The notes beneath the pieces are model-generated. The model was given only the letters and a program-made list of their open reading frames with translations. It searched no databases and was not told the origin of the DNA. The position numbers and the translations under genes are program-made. Positions 1-64,000 of a DNA stretch of 64,000 bases are shown piece by piece. Numbering within the stretch: position 1 is the stretch's first letter; each line of letters begins with the position of its first letter. Origin of the DNA: a virus; the IMG/VR virus record IMGVR_UViG_3300028392_000036, positions 32,001 through 96,000 of that record. The stretch is one strand, 5' to 3'.

Positions 1-1
1 A

Positions 2-1216
2 GATCTAAATGAAGGGCACTTTGACTGGTTCATGGGCGAGTTTGAAGCATTTACTCGACGCCAAGAACTTGAACGTGCAATTTTAAAATCAGCGGACTTA
101 CTGGAAAAAGGTGAGTTTGAACCAGTTGAAAAACTTATCAAAGATGCAGTACAAATATCGCTTACTAAAGACATGGGCACGGATTACTTTGCTGATCCTG
201 CGGCTCGCATTAACAAATACTTCAACTCGGGTGGGCAAGTCTCAACAGGCTGGCCGCAACTAGACAGACTGCTGTATGGCGGATTCAGTCGCGGTGAACT
301 AAACATCTTTGCTGGAGGATCTGGTTCTGGTAAGTCATTGGTTATGATGAACATTGCATTGAACTGGTTGCAACAAGGACTGAGTGGCGTTTACATCACA
401 CTAGAACTGAGTGAAGAACTTACAAGTTTGCGAACAGATGCTATGTTGACTAATATGAGTACAAAGGATATCCGCAAGGATATTGACACAACAGAACTCA
501 AGGTTAAACTGATCGCTAAAAAGTCTGGGCAATATCGGGTTAAAGCATTGCCGGCGCAAAGCAACATCAACGACATCCGTAGTTATATTAAAGAAGTACA
601 AATTCAAACAGGGATTAAAGTAGACTTTATGATGATTGACTATTTGGACTTGTTGATGCCCGTGAGTGCCAAGGTCAGCCCCAACGACTTGTTTGTGAAA
701 GACAAGTATGTTTCAGAAGAACTACGAAACTTGGCCAAAGAACTTGGGGTGCTAATGGTCACGGCGTCGCAGTTGAATCGTAGTGCAGTGGAAGAAATTG
801 AATTTGACCACTCGCACATTTCGGGTGGTATATCCAAGATCAATACTGCGGACAATGTGTTTGGTATTTTTACAAGCCGTGCCATGAAAGAACGTGGCAA
901 GTATCAAATACAATGTATGAAATCACGCTCATCAACTGGTGTGGGACAAAAGATTGATTTGGAATACAATATTGAAACCATGCGTATCACAGACGAGGGC
1001 GGCGACGAAGGCACAGGTTATAACAAGCCACAGAGTTCAATTATGGATTCAATCAAAGCTCGCAGTCAAGTTAAACCTGCGGAGGGCGATGCTAGTTCGC
1101 CGCCTTGGGAAAGAGCCAAGCCCCGAGAAGACTTTGATCTAGAAACACCCAAGGTCACAGCAGATGTGCAAAGTGCAAAACTAAAACAACTGCTGGGACA
1201 GATCAAACAGTCATAA
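2..1216 (+). CDS. DnaB/T4 gp41-like replicative helicase (5'-truncated by window edge)
   Basis: Walker A GGSGSGKS, ITLELSEE, IDYLD, TASQLNR, KSR motifs of SF4 helicases; frame open to the window start. Confidence 0.92.
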   Translation, partial: DLNEGHFDWFMGEFEAFTRRQELERAILKSADLLEKGEFEPVEKLIKDAVQISLTKDMGTDYFADPAARINKYFNSGGQVSTGWPQLDRLLYGGFSRGELNIFAGGSGSGKSLVMMNIALNWLQQGLSGVYITLELSEELTSLRTDAMLTNMSTKDIRKDIDTTELKVKLIAKKSGQYRVKALPAQSNINDIRSYIKEVQIQTGIKVDFMMIDYLDLLMPVSAKVSPNDLFVKDKYVSEELRNLAKELGVLMVTASQLNRSAVEEIEFDHSHISGGISKINTADNVFGIFTSRAMKERGKYQIQCMKSRSSTGVGQKIDLEYNIETMRITDEGGDEGTGYNKPQSSIMDSIKARSQVKPAEGDASSPPWERAKPREDFDLETPKVTADVQSAKLKQLLGQIKQS

Positions 1217-1217
1217 T

Positions 1218-1730
1218 ATGATGAATCAGTCTGCATTGGATAATGCTGTGTGTCTTACGCAAGATCTGTATCATGTGCATGATTTATTAAATGAACACAC
1301 ACTCGCAACAATTCTGCAACAACTAGAATTGCAAACACACTGGCAATCGGTGTTGATGCAAGAAAACAAGCCTAGGAAGTCACTGTCATGGATTGACAAT
1401 GGATTGCTGGATCAGATATGGTGCATGCTTGACAAGTTAGATTATTCAAGATTTGGATTAAAATTTACACATGTGTCGTTGTGGAAAGATCAACATCCGT
1501 ATTTCATTGGACAACATGTTGACAACGATCAAGTGTCGGCAGCCATGCAAATTTACCTCAATTCGGGACTAGCTGAATTAGGCACTTGGTTTGAAGGTAT
1601 ACCAATTCCTTTTGTTCCAAACTCCGGGTATATCATGCACAATCGAAACAAATTAAAACATGGCATGAAGCATGCTGTACCACCAGGATTCGTTCGATAC
1701 AGTTTGTACGCATTATTTGACTATGTATAA
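1218..1730 (+). CDS. 2OG-Fe(II) oxygenase-like protein
   Basis: HxD (HVD), distal H (KHG) and RYS motif of the DSBH dioxygenase fold. Confidence 0.7.
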   Translation: MMNQSALDNAVCLTQDLYHVHDLLNEHTLATILQQLELQTHWQSVLMQENKPRKSLSWIDNGLLDQIWCMLDKLDYSRFGLKFTHVSLWKDQHPYFIGQHVDNDQVSAAMQIYLNSGLAELGTWFEGIPIPFVPNSGYIMHNRNKLKHGMKHAVPPGFVRYSLYALFDYV

Positions 1731-2751
1731 TATCTCAGACATTCGTGATGTACACTTAGAAATATCTAGTTTATGCAATGCCGCCTGTCCATTGTGTCCT
1801 AGAAACTTTTACAGTTATCCTTACAACGATGGATACATTGAACACAACATGACGTTGGCAGAAGCAAAACAAATATTTGCCCCGGCCTTTTTACAACAAA
1901 TTAACACAATAAACATCAACGGAAATTTTGGAGATGCAGTAATGAATCCTGAAACTGTTGATATTGTTGAATATTTTAAAAAAGCAAATCCTGATATCAC
2001 AATCATAATGAGTACCAATGGTGGTGCTCGAGACACAACGTACTGGCAACAATTGGCTGTGTTAGGAGTCCAAGTTGATTTTTGCCTGGATGGTCTTGAA
2101 GACACACACAGCCTGTACAGACAAAACACGATCTACGGCACAGTGATCAAAAATGCCAAGGCATTTATTGCAGCCGGCGGCTTGGCTGTCTGGAAAATGA
2201 TTCGGTTTGATCACAACGCTCATCAAATTGATCAGGCTCGTTTGCTGAGCAAGCAAATGGGTTTTGCAGATTTTAAGATTCATGACCACGGTCGTGATCA
2301 GGCACCGGTATTTGATTTGAACCAACAAGTAAAACATACTATTGGTAAACCACAACAAACTGAATTTTCAATATTGTGGAAGTCAAGAACACAAGATGAA
2401 GTTTTGCTTGAAGATGTGGTTGGTCAGCGCACGCCAGCACCGATCAAGTGCAAGGTTGTGTCAAGGAAATCTTTGTATGTGTCCAGCACTGGCGATGTTT
2501 ACCCTTGCTGTTGGCTAGGATTCAATCCAAAAAATTATGGACATGGTAATTACCATCAAGCGGCCAATGCACAGTTCAAACACTTTGTGGTCGAAAACAA
2601 TGCACTTGACCATGATCTTGAGCATTGTATTCAGTGGTTCAACAACATAGAGCAAAGTTGGCACAAGCCCAGTTTTGAATCAGGACGACTGATTATCTGC
2701 AATGACGTCTGTGGCGTTAAGACGCAACACCTTCAATCACAGCAAAAGTGA
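1723..2751 (+). CDS. Radical SAM protein with C-terminal SPASM/twitch domain
   Basis: CNAACPLC (CxxxCxxC), STNG, C...GDVYPCC...CxxxC; ATG at 1723 overlapping upstream stop. Confidence 0.88.
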   Translation: MYNISDIRDVHLEISSLCNAACPLCPRNFYSYPYNDGYIEHNMTLAEAKQIFAPAFLQQINTININGNFGDAVMNPETVDIVEYFKKANPDITIIMSTNGGARDTTYWQQLAVLGVQVDFCLDGLEDTHSLYRQNTIYGTVIKNAKAFIAAGGLAVWKMIRFDHNAHQIDQARLLSKQMGFADFKIHDHGRDQAPVFDLNQQVKHTIGKPQQTEFSILWKSRTQDEVLLEDVVGQRTPAPIKCKVVSRKSLYVSSTGDVYPCCWLGFNPKNYGHGNYHQAANAQFKHFVVENNALDHDLEHCIQWFNNIEQSWHKPSFESGRLIICNDVCGVKTQHLQSQQK

Positions 2752-3634
2752 ATACAGGTGCATCAGTGGCTGTACCACTTGCGGCAGAGAATGTGATTCT
2801 GAAACTGCCATCTGCCACTGCACTGATGTATGTTTCGTAGATGTTGGTACCTGATTTCTGATTGACGATGATCACATCATTTGCAGTCACTAGACTGTTG
2901 GTCACTGTGAAAGAAGTATATGCAGAAGTACCTGCCGCAGAATACAAAGTGATAGCACCGCACTTTTTGTTGAGTGTGACACCGGTTGTGCGTGATGATG
3001 TTTGTGTTACAGCACCACCAGCACCAGCAACAAAGCCAACTCCTAGCCCTGCACCAGCCAGTAGTGGTCGAATCAAATCATAGATGGCAATTGTGGTACC
3101 TGAATCCACACTGCTGAAAGCAAATCTATAGGTTCCAGTGGCACCAAATGTGATAACGTTGGCAGCATATCCTTGTATGCCAGTGGTTCCCACACTCACT
3201 GCACCGGGTAATGTAACTGTGTAAGCAGTATTGGTCACAACAAAGTCAACATAAACAACACCTTCTGATCCTGAAGCAGGCCAGTTTGAAAAACTCAAAC
3301 TAACATTAGCAGTGGGCGCAATCAACTGATACTGTCCAGCTGAATAATCAATGGGGATAGCACCTGCAGTCACAGTTTGTTGCACATAGGTGTAACTGAC
3401 ATCTTGTAATTTAACGGCGTATATTAAATTATCCGCCATGTTGTTGTCAAGTGTGGTGCCGGTTAACGCGGCTTTGAAAACACCTTTGTTTTCCAAGTCA
3501 GTGATCTCATTTTTTGCTGTTGTAAAGTTAGTTTTGATGTTGGTAAAATTATCTCTAAAGCCCTGTGTGTTATTGGGCTGGCCAGCAACGGGGTATGTAC
3601 CGTCTATGTTGTTGGGGTTGATTTGACTTGTCAT
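2717..3634 (-). CDS. Putative virion fibre/structural protein
   Basis: Thr/Gly/Ala-rich beta composition, N-terminal YPVAGQ..QGFRDNF motif seen in phage fibre proteins, upstream TAAATA on the minus strand. Confidence 0.55.
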   Translation of the reverse strand: MTSQINPNNIDGTYPVAGQPNNTQGFRDNFTNIKTNFTTAKNEITDLENKGVFKAALTGTTLDNNMADNLIYAVKLQDVSYTYVQQTVTAGAIPIDYSAGQYQLIAPTANVSLSFSNWPASGSEGVVYVDFVVTNTAYTVTLPGAVSVGTTGIQGYAANVITFGATGTYRFAFSSVDSGTTIAIYDLIRPLLAGAGLGVGFVAGAGGAVTQTSSRTTGVTLNKKCGAITLYSAAGTSAYTSFTVTNSLVTANDVIIVNQKSGTNIYETYISAVADGSFRITFSAASGTATDAPVFTFAVIEGVAS

Positions 3635-3704
3635 TGAGTATTCCTGTATAATAGATATTTATTAGAATCCCTAAAGCACTAAATAATCCAAAGGCCCAGA
3701 TCGA

Positions 3705-3953
3705 ATGCAGAAAAAGACCCGAAGTTTGCTGGAAGAATTAGATTCAATGTATGTGGAGCGGGATCGCCGCCTGATCATTGAAACTAGAGCTGACAGCGTG
3801 ATTGTCAGTGCCATACGCTTGATTGAACAAATTGAATCAGAGTTTGGACCTGAGCAAGCAGACAACCTCACACGCAAACTGCTCAATGCCATACGCACCA
3901 AAGATGCCGGCAAGTTTTCAAGATCTGTCAGGAGAACCAATGCAGATTCATGA
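3705..3953 (+). CDS. Hypothetical protein
   Basis: ORF downstream of TAAATA (~3680), coupled to next gene. Confidence 0.65.
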   Translation: MQKKTRSLLEELDSMYVERDRRLIIETRADSVIVSAIRLIEQIESEFGPEQADNLTRKLLNAIRTKDAGKFSRSVRRTNADS

Positions 3954-4689
3954 AATAACCAAGCGTAACCTAAACGAAGCAGGATTTGGAGCAGGATTGG
4001 CCAGCGGCCTAACTTCGGCCCTAAGCAAGGTTGGAGTTGGTGGACCTGATGCTAGTGCGTATCAACAATCCAAAATAGGAGGCCCAGGTGGACAACCGGG
4101 TGCCTACAAAGCCACGGCTGGCCTGGTCAAAACACTAACAACAACCATGCAAACAGCCTGGGCACAGACTATAAAATCATATCTAGAACAAACCAAGGAT
4201 GAACAGGGTAATCCTGTCATGGGCATTGCACAGTTACCTCCTGCCGCACAATCAATGTTGCACAAAGATCTAATGGCAATGATCAATAACACCATACGTC
4301 CCAGTATGCGTAACTTTGATTATCAGACCATGGGCAATCAATCTAACGATCCTGATGTAGTGGGCGCAGCCGCAGATATCAAAGATACTATCGCTAAAAA
4401 TGCAGACAAAATTTATCAACTCACAGTCAGCGGCACTGCTAAAACAGCCCAACTGACTCAGTTGTTTCAAGACATGGTAACCAATGGTATAGCTCCAGCA
4501 CAGAATTTATTGACTTTTACAACACAAAGAATAACTCCTAAATGGGGCAGAGACCCCACAACTGGAGAGATCACCATTGACACTCGCGGCGGTCAACCTG
4601 AAGTATTCGATTCATCCAATCCTCAACACAAAGAAGCCTGGGCCGATATACAAAATGGCATGGCCTCAAAAGGCCATCCTCCGGTATGA
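3940..4689 (+). CDS. Hypothetical protein, possible head internal protein
   Basis: AGGAGA RBS then ATG 3940; N-terminus MQIHEI..LNE resembles prohead-protease cleavage leaders. Confidence 0.55.
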   Translation: MQIHEITKRNLNEAGFGAGLASGLTSALSKVGVGGPDASAYQQSKIGGPGGQPGAYKATAGLVKTLTTTMQTAWAQTIKSYLEQTKDEQGNPVMGIAQLPPAAQSMLHKDLMAMINNTIRPSMRNFDYQTMGNQSNDPDVVGAAADIKDTIAKNADKIYQLTVSGTAKTAQLTQLFQDMVTNGIAPAQNLLTFTTQRITPKWGRDPTTGEITIDTRGGQPEVFDSSNPQHKEAWADIQNGMASKGHPPV

Positions 4690-6593
4690 TCAATCTCAAC
4701 GAAGGTGGCAATGTTTTCAAAGATGCACAAGGACAGCCACTAACACAACGCATCAAACAAACTGATATTCCTTCCACAGTGGCCTGGTTGGAAAAACTTA
4801 CTGGACTAGATCTGTCAGCTACCAAGGACGAATTAGGTGTCCCAGTTAAATGGTTAGGATCAACTGGCAAAAAACCTGACTCAGGTGATCTGGATCTTGC
4901 TGTAGATTCCAACGAAATAACCAAGGCCGAGCTAAAAGGCCGACTAGATGCCTGGGCCACAAAGAACAAGCAAGACCCCAAAGCCTGGACAAAACTCACA
5001 GGCGAAGCAGTACATTTTAAAACACCCATACAAGGTGATCCCAAGCGTGGTTATGTACAAACGGACTTTATGTTCATGCCCAACATGGAATGGGGCACAT
5101 TCTGGCTGGGTGGCGGTGCAGGATCAGCATACAAAGGTGTGTTCCGTAACGTACTGATGTCAAGTATTGCCAAAGCACTAGGACTCAAAGCCTCAGCCAA
5201 AGGTATTATCAGTCGTCAAACAGACAAAATGGTCACAATGGATCCAGATCAAGCCGCTGGTATCTTGTTGAGCCCTAATCTCAATAGCCGTAAAAATCTC
5301 GCCACAGTAGAAAGCATTTACAAAGCACTGGCAATGGATCCTGACCGTGATGCCAAACTGGCAGACTTCCGTGAGTATCTTGCACGTGAAGGCGTAAAAG
5401 AACCCGAACAGGGAGTGGCCGAAAGTGATGTCAACTTCTTGGCTCGCCTGCGTGACCGTATTGTGAACCAGGGCTATGTTGCCCTGGTAGAAGCAGAACA
5501 AGCTGGTGTGGGTGGCAGAGCCAAGGGCATCGAGCACCTGGAAGATCTAGTGTTCCGTCGTGGTACACAAGGCATCCGAGACGCACTCGAAATTGTTAAA
5601 CATGCCACAACACAGCCGTCAACTGTGACAGCTAAATGGGACGGCAAACCTGCTGTGATATTTGGACGCAAACCTGCCACTGGAGAGTTTGTGCTAACTG
5701 ATGGATCGGGCTTTGAAGCCAAAGGCTACGATGGTCTAGCAACAAGTCCACAAATGATGGCTGACATACAAAGCCATCGACCGGGCGACAGAACTGAAAT
5801 AATTCAAATCTATGCCACATTGTTTCCTATACTAGAAGCCGCATTGCCGCCCAACTTCCGTGGCTATGTCAAAGGCGACTTGCTGTACATGCAGACACCT
5901 CCTAATATTTCTGGCAACTATGTGTTCCGTCCTAACACAGTAGAATACAAAATTCCTGCCAAGTCCCCACTGGGACAGCGCATCGGAAACTCAGATATCG
6001 GCATTGCTATTCACTCAATGTATGCCGACGCAGGTGATGCACGTCAACCGTTAAGTGGTGTACGTTTTAACGACGTTCCAGGATTGATGTTAGAAAAGCC
6101 AGCAAGTCCCAAGCAGTTACAAACTGAAACCAACGCCGAAAAACAACTCAAGGCGTTGATCAAAACACATGGCAAAAACATAGATATCTTGTTTAATCCT
6201 ACAGAATTGCGAGCACACAAGATTACAGATCTAGCAAAACTGTGTGTGGACTTTATCAACACCAAAGTTGGCAGCCCGCTTAATGGTGCTACACTATTGC
6301 CCGAGTTTGGAAAGTGGCTAGAAACCAAGGTGACCCCACAAAAGTTCCGCAATATTGTGGAATACTTGAATAGCCCTACATCTAATACCCCTGCACTGGC
6401 AGCCGCATTTAATGCGTTTAACTTGTTACACGATGTCAAAATGCACTTGTTACAGCAAGCAGATACCGAGCACCCGGGACAAGAAGGCTGGGTCATGGCC
6501 ACCCCTGTAGGCTATGCAAAAGCAGTAAACAGATTTGATCCCAACGCATTTGCCGCTCAAAACCGCCTGAGAAACAATCCTCAACAGGCGTGA
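4686..6593 (+). CDS. Two-domain protein: Pol-beta-type nucleotidyltransferase plus ligase-like (KWDG) domain
   Basis: LGSTGKKPDSGDLD...QTD NTase motif; HLEDLV...KWDGKPAVIFG...GDLLY...EGWV ligase-like motifs. Confidence 0.6.
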   Translation: MINLNEGGNVFKDAQGQPLTQRIKQTDIPSTVAWLEKLTGLDLSATKDELGVPVKWLGSTGKKPDSGDLDLAVDSNEITKAELKGRLDAWATKNKQDPKAWTKLTGEAVHFKTPIQGDPKRGYVQTDFMFMPNMEWGTFWLGGGAGSAYKGVFRNVLMSSIAKALGLKASAKGIISRQTDKMVTMDPDQAAGILLSPNLNSRKNLATVESIYKALAMDPDRDAKLADFREYLAREGVKEPEQGVAESDVNFLARLRDRIVNQGYVALVEAEQAGVGGRAKGIEHLEDLVFRRGTQGIRDALEIVKHATTQPSTVTAKWDGKPAVIFGRKPATGEFVLTDGSGFEAKGYDGLATSPQMMADIQSHRPGDRTEIIQIYATLFPILEAALPPNFRGYVKGDLLYMQTPPNISGNYVFRPNTVEYKIPAKSPLGQRIGNSDIGIAIHSMYADAGDARQPLSGVRFNDVPGLMLEKPASPKQLQTETNAEKQLKALIKTHGKNIDILFNPTELRAHKITDLAKLCVDFINTKVGSPLNGATLLPEFGKWLETKVTPQKFRNIVEYLNSPTSNTPALAAAFNAFNLLHDVKMHLLQQADTEHPGQEGWVMATPVGYAKAVNRFDPNAFAAQNRLRNNPQQA

Positions 6594-6656
6594 TTTTTCC
6601 AAACTGACTAAATAAAAGCAGGTCCTACAAGACCACTAACTTAAAGGAAAATCGAA

Positions 6657-7097
6657 ATGGCAACATTTACAAAAATAAACGGTACTACCCAACCAGTATT
6701 TGCACTGGACGTAGCAAATGGTTCTATCGCTGGTACAGCAAACGTCGCGGCCCAAGGCCCAGTGATGTTGTCTGGCCCAAAGCTAGACTTCTTCTCATTG
6801 ACAGCAAACACAGCATTGACAAGTGCAGGTAACGTTAACGGTTACTTGAACAACGTGTTCCAAGCTATCCAATCTGGTGCTGGCATTGTTGGCGGCGGTG
6901 CAGGCGGAACAATTGCGTTCTACCAAGCAGGCCCAACAGCAGGTTTAATCAGTCTTGCTATCTACCCAAGTGGTGCTTACACAACAGCAACATTGGTAGC
7001 GGCTGCTCAAACAGCCAACGCAACTGGTGGTTTGAACATCGGCATCCCAACTGGTAACGTTTCTAACGTGGCCACATTCACTGGCTTGCAGACTTAA
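6657..7097 (+). CDS. Small, probably abundant virion structural protein
   Basis: Own TAAATA (6608-6613), AAGGA RBS and terminator; Ala/Gly/Thr/Asn-rich. Confidence 0.55.
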   Translation: MATFTKINGTTQPVFALDVANGSIAGTANVAAQGPVMLSGPKLDFFSLTANTALTSAGNVNGYLNNVFQAIQSGAGIVGGGAGGTIAFYQAGPTAGLISLAIYPSGAYTTATLVAAAQTANATGGLNIGIPTGNVSNVATFTGLQT

Positions 7098-7117
7098 TAA
7101 CTAATTTTTAGTTAATG

Positions 7118-7151
7118 AACCCTGGACGTAAAAACTCCAGGGTTTCTTTTT
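7118..7151 (+). terminator. Rho-independent terminator
   Basis: AACCCTGGA/TCCAGGGTT stem followed by TCTTTTT. Confidence 0.75.
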
Positions 7152-7170
7152 GGCATTAAATACTCATAGA

Positions 7171-7602
7171 ATGAAAATCGTATGCCGTACTCTTTTTGAT
7201 TGTAGTCTCACTGGCGTGACCGGCCATTTCAGGCCAAGCGAAATTCCTTTTGTGGATCGTGCTGGTCAACAGGTGCGTAGTCAACACGATTGGAATCATT
7301 CACGCAATCAACAACGCAATTGGGAAACACTACTACAGATCATAAGTCTGCGTACACAGCCTGCTGACCTTACGGTACCTGTACATCGAGACGGAGTATG
7401 GGAATTTGAATTCAAGAGCGAAAGTGAAGGTGTATTTGAGATGTACGGAGATCCTGATCCACTAGCAGGACTCCGAGTTGATTGCGAAGGTGTGCCAATG
7501 ATGTTGAATCTCACTGAACAACCAAGTCTAGCACCAACTATTACTACCAATGGCAAAGGCCAAAACATTTGGTTCATTGCGGTAAATAATGCATTGGAGT
7601 AA
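7171..7602 (+). CDS. Hypothetical protein
   Basis: ATG 8 nt after TAAATA (7157-7162). Confidence 0.65.
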   Translation: MKIVCRTLFDCSLTGVTGHFRPSEIPFVDRAGQQVRSQHDWNHSRNQQRNWETLLQIISLRTQPADLTVPVHRDGVWEFEFKSESEGVFEMYGDPDPLAGLRVDCEGVPMMLNLTEQPSLAPTITTNGKGQNIWFIAVNNALE

Positions 7603-7604
7603 TC

Positions 7605-7868
7605 ATGGTTGACACAACTGATATCGAAAAGAAAAGTCTCGAAGCCCACGTTGAATTATGTGCTCAACGTTATACTGCCTTAGAACAACGCATCGATGAT
7701 GTCAAGCAAGACACAGCAGAATTAAAGTCTACTATACAAGAAGTGCATAGATTGGTACATAAAATGAGTGACAATCGTAACACACAGTTGATTGGTTGGG
7801 GAGTAGGAATCATTGGATTCTTGACAGCCGTCATAGGATACTTGGTCACTCACTACGTACTAAAATGA
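7605..7868 (+). CDS. Coiled-coil protein with C-terminal transmembrane helix
   Basis: GGAG RBS; heptad region then IGWGVGIIGFLTAVIGYLV. Confidence 0.65.
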   Translation: MVDTTDIEKKSLEAHVELCAQRYTALEQRIDDVKQDTAELKSTIQEVHRLVHKMSDNRNTQLIGWGVGIIGFLTAVIGYLVTHYVLK

Positions 7869-8350
7869 CACGAGACCAGAAATTAGAACAATGGGCCGAA
7901 CGTGAGCTCAAACGCAACATCGATTCTATTATCATAGACAATGGTGCAGGCGGTATCGTGGTTTTTGGCAAATATTGTATTGAATCTATTGACAATAGAT
8001 TTAGTGTTAGTACTTGGGATAGAGAAATACACAGTTTTAGCAGTAAAAAAACAGCCATGAGTTGGTGCACTGCTGATCACCAACAACAGTACAATTTAAG
8101 TAATTTGATACTGGTGTTGGACCGTAAAAAACAGGCATTAGCCGCAGATATATACTGTCGTAAGACAGTGGGCGAACGTGGACGCCATGAGAATTTTTAT
8201 GAAATCATAAACATGAAAATTCAACCCAAAATAGACCTATATAATTCTGTAAATGCAGAATTAGAAAATTGTGTAAATCGGGCTAAATATCTACAGATTA
8301 GAGGATTCAATAATGAAACTGCAAGAACTAGCGGCTCCCAAGCCAAGTAA
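7865..8350 (+). CDS. Hypothetical protein
   Basis: ATGA overlap with upstream stop. Confidence 0.6.
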   Translation: MTRDQKLEQWAERELKRNIDSIIIDNGAGGIVVFGKYCIESIDNRFSVSTWDREIHSFSSKKTAMSWCTADHQQQYNLSNLILVLDRKKQALAADIYCRKTVGERGRHENFYEIINMKIQPKIDLYNSVNAELENCVNRAKYLQIRGFNNETARTSGSQAK

Positions 8351-9272
8351 ACAAATCGCCAAAGTATTCGAAAGTTACTTTGGTTCACGTATCCGTTTTG
8401 ACCAATTAAACCGTGGCCAAACTCGTGTGATGTTGGGCAAAGTACAAGGTGTATTAAAAGAACACCGTGGCACAACAGCTCGTCACCGCAGTGAAACAAA
8501 TCCCAAATATTTGCAACTGGTAATGATGGAACAGGCATTGAGTGCTAGACTACAAGAAATGCAAACCACACTTCCACCAAGTGGCGGAGTCGGTGCTCCT
8601 GCTGGTACCCCTGCACAACCCGGTGCCATTGGTGCCGCCACTCAGCCAGGTGCCGCACCTGCTGCCGGTGCAAAGCCACCACAAGATCCTAAATTGGCAG
8701 CCGCGTTAAAGAAATCTACTGCCGGTCAAGCACTGACCCCAGAAGAACAAAAATTAATAGCTGGTGCCGCAATGATGCAAGCCGAAAGCCGACTACGTCG
8801 TGCAATGAAACGCCTTAACGAATCAGAAGTACAACAGGCTCAAGTTGTGTTGGCCGCTCAAGACATGGTTGACAAAATGCAAGGCATGTTGGAAGATGTT
8901 TCAGAATTGCAATTTAAAGAATTGCCAGCTCTGGTCGACTCGATCAAGAACCAAGTTGGCATTGATCAAGCCACACAATTTAATACAGATGCCACTGCCG
9001 CCTTGACTGGCCTGATACAAAATCTGGGAGGTGCCAAGCAACAACTTGATGCCGCTCTAGGTGTTGTAACTGGCCAAGCTCCGTCAGGTGCCGCGGCCGC
9101 TGGTGCAATGGGTGCTGACATTGCCGCTGGTGCAGGCGATATGGCCGCTGCCGGTGCCGACATGGGTGCTGACATGGGTGCTGACATGGGTGCAGATGCC
9201 GCACTGGATGCCGCTGCCGCAGAAGCCGGTGCTGAACCTCCTGCTGCCGCATTAGGCCGCGCCAAGAGATAA
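8313..9272 (+). CDS. Putative prohead core/scaffold-like protein
   Basis: Helical, several LxE motifs (LQE, LNE), Ala/Pro linkers, GADM repeats, C-terminal LGRAKR. Confidence 0.5.
   Translation: MKLQELAAPKPSKQIAKVFESYFGSRIRFDQLNRGQTRVMLGKVQGVLKEHRGTTARHRSETNPKYLQLVMMEQALSARLQEMQTTLPPSGGVGAPAGTPAQPGAIGAATQPGAAPAAGAKPPQDPKLAAALKKSTAGQALTPEEQKLIAGAAMMQAESRLRRAMKRLNESEVQQAQVVLAAQDMVDKMQGMLEDVSELQFKELPALVDSIKNQVGIDQATQFNTDATAALTGLIQNLGGAKQQLDAALGVVTGQAPSGAAAAGAMGADIAAGAGDMAAAGADMGADMGADMGADAALDAAAAEAGAEPPAAALGRAKR
9153..9200 (+). repeat. 12-bp tandem repeat (GGTGCYGACATG) x3 plus a degenerate copy, encoding GADM
   Basis: Directly visible tandem copies. Confidence 0.85.
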
Positions 9273-9634
9273 TGAAAATTTTTGAAGTTGACAGTAGCAT
9301 GGGAATGGCGCCGCCGCCTAACCCAGCACAACTGTCAGGATTGGTACAGTTTCTTAATGGTCGTGCTAATGATACCAATGCCAAAAAAGAAATCAGCCAG
9401 GATGCGTTTATCAAACTGGCCAATGATTTGGACATCAATGTTACTCCCCAAAATCTAGCCGATATTGTGAGTCAAGAACCACTCAGCAACCTGTTGGAAC
9501 CAATGGATCCAAATACAAAAATTTTAGCATTCAAGGGCGCTGGTACCCCAGATGTTGCCATGCCCGTAAACAAAGCACAAGACATTGTGGCTTCGGCAGC
9601 CAAATCGGCAATGAACAAAGACCGCGGCGTCTAA
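9272..9634 (+). CDS. Hypothetical protein
   Basis: TAATG coupling; MKIFE N-terminus. Confidence 0.65.
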   Translation: MKIFEVDSSMGMAPPPNPAQLSGLVQFLNGRANDTNAKKEISQDAFIKLANDLDINVTPQNLADIVSQEPLSNLLEPMDPNTKILAFKGAGTPDVAMPVNKAQDIVASAAKSAMNKDRGV

Positions 9635-9654
9635 CCAAATTAGTCAACCAAAGG

Positions 9655-9683
9655 TTGACATAAAACGTTAAATATAGTATACT
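9655..9683 (+). promoter_or_regulatory. sigma70 promoter
   Basis: TTGACA-17-TATACT; -35 lies in the palindrome GTCAACC-AAA-GGTTGAC. Confidence 0.75.
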
Positions 9684-9702
9684 ACCACAATAGGAGGTCT
9701 GT

Positions 9703-10023
9703 ATGAAACAACTCATCGCTTTGTTCTTTTTAACTGTGTCTGTGTCAGCAATGGCACAACCAGGATTCAGATACTATCATCATCATCACGGATACTATCC
9801 AGGACCCAATTACGGCTGGGCGGCTCCTACCATCATCGGTGGTGTAATTGGTTATGAAATCGCTCGCAACCAACAGCCAGTGATCGTACAACAACCGGTA
9901 ATAGTTCAACCTACCACTGTACCTCCCACAGTTTACTATGGTCAGACACAAACATGTTCTGAATGGATAGAAGTACAACAACCAGATGGAACCATCAATA
10001 GAACAAGGACTTGCAGACAATGA
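9703..10023 (+). CDS. Secreted/periplasmic His- and Pro-rich protein
   Basis: AGGAGG RBS; signal peptide ending SAMA; HHHH and QQPVIV repeats. Confidence 0.65.
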   Translation: MKQLIALFFLTVSVSAMAQPGFRYYHHHHGYYPGPNYGWAAPTIIGGVIGYEIARNQQPVIVQQPVIVQPTTVPPTVYYGQTQTCSEWIEVQQPDGTINRTRTCRQ

Positions 10024-10151
10024 AACTACGACAGTTAAGACAAAAATTATACAGTGCTATCTTTGCACACGATAGCAAAAAAGAAAAGAAAGTTTGGTTC
10101 AAGATCCTTAAAAAATCTACCAAACACAAACACACTGAGGATATACGATAA
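10020..10151 (+). CDS. Small basic hypothetical protein (43 aa, MKLRQLRQK...)
   Basis: Fills the gap, coupled at both ends (ATGA, TAATG). Confidence 0.55.
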   Translation: MKLRQLRQKLYSAIFAHDSKKEKKVWFKILKKSTKHKHTEDIR

Positions 10152-10531
10152 TGGCCTATTCAGAAAAAGTAATCGATCATTATGAAAATCCCCGAAATGT
10201 GGGCAGTTTTAGCACTACTGACGATACCGTTGGCACTGGTATGGTTGGTGCACCTGCTTGCGGAGATGTTATGAAGTTACAGATAAAAGTAACAGATGGA
10301 ATTATTACAGATGCAAAATTCAAAACATACGGGTGCGGTTCCGCCATCGCGAGCTCAAGTCTCGTTACAGAATGGGTCAAAGGTCGAACACTTGAGGAAG
10401 CAGGATCCATACGAAATAGCGAAATTGCTGAAGAGCTTGCTCTCCCCCCAGTCAAAATCCACTGCTCCATTCTTGCCGAAGACGCCATCAAAGCCGCGGT
10501 AGAGGACTATCGCAAAAAGCATGTTCAATGA
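10151..10531 (+). CDS. iscU: Fe-S cluster scaffold IscU
   Basis: YSEKVIDHYENPRNVG, APACGDVM, GCGSAIAS, LPPVKIHC. Confidence 0.97.
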   Translation: MAYSEKVIDHYENPRNVGSFSTTDDTVGTGMVGAPACGDVMKLQIKVTDGIITDAKFKTYGCGSAIASSSLVTEWVKGRTLEEAGSIRNSEIAEELALPPVKIHCSILAEDAIKAAVEDYRKKHVQ

Positions 10532-11586
10532 ATCTGTCAGATATTCAGACTTTAACGTTTGAACCTTCTTCCTACTGCAATGCACAGTGTCCGCATTGCC
10601 CTAGATTTAACATAACCAATCATGATGTTTTTGAATCCACAGGAATCCTACATCCTAATTTAAAACTTTTAAATTTAGATTTTTCAACGATAATACCAAA
10701 TTTGCAACTTGACCAAATGACCTCGTTGACAAAGATCATAATTGAAGGTGACAAAGGGGATCCATTAATGAATCCCGACATAGATATTCTATTAGACGCA
10801 TTTGCATCAATGAAAGTTGCGCCAACTGTGGTGCTTACCACCAATGGTAGTATTCGTAATGCAAGTTGGTGGCAAAATCTTGCTAAAAAATATCCTTTTT
10901 TAATAGTACAATTTAGTATAGATGGTCTGGCTGATACAAATCATTTGTATCGCCTGGGATTGAACTATAAGACTATTATAAAAAATCTTTCAACATTTAC
11001 TGAATCTGGTGGACGTGCAATTTGGAAAATGATTGTATTCAAACATAATCAACATCAGACAAAGGAAGTTGAGAATCAATCCAGACAACTGGGTTGTGAA
11101 AAAATTGTTTATATAAGATGTCAGATCGAGAGATTTAAAGGATTGGCGCAATGGCCAGTTATATATAACAATCAAACTCATTATATCTCCCCACCTGATA
11201 TTAATATTCCGTCGTCAGTGACATTTAAAAATACACCAAGTAAAACAATAAAAATCAATAAAGTATTAGATAAAAATTGCCCCTGGGGCAAAAATGGCCA
11301 TGTATATATTGGGTATCAAGGGCATGTGCTACCTTGTTGTATGATGCATTTTGATACTGAATTAAATTACGTAGGACAAACTTATTTAGAAAATTTATCT
11401 CAGGGTTTTGACAATCAGAATTTGCTATTAAATAGCATGGAAAAAATATTAAATAATCCATTGTTCAATGGTTCACTGGAGCAAAGTCTCCAACTTGGAA
11501 AATGGCATAGCACCTGTGTTCAGAATTGTAAACAACAAATTCTAACAAATATTTCAAATCGTAAATCCTATGATATCGTTCACTGA
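10528..11586 (+). CDS. Radical SAM/SPASM-twitch protein
   Basis: CNAQCPHC, TTNG, C..GHVLPCC..CxxxC. Confidence 0.88.
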   Translation: MNLSDIQTLTFEPSSYCNAQCPHCPRFNITNHDVFESTGILHPNLKLLNLDFSTIIPNLQLDQMTSLTKIIIEGDKGDPLMNPDIDILLDAFASMKVAPTVVLTTNGSIRNASWWQNLAKKYPFLIVQFSIDGLADTNHLYRLGLNYKTIIKNLSTFTESGGRAIWKMIVFKHNQHQTKEVENQSRQLGCEKIVYIRCQIERFKGLAQWPVIYNNQTHYISPPDINIPSSVTFKNTPSKTIKINKVLDKNCPWGKNGHVYIGYQGHVLPCCMMHFDTELNYVGQTYLENLSQGFDNQNLLLNSMEKILNNPLFNGSLEQSLQLGKWHSTCVQNCKQQILTNISNRKSYDIVH

Positions 11587-11893
11587 CGCGGCTCGAACAA
11601 AAATACAAAAATTAGTCACAGCCAAAAACTATGCTGGTATTCGTCTTGGCGTAAAAACTACCGGTTGCTCGGGACTTGCTTATGTGTTAGAATACGTTAA
11701 AGAATACAAGTCTGAACCGTATGTTACCAACTATGCACAAAATGATTTTGTAGTACTAGTAAATCATAAAGACGACATCTATCTTAAAAATATGACAGTA
11801 GACTATGTGCGTCAAGGACTAAACGAAGGTTTTGAATTTAGCAATCCTAATGAACGTGACCGATGTGGTTGCGGAGAATCATTTAGAGTATGA
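11570..11893 (+). CDS. iscA: A-type Fe-S carrier IscA/HesB
   Basis: GCSGLAY and CGCGESF motifs. Confidence 0.95.
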   Translation: MISFTDAARTKIQKLVTAKNYAGIRLGVKTTGCSGLAYVLEYVKEYKSEPYVTNYAQNDFVVLVNHKDDIYLKNMTVDYVRQGLNEGFEFSNPNERDRCGCGESFRV

Positions 11894-13170
11894 CCACCCA
11901 AACAATAGAATGGATTAAAAATAATCCTGCATTCTGCACGGCACCTTACGCTGTTTATGATTTTAGATATTATAATGATAAATGTAAAATAACAACCTGC
12001 TGTAACTTAGACTTATCCAGCACCAACAATACTTTGGATCTTGATTTTATAGAAAAGGTCAAGCAAGATATGGCACAGGATGTGGTACCCAACTCTTGTT
12101 GGAGGTGTACATCAGAAGAACAAAACCAAGCGCAAAGTGAGCGTGTGAAATATTTAATAGGACACACGGTTGCTGACTTAGAACAGTTTAAGCAAAATAA
12201 AAAAACAAATGAATTTCAAATTGGTATGAAATTCAGCAACCTATGTAATCTGGCTTGCCGTAGTTGTAATGAAACTGACAGCAGTTTATGGTCAAAGTTA
12301 ATGACTCGTCCCACCAGTCCGGAATATGAAATTGATATTTCGTCTGACGAGATTCTTTGGGACACAATAACTCGTATGATTCGGGCCAAGCATTCAGAAA
12401 CTGACAATTTTATTGTACACCCAATTGGTGGTGAAACAATGATTCAGCCAGGGTTTGCAAAATTAGTTGATTGGCTTATTACAGAAAATCTAGCCAGCAC
12501 AACCACTTTACGTATTACTACTAGTTTGGTTCCTAACATTGCTGACAAGTTTTTGGAAAAGTTTACGTTATTTCAACGTGTACAATTTTTGTCAAGCATA
12601 GATAGCGTGGGTGAAAATTATCATTATGTTCGCTGGCCGGCCCGATTTAACAAAATACAAGATAACCTAAAAACATTCAAAACTTTATCGTCGCAATACC
12701 CTAACAAATTTTCGCTAAGTGTTAGTCCAGTATTTTCATTAAACAATATCTTTTACGCTGTGGACTTCTTGGACTGGTGGGAAAACTGGGCAGATCAAAC
12801 ACAAACTGATTTATGGTTATCTAATATACATTTGTATAATCCAGAAATGTTAATGGTAGAAAGTTTACCATTTGAATACCGCCTGCAATTAACGGTATTG
12901 TTAGACCAGTGTGTTGATCACAATGTTTTTAAAAAATATAAACAAACTGATGTGCTCAGGGGATATTTTTCTGCCATGCAAGCCACAACACAAAACAACC
13001 CAACAGATACACAAACATTGTTCACACAGTATTTAGAATTCACTGCCGACTACGACAACCGTACAAATACCAACAGTTATCAATTAAATTCAAAACTATT
13101 TGACTTACTATCTAGCACACACCAAAATATATACAACTCTCACTTGAAATATGTACAATCCAAAATTTGA
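11890..13170 (+). CDS. Radical SAM protein with N-terminal twitch domain
   Basis: FCTAPY..CC..CxxC, CNLACRSC, GGE, YVRWP. Confidence 0.85.
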   Translation: MTTQTIEWIKNNPAFCTAPYAVYDFRYYNDKCKITTCCNLDLSSTNNTLDLDFIEKVKQDMAQDVVPNSCWRCTSEEQNQAQSERVKYLIGHTVADLEQFKQNKKTNEFQIGMKFSNLCNLACRSCNETDSSLWSKLMTRPTSPEYEIDISSDEILWDTITRMIRAKHSETDNFIVHPIGGETMIQPGFAKLVDWLITENLASTTTLRITTSLVPNIADKFLEKFTLFQRVQFLSSIDSVGENYHYVRWPARFNKIQDNLKTFKTLSSQYPNKFSLSVSPVFSLNNIFYAVDFLDWWENWADQTQTDLWLSNIHLYNPEMLMVESLPFEYRLQLTVLLDQCVDHNVFKKYKQTDVLRGYFSAMQATTQNNPTDTQTLFTQYLEFTADYDNRTNTNSYQLNSKLFDLLSSTHQNIYNSHLKYVQSKI

Positions 13171-13867
13171 TTATCAACCAATTCCTCGCGTGACCATAGA
13201 GGGCAAGCGTTACTACGCCACCCCAGATGGCAACAACTTACCTAGTGTGACCACGATCCTTGACAAGACCAAACCACCAGAAAAAGTTGAAGCACTGAAT
13301 CAATGGCGTCGTCGTGTGGGCGCAGAAAAAGCACAACAGATCACCACTGAAGCCGCCAATCGCGGCACACGTATGCACACCTATCTTGAACACTATGTCA
13401 AAACAGGCGAACGAAAAGAACGTGGATCAAATCCCTTCTCTTGGCCCAGTCACGCAATGGCGGATGTGGTAATTGATCAAGGACTAAAGAATGTAGGTGA
13501 ATTTTGGGGAATTGAAGTTCCATTGTATTTTCCTAGTGTGTATGCAGGCACAACAGACGGCGCGGGCATACATTTAAATGAAGAAGCCATACTAGACTAC
13601 AAGCAAACCAACCGGCCCAAAAAGCGTGAATGGATTGATGATTACTTTGTACAACTATGTGCCTATGCAGAAGCACATAATGAATTGCACGGTACACGAA
13701 TACGAAAAGGCGTAATTTTGATGTGTGTTAAACCGGACTTAGACGAACAACACAACATCATTGGAAAGCCCCAATACCAGGAATTTGTGCTGGAAGGCCA
13801 AGAATACGACCGTTATCGGGACTTATGGTGGAAAAAGGTCGAACAGTACTACTTGCTAAATATGTAA
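13151..13867 (+). CDS. PD-(D/E)XK exonuclease (Cas4/MGME1-like)
   Basis: PSVTTIL, RGTRMH, E..AGTTD..LDYKQ, QLCAY. Confidence 0.85.
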   Translation: MYNPKFDYQPIPRVTIEGKRYYATPDGNNLPSVTTILDKTKPPEKVEALNQWRRRVGAEKAQQITTEAANRGTRMHTYLEHYVKTGERKERGSNPFSWPSHAMADVVIDQGLKNVGEFWGIEVPLYFPSVYAGTTDGAGIHLNEEAILDYKQTNRPKKREWIDDYFVQLCAYAEAHNELHGTRIRKGVILMCVKPDLDEQHNIIGKPQYQEFVLEGQEYDRYRDLWWKKVEQYYLLNM

Positions 13868-13886
13868 TATCGCAAGGACTATTACT

Positions 13887-15689
13887 GTGGCAATTGTACA
13901 AATATCACGAATCACACAACGCAAGGGTTTAGCACAAGACTTACCCTCTCCTTTGGCCGGCGCTGAATTGGGCTGGGCAACAGACACACGCAGACTTTAC
14001 ATTGGCAACGGCACATTACAAGAAGGTGCACCTGTTGTGGGCAACACTGAAGTGTTAACTGAGTTCAGTGATATTCTCAATTATGCTACAGAATACACTT
14101 ATCGGGGAGAAGATTTTGGTTTACTTCCGCCGGTACAAACTGGCACAAGCTCAAGCACCGCTGTAAGTCAGAGTTTGCAGTCCAGACTAGATAGTAATGC
14201 TATAATTACAGATTTTGGCGCCACTGGCGATGGTGTAACTGATGTTACTGCCAATATCAATAATGCATTAAATCAATTGTATTGTCAAAACGCGGCATTG
14301 ACCAGTGTTCGCAGAAGTTTATATTTTCCAGCTGGAACTTATATTATCTCTGACACATTAAACATACCGCCGTATTGTAATCTATACGGCGATGGTCCAG
14401 AAAGTACGATTATATATTTTTATGTGTCAACATGGACCAATACTGTTACCTATGCTGGTGGCGTGTTAGTGAAAAACGGCACCAGCTATTATAGAAGTAC
14501 TGGCGCGGTACCTATTGGCACTGCAATTGGCAATACCACTTATTGGACTCCAGCTACATTGCCAAGTTATATTGCAAGAACTGCCGATAGTATACAACAA
14601 ACTGGAGACAACATCGGAACCAATGGTGCATTACTACCGGGTAGTTTTGAAATAGCTAGAATGAAGTTCACTACCAATCAAATCATGAATGGATTTTATG
14701 TTGAAGCCGCACAAGATTGTGCTTTTCAAAGTGTAAACATTGCTGGCCCAGAGACAACAAGTTCGTTAAATGTGTCCACAAACAATACTGCCTGCGTTCG
14801 TTGGAATTCGACAAACGCTTCTGTTTGTAGTAATATTGAATGGAATCATTGTTCGTTCTCTGGCATGGTATATGGCAGCAACACTGACGAGCAAATTCAA
14901 GGAGCCACAATTAGTAATTGCTCATTTGACACATTGTATCAAGGGATCTACTTAGGCAATGCTGTGGCACCAACTGTGGGCCCAACTGGCTTCCGTATTA
15001 TAGCCAACAACTTTGATAATATCTATGCAGAAGGCATAGTGATAGTGAATGTGGGACTCAATTGTTCAGCATATAATATATTCTATGATGTAGGTAATAG
15101 TTTTAACGGCACAACTAATCCTGCCACTCCAGTGATCGACATGAACGGAATTGATAATGTCAGCGTAGGCGATATGTTCCAACGTTCGAATCCGTACGCC
15201 ACAGCACTCAAGCCGAGAATCAAACTCAATGACCTCAATGGTATTGCACTGGGTATGAATGTCAGTAACTTTGTATTCTGGAAAAATGGGTCGAACCCAG
15301 CAATCAATGCCAATCCTGCAAATGCTTTCAACCAGGCCAATCAATTAGCATTGGGAGTTTATCAGCGTACCTCTGGTATTACCGATGCCTTAACAGACAA
15401 CTCTACCAACATTACTTTGTTTACGTTTGATGCAATTTATATCAAGGCCATAAAGTTTGATTACACCATCGTGCGAGGCACGGCTGTGCGAACAGGAAAC
15501 TACACAGTGGTAGTAGGAACTGACTCGTCCGGTACAGGAATACAAGGTGTAGATGATGGCGTACAAAATTCTGTACCAGGTGTGACTTTTACTCAAAGCG
15601 AATCTGGCAGTGTGGTCACGGTCAAATACACCACTACCTCAACTGGTAGTAACGGAACCATTTATTATTCAGTTACAAAACTAGCCTAA
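13887..15689 (+). CDS. Virion protein with pectate-lyase-like beta-helix (tailspike/fibre)
   Basis: N-terminal GELGWATDTRRLYIGNG, DFGATGDGVTD, LYFPAGTY, Asn-rich beta-helix; TAAATA upstream. Confidence 0.7.
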   Translation: MAIVQISRITQRKGLAQDLPSPLAGAELGWATDTRRLYIGNGTLQEGAPVVGNTEVLTEFSDILNYATEYTYRGEDFGLLPPVQTGTSSSTAVSQSLQSRLDSNAIITDFGATGDGVTDVTANINNALNQLYCQNAALTSVRRSLYFPAGTYIISDTLNIPPYCNLYGDGPESTIIYFYVSTWTNTVTYAGGVLVKNGTSYYRSTGAVPIGTAIGNTTYWTPATLPSYIARTADSIQQTGDNIGTNGALLPGSFEIARMKFTTNQIMNGFYVEAAQDCAFQSVNIAGPETTSSLNVSTNNTACVRWNSTNASVCSNIEWNHCSFSGMVYGSNTDEQIQGATISNCSFDTLYQGIYLGNAVAPTVGPTGFRIIANNFDNIYAEGIVIVNVGLNCSAYNIFYDVGNSFNGTTNPATPVIDMNGIDNVSVGDMFQRSNPYATALKPRIKLNDLNGIALGMNVSNFVFWKNGSNPAINANPANAFNQANQLALGVYQRTSGITDALTDNSTNITLFTFDAIYIKAIKFDYTIVRGTAVRTGNYTVVVGTDSSGTGIQGVDDGVQNSVPGVTFTQSESGSVVTVKYTTTSTGSNGTIYYSVTKLA

Positions 15690-16114
15690 TGTGGCCTCGA
15701 ACTTTTGCCGAAAGGCTTGAGAGTTGGGCACAACTCCGTCAACAAGCCGCCACCGCTGATGTAGAAACAGCACTCCGAGCCATCAATTCATGGTGGTTTC
15801 AAACCCCCTGGCGAGCATATCATTTGCACTGGGACGATCGTGCCAGTTGGCCAGATCCCTGGCAATTATTGAGCGATGATATCTATTGTCCTCTTGCTCG
15901 CGGACTAGGAATCCTGTATACTATAACTATGCTAGATCGTGCAGATCTGCAGGATGCTGTGTTGGCGGAGTTTGGTAGCGACAATTTAGTCCTGGTTGCC
16001 AAAAAGAAATATATACTGAATTGGGATCCAGAGCAGATGTTAAATATCACTTTAGGGCGTTCCAAACCCCAACACAGCATTACGCAAGAGCAAATACAAC
16101 AACAAATTAGGTAA
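15689..16114 (+). CDS. Hypothetical protein, possibly transglutaminase-like Cys protease fold
   Basis: WPDPWQLL..YC..A.G..YT pattern reminiscent of the BTLCP family. Confidence 0.4.
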   Translation: MWPRTFAERLESWAQLRQQAATADVETALRAINSWWFQTPWRAYHLHWDDRASWPDPWQLLSDDIYCPLARGLGILYTITMLDRADLQDAVLAEFGSDNLVLVAKKKYILNWDPEQMLNITLGRSKPQHSITQEQIQQQIR

Positions 16115-16116
16115 CA

Positions 16117-18432
16117 ATGAAGCAAATAACAGTACAAAAACGCAGTGGTCGCCGTGAACCACTAGCATTAGAAAAATGGCAGGCACAGATAGCCAAGGTT
16201 TGTGCAGGCATAGCAGATGTAAGTCAGTCAATGATAGAGATCAAAGCCCAGTTGCATTTTTATGATGGTATCACAACCAACGAAATTGATGGTATCACGC
16301 TCAGAGCCATAGTGGATCTAATTGACGTAGAATCAAATCCCGATGTGGGGCACACCAACTATCAGTACGTGGCAGGCAAACAACGACTATCAATGTTGCG
16401 TAAGGATGTGTATGGCTCATACGATCCTCCTCACCTGTATGAAATTGTAAAGAAGAATGTGGAAACAGGACTTTACACTAGTGAACTATTAGAATGGTAT
16501 AGTGAAGAAGACTGGAATCGTATGGAAGACATGATTGATCATGGCAAGGACGAACAATATTCATATGCGGCAGTGGAACAATTGATTGAAAAATATCTTG
16601 TGCGTAACAGAAGCACAAAGGAAATCTATGAAACGCCACAAGTTCGTTATATGATTGCGGCTGCCACGGTGTTCCACACGGAAGAACCCAACACAGCCCG
16701 TATGCGTTACATAAAGGAATACTACAATGCCGCAAGTGATGGATTATTTACCCTTGCTACTCCCGTGCTTGCTGGTCTCGGTACCCCTACTAAGCAATTC
16801 AGTTCGTGCGTACTCATTCGCAGTGATGATGACCTGGATAGTATTTTTGCTAGTGGCGAAATGATGGCCAAGTATGCCAGCAAACGTGCTGGTATTGGCC
16901 TAGAGATTGGACGATTGCGTCCACTAGGCTCACCCATTCGTGGTGGCGAAATCATGCACACAGGCATGATACCATTTTTAAAGAAGTGGTTTGGCGACCT
17001 ACGTAGTTGCTCACAAGGAGGTATTCGCAATGCAAGTGCTACTGTATTCTATCCTATTTGGCATCTTCAGTTTGATGATCTTATCGTTCTTAAAAACAAC
17101 CAAGGCACAGAAGAAACCCGTGTCCGGCACATGGACTATGGGGTTGTTCTTTCCGCATTTTTCTGGAGACGATTCAAGAACAAAGAAAACATAACATTCT
17201 TTGATCCCAACCAAGTACCTGAACTGTACGAAGCGTTCTATGCCAACACTGAACGTTTTGAAAAACTCTATGTGGAATACGAAAAGCGTCGGGACCTGCG
17301 TACCAAGACCATGAGTGCAGAAGAAGTGTTCAAGTCAGGCATACTCAAAGAGCGTACTGACACTGGACGTATCTATCTTGTGTTTATCGACAACGTTCAG
17401 AACCAAGGACCGTTTGATACTGAATATCATACCATTTACCAGAGTAACCTTTGCTGTGAAATCTTACTTCCTACAAAACCTTTCAAACGTCTTGACGATG
17501 CCGAAGGACGCATTGCTCTTTGCACACTGGGCTCAATTAACTGGGGTGCGTTCAGGAATCCTGAGGATATGCGTAGGGCTTGTAGAATTCTGCAACGCAG
17601 TCTCTGTAACATTCTCGACTACCAAGACTTCCTGTCGATCCAGAGTCAGTTATCAAATGACGAAATTCAGCCGCTTGGTATCGGCATTACTAACTTGGCT
17701 TACTGGCATGCCAAGCGAGGACTGCAATATGGTAACAAAGACGCTCTTGGAGAGGTCAAATCTTGGATGGAACACCAGGCCTTCTATCTTACCGAAGCAA
17801 CAGTTGAACTTGCTAAGGAAAGAGGCCGTTGCAAAGATTCTGACCGCACCTACTACGGTCGTGGTATATTTCCTTGGGAACGACGTGCCAACGGCGTAAA
17901 TGAATTAACAGACTTCTCTCCTGAACTGAACTGGGAAGGCCTACGTGCCGAGATGCGTAGTTATGGAGTACGCAATGCTACACTGATGGCCATTGCACCT
18001 GTAGAGTCTAGTAGTGTAGTAATTAACTCTACCAATGGTATCGAAATGCCAATGAGCCTGATCAGTGTAAAAGAATCTAAGGCAGGGAGCCTTACACAAG
18101 TTGTACCTGAGTATCACAAGTTGAAAAACAAGTATCAAATGATGTGGGCACAGAAAGACTGCGATGGTTATTTGAAAACAGCGGCTGTGTTGGCGGCCTA
18201 TGTTGATCAAAGCATCAGCACCAACACATTCTACAACCCAGCACACTTTGCTGACCGTAAAGTTCCAACAACGTTAATTGCCCGGAACTTGATGCAGGCA
18301 CACCACTGGGGATTGAAAACATTCTATTACAGTTTGATTAACAAAGCAGGTAGTAAACAAACTGCTGAAGTGGCCCCTCTTGAAATCATTGACTTTGATC
18401 TTGAGGAAGACTGCGAAGCCTGTAAGTTATGA
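16117..18432 (+). CDS. nrdA: Ribonucleotide reductase class Ia alpha subunit
   Basis: ATP cone, FSSC, SNLCCEI, GLKTFYY, C-terminal CEAC; no intein or intron. Confidence 0.97.
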   Translation: MKQITVQKRSGRREPLALEKWQAQIAKVCAGIADVSQSMIEIKAQLHFYDGITTNEIDGITLRAIVDLIDVESNPDVGHTNYQYVAGKQRLSMLRKDVYGSYDPPHLYEIVKKNVETGLYTSELLEWYSEEDWNRMEDMIDHGKDEQYSYAAVEQLIEKYLVRNRSTKEIYETPQVRYMIAAATVFHTEEPNTARMRYIKEYYNAASDGLFTLATPVLAGLGTPTKQFSSCVLIRSDDDLDSIFASGEMMAKYASKRAGIGLEIGRLRPLGSPIRGGEIMHTGMIPFLKKWFGDLRSCSQGGIRNASATVFYPIWHLQFDDLIVLKNNQGTEETRVRHMDYGVVLSAFFWRRFKNKENITFFDPNQVPELYEAFYANTERFEKLYVEYEKRRDLRTKTMSAEEVFKSGILKERTDTGRIYLVFIDNVQNQGPFDTEYHTIYQSNLCCEILLPTKPFKRLDDAEGRIALCTLGSINWGAFRNPEDMRRACRILQRSLCNILDYQDFLSIQSQLSNDEIQPLGIGITNLAYWHAKRGLQYGNKDALGEVKSWMEHQAFYLTEATVELAKERGRCKDSDRTYYGRGIFPWERRANGVNELTDFSPELNWEGLRAEMRSYGVRNATLMAIAPVESSSVVINSTNGIEMPMSLISVKESKAGSLTQVVPEYHKLKNKYQMMWAQKDCDGYLKTAAVLAAYVDQSISTNTFYNPAHFADRKVPTTLIARNLMQAHHWGLKTFYYSLINKAGSKQTAEVAPLEIIDFDLEEDCEACKL

Positions 18433-18620
18433 ACAGTTTAGAAAAGATCTGGGCCCGGGCTACTGGGCACTTGATGGGCGAGTCTGATCATGATCGTCCA
18501 GATGTACCTATATTGACCTTGAGTGAAGCTCGCATTGCTTTGTTTTTGAAAACTTTCTGGGTAACCATACACGTGATAACTTGTTGTTTTATTATTGCTG
18601 GCGTTGTAAGACACTGGTAA
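18429..18620 (+). CDS. Small membrane protein
   Basis: ATGA coupling, C-terminal hydrophobic helix. Confidence 0.6.
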   Translation: MNSLEKIWARATGHLMGESDHDRPDVPILTLSEARIALFLKTFWVTIHVITCCFIIAGVVRHW

Positions 18621-18621
18621 A

Positions 18622-19872
18622 ATGAATATCCTATTTTCGTATCAATCTCACGTGATGACAATACTAATTGATAGTTTGTCTCGAGCTGGGCATACTGTTG
18701 ATGTTGTCGTGCCCGGCTGGGTTCCTGGTTTAAGAATAGAAGGATTGTCTAAATACAAAACTACAATTTGTAAAGATAGCAATGAGTTTCTGTCTATTGT
18801 TAACAATAGTCTTGATAGCGGTCAATACGATTATTTTTATCCCAGCTGGTCAGATTTTGTTACATCAAAAGCAGTCGAAGCAAATGAACGCAACAACTTG
18901 CCAACTATACCAGGTTCAGCCGCTGAATATATCAACACCAAGGATTCCTATTATAAAATTTTTGAACAGTTAGATATTCCTGTTCCCGAAATATATGCAA
19001 TGATACCGTTGGGTCAAAATCTTGATACAGTTCCTGACAACATAAATTTTCCTTGCGTTGCAAAACCCAGTCATGCAGTAAGCAAACCTGGCATGCAAAT
19101 ACTCAACAATCAACAAGAATTAATTGATTTTTTCTCATCACAATCTCAACGTATCAATCCTCAATACAATCCTCGTGGCAAGCCATATATGCTACAACAA
19201 TACATAGTTGGAGATGCATTTAGTATCATGGGGCATGTGGTTGATGGCCAAGTCACTATTGATTTTGCGTATGATATCGAAACTGACTGTAAGCCTTACG
19301 CATCCGAGACTGGTTGTGTATTTCCTAGCAAACAAAATACAGAGCAGTTGATTCCTTACATTCAAAAGTTCTTTGATCATATCAAAATAGATAATACTAT
19401 TTGGATGTTTGATCTCATAGTTGATCAAGAACAAAAGTTTTATTTTATAGATTTTGGGGCACGAGCACCTACCAACCCGCAGTTGTTGGTCAAATACAGT
19501 GGCGAACCGGACTATGCGGCCAAAATAATAGACCGTTTGTTTAACCACAAGAAATTTGTGTTAAATAACACTCACGCAGTGATTTGGAGGCAATTAAAAA
19601 TGCCAGCAGGGTTAATTGAGTCTCTAGAGTGCTATCGACCAGAACTAGCAGTAGAACTTAACTTGCCACAAGATGCAATTTGGACACCTACTAATGATTA
19701 CGAAGTACATCAAAATCCATATGCTGTAGTGGTTGCAGATACTTTGGAACAAGCAGAACAAAAGTTCATTGACTTACAACAATCGATTGTAGTAAAATAC
19801 AAGATGCAGTTCAAAGATCGGTATTCTGAAATCTTTTGGAAAAAGAAATGTCAAAACAACAATATAATTTAA
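18622..19872 (+). CDS. ATP-grasp domain protein
   Basis: TKDS..K, FPCVAKP, LQQYIVG, FYFIDFGAR motifs. Confidence 0.75.
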   Translation: MNILFSYQSHVMTILIDSLSRAGHTVDVVVPGWVPGLRIEGLSKYKTTICKDSNEFLSIVNNSLDSGQYDYFYPSWSDFVTSKAVEANERNNLPTIPGSAAEYINTKDSYYKIFEQLDIPVPEIYAMIPLGQNLDTVPDNINFPCVAKPSHAVSKPGMQILNNQQELIDFFSSQSQRINPQYNPRGKPYMLQQYIVGDAFSIMGHVVDGQVTIDFAYDIETDCKPYASETGCVFPSKQNTEQLIPYIQKFFDHIKIDNTIWMFDLIVDQEQKFYFIDFGARAPTNPQLLVKYSGEPDYAAKIIDRLFNHKKFVLNNTHAVIWRQLKMPAGLIESLECYRPELAVELNLPQDAIWTPTNDYEVHQNPYAVVVADTLEQAEQKFIDLQQSIVVKYKMQFKDRYSEIFWKKKCQNNNII

Positions 19873-20948
19873 AAACAAAAACAGATTATCTAAACCGTAA
19901 AATGTTTCTGGACCCAGCAGGCCCTGTTACAGTCCAACGGTTTGAAGAAGTCAAGTATAACAAACTGGTCAAGTACGAACAAGAAGCACGTGGGTTCTTT
20001 TGGGTACCAGAAGAAATCTCTTTGACCAAAGATGCACAAGACTTTAAAGATGCCAGTGACACTGTCAAACATATTTTTACATCAAACTTACTACGCCAAA
20101 CAGCACTAGACTCGTTGCAAGGCCGTGGCCCCAGTCAAATCTTTACACCTGTTGTATCGATTCCTGAACTTGAAGCCTTGATCTACAACTGGACCTTCTT
20201 TGAAACCAACATTCACAGTCGCTCATACAGTCACATTATTCGCAACATCTACAACGTGCCCAAGGATGTGTTCAACACAATCCACGACACACAAGAGATT
20301 GTGGATATGGCATCGAGTGTGGGCAAATACTACGATGATTTGCACCGGTTCAATTGTAGTGTTGAACTAGGCATTACTGGTAGCGAACCCGAACATATCA
20401 AGGCAGTTTGGCTGGCACTGAACGCAAGTTACGCATTAGAAGCATTCCGCTTCATGGTATCATTTGCCACAAGTTTAGCCATGGTGGAGAACAAAATCTT
20501 TATCGGCAACGGTAACATCATTCAGTTGATCCTACAAGATGAAATGCTACACAAAGAGTGGACTGGGTGGTTGATCAATCAAGTGGTCAAAGAAGATCCA
20601 AGATTTGCCGCTGCCAAAGCCGAATGCGAAGGCGAAGTGTATCAGATGTATCTGGATGTGATCCGTGAAGAAAAAGCCTGGGCTGACTACTTGTTCAACA
20701 AAGGCCCGGTGATCGGACTTAATGCTAACATTCTCAAAGACTTTGTGGACTTCACAGCATTCAACGCACTCAAAGAAATTGGCATCAAGTACACACAAGA
20801 GCATCCACGTTCAACGCCTATCCCTTGGTTTACCAAGCACGTGGACACCAGCAAGAAACAAACAGCATTACAAGAAAACGAAAGCACCAACTATGTTATT
20901 GGTGTCATGAGTGACAGCATTGACTACGACGAGTTACCAGAACTATAA
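19848..20948 (+). CDS. nrdB: Ribonucleotide reductase class Ia beta subunit
   Basis: FFWVPEE, LDSLQGR, ETNIHSRSY, DEMLH di-iron/tyrosyl motifs. Confidence 0.97.
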   Translation: MSKQQYNLKTKTDYLNRKMFLDPAGPVTVQRFEEVKYNKLVKYEQEARGFFWVPEEISLTKDAQDFKDASDTVKHIFTSNLLRQTALDSLQGRGPSQIFTPVVSIPELEALIYNWTFFETNIHSRSYSHIIRNIYNVPKDVFNTIHDTQEIVDMASSVGKYYDDLHRFNCSVELGITGSEPEHIKAVWLALNASYALEAFRFMVSFATSLAMVENKIFIGNGNIIQLILQDEMLHKEWTGWLINQVVKEDPRFAAAKAECEGEVYQMYLDVIREEKAWADYLFNKGPVIGLNANILKDFVDFTAFNALKEIGIKYTQEHPRSTPIPWFTKHVDTSKKQTALQENESTNYVIGVMSDSIDYDELPEL

Positions 20949-30534: not shown

Positions 30535-30852
30535 ATGTCTGTTAAAATAGAAGCCTCTGATTCCACGCTTCCGTCCCTTGACTCTCTTAAAACAACGGCT
30601 TTGCCCATGCACAAATTATATTTCGAATTGTCTAGTGTGGACACATGGTATACTATCATGCGAGAAGCACGAGCACAGTTTGGCAAGAACTGGCGTAGTC
30701 AGGCACACGTCAAACGGCGACTAGAACATGCCGCACTTTGGCGACTAAACGACCAAGCAGAACGTGTATGGTTTGAAGTGCCAGATCCTAAGTTTGGAAC
30801 CTGGATAGCAATTAAACATGCTGTTAGACAGGTTGAACCCACCGGTAAATAA
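30535..30852 (+). CDS. Hypothetical protein
   Basis: AAGGAAG RBS. Confidence 0.6.
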   Translation: MSVKIEASDSTLPSLDSLKTTALPMHKLYFELSSVDTWYTIMREARAQFGKNWRSQAHVKRRLEHAALWRLNDQAERVWFEVPDPKFGTWIAIKHAVRQVEPTGK

Positions 30853-30858
30853 TACTCT

Positions 30859-32415
30859 ATGATATTTGGTTTTAGCATCCTGGCCACAGCAATCTTACTC
30901 AGTTGCGTGGCCGCTTATTATTCTGTAGCAGGCTTAACAGCCATCTTCAGTGCGGCAACCATACCAGTTATCATCATGGGTGGCAGTCTAGAACTAGGCA
31001 AAATTGTGGCCACTGTATGGTTGCACAATAATTGGAAACGTGCTGGAATCTTGTTCAAAGCATATCTAGTGCCTGCGGTAGCGTTCCTAATGCTGTTGAC
31101 ATCAATGGGCATTTTTGGCTATCTCTCCAAGGCCCATTCAGATCAAAGCCTAGTGTCAGGTGATGCAGTAGCAAAGGTAGCAATCTACGATGAAAAGATC
31201 AAGATATCTCGTGACAATATTGAAGCCGACCGCCGGGCACTTAAACAGATGGATGAGGCTGTGGACCAAGTTATGGGCCGATCAGCAGATGAAAAAGGTG
31301 CCGACAAAGCAGTTGCAATACGAAGAGGCCAGCAACGAGAACGGTCTAGGATACTTGCTGACATCGAAGCCGAACAGAAAAAGATTACTGGTCTTAATGA
31401 AGAACGGGCGCCATTAGCGGCCGAGTTCCGCAAGGTTGAGTCAGAAGTAGGACCAATCAAGTACATTGCGGCCTTGGTGTATGGCGACAATCCTGACTCA
31501 AATGTACTAGAACGTGCTGTACGACTTGTGATCATCATGATTGTGCTGGTGTTTGACCCGCTAGCCCTTACCTTAATTCTAGCCGCCAACAAACAATTTC
31601 AATGGGCAAGAGAAGGCACCGGAGGCTTTGTACACGACGAGCCCAAGTACGATCCCGACAATGGTCCATTAACTGAGGACCAAATAGAACAAATAAAAGT
31701 GTCAGTGCCAGAACCACCCGATGATCCTATACCTTGCTACAAATGTGGTACACCATTGGTTGACGCTCCGGGCATTGGCCTGTTCTGCCCCAACAAGGAA
31801 TGTGATGTTATAGACAATGTCAACGGTGAAGAACCTGTTAAGTTTGCACCAATTGAAATTGAATACAAGTTTGTAGACGAACACCACGAATCTGATTATG
31901 CTCCAGCCCTTCACGTGTACGATGATGAACGACTGGTATCAAAGTTTGACAAGATACAGGCGATTGAGCCACCAGACGATGAACTTGACGATGATGACGA
32001 TGACGAAATCAAGATTGCTATTAAAAAATGGAAGACTGCCAACCCTGATGATACCATAAAGAATCAACGCTACAAGTTTATGCGTGGAGAAATATCCGAA
32101 TTGCCTTGGATGGGACTTGTGGCTGATAACACAGGCGGTAGAGAAAGCCGCAGTGGTTTTGGTATTAGTTTCCCCGAAACTCCCAACAAAGGTGATACCT
32201 TTGTACGAGTAGACGTTATGCCTAGTGCGGTTTACAAGTACAACGGAACAAACTGGATGGCTGTTGACAAAAACCTAAGCGACAGTTATACTTACGACTC
32301 AGCTTATATAGAACACCTGATAGATAAAATAAGTACTGGTGAATATGATCCGGACTTGTTGAGTGATAGTGAACGTCAACAAGTAGCAAATTACTTACAA
32401 ACAAAACAATCCTAA
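30859..32415 (+). CDS. Membrane protein with coiled coil and acidic C-terminal region
   Basis: Three N-terminal TM helices, GYLSKAH, EVGPIKYIA, VFDPLA, CxxC..CxxxxC. Confidence 0.7.
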   Translation: MIFGFSILATAILLSCVAAYYSVAGLTAIFSAATIPVIIMGGSLELGKIVATVWLHNNWKRAGILFKAYLVPAVAFLMLLTSMGIFGYLSKAHSDQSLVSGDAVAKVAIYDEKIKISRDNIEADRRALKQMDEAVDQVMGRSADEKGADKAVAIRRGQQRERSRILADIEAEQKKITGLNEERAPLAAEFRKVESEVGPIKYIAALVYGDNPDSNVLERAVRLVIIMIVLVFDPLALTLILAANKQFQWAREGTGGFVHDEPKYDPDNGPLTEDQIEQIKVSVPEPPDDPIPCYKCGTPLVDAPGIGLFCPNKECDVIDNVNGEEPVKFAPIEIEYKFVDEHHESDYAPALHVYDDERLVSKFDKIQAIEPPDDELDDDDDDEIKIAIKKWKTANPDDTIKNQRYKFMRGEISELPWMGLVADNTGGRESRSGFGISFPETPNKGDTFVRVDVMPSAVYKYNGTNWMAVDKNLSDSYTYDSAYIEHLIDKISTGEYDPDLLSDSERQQVANYLQTKQS

Positions 32416-33629
32416 TGAAATCTAACGAATCAATCAACACTTGTAGTTTTTGCGGTAAACACAAAGATGCGGTGGCCAAACTCATAGTGGGCGAACAAGT
32501 TGCAATCTGCAACGAATGCGTAGAGCTCTGTGAGACCTTGCTTCACGATGAAAACATAATCAAACCCACAGAGGCCGTAGATCTTGACCCAGAGTTGATT
32601 AAAGAGCATTTGGATCAATATGTGATTGGTCAGGACCGAGCCAAGCAGGTGCTAAGTGTAGCAGTGGTCAATCACTACAAACGTATTACTAATCCCAGCC
32701 CTGAAGTAGAAGTCGAGAAGTGTAATATTCTCATGCTTGGTCCAACAGGCTCGGGCAAAACATTGTTGGCCAAGACTGTGGCACGTTATCTAGATGTGCC
32801 ATTTGTTATTGCAGATGCTACCAGCTTGACCGAAGCCGGTTATGTGGGTGATGACGTAGAAAGTTTAATTTCTAGATTATTTGCGGCCGCAGGCGGCGAC
32901 ATTGCTAAAACCCAACGTGGTATTGTGTTCATTGACGAAATTGATAAAATTAGCCGTCGTAGCGAGAGTGCCAGTATCACCCGAGATGTATCCGGAGAAG
33001 GCGTCCAACAGGCCTTGCTTAAATTGGTAGAAGGTACCAAGTGCAGAGTCACTCCCACAGGAAGTCGCAAGCATCCTTCAGGGGACATGATTGAGATCGA
33101 TACCACCAACATCTTGTTTATTGCAGGCGGTGCGTTTGTTGGCTTGGACAATGTGGTTAAAAATCGTGTACAGGGAACCAGTATTGGTTTTGGTGCTAAA
33201 ATTAAAAATGACGCCATAACACATTTGGATCAAACTACCCCTGAAGATTTGATCAAGTTTGGTATGATTCCAGAGTTTGTGGGACGTTTTCCTAGTTGGG
33301 TAGCACTTAGCGAACTTAACAAAGAAGATTTAATCCGTATTTTGCTAGATGTCAAACACAGTTATATAGAACAGTATAATTGGTTGTTTGGGCAGGACAA
33401 AGTAGAACTAGAATTCTCATCCGACGCCTTGGAAATGATTGCAGATCGCACTATTCTAAACAAAACTGGCGCCCGAGGTTTGCATAGCGAACTAGAACGT
33501 GTGCTATTACCCCATATGTTCTATTTGGCCCGTTATCGTAGAGAAGGTATTAACCACGTGTTTATTGACGCAGATCAGGTAAATACTCCTACAGAATTAA
33601 AGGAAGCCAATGCAAAAGCTCAGGGGTAG
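32415..33629 (+). CDS. clpX: ATP-dependent Clp protease ATPase ClpX
   Basis: CSFC/CNEC zinc domain, [19 protein letters not shown] loop, GARGL. Confidence 0.96.
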
Positions 33630-33834
33630 ATCAGTACTGGTTCAAGACGGCAATGTAGACAAAGCTCTACGCAAGTTCAAAAAGAAGATCCAAGAAACAG
33701 GACTGCTGAACGAACTCCGTGACCGTGAATTCTATACCAAACCCACCACAGCTCGCAAACTCAAGGCATCGGCCGCACGTAATCGTTGGCGCAAGAAACT
33801 CAACGAACAGGCTTTGCCAAAGAAACTTTACTAG
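33610..33834 (+). CDS. rpsU: 30S ribosomal protein bS21
   Basis: ALRKFKKK..G...E.R.REFYTKP...RK signature. Confidence 0.9.
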
Positions 33835-33864
33835 ACTAATTCTTTCGTGTATAATAAATAACAA

Positions 33865-33927
33865 TGTAGTGCCGATGGTCGGGCTACACAACAAGTCATC
33901 TTGCTTATATAAAGGAGAAAACAAATG
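33865..33927 (+). promoter_or_regulatory. ROSE-like RNA thermometer in the hsp20 5' UTR
   Basis: Hairpin TGTAG..CCGA-TGG-TCGG..CTACA, then UCUUGCUU pairing with AAGGAGA with bulged G. Confidence 0.65.
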
Positions 33928-34377
33928 ACAAAAACTCTCACCCTTCGTTCTTTCGATATTCCCGCACTTCACAAATTTGGTATCGGTTTCGATAACATGT
34001 TTGATGATCTCATGCGTGTGAGTACTCAGCAGTCTACTTCAAACTACCCACCCTACAACATTGTGCAAATCAATGAAGATGAGTACATGATCAGTCTTGC
34101 TGTGGCCGGCTTTGGGCTTGATAATCTTTCAGTTACCAAGGACAAAAAGTTCTTGATCATTGAAGGCAAAGAGTATCACCCTGACAGTGAAAAGATTGAG
34201 CCAAACTACTTGCACAAAGGTATCAGCAACAGAGATTTCCGCAGAGAATTCCAACTTGCAGATCACGTGGAAATCAGTAATGCACACCTTGAACTTGGTA
34301 TCTTGAGCGTTCACTTAAAGCGTGAAGTGCCAGAAGACGCCAAACCAAAGACTATTGCTATCACCTACACAGTGTAA
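33925..34377 (+). CDS. Small heat-shock protein (IbpA-like Hsp20)
   Basis: IGFD, NYPPYNI, AVAGF, YLHKGIS.R.F, GIL, IxI tail. Confidence 0.95.
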   Translation: MTKTLTLRSFDIPALHKFGIGFDNMFDDLMRVSTQQSTSNYPPYNIVQINEDEYMISLAVAGFGLDNLSVTKDKKFLIIEGKEYHPDSEKIEPNYLHKGISNRDFRREFQLADHVEISNAHLELGILSVHLKREVPEDAKPKTIAITYTV

Positions 34378-34433
34378 TATAATAGTAAATACAGTGGGGG
34401 CGTGGTGCCCCTGCTGAACAACAAGGAACTGAA

Positions 34434-34745
34434 ATGGCGCAAAGCGATACAAGAACACGAATTAAACCTGCCGAAGACTTTAAAGAACCACCAATGTACC
34501 GTGTTGTATATCTTAATGATAATCAAACAACATACGAATTTGTGGTCGAAACGCTGATAGAGTATTTTGACTATACCGCAGACACAGCACACACTATCAC
34601 GACAGATATTCATGATGCTGGATCAGCCTGTGTGGCAGTATTACCTTATGAAATTGCCGAACAAAAAGGCATTGAAATAACCATGCAAGCCCGAGCTCAA
34701 AACTATCCATTGCAAATCAGAGTCGAGCCCGAAGGCGCAGTTTAA
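34434..34745 (+). CDS. clpS: ClpS N-end-rule adaptor
   Basis: PPMYRVVYLND..T.EFVV, IH..G, EIAEQK, YPL. Confidence 0.9.
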   Translation: MAQSDTRTRIKPAEDFKEPPMYRVVYLNDNQTTYEFVVETLIEYFDYTADTAHTITTDIHDAGSACVAVLPYEIAEQKGIEITMQARAQNYPLQIRVEPEGAV

Positions 34746-35533
34746 AATTCTATAACAATTCGTTGGGGATAATATACAGATCGAGAATACGGTGTATCTC
34801 CCCTGCCTCGACAGTTATTTACAAAGCGTATTCCTGATCTAGTTTGGTCTATTGAGCCGTGATAGTGACCAAAGCACCAGGTGTGTAGTTTGTTTTCGAT
34901 GTCGGCTGCCATGGCCTGCATCATGACTCTGTTGCCCATAACGTTAAATCTCATGGTACCGTCCAGTTCAATGTCGTGTGCAATTAGCGCAGGATCGGGC
35001 ACAGTATGAGTAATCATTACAATCTTTTTAACATCTTTATGAGTTTGCAATTTGGCCACACTAGAGATCATATAAGTGGCATCGGTGTTGCTCATTCGAG
35101 CAATACCTTTGGTAGCACTCTCGCTTAGGTGATATTTTTCTCTACACCATTGTGCAGCCTGTTCGGGATCAATCCCAAGGTCAAAGTCAAATCCCCACCA
35201 GCCGTTGGTACCCAAAATAGCCACACCGTCCACAATGACCACGTTGTCTTGGAGGTAAACAACATTGGGAATACGACGCAGGCGTTGAGCAAGATCGGTA
35301 TAACTGTATCCTAAATCCTCCAATTGTCCAAAGTGTTCATCGTTGCCGTCGATGTAAAACACCGCTTGGTAACACTTGCCCAGATGTTTAAGGGTTTGAA
35401 CCACAAGATCTCGATCACGGCAGATATCTCCTGCTACCACGCATACAGGACTGGTGGCCTGGTATCCCCAGTCAAACTCCCCTGCCCAGGTTTCGAGATG
35501 TAAATCAGAAATTAAATCAAATGCTAAACTCAT
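34742..35533 (-). CDS. Calcineurin-like metallophosphoesterase
   Basis: SDLH, AGD, GNDEH, TH, GHYH. Confidence 0.85.
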   Translation of the reverse strand: MSLAFDLISDLHLETWAGEFDWGYQATSPVCVVAGDICRDRDLVVQTLKHLGKCYQAVFYIDGNDEHFGQLEDLGYSYTDLAQRLRRIPNVVYLQDNVVIVDGVAILGTNGWWGFDFDLGIDPEQAAQWCREKYHLSESATKGIARMSNTDATYMISSVAKLQTHKDVKKIVMITHTVPDPALIAHDIELDGTMRFNVMGNRVMMQAMAADIENKLHTWCFGHYHGSIDQTRSGIRFVNNCRGRGDTPYSRSVYYPQRIVIEF

Positions 35534-35557
35534 GATACATATTTAAAAGGAAATGCA

Positions 35558-35914
35558 ATGAACATAATATTTGGCGACTCTCTCAATCTCATACCTGATC
35601 AATATACCGTTCTAGAATTAGATACGTTTCGTTCTACAGGACAAGTTGAAACAAAAACAGCATATTGTCTAGTCGAAAAAGTGGCAGTAGACGAATTTGT
35701 TACTATGGAGTCTTACAAACAGATTCATGCTGATGTTATCAAGTACTATAAACAGCGTCACTGGAATTATTGTGAACAAGCAATACAAGGACTTATGGGA
35801 AGATGGGGCGGAGAATTAGATAGTTTTTACACAGACTTACTTGGGCGTGTGGCTAGTTATAAATTAAAAGAACCCCCTGATGATTGGGACGGTGTAAGAA
35901 TTAAAATTGATTAA
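35558..35914 (+). CDS. Hypothetical protein resembling the C-terminal TPR-like tail of adenylate cyclases
   Basis: ELD, Y.QR.W..C, PPDDWDGV terminus. Confidence 0.45.
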   Translation: MNIIFGDSLNLIPDQYTVLELDTFRSTGQVETKTAYCLVEKVAVDEFVTMESYKQIHADVIKYYKQRHWNYCEQAIQGLMGRWGGELDSFYTDLLGRVASYKLKEPPDDWDGVRIKID

Positions 35915-37127
35915 TTATTAGTGTATGTCGCTGGGTCAACTGTTCCATTGCTAATTTAAAATTTTCTCGGTATTCATTGATGATCGAACTTTGCCATTCA
36001 GTTGAAAAAAACAATTCTTGATTGTAGCGAGCAATCTCTCGCAGGTCAGCATAGAGTTTTTGTTTTTCTGTTGAGCCTAAACTAGCAATGCGTTGCAATT
36101 CAGTAACCACTGCACATAATCGGTCTGCAGGATCTAGGATTGTGTCATATGTCTCGATTATGATCGGATCAAATGTTTTAAATCCATACTGACGAAGGTA
36201 CTCAAGACTACCCATAGTAGATACCAATATAAACGGATGTCCGCAGGCGATAGGTCTTAGTATTTTTTCAGTCAATTGCAGTCGATCGTCATCAAATAAT
36301 GTTTCTAAAACAACTTCTAGTTCGGTACTCTGGTAGTCAATTGAGTTGTAATTTGCACTGGCTGAACTAGGGGTATCATTGTAAAAAAAGTATTTCTCAA
36401 GATCTTGACGTTGTATCTGTAAAGCAGGATTTTGAAATCGATGTTGTCGATAGTCGCCCGAATCATCACTATTAAACCCCATGATACAATGCTCAGACAA
36501 TTGATTGTCCACTAGTAATTCAGCAAATTTCAAACGATATTCCCTGGTGCCGCTCCAGGCACGATTGTATATCAAAAAGTCTTTTTTTGGTGCACGATTT
36601 TTTAACAAACAATCGTGTTCGGCATATCTAAACCAATCTCTTGCAATTATAGCATGGCACCACCAGTACACTCCAATAAAGTCTATATTTTCGTATCTTT
36701 GTAAATTTCGTGAACGTTGCTCAGAGTGTACCAATAGTACCGGTATTTTCCACAAGTCATCGCGCATCTCTACTACTTTAATGTTTAACTCTGGCATTTG
36801 TAACATTAACAAACTTTTGTACATCTCTATTAGGTATTCATCGGATAAGCCAACACGATTCTGTTGAACCAATTGATCAACAAACTCAACAGTTGAATAC
36901 AAGTCAAAATTTAACGGCTCTTGATCGTGCATAAACACGTATTTTTTATTCACGACATCTTTGACTGGAGTTGTCCAGTTTTCTAATTGCACACGAGCAG
37001 AAGGCACTAGTTTTCTAAGATCTGTGATTTTTTTTGACCCATGTGGGAAAAACCGATAAATTATTAGATCATCACGACTTGCAATGTCTTGCAAAAAATT
37101 GTATAATCTATCTAAAGGAACACTCAT
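35901..37127 (-). CDS. Putative glycosyltransferase-like protein
   Basis: VVLETLF..LTEKILRPIACGHPF..L.YLRQYGFKTF..E.YD motif; start MSVPLD. Confidence 0.55.
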   Translation of the reverse strand: MSVPLDRLYNFLQDIASRDDLIIYRFFPHGSKKITDLRKLVPSARVQLENWTTPVKDVVNKKYVFMHDQEPLNFDLYSTVEFVDQLVQQNRVGLSDEYLIEMYKSLLMLQMPELNIKVVEMRDDLWKIPVLLVHSEQRSRNLQRYENIDFIGVYWWCHAIIARDWFRYAEHDCLLKNRAPKKDFLIYNRAWSGTREYRLKFAELLVDNQLSEHCIMGFNSDDSGDYRQHRFQNPALQIQRQDLEKYFFYNDTPSSASANYNSIDYQSTELEVVLETLFDDDRLQLTEKILRPIACGHPFILVSTMGSLEYLRQYGFKTFDPIIIETYDTILDPADRLCAVVTELQRIASLGSTEKQKLYADLREIARYNQELFFSTEWQSSIINEYRENFKLAMEQLTQRHTLIINQF

Positions 37128-38366
37128 ATGAAAAAAATTGGATTTATTGGTATCGGCAAACTGGGACTTGATTGTGCCGAAGTTATGGCAGAGAAGCATG
37201 AAGTCAGAGGCTACGATATTTACCCACGAGTCAGCGACTCAGTAAAAGTTTGCGATATTGACGAATTGGTCAATGAAAGCGAATGGATTTTTATTGCAGT
37301 ACCCACCCCACACGCAGAAGGCTACGATGGCTCAGTGCCAAGCTCGCATATGGAACCTCGAGACTTTGGCCACGATGCTGTGATTGATGCCATTAACAAA
37401 GTTAATCAACATGCCAAGAGTCCTAAAAAGGTTGTGTTAATCTCTACAGTGCTTCCTGGTACCACACGTACCAAGTTTGTTCCTCTACTAGACAAGCAAC
37501 ATCAGTTTTTGTACAATCCTTACCTGATCGCCATGGGCTCAGTCAAGTGGGATATGGCCAATCCTGAAATGGTTATTATTGGTACAGAAGACGGTGAGCT
37601 CACAGGTATTGCAGGCGAATTGATTGAATTGTACAAAACAATAATGAACAACGATCCACGATATGAAATTGGCACCTGGGACGAATGTGAAGCTATCAAG
37701 ATTTTCTACAACACATACATCAGTGCCAAAGTTGGTATTGTTAATATGATCCAAGATTTTGCCATGAAGATTGGCAATATCAATGTTGATGTTGTTACCA
37801 ATGCATTGGCTCGCTCAACAATGAGATTGCAAGGTCCCAAGTATATGACAGCAGGTATGGGCGATGCTGGCGCTTGCCACCCGCGTGACAATATTGCACT
37901 GCGTTGGTTGGCAGAACGCTATGAAATAGGCTATGATTTGTTTGACACAATTATGCATGCTCGTGAAATCCAAGCTAAAAACTTGGCCCTGTTCCTTGTA
38001 GAACAAGCCAAACAAAATGGTATGAGTGTTGTGATTCACGGCAAAGCATACAAACCTGATGTAGAATACTGTATTGGTTCATACAGCACCTTGGTAGGAC
38101 ACTATGTTAAAGAAGCAGGATTTGGTGTAAGGTATATTGACCCAATAGCAGATGATTCTACTGAAGTTGTTTCGGAAATAGTTGGGCCAGCAGTCATACT
38201 ATGGGCACACAATCGCAAAATCACTTACGAATACACAGGCGAACAAAAAGATACTCAGGCCTATTGTGAAATCCCAAAAGGTAGTATTATCGTTGATCCA
38301 TGGCGCAAACTTCCACAGATTGAGAATTTGACTGTGGTACATTATGGCAACACCAGAAATTCTTAA
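37128..38366 (+). CDS. UDP-glucose/GDP-mannose dehydrogenase family protein
   Basis: GIGKLG, IAVPTP, STVLPGT, K..YN, GACHPRD catalytic Cys, AYKPD. Confidence 0.9.
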   Translation: MKKIGFIGIGKLGLDCAEVMAEKHEVRGYDIYPRVSDSVKVCDIDELVNESEWIFIAVPTPHAEGYDGSVPSSHMEPRDFGHDAVIDAINKVNQHAKSPKKVVLISTVLPGTTRTKFVPLLDKQHQFLYNPYLIAMGSVKWDMANPEMVIIGTEDGELTGIAGELIELYKTIMNNDPRYEIGTWDECEAIKIFYNTYISAKVGIVNMIQDFAMKIGNINVDVVTNALARSTMRLQGPKYMTAGMGDAGACHPRDNIALRWLAERYEIGYDLFDTIMHAREIQAKNLALFLVEQAKQNGMSVVIHGKAYKPDVEYCIGSYSTLVGHYVKEAGFGVRYIDPIADDSTEVVSEIVGPAVILWAHNRKITYEYTGEQKDTQAYCEIPKGSIIVDPWRKLPQIENLTVVHYGNTRNS

Positions 38367-38862
38367 ATATCATATTCCAAAGTTTTGGGATGATGAGTTT
38401 AAGAACCTTGTGTACGTAAATGAACAGTTCAATGACACAGTGAGTCTTGAACGTTGGGTTGCACAAGGCTATGCTAATAAGTTTACTGGGGACATGTGCG
38501 ACATGCGTAGCCCACAGCCCAGTTGGAATGAACGTTTTGTCAACATCTACACTGAACTAGGGTGGAAAGACATTGGCACCAGTTACTATAGAATGGGCAC
38601 TGGTACCATACTTCCCACACATGGCGACTTGTATCTTCGCTATGTTGACTTGTTCAACCTTCAAGGACAAGAACAACGCATACGCAGAGCCATTGTGTTT
38701 TTGGAAGACTGGAAACCTGGACATTATTTTGAAGGTAACAATGTTGCCAAGGTCAATTGGCGAGCAGGCGATGTTGTTGAATGGTGCTATGACGCACCAC
38801 ACTTGGCAGCCAACATGGGACTTGAGCCAAGATACACATTACAAATTACAGGATGGATATGA
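38344..38862 (+). CDS. 2OG-Fe(II)/Asp-hydroxylase-like oxygenase
   Basis: PTHGD, PHLAAN, RYTLQ. Confidence 0.75.
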   Translation: MATPEILKYHIPKFWDDEFKNLVYVNEQFNDTVSLERWVAQGYANKFTGDMCDMRSPQPSWNERFVNIYTELGWKDIGTSYYRMGTGTILPTHGDLYLRYVDLFNLQGQEQRIRRAIVFLEDWKPGHYFEGNNVAKVNWRAGDVVEWCYDAPHLAANMGLEPRYTLQITGWI

Positions 38863-39776
38863 TCAGTAGTTACGATGAGTGGAGTCCACTCAAAAAGATT
38901 GTGGTAGGAACAGCTACCAATGCCAATTGGCCAGTAAATGATCCGGTGTTCTCTAAAGAGAGTGAAAAAACTACCTGGAAAGAAACACCTGTTCCGAGTG
39001 GACCTGTGCCCCAGTGGATAATTGATGAAGCCAACCAAGACCTAGATGGCCTAGCAACGACCCTGATGAGCCTAGGCGTAGAAGTAGTGCGCCCAGATCC
39101 ACTCAACTTTCAAGCCCACGATGGCATGTATAATTATTGCCCACGCGACAGATTGCTGGTGCTTGGTAACACTATTGTAGATCCTGCCATGATGTACCCT
39201 TGTAGAGATATGGAACTACAGTGCTACCAGGACATAGTAGACAGTGCTGATCACTATTTGTTTATGCCACGAAATGAAGGACTAGTACTTGATGCTGCCA
39301 ACATACTACGCCTTGGTCCTAACAAACTGCTGTACCTAGAAAGTGCCAGTGGGAATAAAGAGGCATACTATTGGTTGTTGGCAAATCTGCCAACCAACAC
39401 TAGTATTGAACTATGCAATTTTTATTCAGGAGTGCATATTGATTCGACCATTGTGCCTTTGCGAGAAGGCCTGGTCATGCTCAATGCTAGTCGTGTAAAG
39501 TTTGATAATGTACCCCAGGTATTTGATGGCTGGCACAAGATCTGGGTAAACGATGTTGTTGCCCAAGATTTTTATCAGTACCCGTATGCATCAAAGTGGA
39601 TAGCAATGAATATGTTGGTGGTGGATCCACACACGGTCATATGCGACCGAAATCAACCCGAACTGATCAAAACACTCCAATCATATAAATTTGAAGTGAT
39701 TCCGCTAGAGTTGCGCCACAGCCGAACACTGGGCGGAGGATTTCATTGTGTTACACTGGATCTAGTGCGCGAATAG
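38859..39776 (+). CDS. Amidinotransferase (glycine/inosamine-phosphate type)
   Basis: EWSPL, CPRD, DAAN, HIDST, GGGFHCVTLDL catalytic Cys. Confidence 0.9.
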   Translation: MISSYDEWSPLKKIVVGTATNANWPVNDPVFSKESEKTTWKETPVPSGPVPQWIIDEANQDLDGLATTLMSLGVEVVRPDPLNFQAHDGMYNYCPRDRLLVLGNTIVDPAMMYPCRDMELQCYQDIVDSADHYLFMPRNEGLVLDAANILRLGPNKLLYLESASGNKEAYYWLLANLPTNTSIELCNFYSGVHIDSTIVPLREGLVMLNASRVKFDNVPQVFDGWHKIWVNDVVAQDFYQYPYASKWIAMNMLVVDPHTVICDRNQPELIKTLQSYKFEVIPLELRHSRTLGGGFHCVTLDLVRE

Positions 39777-39784
39777 AATTTGCG

Positions 39785-40192
39785 TTAGGTTGGAAATGGA
39801 ATGGTATTTGTTTCTTTAACCAGGCTAACAAATGTACCATCATCTTCTATTTCGACTATTTTAACATGGTACACACCTGGGTATCTAGGATTGTCTCCAT
39901 TGACAATCAACTCATAAAACTCATTCACCGCCTCAAGAGTGTTGAATGTAAAGGTACCTACAGCATAACGCAAGTCCGGGCTGCCGTTAATCTCCGCCGG
40001 ATAGACTGAATCCAATGGGCCCCAATAGCGATCAAATCCACCATTATCGATTACTTTTCGTCGAAATTCGTTATAAGCATTCCAATCGGGACGCTCTACG
40101 TCACGATCCTCGCCTATTCTAGTGCCCCAGTTCCAGCCCGCAGGTCCTGGAACAATTTCTGTATTTTCGGTTACTATAATTTGGTATTTCAT
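39785..40192 (-). CDS. Hypothetical protein
   Basis: ATG 5 nt after minus-strand TAAATA. Confidence 0.55.
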   Translation of the reverse strand: MKYQIIVTENTEIVPGPAGWNWGTRIGEDRDVERPDWNAYNEFRRKVIDNGGFDRYWGPLDSVYPAEINGSPDLRYAVGTFTFNTLEAVNEFYELIVNGDNPRYPGVYHVKIVEIEDDGTFVSLVKETNTIPFPT

Positions 40193-40218
40193 GCAAGTAT
40201 TTATCTCTGACAATAGAT

Positions 40219-40247
40219 TTGACATAAAATAGCAGATCGTTTATAAT
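40219..40247 (+). promoter_or_regulatory. sigma70 promoter giving a leaderless uvsE mRNA
   Basis: TTGACA-17-TATAAT, ATG 6 nt downstream. Confidence 0.8.
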
Positions 40248-40253
40248 AAACAC

Positions 40254-41285
40254 ATGACTACACCCCAAATTGGCTTTTGTTGCAAATGGCTCAATGACCC
40301 CGCAGAATGTGGGGGCATGAAAGTCAATGCAAAGGACCGTGACTTAACCGGCAGATCAACCACCATGCGTTGGCTTCGCGAGCACAAGAGCGAAGCTGAA
40401 CAGCGGCAATGGGATATTATGAACCACAATGCCTCGGCCGCTGTACGACTGATCGAGCGTGTGGCCACACTGCCCCAAGGCCGTAGAATGGTACGCCTGG
40501 GCAGTGAAATGCTACAAGGCTACACTGAGAAAGATTGGATCGACTGGTGGCAACGCCGTGAAATACAAGATCACTGTGAAAAGATATTTGCCCCTGTAGG
40601 TGAAACTGCTCGCAGGCTTGGTGTTAGACTCAGTTTCCACCCCGGACAGTTCTGTGTGCTTGCAAGCGAGTCGGATGAAATTGTAGAACGTAGCATACTA
40701 GAATTTGAATACCATGCGGACATGGCTCGTTGGATGGGCTATGGCTCAACGTGGCATGATCATGGATTTAAGATTAACGTGCATTTATCGGGCAAAGGTG
40801 GTCCCGCTAAATTCCTGAAGACCCTGGGTCGCCTCACTCCCGAGGCCAGGAACTTGATAACCATCGAAAATGACGAGATGACAAATGGACTTGACACTAC
40901 TTTGGCTGTGGCTGATCATGTGGCTCTTGTGTTGGATGTACACCACCACTGGATCAACACCGGCGAATACATCGCGCCCACGGACGTTCGTACAACTAGG
41001 GTTATTGACTCTTGGCGTGGCGTTCGTCCTGCAATGCATTTTAGTACTAGCCGCGAGGACGTTTTGGTCGACCATGTTCGAACAGTTCGACCAGACCTTG
41101 CTGAACTTCTTGCTAGAGGTTATAAGAAACAGAAACTCCGAGCACACAGCGACTTCTGTTGGAATACGTCTGTGAATTCATGGGTACTGGGTTTTGCTGA
41201 CCAGTTTGATATACAGGTAGAAGCCAAGGGCAAAAACTTAGCAAGTGAACAACTTTATGAACAATATATTTCTCAACATCTTTGA
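40254..41285 (+). CDS. uvsE: UV-damage endonuclease UvsE/UVDE
   Basis: RLSFHPGQF, NVH, IENDE, DVHHH, HSD, VEAKGK. Confidence 0.9.
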   Translation: MTTPQIGFCCKWLNDPAECGGMKVNAKDRDLTGRSTTMRWLREHKSEAEQRQWDIMNHNASAAVRLIERVATLPQGRRMVRLGSEMLQGYTEKDWIDWWQRREIQDHCEKIFAPVGETARRLGVRLSFHPGQFCVLASESDEIVERSILEFEYHADMARWMGYGSTWHDHGFKINVHLSGKGGPAKFLKTLGRLTPEARNLITIENDEMTNGLDTTLAVADHVALVLDVHHHWINTGEYIAPTDVRTTRVIDSWRGVRPAMHFSTSREDVLVDHVRTVRPDLAELLARGYKKQKLRAHSDFCWNTSVNSWVLGFADQFDIQVEAKGKNLASEQLYEQYISQHL

Positions 41286-41544
41286 TTGGATACGCAGTGA
41301 TTACAAAACTAACCCACTTAGGTTCGTCGTGGAAGTACTGGCTTGGGCTGTGTCTATTGGGTGCAGTATTACGATGGCTGCCACTGTACCTAATCCCCCT
41401 CTTGTGGTACTTTACCCTATATGGATTAGTGGTTGTGCTATGTATGCTTGGGCTAGTTGGACTCGTAAATCGTTTGGTATGTTGGCCAACTACTGCCTAC
41501 TAGTCAGCATTGATACTGTGGGTTTGCTACGTATGATTTTGTAA
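41257..41544 (+). CDS. Small membrane protein (3 TM)
   Basis: Hydrophobic helices. Confidence 0.6.
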   Translation: MNNIFLNIFDWIRSDYKTNPLRFVVEVLAWAVSIGCSITMAATVPNPPLVVLYPIWISGCAMYAWASWTRKSFGMLANYCLLVSIDTVGLLRMIL

Positions 41545-41573
41545 CAAAATTGTAACACAAATTAGCCTAAATA
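41539..41573 (+). promoter_or_regulatory. Pho box plus TAAATA promoter of pstS
   Basis: TTGTAAC-AAAA-TTGTAAC (11-bp period), 11 nt, TAAATA. Confidence 0.75.
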
Positions 41574-41596
41574 ATTGTCTAACAAGGAGACTTTGA

Positions 41597-42601
41597 GTGA
41601 AACAATTATTTGCAATCTTACTAGCGTCAATATCAATCTCAGCATCAGCACAGACTATAACAGGTGCTGGCGCAACATTCCCATACCCCATCTATAGCAA
41701 GTGGTCAGAACTTTACAACAAAGAAACTGGCGTAGCACTCAATTACCAATCAATTGGTTCCAGTGGCGGCATTCGTCAAATTGATGCCAAAACAGTGACC
41801 TTTGGTGCAACTGATGCACCTGTAGCCGGGGACAAACTAGACAAAAATAGTCAAGTACAGTTTCCCGCTATCATTGGCGGAACAGTTCCTATTGTTAACT
41901 TGGATGGCTTCAAGCCCGGAGAACTACGTATTACAGGTCCTGTAATGGCAGAAGTGTTCTTGGGTGAAATCTCCAAATGGAATGATCCAAAGTTGGCGGC
42001 ACTTAACCCAGGTAAAAAATTACCTGACTTAGAAATTACTATTGTGCATCGTGCAGATGGTTCGGGTACTACATTTAACTGGACAGATTATTTGTCATCT
42101 ACCAGCGCCAAGTGGGCCGACAAGGTTGGCAAAGGTGCCGCAGTCAAGTGGCCAGCCGCAAGTTCAGTAGGTGGCAAGGGCAACGAAGGTGTTGCCGCTA
42201 ATGTACATCGTGTTAAAGGCTCCATTGGCTATGTTGAATATGCTTATGTTAAAAAGAACAATTTGACTTTCTTGCAATTACAAAACAAGTCAGGCAAATA
42301 TGTCAGCCCAGATGATCTAACATTTGCTGCCGCGGCAGCCGGTGCTGATTGGTTCTCAGTTCCTGGTATGGGTGTGAGCATTGTAGATCAGCGTGGTGAT
42401 ACAGTATGGCCTGTAAGCACAGCCAGTTTCATCATCATGTACAAAGACCCCACAGACAAGAAAGCCAGCCAAGACACATTGAAGTTCTTTGATTGGGCAT
42501 TCAAGAACGGTAAGAAAGCCGCAGAGGAATTAGACTATGTGGCATTACCAGACATTCTAACAAAACAAATTCGCGAGCGTGTGTGGAGTCAGATCAAGTA
42601 A
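41597..42601 (+). CDS. pstS: Phosphate ABC transporter binding protein PstS
   Basis: Signal peptide, GAGATFP, YQSIGSSGG, FGATD, RADGSGTT, IGYVE. Confidence 0.97.
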   Translation: MKQLFAILLASISISASAQTITGAGATFPYPIYSKWSELYNKETGVALNYQSIGSSGGIRQIDAKTVTFGATDAPVAGDKLDKNSQVQFPAIIGGTVPIVNLDGFKPGELRITGPVMAEVFLGEISKWNDPKLAALNPGKKLPDLEITIVHRADGSGTTFNWTDYLSSTSAKWADKVGKGAAVKWPAASSVGGKGNEGVAANVHRVKGSIGYVEYAYVKKNNLTFLQLQNKSGKYVSPDDLTFAAAAAGADWFSVPGMGVSIVDQRGDTVWPVSTASFIIMYKDPTDKKASQDTLKFFDWAFKNGKKAAEELDYVALPDILTKQIRERVWSQIK

Positions 42602-42648
42602 TTAAACCGACCACAACGATAGAGTGGCGCTGGAACTCGTAACCAGCA

Positions 42649-42677
42649 GATACCCCAAATTTTTGGGGTATTTTTTT
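42649..42677 (+). terminator. Rho-independent terminator
   Basis: ATACCCCAA/TTGGGGTAT plus T run. Confidence 0.8.
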
Positions 42678-42717
42678 GTCCGTGTTTAATGATTTGATCG
42701 CAGAGTTAAATATCTAT

Positions 42718-42882
42718 ATGAGTTGGTTTAAGCGAATTCCACACAGATACCCTCCACAAACGCCTGCCTCTGCACCACATAGAACTAGCCCTGCCACTGA
42801 TCGAGCACTAGAAGAGTCTAAATTGCTGGGTCCAAAATCCCGTAAAAAAACTGTCAAAAAGCCCCCACTAAATACTGAATGA
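42718..42882 (+). CDS. Small basic hypothetical protein
   Basis: ATG 5 nt after TAAATA; ATGA coupling to next gene. Confidence 0.45.
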   Translation: MSWFKRIPHRYPPQTPASAPHRTSPATDRALEESKLLGPKSRKKTVKKPPLNTE

Positions 42883-43541
42883 AACCCACCATAGCCCTAT
42901 TTTTGCACGACCCCAAATGTAGTGTACAAAGTGGCAATGGGCTCATGCGAGCCCTAGGCGATCATTACAAGTTCAAAATATTTGGTAAAAACAAACTAGA
43001 AGATGTGTTCTTTGACGACGTAGACATGATTGCTGTACCCGGTGGCTTTGGCGATGCTGATTCATTTGACGGACTGTTCAAACACAATGCTGAACGTGTG
43101 CAACAATTTCTAGAACGTGGCGGTCGATACTTGGGTATTTGCATGGGTGCATACTGGGCCGGCAGCGAATATCTCAACATCTTGGATGGTGTGGATGCTG
43201 TGCAGTATATCCGTCGCCCTGGCACAGACACACATAGACCACATGCTAAAAACCTGCCTGTGTTGTGGCAAGATCGTTGGGGCAATATTGAGCCCTGGAA
43301 AATGTTCTTTTACGATGGCTGTGCATTGGTAGGGGACAAAACCAAGTTTCGAACCATGGCCACATATATGAATGGAGACGCCATGGCAATTATACAAAAC
43401 AATATTGGACTGATAGGTTGTCATCCTGAAAGCGAGCAGTTCTGGTATGACAGTTACTCCTGGATGCGGGGTCGATATCATAGAGGTCAACATCATACAT
43501 TGTTGTTAGACTTTGTGGATCAAATGTTTGTAACAAAATAG
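42879..43541 (+). CDS. BPL-N / class I glutamine amidotransferase-like protein
   Basis: VPGG, YLGICMGAY nucleophile elbow, CHPE. Confidence 0.8.
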   Translation: MKPTIALFLHDPKCSVQSGNGLMRALGDHYKFKIFGKNKLEDVFFDDVDMIAVPGGFGDADSFDGLFKHNAERVQQFLERGGRYLGICMGAYWAGSEYLNILDGVDAVQYIRRPGTDTHRPHAKNLPVLWQDRWGNIEPWKMFFYDGCALVGDKTKFRTMATYMNGDAMAIIQNNIGLIGCHPESEQFWYDSYSWMRGRYHRGQHHTLLLDFVDQMFVTK

Positions 43542-43562
43542 TAACACAGATCCGCCTAAATA
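43528..43562 (+). promoter_or_regulatory. Pho box plus TAAATA promoter of the plcP-agt operon
   Basis: TTGTAAC-AAAA-TAGTAAC, 11 nt, TAAATA; same architecture as the pstS promoter. Confidence 0.75.
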
Positions 43563-43566
43563 TTAG

Positions 43567-44361
43567 ATGCAGAAAACGTATCGCAGTATTTTTATCAGTG
43601 ATGTACACCTGGGCACAAGAGACTGCAAGGCAGAAGAACTAAACAATTTCCTAAAGCACAACTCCTGCAATACTTTATATCTTGTGGGGGACATTATTGA
43701 TGCTTGGAAAATGCAACAAAACAAATTGCGATGGAAACAAAGTCATACCAACGTTGTCCGTAGGGTTCTTGGTCACGCTAAACGTGGCACTAGGGTTGTA
43801 TACGTGGCTGGAAATCATGACGAATTCCTGCGTCCGATGATACCGTATGCTGCCACATTTGGTACTGTGGAAATATGTAATCAATGCGAACATGTGGGTG
43901 CAGACGGCAAACATTATCTTGTGGTGCATGGCGACCTGTTTGATGGTATCACCCGACTGGCACCATGGTTGAGTTTTTTGGGAGACAAAGCATATGATTT
44001 TATCCTGGGGCTTAATAGTAGATTTAATTGGATCCGCCATCGTATGGGTTTTGGTTATTGGAGTCTTAGCCAGTTTCTTAAGCATAGGGTCAAAAAAGCC
44101 ATTGACTTCATGTTTCACTTTGAAAGAAACCTTGCGGCCTACTGCAAAAAAAGAGGATTTGATGGCGTGGTCTGCGGTCACATACACCACGCAGAAATAA
44201 AAGAAATAAACGGTGTAGTATATATGAATGACGGCGACTGGGTTGAAAGTTGTACTGCACTTGTAGAACATCATGACGGGCGTTGGGAAATCGTAACATG
44301 GACACAAAAAAATGACCAAGAAGATATTGATAATAACAGACAACTTGCCGGATCAAATTAA
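43567..44361 (+). CDS. plcP: PlcP-type phospholipase C (LpxH-like metallophosphoesterase)
   Basis: SDVHLG, GDIID.W, GNHD, HGDLFD, LGDKAY, YWSLS..LK..VK, CGHIH, NDGDWVES; adjacent GT4. Confidence 0.82.
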   Translation: MQKTYRSIFISDVHLGTRDCKAEELNNFLKHNSCNTLYLVGDIIDAWKMQQNKLRWKQSHTNVVRRVLGHAKRGTRVVYVAGNHDEFLRPMIPYAATFGTVEICNQCEHVGADGKHYLVVHGDLFDGITRLAPWLSFLGDKAYDFILGLNSRFNWIRHRMGFGYWSLSQFLKHRVKKAIDFMFHFERNLAAYCKKRGFDGVVCGHIHHAEIKEINGVVYMNDGDWVESCTALVEHHDGRWEIVTWTQKNDQEDIDNNRQLAGSN

Positions 44362-45325
44362 TGGCGTGGTTACCACTTACAAGAACATTGAGGCTTGTGC
44401 GGTACTGGATGGTTATCATGTTGATTATATTGATCCCGGGCGGTTCCGCTACATTAATTGCCCTCGCTACCACGAAGTCAAGATTGCCTATCCCCGGAAT
44501 CTGGGCGCGAAGATTGAGGAGATTGCTCCGGATTATATCCACATCGCCACCGAGGGTCCTCTTGGTTTGTGGGCTCGAGCATATCTTTCACTGGGCAATA
44601 TTCGTCACAATACCGCTTATCATACTAAGTTTCCAGAGGGACTTAAGAAACTATTTGGGATTCCTGAATTCGTAACCTGGCGGTTTGTACGCTGGTTTCA
44701 CAAACACTCAGGCAAGGTACTAACCACGACAGATTCAATGGTTCGAGAATTGCAAGCACATGGATTCAATGGCGAAGTGATTCCGTGGACACGTGGTGTT
44801 GACCGTGAGATATTCCACCCTGGCTATCGTGATCGAGAAGATGACCACAAAATATTATTATGCGTTGCCCGTGTGAGTAAAGAAAAGAACTTGGAAGACT
44901 TTTTTGAATTACAATATCCCAAGAGTCGCAAAATCATGGTAGGTGATGGCCCTATGCTAGAGAAATATCGAAAGCAGTATCCTGATGTGGAGTTTGTAGG
45001 ATTTAAGACAGGCACAGAACTAGCAGAATATTATGCCAATGCTGATGTGTTTGTGTTTCCAAGTCAGTGGGAAACATTTGGCATTGTGATGATTGAAGCC
45101 ATGGCCTGTGGTACCCCTGTAGCCGCATATCCATGCCAAGGTCCCGAAGATGTTGTGGAACCAGGTGTGACTGGTTATTTAGAACAAGATCTAGCCACTG
45201 CGGTGCATCGTTGTATCGGGCTCAACAGGGACCAAGTATTAGAGGGCAGCCAACGCTGGAGTTGGGAACGAGCCTGGCACATATTCCGAGACAATCTCAC
45301 TCCCAACCACTTGTGGACCAAATAA
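44312..45325 (+). CDS. GT4 glycosyltransferase, Agt-like glycolipid synthase
   Basis: TD..PDQINGV, HIATEGPLG, YHTKFPE, RVSKEKN, ETFGIVMIEAMA. Confidence 0.85.
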   Translation: MTKKILIITDNLPDQINGVVTTYKNIEACAVLDGYHVDYIDPGRFRYINCPRYHEVKIAYPRNLGAKIEEIAPDYIHIATEGPLGLWARAYLSLGNIRHNTAYHTKFPEGLKKLFGIPEFVTWRFVRWFHKHSGKVLTTTDSMVRELQAHGFNGEVIPWTRGVDREIFHPGYRDREDDHKILLCVARVSKEKNLEDFFELQYPKSRKIMVGDGPMLEKYRKQYPDVEFVGFKTGTELAEYYANADVFVFPSQWETFGIVMIEAMACGTPVAAYPCQGPEDVVEPGVTGYLEQDLATAVHRCIGLNRDQVLEGSQRWSWERAWHIFRDNLTPNHLWTK

Positions 45326-45343
45326 ATTAATCAAAGGAAAAAC

Positions 45344-45952
45344 ATGAAAGAAATACTACAAACACTTCGCGAGCAACGTTGGGACGATCATCGTTACTAT
45401 CATCACAGTAGAATCAATCAATTTTTACACTTAATCTCAGCCTTAAGTTTCTTGATTGCCTATGTTTATCTGTTTATTGATCCTGTTGTGAGTGCATGGA
45501 TTGCTTGGTTGATTGCCATGACTACTCGTCAAGCCGGGCACTTTTTCTTTGAACCACACGGCTACGATGAATACAACAAGGCCACATTTGAACACAAAGA
45601 AAAAATCAAAATTGGTTTTAACTTAAAACGCAAACGGGTGTTGCTCACATGCTGGGTCGCAGTGCCTGCCCTGGCGTTCTTTGATGCTGAACTAATGAAT
45701 CTGTTAATACCCAACAACGACCCAATGACATTTGTAAACCGTGTGGGTATGGGATGGTTATGGCTGGGTGCGGCTGGTGTGTTGTTTAGAATGATCCAAT
45801 TGACCGCACTACAGAGCAGACGGGTTGCGTTAGTTTGGTGCTTGAAGATCTTGACTGATCCATTTCACGATGTATGGATCTATCGCAAGAGTCCCATATA
45901 CTTGATGCAAGGACAGTTGATTGACCCTGATTTACGTCAAGATTACTCTTGA
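45344..45952 (+). CDS. Mpo1/DUF962-like membrane protein
   Basis: YHHSRIN..LH and GHFFFE His motifs, several TM helices. Confidence 0.6.
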   Translation: MKEILQTLREQRWDDHRYYHHSRINQFLHLISALSFLIAYVYLFIDPVVSAWIAWLIAMTTRQAGHFFFEPHGYDEYNKATFEHKEKIKIGFNLKRKRVLLTCWVAVPALAFFDAELMNLLIPNNDPMTFVNRVGMGWLWLGAAGVLFRMIQLTALQSRRVALVWCLKILTDPFHDVWIYRKSPIYLMQGQLIDPDLRQDYS

Positions 45953-46653
45953 TTGCGAAGTCTAGCAAGTCCTAGTATTCTAAACAGGCTGAGCCACATC
46001 CAGCCTATATCGAATTCCCACCAAGTCTTAGAGAGGCGGGCACTCGCTGGTGCCAGGTGGTGGTTGTTGTGCAGTTCTTCGCCGCCAATAACAATGCCCC
46101 AAGGACTAATATTACGACTACGATCTTTAGTTTCGCCATTTCTATATCCTATCCAATGTCCAATGCCGTTTATGACTCCAGCCGCCCAGAATGGAATCCA
46201 TATCATTTGTATACCCCATATAACCGGACCCCACCAACCAAACACTAGGGTGTTGAGCACAAGGAGAATGCCAATGCCAAGTCTACTGTGAGGCTGGTAT
46301 ATGTGAAGCTCCATCCAATCAGCAGGAGTACCAACACCGTATGCGTCAACCATGACACGATCTTTTGATGCTTCATGATACAGTACCGCTCCTTTAAAGA
46401 AAACTCTCTTGATTCCGTACACGTGAGGTGAGTGCGGATCACCTTCTGCATCACTGAATCTGTGATGCTTGCGGTGTATGGCCACCCATTGCTTGGTTAC
46501 CATGCCTGTGGTCAACCATAACCAGGCTCTCATGAAGTGTTCAAGCACAGGATGAAATTCTATACCTCGGTGTGCTTGGCCACGATGTAGGTACAACGTG
46601 ACACAGATGATAGTAATGTGTGTCATTACCAGTGTTGCGATTAGTTCTGTCAT
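45943..46653 (-). CDS. Membrane fatty-acid (acyl-CoA delta-9-type) desaturase
   Basis: His boxes HRGQAH, HRKHH, HNNHH; DPHSP. Confidence 0.92.
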   Translation of the reverse strand: MTELIATLVMTHITIICVTLYLHRGQAHRGIEFHPVLEHFMRAWLWLTTGMVTKQWVAIHRKHHRFSDAEGDPHSPHVYGIKRVFFKGAVLYHEASKDRVMVDAYGVGTPADWMELHIYQPHSRLGIGILLVLNTLVFGWWGPVIWGIQMIWIPFWAAGVINGIGHWIGYRNGETKDRSRNISPWGIVIGGEELHNNHHLAPASARLSKTWWEFDIGWMWLSLFRILGLARLRNQE

Positions 46654-46712
46654 AGTTTATTTACTCATATGTAGGTGCTTTTATTTTAAGCGATTGTTTT
46701 TAAATATATGCT

Positions 46713-46853
46713 ATGAGTAGTATTTTTGAAGAAATAAACGATCTAATGACAGAGAATTCAATTAGCAAAGTATTGGGTATCACTTTGTTGATCCTTGTAT
46801 TTTCTGGAGCAGTTGCTCTTGGGTTTGCCTATTGGATAACCCACAGGCATTGA
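46713..46853 (+). CDS. Small single-TM protein
   Basis: ATG 6 nt after TAAATA; hydrophobic helix. Confidence 0.45.
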   Translation: MSSIFEEINDLMTENSISKVLGITLLILVFSGAVALGFAYWITHRH

Positions 46854-46854
46854 G

Positions 46855-47631
46855 TTATCTTCCTAAATATTTTTTAGGTTCGGCTTCTAGTTGGCGTTGA
46901 CGTTCAGACTTTGGAACCCAATCAGTACCCAGTTGAGGATACTTTTTGATTCTATCTTGTATCACAAAAGCCATCATTAGCCCAATCGACAATGCAATAA
47001 CAATACCCATCACTCCCCATATGGCATTGGCCCAAATAGCATCCATACGTCGACGTCTCCTAACAGCACGAATGTGATCTTGTCGCATTTGTTTAGCAAT
47101 AAGAATCTTTTGTTGCTTGCCCATGACCAGCATCATGTCTTCTACTTCAGTATGCAATGCACCCAGTTCAGGAGGTGATTGGTACACCATTATCTCACGC
47201 AATTCTGTGCCCATCTGTTCCAGTTGCTTACGCATCAGCACACGTTGTAAGGCACGTTTACCTAGACTAGCATCACCTTCGTATATCTCGTGCTGACTAT
47301 GTTTTTCTTCTTCTTCAAAGATGGCCATACACTTGTAGTAGTTGTCGTAGTAGGTACCCAGATGCTCGCCGAGTTCAGTGTAGATGCCTGTGGTTTCGCC
47401 GTCACGTTTGTTTAGTTCAATGATGCGATTTTTTTCTTTTACAAATTGATTACGTGCTTCTAAACTGGCTGGTTTTTCTGGAGGATGCAACTTGGCAAAC
47501 TGTTCGTCGAGATCCTTGAGAACGTCCTTGACTTCGCCTGCCGCACCTTTGATATCTTTGTAGAGTTTACAACCGGCCTTGACAGCAGACACCGCCCCAT
47601 TGGCCAAGGCAAAGAGGGTTATGGGATCCAT
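46855..47631 (-). CDS. Coiled-coil protein with C-terminal TM helix
   Basis: MDPITLFA N-terminus, heptads, TM helix. Confidence 0.65.
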   Translation of the reverse strand: MDPITLFALANGAVSAVKAGCKLYKDIKGAAGEVKDVLKDLDEQFAKLHPPEKPASLEARNQFVKEKNRIIELNKRDGETTGIYTELGEHLGTYYDNYYKCMAIFEEEEKHSQHEIYEGDASLGKRALQRVLMRKQLEQMGTELREIMVYQSPPELGALHTEVEDMMLVMGKQQKILIAKQMRQDHIRAVRRRRRMDAIWANAIWGVMGIVIALSIGLMMAFVIQDRIKKYPQLGTDWVPKSERQRQLEAEPKKYLGR

Positions 47632-47882
47632 TACTTGCCATCCTTCTTAACCGTACGCCATTCGACACAGATCACAGTTCTATTGTTGACGTCGCCGATC
47701 CAGGCAGTTCTGACACATTCAGCTGTGCCTGTTGCTAGTTGTACTTGTTTAGGCGTGAATTCACGGGCAACACTGGGCCGATCGCCACCGTACATGGGCG
47801 AACTTGAAACCATCGCAGAACCGCACAGTATTAGCAATAATACTAGGATTACAGTTCTGTAGATGGCTCCATATTTTTTCAT
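47631..47882 (-). CDS. Small exported protein
   Basis: GGAG RBS, signal-like N-terminus, Cys pair. Confidence 0.55.
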   Translation of the reverse strand: MKKYGAIYRTVILVLLLILCGSAMVSSSPMYGGDRPSVAREFTPKQVQLATGTAECVRTAWIGDVNNRTVICVEWRTVKKDGK

Positions 47883-47951
47883 CGTACTCCGTGTCCTTGT
47901 TATTCAGGACTTAGAGTATTTACAGGATCCTTGCGCTAGATTAAACTGGGT

Positions 47952-48497
47952 TTAAAACAATGTGGGAATCCAGAGCCAGATGGCCTGACTCATCAGCAAC
48001 ATTGCAATACCGCCTACATATAAACTGGCGGTGTACAGTCGATTGTTCACTGCCAATATACTAGCCGATAATAGCACAATGGCAATCTGGAATAGACTTC
48101 CAGCAAACGTGTACCAAGGGCTACGTTGTTTTGCCACAGCACGATCTGCTTCTAAACCACGTGCCTTGGCCATGAGTTCTTTCTTGCCCTCACCTGTAGC
48201 AGGATCCGATTCATAACGTGCAATCTTCTTGCTGAGTGCGGCAACCTTGTTCACATCCTTGCGAGCCATGGCATCATCTAAGGCCATCTCGGCCAAGGTG
48301 CCTTTGATTGATTTGGCTTGATAAAATGCCCAAGTATTATTGGCCTCAATGGTGTCGTTTAGTATTCGGCCTGAGTTGCCGTTGCCCATATATGTGTTGA
48401 TAGCCAAGAATGCGGCAAATACAACGATTACCCATCCTGCTTTGTCTTTGATTAGTGCTTCACGCTCTGAGCGTGATAATTGTTTTTGTTCTGCCAT
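47952..48497 (-). CDS. DUF4337-like membrane protein
   Basis: WAFYQAKSIK motif, QIAIVL TM helices. Confidence 0.75.
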   Translation of the reverse strand: MAEQKQLSRSEREALIKDKAGWVIVVFAAFLAINTYMGNGNSGRILNDTIEANNTWAFYQAKSIKGTLAEMALDDAMARKDVNKVAALSKKIARYESDPATGEGKKELMAKARGLEADRAVAKQRSPWYTFAGSLFQIAIVLLSASILAVNNRLYTASLYVGGIAMLLMSQAIWLWIPTLF

Positions 48498-48531
48498 GTT
48501 TAGCTCCTTTGTGTATTATTTATTGGTCAAT

Positions 48532-48553
48532 AAAAAAGCCCCTTGCGGGGCTT
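48532..48553 (-). terminator. Rho-independent terminator (minus strand)
   Basis: AAGCCCC-TTGC-GGGGCTT with A run on plus strand. Confidence 0.75.
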
Positions 48554-48555
48554 GA

Positions 48556-48804
48556 TTAGTTTGCTGGGGTCTTCCGTGCTCGGGGCTTTCGGGCTGCCAC
48601 TGCTGGTTTAACAGCAGGTGGTGCCTTGGGCTTGGCCGGTGCTTTTTTAGCAGGAGTAGTTGCTACTGCTGGAGCAGGTTCCGGGGCAATTTCACTTGCC
48701 TTGGGAAACGGCCAATCACTAGCAGGTGCCTCAACTTTGTAAGGCGCCTCAGGTGCCGGTGCGGCAGGCTTGCCGAGAAAGAATTCCTTGATTTTGTTTA
48801 ACAT
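48556..48804 (-). CDS. Pro/Ala/Lys-rich small protein
   Basis: AGGAG RBS, TAAATA upstream; EAPYKVE and PAK repeats. Confidence 0.65.
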   Translation of the reverse strand: MLNKIKEFFLGKPAAPAPEAPYKVEAPASDWPFPKASEIAPEPAPAVATTPAKKAPAKPKAPPAVKPAVAARKPRARKTPAN

Positions 48805-48824
48805 AACGATCTCCTATAGAGTAT

Positions 48825-49445
48825 TTAACCCTGATCGGTGTTGCCCAAACGCTTCTTCATGAAGTTCAAAAGCAAGCCGTATGCTGGCAAGAACACAACA
48901 AAGCCAACTAAAATCTTCAATAGACTTTGGCTCAGGGCAATCTCGGGCCAGTTAGCGGCCATGTACTCGTCAGCACCACCCGAGAAGGCAATACTGAAGA
49001 ACACATAACTGTCGATGAAGTTGGCAACAACCATGCTGAGTGCAGGAGCCGCCCACCATTGCTGTGTGAACTTTTCGCGAACATATTGGAACACGTATAC
49101 ATCTAACAAGCAACCAATTAGGTATGCTGTGGCTGATCCAAAACCAATACGTAAGGCAACTGATTGTGGTGCGCCTTCTAAGAGAACAACAGCAATACTA
49201 CCAATGATGGCAAGTGGATAGGCAGCCGCAATAGTGGCTCGAGCAATACCTTTACCAATCAATCGTACTGTCAAGTCTGTAGCCAAAATTACCAAGGGAT
49301 AGGTAAATGCGGCCCATGTCAATTTCACACCCATGATCTCAACTGGAATTGAAACTAGAGCATTGCTGATTACGATCACGAAGATATGTAATGCAACCAA
49401 TTTGGCCATCATGACCCGATCTACGCCTTTGAAAATATCAAACAT
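48825..49445 (-). CDS. yhhQ: Queuosine precursor transporter (YhhQ/VUT family)
   Basis: ISN, TWAAFTYP..LATDLTVR..G, RIGFGS..AY, DS..FF.IAF. Confidence 0.88.
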   Translation of the reverse strand: MFDIFKGVDRVMMAKLVALHIFVIVISNALVSIPVEIMGVKLTWAAFTYPLVILATDLTVRLIGKGIARATIAAAYPLAIIGSIAVVLLEGAPQSVALRIGFGSATAYLIGCLLDVYVFQYVREKFTQQWWAAPALSMVVANFIDSYVFFSIAFSGGADEYMAANWPEIALSQSLLKILVGFVVFLPAYGLLLNFMKKRLGNTDQG

Positions 49446-49510
49446 CTGTGTCTCCTTTGTATGTTGATCTAGTAGTTATGTTTCTAGTGACAGCTCACTA
49501 GAGAAATCGC

Positions 49511-49603
49511 TTGATTTCTGGTGTTTTTTTCATATATAATACTACATAGGACGCTGGATAGGCCGGGTCCTATAGTAAACTCGCTTTATAGGAGAACCAT
49601 ATG
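49511..49603 (+). promoter_or_regulatory. sigma70 promoter and ROSE-like 5' UTR of the phasin-like gene
   Basis: TTGATT-18-TATAAT; hairpin TAGGAC..GTCCTA; CUCGCU pairing with AGGAG with bulged G. Confidence 0.6.
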
Positions 49604-49876
49604 TTTACAGCAGACGCAATCATCGACACCGTTCAAACCGGTAAAAAAACTTTAGTTAACACATTCGTTACCAACGAAACAGCCAAAGAATCAATGATCA
49701 AGTTCATTGACGCACAAGCAGACTATACCAAACGAGCCGCCAAGGTTGGAATGGACACAGCAACTACATTGACCAGTGAAATGATCAAACAAGTGGAAGC
49801 AGTGGCAAAGTATGACTATGCCAAAGCAGGTCAAGACTTCCTAAAGGCATTCCAGCCCACAACTAGTAAAAAGTAA
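49601..49876 (+). CDS. Phasin-like small helical protein
   Basis: IDTVQTGKK..V..F...FIDAQ..YTK amphipathic pattern. Confidence 0.5.
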   Translation: MFTADAIIDTVQTGKKTLVNTFVTNETAKESMIKFIDAQADYTKRAAKVGMDTATTLTSEMIKQVEAVAKYDYAKAGQDFLKAFQPTTSKK

Positions 49877-49897
49877 TACCTTAGTATTACCTTTCTG

Positions 49898-49953
49898 AAA
49901 GGCCCCAATTTTTGGGGCTTTCTCTTGACCAATAAATGTCAAAGTGCTATAAT
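49898..49953 (+). promoter_or_regulatory. Terminator hairpin followed by sigma70 promoter
   Basis: AAAGGCCCCAA/TTGGGGCTTT; TTGACC-17-TATAAT, ATG 6 nt later. Confidence 0.75.
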
Positions 49954-49959
49954 ACGGTT

Positions 49960-50379
49960 ATGAATACAAAACTTTACTTTGGCTACGGCATGAACACCAA
50001 TCTCAATGAGATGGCGTATCGGTGTCCTCGGGCACGAAGTCTTGGCCACGCACGACTATTAAATAGTGCGTTTCGCTTTGCTACTCACGCTGACGTGGTA
50101 GTGGTACCTGATTGCTATGTGGACGGAGTACTATGGTCTATCACTGAAGAATGTTTACAGAAACTGGATGCACTAGAAGGCTTCCCGCATTATTACAATC
50201 GCATTGAGATGGCTGTGGAACATGACGGTGAAATAAAAGATGCCATTGTTTACTTTATGAACCCTGGTCAGGCAGATGGCTTGCCCAGTCAAGGCTATTT
50301 TGATCTCCTGATGGAAGGCTACACCCAACATGGTGTGCCAACAGAACAATTACACAACGCATTGGAACTGTGGGTATGA
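49960..50379 (+). CDS. Gamma-glutamylcyclotransferase (AIG2-like) family protein
   Basis: YFGYGMN, RCP, GVLW, LDALEG..Y. Confidence 0.85.
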   Translation: MNTKLYFGYGMNTNLNEMAYRCPRARSLGHARLLNSAFRFATHADVVVVPDCYVDGVLWSITEECLQKLDALEGFPHYYNRIEMAVEHDGEIKDAIVYFMNPGQADGLPSQGYFDLLMEGYTQHGVPTEQLHNALELWV

Positions 50380-50621
50380 TCCGTCGACTGTTACCTGTAC
50401 TATTGTTGACTGGTTGTGCATCAACTGTGAGCTATGTACCACCACCCAGTGTCAATGCCATGCCTAATGATTGTGCAAATCAAACAGCAATGATCAATTG
50501 GTTAGAATCACAAGCTCGTATCCCGCGTCACTCAATGGAAAGGCAAGAAGACTATGAAATCAGCCGTGCATCGTTTCGCCATCGTATTTGGCACGTGCGT
50601 TATATGTGCCGTCCTGTCTAG
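50376..50621 (+). CDS. Lipoprotein
   Basis: Lipobox LTGC. Confidence 0.65.
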   Translation: MIRRLLPVLLLTGCASTVSYVPPPSVNAMPNDCANQTAMINWLESQARIPRHSMERQEDYEISRASFRHRIWHVRYMCRPV

Positions 50622-50883
50622 TGGATGTGCAACACAGATCAATCCCAATCGTGTGCCTATGCATACTGTGGATCTTAACACTTATCAGATCAACTGTAGA
50701 CTAAAAGACCAACAGGTGGTATTTTTACAAAGTATGAGACAGTCACGTGAAGAACAGTTTGCCGCAAGGATGCGAAGCACTTTCCAACCGTTTAGTTGGA
50801 CACACGACCACGATATTTCATACAACAACCCCAACAAGTTTATTGATTATCACCTTAACCAACTGAGCTATTGCATACAATGA
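50554..50883 (+). CDS. Lipoprotein
   Basis: Lipobox-like SSGC. Confidence 0.6.
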   Translation: MKSAVHRFAIVFGTCVICAVLSSGCATQINPNRVPMHTVDLNTYQINCRLKDQQVVFLQSMRQSREEQFAARMRSTFQPFSWTHDHDISYNNPNKFIDYHLNQLSYCIQ

Positions 50884-51440
50884 AACGACTCTTGCTTGCT
50901 GTTCTAATCCCTGTGCTGGCGCAGGCCGAGTGTGTGATGACTGATCGTGTGACAACCGCGGCCACAGTTCGAATTGAAGAACGCAGTGATGTTCGAAAGG
51001 ACATTGTGCCTAGCCCCACAGCAGGTTATCGCAGATGCCAGGTCAGTTACAAAGCCCGTATTGGTGCTCAATGGTACTTGGCTATGGGTGTGTATGATTG
51101 GCCAGGTAATGCCCCAGATGCAGAAGCCTGTGCAGTGGCCATGAGTCGAGCAGATGCTAGTGTACGAACACACGTGGCTCCAGTAGGAGTTCGTGGAGAA
51201 AGCACAATGGTCTGTACCGATCGTCCCAATATGGATACCCTGAGAAAAACAGCAGTGGGCACACAAGGACGCCTGCACCAATTTAGGCCACATCCAGATT
51301 ATCCCCGAGAGTTTTGGCACAATGGTACTCGGTGCCGTTGGTTCTTGGATACCGAATGGGCCCAAACCGATGTACAAACACGCCAAGGCATTATCTGCAG
51401 ATTGGAAACGGATCAGTGGGTAGTGGTTGACAAAATATAA
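50880..51440 (+). CDS. Exported Cys-rich protein
   Basis: Signal peptide ending AQA; six Cys. Confidence 0.65.
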   Translation: MKRLLLAVLIPVLAQAECVMTDRVTTAATVRIEERSDVRKDIVPSPTAGYRRCQVSYKARIGAQWYLAMGVYDWPGNAPDAEACAVAMSRADASVRTHVAPVGVRGESTMVCTDRPNMDTLRKTAVGTQGRLHQFRPHPDYPREFWHNGTRCRWFLDTEWAQTDVQTRQGIICRLETDQWVVVDKI

Positions 51441-51455
51441 TCAATCCTGTATAAT
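51427..51455 (+). promoter_or_regulatory. sigma70 promoter
   Basis: TTGACA-17-TATAAT. Confidence 0.8.
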
Positions 51456-51488
51456 TGAACTATCGTTAAACTAACCTGAAAGGTATGT

Positions 51489-52289
51489 ATGTTAATCAAG
51501 CATTTATCAATCGTGGCTGTGGCAGTGAGTCTTGTGGCCTGTGCCAGCGCACAAAAAGCAGAGATTCCTGCCACAGCACCTACTGCTCGAGTGGTTGAAA
51601 TTGCGCCACCAGCACATCCTTACGCCTTGCCCCAGACACAGGCTCGAGTAGTACCTCAAGCACCTGCTTGGTATGTGCGTATGCCAGAAGATACGCCAGA
51701 CATGGTGTTTTCAGTAGGTACCGCAACATCAACAGATGAGCAGATGGCCTATGACAAAGCACGTATGGCCGCAGAGCGTAAACTGGTCGAACAGATGTAC
51801 AGTCGGATCACAACACAGACCAACAGTTACAAAGCTGATCGTGGATCAGCCACAATTGAAAATTATCAACAAGTTACTCGTAAAAATGCACGTGGCGAGC
51901 TCAGTGGCGCACAACGAGTTGATAGTCAGGCCACATTTGATGGTCAGTTCTACAAGGTCTACGTGTTATTGCGTTTGCCAACAGGTGCCAACAACACAAT
52001 GCAAACACGTCGTGATCAAGGCCGTTTGCAACGTGAAGCAGATATCCGTGGTCGTGCCGCAGAGCGTGACATGGATGCCAACGAGTCACGTGAGCAAAAG
52101 CAAGAACAGGAAAAAGAACAAGCACTTGAGCGAAGTTTAACTCCACAAAGCAAGGTTACTCCTGTAACTGTGCCCACAACATCAGGTGAAATCAAATTAC
52201 TTGACGTGGACAACGCTGAATACAAGCAAAAACGGGACGAAGCACTGGCCAAACCTAATGCAGTGATTGGTCAAACTGTCGTAAGATAA
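51489..52289 (+). CDS. LPP20-like lipoprotein
   Basis: Lipobox LVAC; P.WY..P, G.ATS.D.QMA..KA...A. Confidence 0.7.
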   Translation: MLIKHLSIVAVAVSLVACASAQKAEIPATAPTARVVEIAPPAHPYALPQTQARVVPQAPAWYVRMPEDTPDMVFSVGTATSTDEQMAYDKARMAAERKLVEQMYSRITTQTNSYKADRGSATIENYQQVTRKNARGELSGAQRVDSQATFDGQFYKVYVLLRLPTGANNTMQTRRDQGRLQREADIRGRAAERDMDANESREQKQEQEKEQALERSLTPQSKVTPVTVPTTSGEIKLLDVDNAEYKQKRDEALAKPNAVIGQTVVR

Positions 52290-52337
52290 ACGGCGTATAA
52301 ATAGAAGCGGTGCCAAAAACACCGCTTTTTCTCTTTT

Positions 52338-52919
52338 ATGATCATGCCAATAATTGAAACTACCCAAACTGAACAAACTCACACTCAAGCACTTGCTGAC
52401 ACTGGCATGTATGTTTTTATGGGAGACGTGGATGATGAAAGTATCAAGCCAGTTGTGGAATGGATGCTGTATGAAAACTATGTGAGCAAGAAAAAGAAAA
52501 AAGAATTGTTACTCATGATTTGCTCCAATGGTGGAGACATGGGTGCGGCCTTTGCCCTAATTGATGTAATGATGAGCAGCCAAATTCCAGTAAAAACTGT
52601 GGGCCTGGGAACCATTGCATCAGCAGGCTTGTTGATCTTTATCTCTGGCACTCACGGACGACGAGTTCTTACACCTAATACTTCAATTCTAAGCCATCAG
52701 TTCTCCTGGTACAACGAAGGCAAAGCACATGAGTTGTTTGCTACCATGCGTGAGTTTGAACTCACACAGGCTAGAATGATTGCACACTATGAATTGTGTA
52801 CAGGCCTGGGCCGGGAAGAAATACGCACGAACTTGTTGCCACCACAAGACGTTTGGTTATCAGCATCAGAAGCCCTGGCTCTGGGCATCTGCGATGACAT
52901 CAGTGTGGTCAAGAGTTAA
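52338..52919 (+). CDS. Divergent ClpP-family protease
   Basis: SNGG, IASAG (Ser), SHQ (His), QD (Asp), EALALG..D. Confidence 0.85.
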   Translation: MIMPIIETTQTEQTHTQALADTGMYVFMGDVDDESIKPVVEWMLYENYVSKKKKKELLLMICSNGGDMGAAFALIDVMMSSQIPVKTVGLGTIASAGLLIFISGTHGRRVLTPNTSILSHQFSWYNEGKAHELFATMREFELTQARMIAHYELCTGLGREEIRTNLLPPQDVWLSASEALALGICDDISVVKS

Positions 52920-52953
52920 ATAGGTCTTAACCACCACGTGCGCTACGGTCTTG

Positions 52954-54027
52954 TTATTTTTTGTTTTGCTTCAGGTATTCCGCATAACTCATAGCCCTCT
53001 GTCCTGTTGCAATATCACGTGGTTGTTTTAGCCAGGCATCCACAGTATCGAGTTTTGTTGGTGCAGGTAATGCTTGTGCGGGTGCAGTTGTTGGCAATTG
53101 CTCTGGTTTGTTGTCTGTGTCAACTTGATTTATTTTATCCAATGCCTTTTTACCTAGTCCTGCTAGTCGTGCAATATCTCCTGGAGAGGTGGTGTTATTT
53201 GGATCAATACCAGCGTCCCACATTTTATACATTTTCTCGCGTACCTGGTCCGGGCTTAGAGCATTTGATAATTTGCTTGGATCGATATATTTCTCGCTGT
53301 CTATCTTTACAGGTTTACCACCGCTAGTGGCTGTGAATTTCGTATATTTGTGAAAACGACTACCCGAAGGCGAACCATCACTTCTTATTATACTTTTGAG
53401 TTCTTCAACTGGGTCAGTTTCACGATTATCTCTAACATAGGTGTCCCCAATATTTCCATCAAAGTCGGTTTTGTAAATTACAATTTTGTTTTCTTCTGGT
53501 GTATTACTAGCATAATAATCATAAGGTTCACTGTCGTCTGGTTCCTTTAGTTTATTTTGATAACGCCAGTCGCTCGGGTCATCGGCTCTTGACCTGAATG
53601 ATGATTTTACTTTTGCAGGATTGATAGCGACACTTTGAAGATGTTTGATCAGTTGGGCAGCCGCCAGTTCGGGATTTTGTCGATACAAATCTAGTAAATC
53701 AAACATTTGATCTGTAGCAGATATGTCATCCCCCCTATCCTCATCGTCATAGTCAGGCTCTATATCTTCAAAACCCAAGGCGCCGGCCATGTCTTCCTGG
53801 GCATCAAACAGATCATCGTCGTCCTCTGCGTCCCATTGATCGAGATGATCTTGAATGCCTTTTAACAATGCAATTCCGGCTGGGATAGGCATAGCGGCAA
53901 CACCTGCTGGTGTTGACAGCAGTTTAACTACAGGTGCAGGCACAGCCGCACTAGCCGCAAAACTTGCTAGACTTTTAAGGAACCCTCTACGAGTTGATTC
54001 GTTGATGTATTCTTTTAGGGTTTTCAT
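52954..54027 (-). CDS. Putative head internal protein with cryptic Tat-like signal
   Basis: AAGGA RBS; MKTLKEYINE followed by STRRGFLK and an Ala-rich h-region. Confidence 0.6.
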   Translation of the reverse strand: MKTLKEYINESTRRGFLKSLASFAASAAVPAPVVKLLSTPAGVAAMPIPAGIALLKGIQDHLDQWDAEDDDDLFDAQEDMAGALGFEDIEPDYDDEDRGDDISATDQMFDLLDLYRQNPELAAAQLIKHLQSVAINPAKVKSSFRSRADDPSDWRYQNKLKEPDDSEPYDYYASNTPEENKIVIYKTDFDGNIGDTYVRDNRETDPVEELKSIIRSDGSPSGSRFHKYTKFTATSGGKPVKIDSEKYIDPSKLSNALSPDQVREKMYKMWDAGIDPNNTTSPGDIARLAGLGKKALDKINQVDTDNKPEQLPTTAPAQALPAPTKLDTVDAWLKQPRDIATGQRAMSYAEYLKQNKK

Positions 54028-54031
54028 TTTA

Positions 54032-55762
54032 TTATCCTTTTTTCTTGCGCCCTGTAGTCTTTTCATCAAAGTCGGCATCCTGAGCCTGTCTGGCTGCCTT
54101 GGCTCCCGGCCCAGTTAGTCTAGGTGCTTGTCCCACTTGATTGAGCTTTTCAATGTCCCCAATATCACTAGCATCTGCTGATGCTTCTTTAGAATCGCTA
54201 GGCTTGTTGGTTTTCTTTTTCTTCTTGCCCACGTCACCTGCATTGGGCGGCACTATCATGAAGCCCGGACGATTGTTACCTGCTATGTGGCTGGGTGCGT
54301 GATAGTCAAATTCAAAGTCCAAGTTACCAAACGGCTTGCTGGTAATAACCAGTTGTCCTTCATTGTCAATGTCCACGTGACCCAGCTGGCAATTCAACTG
54401 TTTGATCATGTCGTTCATGATATCTTTGTATTGCTGTTGGTTAGGTCCACGGCGAATCATATACTCTATGCCCTTGCCTAAACTGTAGGCGATAATGTTG
54501 GCAGCACCATCCACATGATCATTGTCGTAACTGTATTTTCCTGCAATACCGGGTTTGGGCTTGTTGGCAGTGAGTCCCAGATAATAGTTTGAATCTTGTG
54601 GCATACCCACATTGCTACCCCATTGGCCGGCCTGTGTGGCAGGAAGTATCATTTGTAAAAATCCCTTGTAATCTAATTTTTCAACCAAGGGTTTTAATAG
54701 TTTTTTTAGTTCTGCCCAACTGTTGAATTCGCCGCCCAAGATGTCCACATAGCTGATATATTCGGGAGTTTGATTTCGATTGGCAGCCAAACAGATACGG
54801 TCAGTGACTGATCCTTCTTTTTTGGTGCTGGCCCAGATCTTGATAGCATCACGAAACATTTTTTGTTTGCCTTCGTCGGTCAAGGTCTGGTCGTATTCTT
54901 CTAGTAGGCTACCCAGACTGTTCATGCTGGTTCCTGAGCCGCCCAGCGCCTTGACACTGTAGCGTGTGTTGCCGCCCACAGTGACGTCGATCAACTTTTC
55001 GTTTCCCACTGGAAAACTAATTTCTTCGCTTTCGTTGGCTAATGCGATCGGAGCCAAGATCTCACCAAAGTCTTGACTGATCATGCCCAGGAATGGTTTT
55101 ACATATTCTAGGCTTTCGGGACTCAATTGTCCAGAGCCACGATTTTCAGCCAGCTCGACTAGCTCGGTCAGCGCCTTGGCCAAGTTTTCATTTTTGATTT
55201 TTGATTTGATAGCTTCTTTAGTGGCAGTGGCTAATTCTTTTCGGTCTGAGTACTCTCCGGCCAGGCCCAACTTGACTGGGGTAAGATCTTTGCGGTTCAA
55301 CACTAGATCAACAGCGGCACCGGCATAGCTGGCAGCAGTCTTGACTCCACGTAGAACAAAGGTAAAAGTCTTGCCTTGACCGGTGTAACTGTAAATACTA
55401 AATTGTCCACTAGATATGGCCTGATGGTCAGTTACAGGTGCTGAAACCAGCCCTAGCCCTTCTGCAGATTGCTCCAGTTGTGCTGGTGTTACGTCGCTGA
55501 TACGCAGTACTGGTAATCGTCCAGATTTTTTGCTGTATTCTATTTTGTTTTTGGCATTTTCAACTCCGGCCTGCTCTAACCATTCTGACAATGCTGGAAT
55601 CATACTTTCGTAATCTGCTTTTTCGGCATAAACGGGCTGGGCAGGTTCTGCACCTGGGGGCTGTGCCGCAACTGCGGCATCTAATTCAGCTTCAAGTATC
55701 ATCATCTGTACCTTTGGTCCTTTGTCTGTAATTGATTCGAATAATTTTAGAGTATCGTGCAT
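54032..55762 (-). CDS. Large hypothetical protein, possible PD-(D/E)XK-like domain
   Basis: DFGE..FP..NE.LID..YSVK pattern; LFE/ILE N-terminal motifs. Confidence 0.5.
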
Positions 55763-55791
55763 TTGCTTTTTTCCAAGAATAATGTTATACT
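55763..55791 (+). promoter_or_regulatory. sigma70 promoter (extended -10) for clpP
   Basis: TTGCTT-17-TATACT with TG extension. Confidence 0.6.
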
Positions 55792-55814
55792 TATCACATC
55801 AACAAGGAGACCCC

Positions 55815-56405
55815 ATGCCAAACTTAGTACCTATTGTACTTGAACAAACAGCCAAAGGCGAACGCAGTTACGACATCTATAGCCGATTGCTAAAAGACCG
55901 TGTGATCATGCTGGACACAGAAGTGTCGGAACACACAGCCAGTTTACTGGTGGCACAGATGCTGTTTTTAGAAAGCGAAAATCCCGACAAGGATATCTCC
56001 CTATATATCAACTCGCCGGGCGGATCAGTAACAGCCGGTATGGCCATCTATGATACCATGCAGTTTATCCGGTGTGATGTGCAGACCATTGTGATGGGAC
56101 AGGCCTGCTCCATGGGAAGTCTGCTAAGTACAGCAGGAGCCGCGGGCAAGCGTATGATTTTGCCCAATGCCCGACACATGATTCACCAACCATCAGGTGG
56201 TGCTCATGGACAAGCCACAGACATCCAAATCCAAGCAAGAGAAATTCAAAAGATGAAAGAGTATCTTACCAACATCTATGTCAAGCATAATTCAGCAGGT
56301 AAAACCTTTGGGCAGTTATCAGCAGATATGGAACGTGATTTCTTTATGTCAGCACAAGAAGCCTTGGACTATGGATTGGTAGACAAGATACTCGATAAAC
56401 GTTAA
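55815..56405 (+). CDS. clpP: ATP-dependent Clp protease proteolytic subunit
   Basis: [28 protein letters not shown]; AGGAGA RBS. Confidence 0.97.
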
Positions 56406-57670
56406 TGAGCCTAAAAGATAATTTTTGCCCAAGTCCTTGGTTCCATATGCGTATTACCAATAATGGTGGTATGACCTATTGCCGTTGGGCAGACAAAAAT
56501 GCAACAGAAGCCAACATTCGAGATGTTGATCCTCAAAGTTTTTTCCAACAACACATGGCCGGTGTACGCAAAAAAATATTGCAAGGCGAACCAGTTGATG
56601 GATGTAAGAGTTGTTATCTCATGGAATGCCACAACAAGGTCAGTGGTAGACAAAAACAACTGCTCAAAATTGGTGTGCGTGTTGAACAGTTCGAAAAGAC
56701 TCTGGCTTCGAGTCCTTGGGTTGATACATTTGCATCGCAGGAATTCTCACAGTCGCCACAAGATTGGCAAATAGACCTTGGCAATCACTGTAACAGTGCT
56801 TGTATTTTTTGTCACCCAAATGCCAGTTCAAGATTGGCCACGGAGTGGCAACGTATAGGTTTTATTGATCAACTGCCAGCACCAAATTGGACCGATGATC
56901 CAGCTCTAGTTGATCAATTTATTACCATGCTTGAAGCAAGCCCGCACATTCAATACTTACACTTTATTGGTGGAGAGACCTTGATCACTCCGGCATTTCA
57001 AACCATACTAGAAGCATTGATCAGGTCAGGATTAAATCACACAGCCACAATAGGATTTACTACCAATCTTATCACTTGGAATCAGCAGGTAGTTGATTTG
57101 CTATCACAATTTGCCGGCGTTAATCTTGGCATGAGTATTGAATCATTTGACTCTGTAAACGATTATGTACGTTGGCCTGCTACGGTATCAAGGACACACA
57201 AAACTCTAGACCAATGGATTGCCATAGCACAAGATCACAATTGGTTAATGCAGTTCCGTACCACTCCCACGGCACTGACCATTGACTCTTTATTGAGTGT
57301 GTACCGGTATGCCTGGGATCGATCAATAGCGATCGAAAGTTGTAATTTTTTAGATCAACCTGAGTGCATGCGTCCATCGGTGTTGCCCTTGAGTTATCGT
57401 CAATCCATAATTGATCGCATGGAATCTTGGATTGCCGAACATGGTACTGATGCTGATATCATTGTAAATACTCGAGATCCAAATGTGGCCCAACAGCAGA
57501 TATTACAAGATCTGCAGAGCTATGTAAACTACTTGAAACATGCGCCTGATGAAAGTTTTAGATTACCTGAATTAGTAGCATATCTAAAACGCATTGAATC
57601 CAGCCGTGGCAATAGTATATTGACCTATCTACCCCAATATGAAGAACTTTTCAGAACTGCTGGCTACTGA
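56405..57670 (+). CDS. Radical SAM protein with N-terminal twitch domain
   Basis: FCPSPW..YC..CxxC, CNSACIFC, GGE, YVRWP. Confidence 0.87.
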   Translation: MSLKDNFCPSPWFHMRITNNGGMTYCRWADKNATEANIRDVDPQSFFQQHMAGVRKKILQGEPVDGCKSCYLMECHNKVSGRQKQLLKIGVRVEQFEKTLASSPWVDTFASQEFSQSPQDWQIDLGNHCNSACIFCHPNASSRLATEWQRIGFIDQLPAPNWTDDPALVDQFITMLEASPHIQYLHFIGGETLITPAFQTILEALIRSGLNHTATIGFTTNLITWNQQVVDLLSQFAGVNLGMSIESFDSVNDYVRWPATVSRTHKTLDQWIAIAQDHNWLMQFRTTPTALTIDSLLSVYRYAWDRSIAIESCNFLDQPECMRPSVLPLSYRQSIIDRMESWIAEHGTDADIIVNTRDPNVAQQQILQDLQSYVNYLKHAPDESFRLPELVAYLKRIESSRGNSILTYLPQYEELFRTAGY

Positions 57671-57893
57671 GTTAAAACTAAATGTTGTTGTAAATGGTGT
57701 TGCAACCACGGCCAATTTGCATGACCGAATGATTTTTAATGCAGACGATATTGTTGCAGTTGATACTATTAAGGTATTACCACAATATCGTTATTTGGCC
57801 ACTGACGGACAGTTGACTATCGACGAGCCATTCTATAATTGGTATCACAGAATTTCAGGGCAGGGGTGGCTATTAACGCCGCATCAAGGATGA
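57639..57893 (+). CDS. Hypothetical protein
   Basis: Overlaps upstream stop; PFYNWYH..GQGWLL. Confidence 0.55.
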   Translation: MKNFSELLATELKLNVVVNGVATTANLHDRMIFNADDIVAVDTIKVLPQYRYLATDGQLTIDEPFYNWYHRISGQGWLLTPHQG

Positions 57894-58044
57894 ACTTCCC
57901 CGCCTTCACGAGCCCAGCGAAACAATGTTACGAGAGCGTCAATCATTGATGTTATCCTGCAATTACCAAATAAACAATCATGGCCGCGATGGCACAGGCT
58001 GTGAATAAAGTGTTATCAGAAACAGGCGGTTTATCGAACATGTT

Positions 58045-58134
58045 TTACATCCATCCATATTTGATGCGATTGCTTGCTCGCATTTGTCCGTATGCCTCTA
58101 GGTATCGCCAAATGGCTTTTAAAACTTGTTTCAT
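58045..58134 (-). CDS. 29-aa peptide (MKQVLKAIWRYLEAYG...)
   Basis: ATGA coupling, AGGA RBS. Confidence 0.45.
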   Translation of the reverse strand: MKQVLKAIWRYLEAYGQMRASNRIKYGWM

Positions 58135-58301
58135 ACAAAATTCCTATCTGAATTTTTATCATACTGGCGTGACCAGTATTCCACATCTGATGCGCTGGTT
58201 ATGCATTTTGTGCTTAAATACTGTTCCAAGCGTGATTGATAACCTTGCTTGGGGAACATCTCAGCAAGACGTTCGATAAATTGAATAAACATTTGTGACA
58301 T
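58131..58301 (-). CDS. Small protein, DUF3563-like (56 aa)
   Basis: AAGGAGA RBS, TAAATA; FIERLAEMF..RLEQYLS...DVE.W.R. Confidence 0.55.
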   Translation of the reverse strand: MSQMFIQFIERLAEMFPKQGYQSRLEQYLSTKCITSASDVEYWSRQYDKNSDRNFV

Positions 58302-58352
58302 TTACTTTTCTCCTTTGCAGTATTTACCACTAAGTAGAAACCATTATATATT

Positions 58353-59426
58353 ATGAAAATCAGACTAATTGGGCACAGAAATAACCTGGGAATAGGCGTA
58401 CATTATAAAAATTTCGCCGATGCGCTAAAACGCATGAGTTACCTGGGTGATCTAGTGGAAGAAGTCAACTGTGACAATCAAGATGATGTGTGGGACGCGG
58501 CCAAACGTAGTCGGCCTGAAGACGTCAACATAAGTTTTGTAAGCATGCCCATACACGGGCATTATCAAGGTGCTAATATACAATGGGTAGTTTTTGAAAG
58601 TACTCGAGTACCGCCCACAATAATGAGCACAATGCTAGCCGCTGACCAAGTGTGGGTTCCTAGCGAGTGGGGCAGAAAAGTCTTGATTGACAACGGTGCT
58701 GAAGCTGATCGATGCTGGATCATGCCCGAGGGTGTTGATGCACACAAGTACCATCCTTACAACCCGCGAGTTGAATCCTCTGTCATGAGCTATCTCATTA
58801 CCGGCAAATACGAACTGAGAAAAAGCATTATAGAAACAATAGTTGCCTGGGTTCAAGAATTTGGCAACGACCCTGGAGTGGAACTGATTGTCAAAAGCAA
58901 TCATTTTGCCAACCAAGTAGAAAAGTACAACGAACTCTCCAACTGGTTGGGGTCTACAGGCATCAACAATGTTCGTGTGTTATGGGGTGCGATCCCCGAA
59001 GCTGACTTGGTGGACCTGTATCAACAGAGTCATGTGTTTGTTCTACCCAGCAAAGGTGAAGGTTGGGGCTTGCCCTTGATCGAAGCCGCCGCAGTGGGAC
59101 TGCCCATTATCACAACCATGTACAGTGCCCAAACAGAATTTCTACAACATATTACTTCAAGTGTGATCGCCGTGGAATATGATCCGATTCCTATTGCCTG
59201 TGCAGAATATCAATACTTCTATCCCACCGAGGATGGCAACTGGGGGCAGTGGGTGCAACCCAGAGTTGACAGCATACGAACCGCTTTGAGAACTGTCCGC
59301 GACAACTACAGCATACTCAGTGAACAGGCTCGGATCAACAGCGAAATCATACGCAGGGATTTTAGTTGGGACCAATGTGCATTTCGTGTTGTGCAAACAC
59401 TACACAAACAGGGCTTGATAAAGTAA
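58353..59426 (+). CDS. GT4 glycosyltransferase
   Basis: VPSEW, GVD, RK, FVLPSKGEGWGLPLIEAAA.G. Confidence 0.88.
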   Translation: MKIRLIGHRNNLGIGVHYKNFADALKRMSYLGDLVEEVNCDNQDDVWDAAKRSRPEDVNISFVSMPIHGHYQGANIQWVVFESTRVPPTIMSTMLAADQVWVPSEWGRKVLIDNGAEADRCWIMPEGVDAHKYHPYNPRVESSVMSYLITGKYELRKSIIETIVAWVQEFGNDPGVELIVKSNHFANQVEKYNELSNWLGSTGINNVRVLWGAIPEADLVDLYQQSHVFVLPSKGEGWGLPLIEAAAVGLPIITTMYSAQTEFLQHITSSVIAVEYDPIPIACAEYQYFYPTEDGNWGQWVQPRVDSIRTALRTVRDNYSILSEQARINSEIIRRDFSWDQCAFRVVQTLHKQGLIK

Positions 59427-59464
59427 TACTCAAGTATTACATAAAAAGTACTACTTTTTGCTGG

Positions 59465-59525
59465 TTGACCAGAAATGCCCATTTTGCTATAATATAGACA
59501 TAGAGTAACAAAACAGGAGTCCCAA
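59465..59525 (+). promoter_or_regulatory. Early promoter/RBS cassette A, copy 2
   Basis: TTGACC-17-TATAAT; 38 bp identical to 24545-24582. Confidence 0.85.
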
Positions 59526-59777
59526 ATGCGCCACGTAGCAGGATTTAGTAACAGCACCAAAATTCGTTTTATTGTCAACGGTTTTGGCATGTACGGCACC
59601 ATCAATGACATCTACACAAAAACAGCCACAGCGAGCCATGGTGCGGCTCTGCGATTGGCCATCCAAAAACTGGCTTACGATCGTCGCCACAGTAGTTTTA
59701 CTGGTGACGGCCGCCCAGTGGGTGTCGGCATCACCCACGAGGGACATGACGTTCAAATCACCTTGATGGCCAATTGA
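59526..59777 (+). CDS. Hypothetical early protein
   Basis: Promoter and AGGAG RBS. Confidence 0.65.
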   Translation: MRHVAGFSNSTKIRFIVNGFGMYGTINDIYTKTATASHGAALRLAIQKLAYDRRHSSFTGDGRPVGVGITHEGHDVQITLMAN

Positions 59778-59783
59778 TTTTGG

Positions 59784-59841
59784 TTGACCAATATTTCCCG
59801 ATCGGTTATAATACTTGTATAGAAACTAAAAGGAGCCCAAA
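59784..59841 (+). promoter_or_regulatory. Early promoter/RBS cassette B, copy 2
   Basis: TTGACC-17-TATAAT; 23 bp identical to 24746-24768. Confidence 0.85.
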
Positions 59842-60126
59842 ATGAGTCACAGTTATTATGTCGTCAGCAAAGGTTCAGGTCTTATTGTCAACGACGGTCC
59901 TAACAAAACTCGTGCATACAAAACTTTCGGTGCCGCAATGGCCACCCGTACTCGTCTTTGCCGCAAGTCAGGTTGGAACATATCTGAACTTGCTATCATA
60001 GATACCAAAAGTTACAAACCCCGGATGGTTACCCGCACTAACATAATGACTGGCCAGGAATATCAAGAGGACGTGAATACTCCTAGATCTTGCTCGCCTA
60101 GTTCAGAACTTTTTTGGACAATGTAA
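59842..60126 (+). CDS. Hypothetical early protein
   Basis: C-terminal N.MTG....EDVNTP.SCSPSSE.FW.M motif. Confidence 0.7.
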   Translation: MSHSYYVVSKGSGLIVNDGPNKTRAYKTFGAAMATRTRLCRKSGWNISELAIIDTKSYKPRMVTRTNIMTGQEYQEDVNTPRSCSPSSELFWTM

Positions 60127-60271
60127 TGGTAGATCCCAAGGACTACTGGTTTAAAATGTCGTGGACACAGCCCTATCTGGGCTGGCCCGAACCCAAACAA
60201 AAAGAAACTCCGGAACCCGAGATTACAGATCTTGCTCAGGCCCGCAAAGTGTTGGCAAGGATTATGTCACT

Positions 60272-60619
60272 ATGAAATGGTTTGCCGAAACTACTGATTA
60301 CAAAGATAACACACCTAATGGTGTGTACTTGTTGGATGATGGCAAGAGCAAGATGTATGCGTTCCGACCATTCGGCACAGGCACAATCAAAGTGTTCAAG
60401 AACCCAATCCGCATTGATCTGCGTGGTCGTAAGTTTGCCATTAACTCTGTTCAATTCAAGACTGAGTTAACAGAACCTGAACCTGAAGGCCGTGTGTTTA
60501 CTGTGACCGGATCTAAAGGTGACACATATACAGTAAACGAGGTGCGTGGCTCATGGTCTTGCACCTGTTCAGGATTTCGATTTAGAGGTGAGTGTAAACA
60601 TATTCGGGAGTTGTCATGA
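60272..60619 (+). CDS. SWIM zinc-finger protein
   Basis: GSKGDTY.V, CTC..F..RG.CKH. Confidence 0.8.
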   Translation: MKWFAETTDYKDNTPNGVYLLDDGKSKMYAFRPFGTGTIKVFKNPIRIDLRGRKFAINSVQFKTELTEPEPEGRVFTVTGSKGDTYTVNEVRGSWSCTCSGFRFRGECKHIRELS

Positions 60620-60924
60620 AATCTATTTTGGCCATTGCATTGTTAGCACTGAGTGGCTGTGCTACCAGTCAAACACCCAATCCTGCTTACAATATTCAAT
60701 TTGAAGCACAACCCAACCTGCCGGAAAAAAGCATACGCTGGGTGGTGATAGAAGACGTCAGTAGATTTTGTCAGGCCAAAATGCCCTTGCTAGGCAACCA
60801 ACGGGTGTTGGCCTGTTCAGAATACAACAACCGTTCCTGTACAATATACACCGGACGTGTCACTGACATGGCCATCGTGGGACACGAAATACGGCATTGC
60901 TTTGAAGGTGCGTGGCACCGATAA
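60616..60924 (+). CDS. Lipoprotein with HExxH motif
   Basis: Lipobox LSGC; GHEIRHC. Confidence 0.65.
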   Translation: MKSILAIALLALSGCATSQTPNPAYNIQFEAQPNLPEKSIRWVVIEDVSRFCQAKMPLLGNQRVLACSEYNNRSCTIYTGRVTDMAIVGHEIRHCFEGAWHR

Positions 60925-60925
60925 T

Positions 60926-62215
60926 TTAGAAAACTTGTTTCCAGCCGTCAACAGTTTTAGTCCACACTTTGTTGACTGTGGTCCATGTGTTTGCGGAGGT
61001 TTTGATTTTGATACTTTGAACTGGACTCCAGGTATTGCTTGCTGTTTTGACTCGTAAACCTGCAGTTGTAACTGCTTGATAGGTTTGTACACCATTGGCT
61101 TGTGATCCAAGCCCGGTTACAGGATCCCAGCCTGCGGTAGCGGCGTATCCATCCGGAATTTCATACGCATTATTACCATAAATTATATCATAAAAAGAAC
61201 TGTAATTAGAATAAAATATTTTGGCTAGTGAGTTAGGGGGTGGTCGACGACCCCCATTTTTTGATATAAATCTAGCCATCATACCAGCCATAATGGGCGT
61301 AGCCGCACTGGTTCCTGCTATTCCAGACACTACAGCACCATTAAGATAAAATGCATATGATTGATATGGAGCGGCTATGTCAGGAATTCCGCGCCTAGGT
61401 AGTGCGGTTACTGGGCCAGTTATCCCAGTTGAACTATTATATGTTTGATATTTTTTTCCTATTTGTTGAGAAGGTATATTGATAATAGAACTTATGCCAC
61501 CTCCAGACGGTGCGGCAGCCACCTCCGGATTAATTCTTGCATTATACTGATTTACATTTAATATTGTTCCGCCTACTGCTATCACATTGGCATTTGATGA
61601 TGGGTAGTTTACACCTTCAACATTAGTAAATTTTTGTTTTGACCCAGCATCACCAGTTGAGTTAAACACAGATATTCCTTGGGCGACTGCATTGGCTATT
61701 GGTACTGAAAGAAAGTCGCCAAGTCCTCCGTAGTTCTCATTGACTGACCAACTTTGGGTTATTACATCGCACCCGTCTGCTATAGCCGCATTGTAAATAT
61801 TTGCCCACCTGTTTGCGAACTCGGAGTATGTTGATGCACTCAGCGGAGTTCCTATATAGATGTTTATAGTAGCATTTGGTACCATACCTGCTATACAGAA
61901 AATATCTAAAGTATTTTCTGTACTAGCACCATCATTTGGATCAAAATTATTAGTTGCACCATTAACTGATTTAAAATTAATAGTAGGCGCGGTAATTCCT
62001 AAATCGGCCATTGATTTGTTTATGTCACTTTGTAGAAAACCGCCACCTAGACTCAGTATGCCAATCTTAACCCCTGCACCAGTGCTTGTGGGTATGTTGT
62101 ATGCTGTAGCAATCTGAGAAGGAATAAAATTCCCTGGCGCCGGAAGACTAGTTACATCAGGATCATATGATCCAAACTCCGTAATGTCTGGCTTAGGTAA
62201 AAATTCTAATTCCAT
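60926..62215 (-). CDS. S53 (sedolisin/kumamolisin) serine peptidase with fibre-like C-terminus
   Basis: ENTLD, STGDAG, AVGGT, RGIPD, GTSAATP, GWDPVTGLGS. Confidence 0.88.
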   Translation of the reverse strand: MELEFLPKPDITEFGSYDPDVTSLPAPGNFIPSQIATAYNIPTSTGAGVKIGILSLGGGFLQSDINKSMADLGITAPTINFKSVNGATNNFDPNDGASTENTLDIFCIAGMVPNATINIYIGTPLSASTYSEFANRWANIYNAAIADGCDVITQSWSVNENYGGLGDFLSVPIANAVAQGISVFNSTGDAGSKQKFTNVEGVNYPSSNANVIAVGGTILNVNQYNARINPEVAAAPSGGGISSIINIPSQQIGKKYQTYNSSTGITGPVTALPRRGIPDIAAPYQSYAFYLNGAVVSGIAGTSAATPIMAGMMARFISKNGGRRPPPNSLAKIFYSNYSSFYDIIYGNNAYEIPDGYAATAGWDPVTGLGSQANGVQTYQAVTTAGLRVKTASNTWSPVQSIKIKTSANTWTTVNKVWTKTVDGWKQVF

Positions 62216-62217
62216 AA

Positions 62218-63171
62218 TCAGAACGTCTGATACCAGATATCACCAATGTTACCTTGATTATCAAGTGGCGCCGCACTTGCTACCCAAATTTGCCTAGCAA
62301 CATTGCTCATTACTGCTTTATTGGTTCCAGTTTGAAATTGACTCGCGGTCATTGCACCCAACGCAGACACAGTGCTCGAAGTTACAATGTTACCAGTGAC
62401 ATTTAAATTTCCACCTGTGGTTATGTTGTTGGCAGTTACTAGAGCGGCAAATACAGTACCAGTAGTGCTAAAATTTCCACCTGACACATTGCCTCCAACA
62501 CTAACTGTATTAGGTGTAAAGGTACCTGATATTGATAAATTTTGTGCGGCTATATTACCGCCTGCCGATATTGATCCAGCAGTCCGCAAGTTGCCACCTG
62601 AAACATTTCCGGTAACTGAAGCATTACTACCCACATTCAAATTAGTAGTTACTATTGAATTACCTTGTACAGTACCCGACGTTAAAATTGTGCCAGTTGT
62701 AGTAATATTACCCGCGGTTATATTGCCTGATGCGGTAATAGTTGATGGAGATAAGACGCCAGTATAAGTTGGCAAGTAAGCCGCAACATTAGAGTTGGTA
62801 TAAGAACTACCAGCACTGATACCAGTCAGTTGTGAGCCATTGCCAAAAAAGTAGGTGCCCGTAACTGTTCCTGCTGATGATATTAGTCCTCTAGAAATTA
62901 AGTTACCACCAGTGACATTTCCAGTGGTTGAAACAACTGAAGGAGTATAACTTCCCCCGTTTATGTTACCACCAACTGTTATGTTGCCTGAAGCACTGAT
63001 ATTTTGGATTGTTAGGTTTCTACTTCCAACTATGTTTCCGCCCGAAGTGAAAGATTGGGTAGCAGTGATATTTCCACCATATACTTCCGCTCCTGACACA
63101 TAAGTTCGAGCACTAACGAATGTAGCGGCAGTAACAGAGCTTTGGGATTGTACATTGGGAAATGATGACAT
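62218..63171 (-). CDS. Fibre-like protein with GN(I/V)T(A/G)GN repeats
   Basis: Repeats, GNGSQLTGI, C-terminal SAAP...GDIWYQ; TAAATA upstream. Confidence 0.7.
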   Translation of the reverse strand: MSSFPNVQSQSSVTAATFVSARTYVSGAEVYGGNITATQSFTSGGNIVGSRNLTIQNISASGNITVGGNINGGSYTPSVVSTTGNVTGGNLISRGLISSAGTVTGTYFFGNGSQLTGISAGSSYTNSNVAAYLPTYTGVLSPSTITASGNITAGNITTTGTILTSGTVQGNSIVTTNLNVGSNASVTGNVSGGNLRTAGSISAGGNIAAQNLSISGTFTPNTVSVGGNVSGGNFSTTGTVFAALVTANNITTGGNLNVTGNIVTSSTVSALGAMTASQFQTGTNKAVMSNVARQIWVASAAPLDNQGNIGDIWYQTF

Positions 63172-63203
63172 ACGCGGTCCTTTATTATATTTATGCGGCC
63201 ACA

Positions 63204-63232
63204 AGAAAGCCCCTTTCGGGGCTTTCATTTTT
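63204..63232. terminator. Terminator hairpin
   Basis: GAAAGCCCC-TTTC-GGGGCTTTC flanked by A/T runs. Confidence 0.75.
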
Positions 63233-63459
63233 TACGCTTGGTCTACAAACTTTTTGAGTTCTTCGGCCTTGCTCACAATGTCCGTGCTAGTGGGAAAACT
63301 AGGCATGGTCGGGTAAGGTAGCGTACCGCGATTGGCATCGTTCAGCTTGGAATGATATTCGTCGCTTAGTGCTACTCGGGTTTGGTGTACTGGCGTAACT
63401 AGAATTTCGTTAGCCATTTTGAGAAGTTCGAGACGGATCTCGTAAGGTGTTTTGCTCAT
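63232..63459 (-). CDS. Conserved small phage protein (MSKTPYEIRLELLKMA)
   Basis: AGGAGA RBS; characteristic N-terminus and FP..DI..KAE.L..FV. Confidence 0.75.
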   Translation of the reverse strand: MSKTPYEIRLELLKMANEILVTPVHQTRVALSDEYHSKLNDANRGTLPYPTMPSFPTSTDIVSKAEELKKFVDQA

Positions 63460-63530
63460 GTTTTTCTCCTGTGTATGTGTGTGTCGTTCAAGTCCCGCCC
63501 TATGCAGGACAAGATTGCTACACGAGCGTA

Positions 63531-63962
63531 TTACTTATAGATGTAGTTGACAGTATCAGAATTTTCGCGGTAGATGCCGGCACCATTTTTCAAATGGAAA
63601 CGCTTGGCCATCTCGGTCTTGGGACTGAGTGTAACGTAGGTATCAATGTCCGGAAATTCCGCTTTGATTGATTCTTGAGCCCGAACAATCAGTTCGCGCC
63701 CTGCGCCTGCGGCATATGACCAAATGGTGTAGAATACCGCGGTTTTGGCACTGCCCACCAACTCCACCAAGTCGTCCACAGCCGCTGGAATCCCATCCAA
63801 AAACTTCACACAAGTGATTGCTCGGGTTTGGTCACCGTCTTTGAGCATGTATATTCGGCTGTTGGAGTTGACTCTTTGGTCAGCAGGTATCTCAGGGCGC
63901 ACTGGGTCGTCCTTTAGGAGATTAACAATTTCGTCAGTAATACTTGTGATGGTGTGTAACAT
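63531..63962 (-). CDS. Minimal malonyl-CoA-decarboxylase-like GNAT-fold protein
   Basis: AVFYTI.S, G.G.ELI, TLSP, RFHLKNGA motifs. Confidence 0.55.
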   Translation of the reverse strand: MLHTITSITDEIVNLLKDDPVRPEIPADQRVNSNSRIYMLKDGDQTRAITCVKFLDGIPAAVDDLVELVGSAKTAVFYTIWSYAAGAGRELIVRAQESIKAEFPDIDTYVTLSPKTEMAKRFHLKNGAGIYRENSDTVNYIYK

Positions 63963-64000
63963 ATCTACGCTCTTTATATGCTGGCAACGATGTTGCAAAC

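Follow-up and report, generated by a model that had tools for sequence, protein, structure and literature searches.

Introduction

The closest described counterparts of the locus analysed here are the bacterial PlcP-Agt operons, namely PA3219-PA3218 of P. aeruginosa (characterised by Jones et al. 2021, PMC8528852), those of SAR11 HTCC7211 and Phaeobacter MED193 (Sebastian 2016, PMC4796936), and SMc00171 of S. meliloti. Our locus shares with them both enzyme families, the gene order, the overlapping form of the two genes and a Pho-type box upstream. It differs from them in being encoded by a phage, in the use of a phage TAAATA element with an almost leaderless arrangement, in the DUF962 gene that follows the pair, and in a control layout held in common with pstS and a BPL_N-like gene.

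A second point of comparison is offered by the phosphate genes of cyanophages; Zeng and Chisholm reportedly found, in 2012, that cyanophage pstS and phoA were induced through the host PhoBR. The likeness lies in a Pho-regulon gene carried by a phage, a host-type Pho box and a presumed response to phosphate stress of the host. However, the PstS of our locus is of the proteobacterial type (51-56% identity to PstS of Azospirillum, Ralstonia and Paraburkholderia, and only 36-37% to cyanophage PstS), and the module would add internal recycling of phosphorus from membrane lipid. In a literature search we found no such recycling among the published phage phosphate genes, and no published description of a virus-borne PlcP-Agt module for lipid exchange.

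Two phage isolates, Pelagibacter phage Mosig EXVC030M and Synechococcus phage S-SRM01, also have a gene of the PlcP-like kind under the annotation LpxH, the products being 48% and 36% identical, respectively, to the PlcP described here, with no adjoining GT4 gene. In Mosig EXVC030M the gene and pstS are divergently oriented, and it is preceded by TTAACA repeats and by ATAAATA just before the ATG. Both isolates branch separately from the jumbo-phage clade described below, which suggests independent acquisitions.

The stretch of DNA that we analysed (64,000 nucleotides, hereafter the window) comes from a 142.9-kb contig of a very large freshwater phage, whose host is probably a proteobacterium. 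The best explanation of the locus, and in our judgement a probable one, is that the phage draws phosphorus from the host membrane by means of PhoB-controlled pstS and plcP-GT4 genes and, jointly with this mechanism, that the module consists of host-derived metabolic genes in a lytic-type myophage of about 350 kb infecting freshwater bacteria.

Gene content of the locus

The positions of pstS, plcP, the GT4 gene, the Mpo1-like gene and the desaturase gene in a first-pass annotation of the window were all correct; they are collected in Table 1 together with the control elements. PstS scored 386 bits with the PstS equivalog model NF008171 (cut-off 339) and 360 bits with TIGR00975. In relatives without pstS, the hairpin of the terminator that follows this gene in the window is found ahead of the BPL_N-like gene. 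The BPL_N-like protein has a Cys-His-Glu triad (GICMG, CHPE), its Atlas clusters are mostly viral, and its gene lies near plcP in many relatives.

Table 1. Features of the pstS to desaturase region, in window positions
Feature	Position	Strand	Remarks
pstS promoter	41540-41573	+	TGTAAC at 41540-41545 and 41551-41556, 11 nt, TAAATA at 41568-41573
pstS Shine-Dalgarno AAGGAG	41584-41589	+	sequence reading
pstS	41597-42601	+	periplasmic phosphate-binding protein; GTG start; signal-peptide-like N-terminus
Intrinsic terminator 3' of pstS	42648-42680	+	11-bp stem, then T run
Degenerate third promoter copy	42841-42874	+	CGTAAA, TGTCAA 11 bp on, 11 nt, TAAATA; ATG 4 nt later
BPL_N / class I glutamine-amidotransferase-like gene	42879-43541	+	Pfam BPL_N 36.8 bits, GATase 25.4 bits
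plcP promoter	43529-43562	+	TGTAAC at 43529-43534, AGTAAC at 43540-43545, 11 nt, TAAATA at 43557-43562
plcP-type metallophosphoesterase gene	43567-44361	+	LpxH paralogue; predicted diacylglycerol-making phospholipase C
Agt-like GT4 gene	44312-45325	+	Pfam GT4/GT1 domains; predicted diacylglycerol glycosyltransferase; 50-nt overlap with plcP
DUF962/Mpo1-like membrane protein gene	45344-45952	+	begins 19 nt past the GT4 gene
Desaturase gene (short delta-9-type acyl-lipid, Pseudomonas DesA family)	45943-46653	-	NF049918; convergent
Desaturase TAAATA promoter	46658-46663	-	no repeat box

The two genes downstream of the pair conform to the first reading only in part. The assignment of the first as Mpo1-like agrees with its Atlas neighbours, which are DUF962 clusters, but the Pfam match is weak (PF06127, 21.2 bits, below the gathering cut-off of 24), and comparison with the P. 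aeruginosa Mpo1-like protein gave no significant match. Conservation of the protein (92-97%) is limited to the closest relatives, and its gene is probably in the same transcript as the GT4 gene. The convergent desaturase gene, listed earlier as a part of the module, is present, but its separate, box-less promoter corrects that account. All three His boxes (HRGQAH, HRKHH and HNNHH) were found in the desaturase, and its score with the DesA-family model NF049918 (388 bits) was just below the cut-off of 400 because the protein spans only positions 11-241 of the 385-position model.

The phosphoesterase is related to PlcP

By its sequence, the phosphoesterase is a PlcP-type protein, a paralogue of LpxH rather than its orthologue. 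It was 57% identical (E 4e-97) to the PA3219-type PlcP of P. aeruginosa, which is encoded upstream of a glycosyltransferase, and 45.7% identical (E 1e-68) to an S. meliloti protein encoded beside the genes for an AHL synthase and a LuxR-type regulator; we take these neighbours to be sinI and sinR, and the locus thereby to be SMc00171. Strong similarity to PlcP was defined by Sebastian et al. as E below 1e-40 (PMC4796936). The motifs of calcineurin-like metallophosphoesterases (DxH, GD, GNHD, H and GHxH) are all present in the window protein, and D12, H14, G41-D42, G82-N83-H84-D85, H121 and G204-H205-I206-H207 were invariant among 62 sequences. The stretch YWSLS..LK..VK, cited in the first reading, was confirmed and is almost invariant across the family. 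The genomic context is likewise of the PlcP type, with an Agt-like GT4 gene overlapping plcP and a phased repeat box upstream.

The JGI and GenBank records call the protein UDP-2,3-diacylglucosamine diphosphatase, which would make it a true LpxH and its gene one of lipid A biosynthesis. The structure model is in line with this name, since the best 25 PDB matches were all LpxH (TM about 0.55 for this nearest solved fold), with the calcineurin-like core and a helical insert in common. However, the protein failed both curated LpxH models, scoring 48.4 bits with one (cut-off 134) and 35.4 bits with the other (cut-off 190), and was only 21-29% identical to verified LpxH proteins, which scored 267-373 bits. 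Moreover, two bacterial genomes carry both paralogues, a PlcP-like protein and LpxH. In the tree, LpxH was set apart with a support of 100 and the window protein fell within the PlcP family, as had been proposed, the 39 phage entries forming one clade (support of 99) among proteobacterial PlcP-like proteins. We therefore rejected the LpxH identity at the sequence level, on the failure with both models, the low identity and the split in the tree, and consider the database name very improbable.

The glycosyltransferase

The GT4 protein was 39% identical (E 1e-77) to the Agt1-type protein of P. aeruginosa, and its best match adjoins plcP in 49 of 52 alphaproteobacterial genomes. It could be aligned over its full length (residues 3-331) with plcP-adjacent glycosyltransferases, at 36-46% identity; other GT4 paralogues gave partial matches only (E 1e-9 to 1e-34). 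The Agt/GTcp clade is less than 25% identical to other GT4 enzymes (Wei 2021). Such comparisons support the placement of the window protein, as a putative Agt, with the plcP-linked enzymes.

Residues Gly82 and Gly85, which represent the Gly-rich motif, and His104, within AYHTKFP, are found at the positions published for Pelagibacter GTcp. The catalytic dyad His104-Asp256, with the aspartate in FPSxTDTFG, was not found in the window protein, which reads FPSQWETFG, with Glu for Asp; W-E stands in place of the T-D of Agt in 37 of the 39 phage copies. The motif for the UDP-sugar, GRVAxEKN, reads ARVSKEKN, in which R, E, K and N are kept and G and A are changed. The phage signatures are thus FPSxWETFG and (A/S)RVSKEKN, in comparison to FPSxTDTFG and GRVAxEKN of bacterial Agt. 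Since Glu occupies the place of the catalytic Asp of the characterised Agt clade, the product may differ. The earlier identification as Agt holds for the plcP-linked type of the enzyme, but not for its catalytic motif.

Promoters of pstS, plcP and the gene between them

Three consecutive genes, pstS, the BPL_N-like gene and plcP, have a common promoter layout of two direct repeats 11 bp apart, a spacer of 11 nt and TAAATA; the 143 kb contain three copies of this composite, one ahead of each of these genes. The exact repeat pair GTAACA-N5-GTAACA (zero mismatches) is present in the 142.9-kb contig only at 41541 and 43530, directly upstream of pstS and plcP, respectively, and the similarity between the two promoters spans about 35 nt, in agreement with the earlier statement that both genes have the same promoter.

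The degenerate copy upstream of the gene at 42879 had been overlooked. In close relatives a canonical TGTCATAAAACTGTCAA is found at its position.

The layout is also found upstream of pstS in relatives. Phased repeats were present in 47 of 58 unique plcP upstream regions of relatives, against a background of 0.15% per 80-mer; among the 52 unique regions with TAAATA, 47 had two phased repeats, displaced outwards by 0 or 10-11 bp. In relatives the ATG of plcP is always 4-8 nt past TAAATA. In the window the distance is only 4 nt, so that the plcP mRNA is probably leaderless or nearly so.

The architecture of a PhoB promoter, with two or more direct repeats in 11-bp phasing that stand some 10 bp ahead of the -10 element, where a -35 box would otherwise be, was found here. 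Compared with CTGTCAT-N4-CTGTCAT, the window repeats read TGTAAC and AGTAAC, with TGT and A kept, and those of relatives read TGTCAC/TGTCAT and TGTCAT/TGTCAA. Canonical TGTCA(C/T)-type boxes stand at the same place upstream of plcP in two relatives (L007 and L036) and upstream of the BPL_N gene in three (L004, L014 and L082). The element downstream of the repeats, however, resembles a T4-type late promoter and not a sigma-70 -10 box, and PhoB normally acts via sigma-70. At least 11 box-less genes also use the TAAATA element, and transcription of plcP might therefore not depend on the boxes.

The repeats could alternatively be bound by some other regulator, encoded by the phage or not, or play no part in regulation, in which case these would be ordinary late genes whatever the phosphate status, although PlcP and GT4 would still remodel lipids. 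The difference between TGTAAC and CTGTCAT, the phage's own TAAATA element with its many box-less users, and the short distance to the ATG, unlike that of textbook Pho promoters, are all consistent with such a reading. We nevertheless hold it to be unlikely, as one of the genes behind the boxes is pstS, the archetype of a Pho gene, relatives have canonical TGTCAT/TGTCAC pairs at the same position, the phasing is held at whole helical turns, and bacterial plcP-agt operons are themselves controlled by Pho boxes. The conserved, helically phased repeats and the canonical Pho boxes of some relatives thus argue for phosphate control, as put forward in the first-pass annotation.

Phage origin and spread in the lineage

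The 142.9-kb contig has a large-terminase match at E 8e-119, as well as helicase and tail-fibre matches. The lineage is one of myophages of about 350 kb with T4-type capsids: relatives whose near-complete genomes measure 347-367 kb have a Gp23 of the T4 type, with 66-72% identity to the capsid proteins of Phosso, PA5oct and CBB-type jumbo phages. Two contigs carrying the plcP gene were binned in a Haliscomenobacter MAG, as might be expected if the module were host DNA fused to phage DNA through misassembly or mis-binning. That MAG, however, has no match to the window pstS, the G+C content of the window is even throughout, and the terminase is on the same contig as the module. Furthermore, the order uvdE, BPL_N gene, plcP, GT4 is repeated in many independent metagenomes and dozens of independent viral contigs, the TAAATA promoters of the module are phage-type, and plcP is present in a 346.9-kb genome with terminal repeats. 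A chimeric origin is hardly credible on this evidence, and contamination with host DNA was ruled out by the terminase, the recurrent gene order and the promoters.

We found plcP to be very widespread, in 206 viral contigs and among thousands of metagenome proteins. Across the 206 contigs the identity of PlcP was 77-96% and that of the adjacent GT4 lower, 55-89%, which we count as apparent evidence of selection in favour of the proposed explanation. The co-occurrence of the genes in related genomes was uneven: plcP recurs most widely, about half of its occurrences come with the GT4 gene, and pstS is seldom present. Among five near-complete PlcP-bearing genomes, GT4 was present in two and a pstS of the window type in none; plcP was absent from one lineage genome that was 91% complete. 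With plcP alone being common lineage-wide, and many relatives holding it without GT4, the idea that the membrane is kept intact with glycolipids should be relaxed to an optional part of the function.

Discussion

The interpretation first given to the locus is supported overall: in silico, the phosphoesterase did not prove to be a true LpxH, nor the locus to be host contamination. In the mechanism that we infer, the host PhoB of a phosphate-starved infected cell would bind the two 11-bp-spaced direct repeats, one helical turn upstream of TAAATA, and switch on three neighbouring units: pstS, the BPL_N/amidotransferase-like gene, and plcP-GT4, a unit that probably includes the DUF962 gene. PstS would increase the capture of phosphate. 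PlcP, as an LpxH-like metallophosphoesterase, would remove the phospho-head group of PE, PG or PC to leave diacylglycerol, to which the Agt-like GT4 would add a hexose or hexuronate from a UDP-sugar, refilling the bilayer with phosphorus-free glycolipid. The released phospho-head groups could then be converted to phosphate by host phosphatases and used for phage DNA, to the benefit of the phage.

The pair might instead alter the envelope of the host to some end unrelated to phosphorus economy (a block to superinfection, timing of lysis, or fluidity, together with the desaturase), or the acceptor of GT4 might not be diacylglycerol. Next to the pair there are indeed a lipid desaturase gene and one for a DUF962 protein, the catalytic motif of GT4 is unlike that of Agt, and published work reportedly ties lipid remodelling to phage adsorption. 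We regard this as quite unlikely in view of the promoter layout common to the pair and pstS, and of the tight order of plcP and the glycosyltransferase gene, which matches the bacterial operon. In addition, many relatives have plcP without GT4, which fits the release of head groups as the core function. Under the preferred explanation, extraction of phosphorus from the host membrane, the amounts can be compared: one 350-kb genome contains about 7e5 phosphorus atoms, and the phospholipids of one bacterium some 1e6 to 2e7. On these figures, the burst size in phosphorus-poor lakes could be limited or extended by the phosphorus of lipids.

A broader reading, which we offer as tentative, is that plcP is a metabolic gene shared throughout an abundant clade of freshwater jumbo phages, that host phospholipid is a quantitatively important source of phosphorus for 350-kb genomes, that PhoB acts at a late-type, nearly leaderless TAAATA promoter of the phage, and that the W-E type of Agt may make a different glycolipid. 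If true, it would mean that a host stress regulator has been wired into phage-specific transcription. The promoters also allow the pairing of a response regulator of the host with a promoter element of phage type to be put to the test. As the gene is filed as lpxH, surveys of viral metabolic genes probably assign plcP to the synthesis of lipid A. The phage phosphate genes known so far (pstS, phoA and phoH) serve uptake from the cell's surroundings; a PlcP carried by a phage, whether or not Agt comes with it, would open up a supply of phosphorus inside the cell, the host's own membrane.

Organization of the locus

Table. Features of the phosphoesterase locus (window coordinates)
Feature	Position	Strand	Remarks
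pstS	41597-42601	+	PstS equivalog 386 bits, cut-off 339
Strong intrinsic terminator 3' of pstS	42648-42673	+	
BPL_N/class I amidotransferase-like gene	42879-43541	+	220 aa
Calcineurin-like phosphoesterase gene (plcP)	43567-44361	+	264 aa
GT4 glycosyltransferase gene	44312-45325	+	337 aa; 50-nt overlap with the phosphoesterase gene
Membrane protein gene	45344-45952	+	202 aa; Mpo1-like match below threshold
Desaturase gene, convergent	45943-46653	-	236 aa

The first-pass annotation had included an Mpo1-like protein and a desaturase in the module. Both genes are present, the latter in convergent orientation; however, the Mpo1-like match is sub-threshold and no repeat box was found upstream of the desaturase gene. 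The putative assignment of the 202-aa protein to DUF962 draws on a sub-threshold Pfam score and on its Atlas neighbours. P. aeruginosa has a gene annotated as Mpo1-like (locus L181, 7432-7749) two genes away from plcP-agt1, and the product of this gene has only the motif GHF-x-FE in common with the phage DUF962 protein (E 0.07). All three boxes of the delta-9 enzyme type, HRxxxH, HRxHH and HNxHH, are present in the desaturase. Its 'DesA' name had suggested a cyanophage origin, which we ruled out, since the enzyme is of the delta-9 Pseudomonas type and the identity of PstS to its cyanophage counterparts is only 36-37%. The Cys-His-Glu triad is present in the BPL_N-like protein, whose gene accompanies plcP in many relatives. 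The window also holds a host-like gene island (33925-34377, 47952-50379 and 52338-52919) encoding an IbpA-like small heat-shock protein, DUF4337, a queuosine-precursor transporter (YhhQ type), a gamma-glutamyl cyclotransferase-like protein and a ClpP-like protease.

Identity of the phosphoesterase

Against the two LpxH equivalogs the phosphoesterase scored 48 and 35 bits (cut-offs 134 and 190), and its sequence matched solved LpxH with an E of only 3e-4. Matches in 201 Pseudomonadota genomes fell into two groups, one of 40-57% identity (E 1e-52 to 1e-97) and one of 22-31% (E about 1e-4), and two genomes had one match from each; the weak matches that were extracted were all true LpxH (7/7, 267-373 bits). 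In a maximum-likelihood tree, LpxH was separated with a support of 100, and 39 phage PlcP sequences formed one clade (support 99) among proteobacterial PlcP-like proteins, with the homologues of Pelagibacter phage Mosig and Synechococcus phage S-SRM01 branching outside it. The metal-binding motifs of PlcP were all invariant. The best 25 PDB matches of the AlphaFold model (pLDDT 79.5) were all LpxH structures. Judged from its sequence, the phosphoesterase is PlcP and not LpxH, and the phylogeny that had been proposed as a check agrees with the original reading.

The named bacterial anchors were chromosome-derived records in PLSDB. The phage protein is 45.7% identical to the product of an S. meliloti gene adjoining AHL synthase and LuxR-type regulator genes, which we take to be sinI/sinR, the locus presumably being SMc00171. 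It is 57% identical (E 4e-97) to a P. aeruginosa protein encoded 5' of glycosyltransferase and adenylate/guanylate cyclase genes, the same arrangement as in PA3219-PA3218, characterised by Jones et al. (PMC8528852). A second metallophosphoesterase gene, with a weak TIGR03729 match and a TAAATA promoter, lies at 34742-35533 on the minus strand of the window; its product could process phospho-head groups.

The adjoining glycosyltransferase

A PlcP homologue was found in 52 of 151 alphaproteobacterial genomes, and in 49 of these the gene that matched the phage GT4 best (36-46% identity, nearly full length) directly adjoined plcP, as judged by eye from the match coordinates; other GT4 paralogues of those genomes gave partial matches only. 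The phage GT4 is also 39% identical to the Agt1-type protein of P. aeruginosa. The plcP-adjacent bacterial enzymes carry GRVAVEKN and FPSxTDTFG, motifs defined for the Pelagibacter enzyme GTcp by Wei et al., whereas the phage GT4 has ARVSKEKN and FPSQWETFG, with Glu replacing the catalytic Asp; Gly82, Gly85 and His104 of GTcp are kept at their published positions. Because of the motif changes, the replacement of the Asp and the presence of W-E in 37 of 39 phage copies, we file the phage GT4, probably of the plcP-linked Agt type, as a divergent sister of Agt. The earlier name agt holds for family, gene order and overlap, but not for the catalytic motif, with W-E in place of T-D. Full-text literature searches recovered the bacterial pathway and no description of phage-encoded PlcP or Agt, including plcP/lpxH in phages, in accordance with the first-pass view that the pair is not known to have been characterised in a phage.

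At five loci of relatives (L023, L040, L059, L066 and L075), plcP and the GT4 gene do not overlap and a conserved small ORF of about 31-53 aa (pattern ..ECE.A....LKF.SFKV..), absent from the window, fills the gap. Window positions 37128-39776 hold a divergent nucleotide-sugar dehydrogenase gene (TIGR03026, 136 bits, cut-off 190) and then two overlapping ORFs without a family match, and in relatives the three keep synteny with the module. A possible role of the dehydrogenase is the supply of UDP-glucuronate to the GT4.

Upstream regions

That pstS and plcP each have the same kind of promoter, as first proposed, was borne out: both are preceded by an element of roughly 35 nt in which two TGTAAC-type repeats, spaced by 11 bp, are followed by 11 nt and TAAATA, and the exact repeat pair has no other occurrence in the 142,901-bp contig. 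A looser search of the contig for the whole layout gave three sites only, 5' of pstS, the BPL_N-like gene and plcP. The Pho-type box of the BPL_N-like gene (region 42841-43541) is degenerate here and canonical in relatives, some of which have TGTCATAAAACTGTCAA at this gene; TGTCAC-N5-TGTCAT, likewise canonical, stands 5' of plcP in some relatives. Phased repeats occur in 47 of 58 unique plcP upstream regions of relatives (background 0.15% per 80-mer). When these are anchored on TAAATA, the repeat pair either has the same spacing as in the window or sits 10-11 bp farther upstream, and the ATG of plcP always follows TAAATA by 4-8 nt. The pstS upstream regions of relatives have the same layout.

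TAAATA with an ATG at most 8 nt downstream is also found at at least nine other genes without repeat boxes, including those for the ligase and the desaturase, so TAAATA is the phage's own promoter type. At least 11 genes of the contig have TAAATA with an ATG 1-8 nt on, for example at window positions 25843, 30859, 34742(-), 42879, 43567 and 46653(-). The element resembles T4 late promoters, and this class looks like phage late-type promoters giving leaderless or nearly leaderless mRNAs. On sequence grounds, the Pho-type repeats come on top of this promoter type, and PhoB would bind there.

Origin of the contig and the host

The window covers bases 32001-96000 of the 142,901-bp IMG/VR virus record, which CheckV puts at 41% complete, corresponding to a full genome of about 350 kb. 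Besides a large terminase (E 8e-119), a helicase, ribonucleotide reductase and an ATP-dependent ligase, the contig has tail-fibre and virion-protein matches, and G+C is even throughout the window. Near-complete relatives with the module (367 and 353 kb) encode T4-type Gp23, 66-72% identical to that of Sinorhizobium phage Phosso, Vibrio phage 2.275.O, PA5oct and CBB-type jumbo phages, and the order uvdE, BPL_N-like gene, plcP, GT4 is repeated across many independent metagenome contigs. Host contamination in a chimeric assembly, named at first pass as one of the things that could undo the reading, is very unlikely because of the phage hallmark genes, the Gp23-bearing relatives and the recurring gene order. 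Searches of this contig fragment for NCLDV capsid and Gp23 gave no match, and the lineage was placed via relatives and the terminase. A near-identity DNA search against isolated phages gave no match, and a tRNA scan of the window found none.

The proteins closest to PstS are those of Azospirillum, Ralstonia and Paraburkholderia. A public Haliscomenobacter MAG (G008) includes two contigs of this lineage (C110 and C31; loci L091 and L094). We rejected Haliscomenobacter as host, since this pstS had no match in the MAG and the sole box-like match off the phage contigs lies inside a coding sequence; the link looks like mis-binning. The strict box pattern, applied to bacterial plcP upstream regions, gave nothing useful for naming the host.

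Distribution among relatives and isolated phages

Homologues also occur in the isolated phages Mosig and S-SRM01, where they are annotated as LpxH. In Mosig, a marine phage, the arrangement parallels that of the window: pstS and the PlcP-like gene adjoin divergently (L085, 3894-5729), with TTAACA-N5-TTAACA repeats and ATAAATA just 5' of the ATG.

PlcP homologues of 77-96% identity are present on 206 IMG/VR contigs, and thousands of metagenome proteins, labelled LpxH by JGI, are homologues as well. Of 64 loci with sufficient flanking sequence, 31 have a same-strand GT4 gene downstream of plcP. Among five large lineage genomes chosen by terminase alone, three carry plcP, one of them 346.9 kb long and bounded by terminal repeats; plcP was not found in another of these, which is 91% complete. 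Five near-complete PlcP-bearing genomes have the GT4 in two cases and this pstS in none. By this survey of co-occurrence, suggested at first pass, plcP is the common element, given its spread and these GT4 and pstS counts in lineage genomes; the trio in full, as the window has it, is a minority form.
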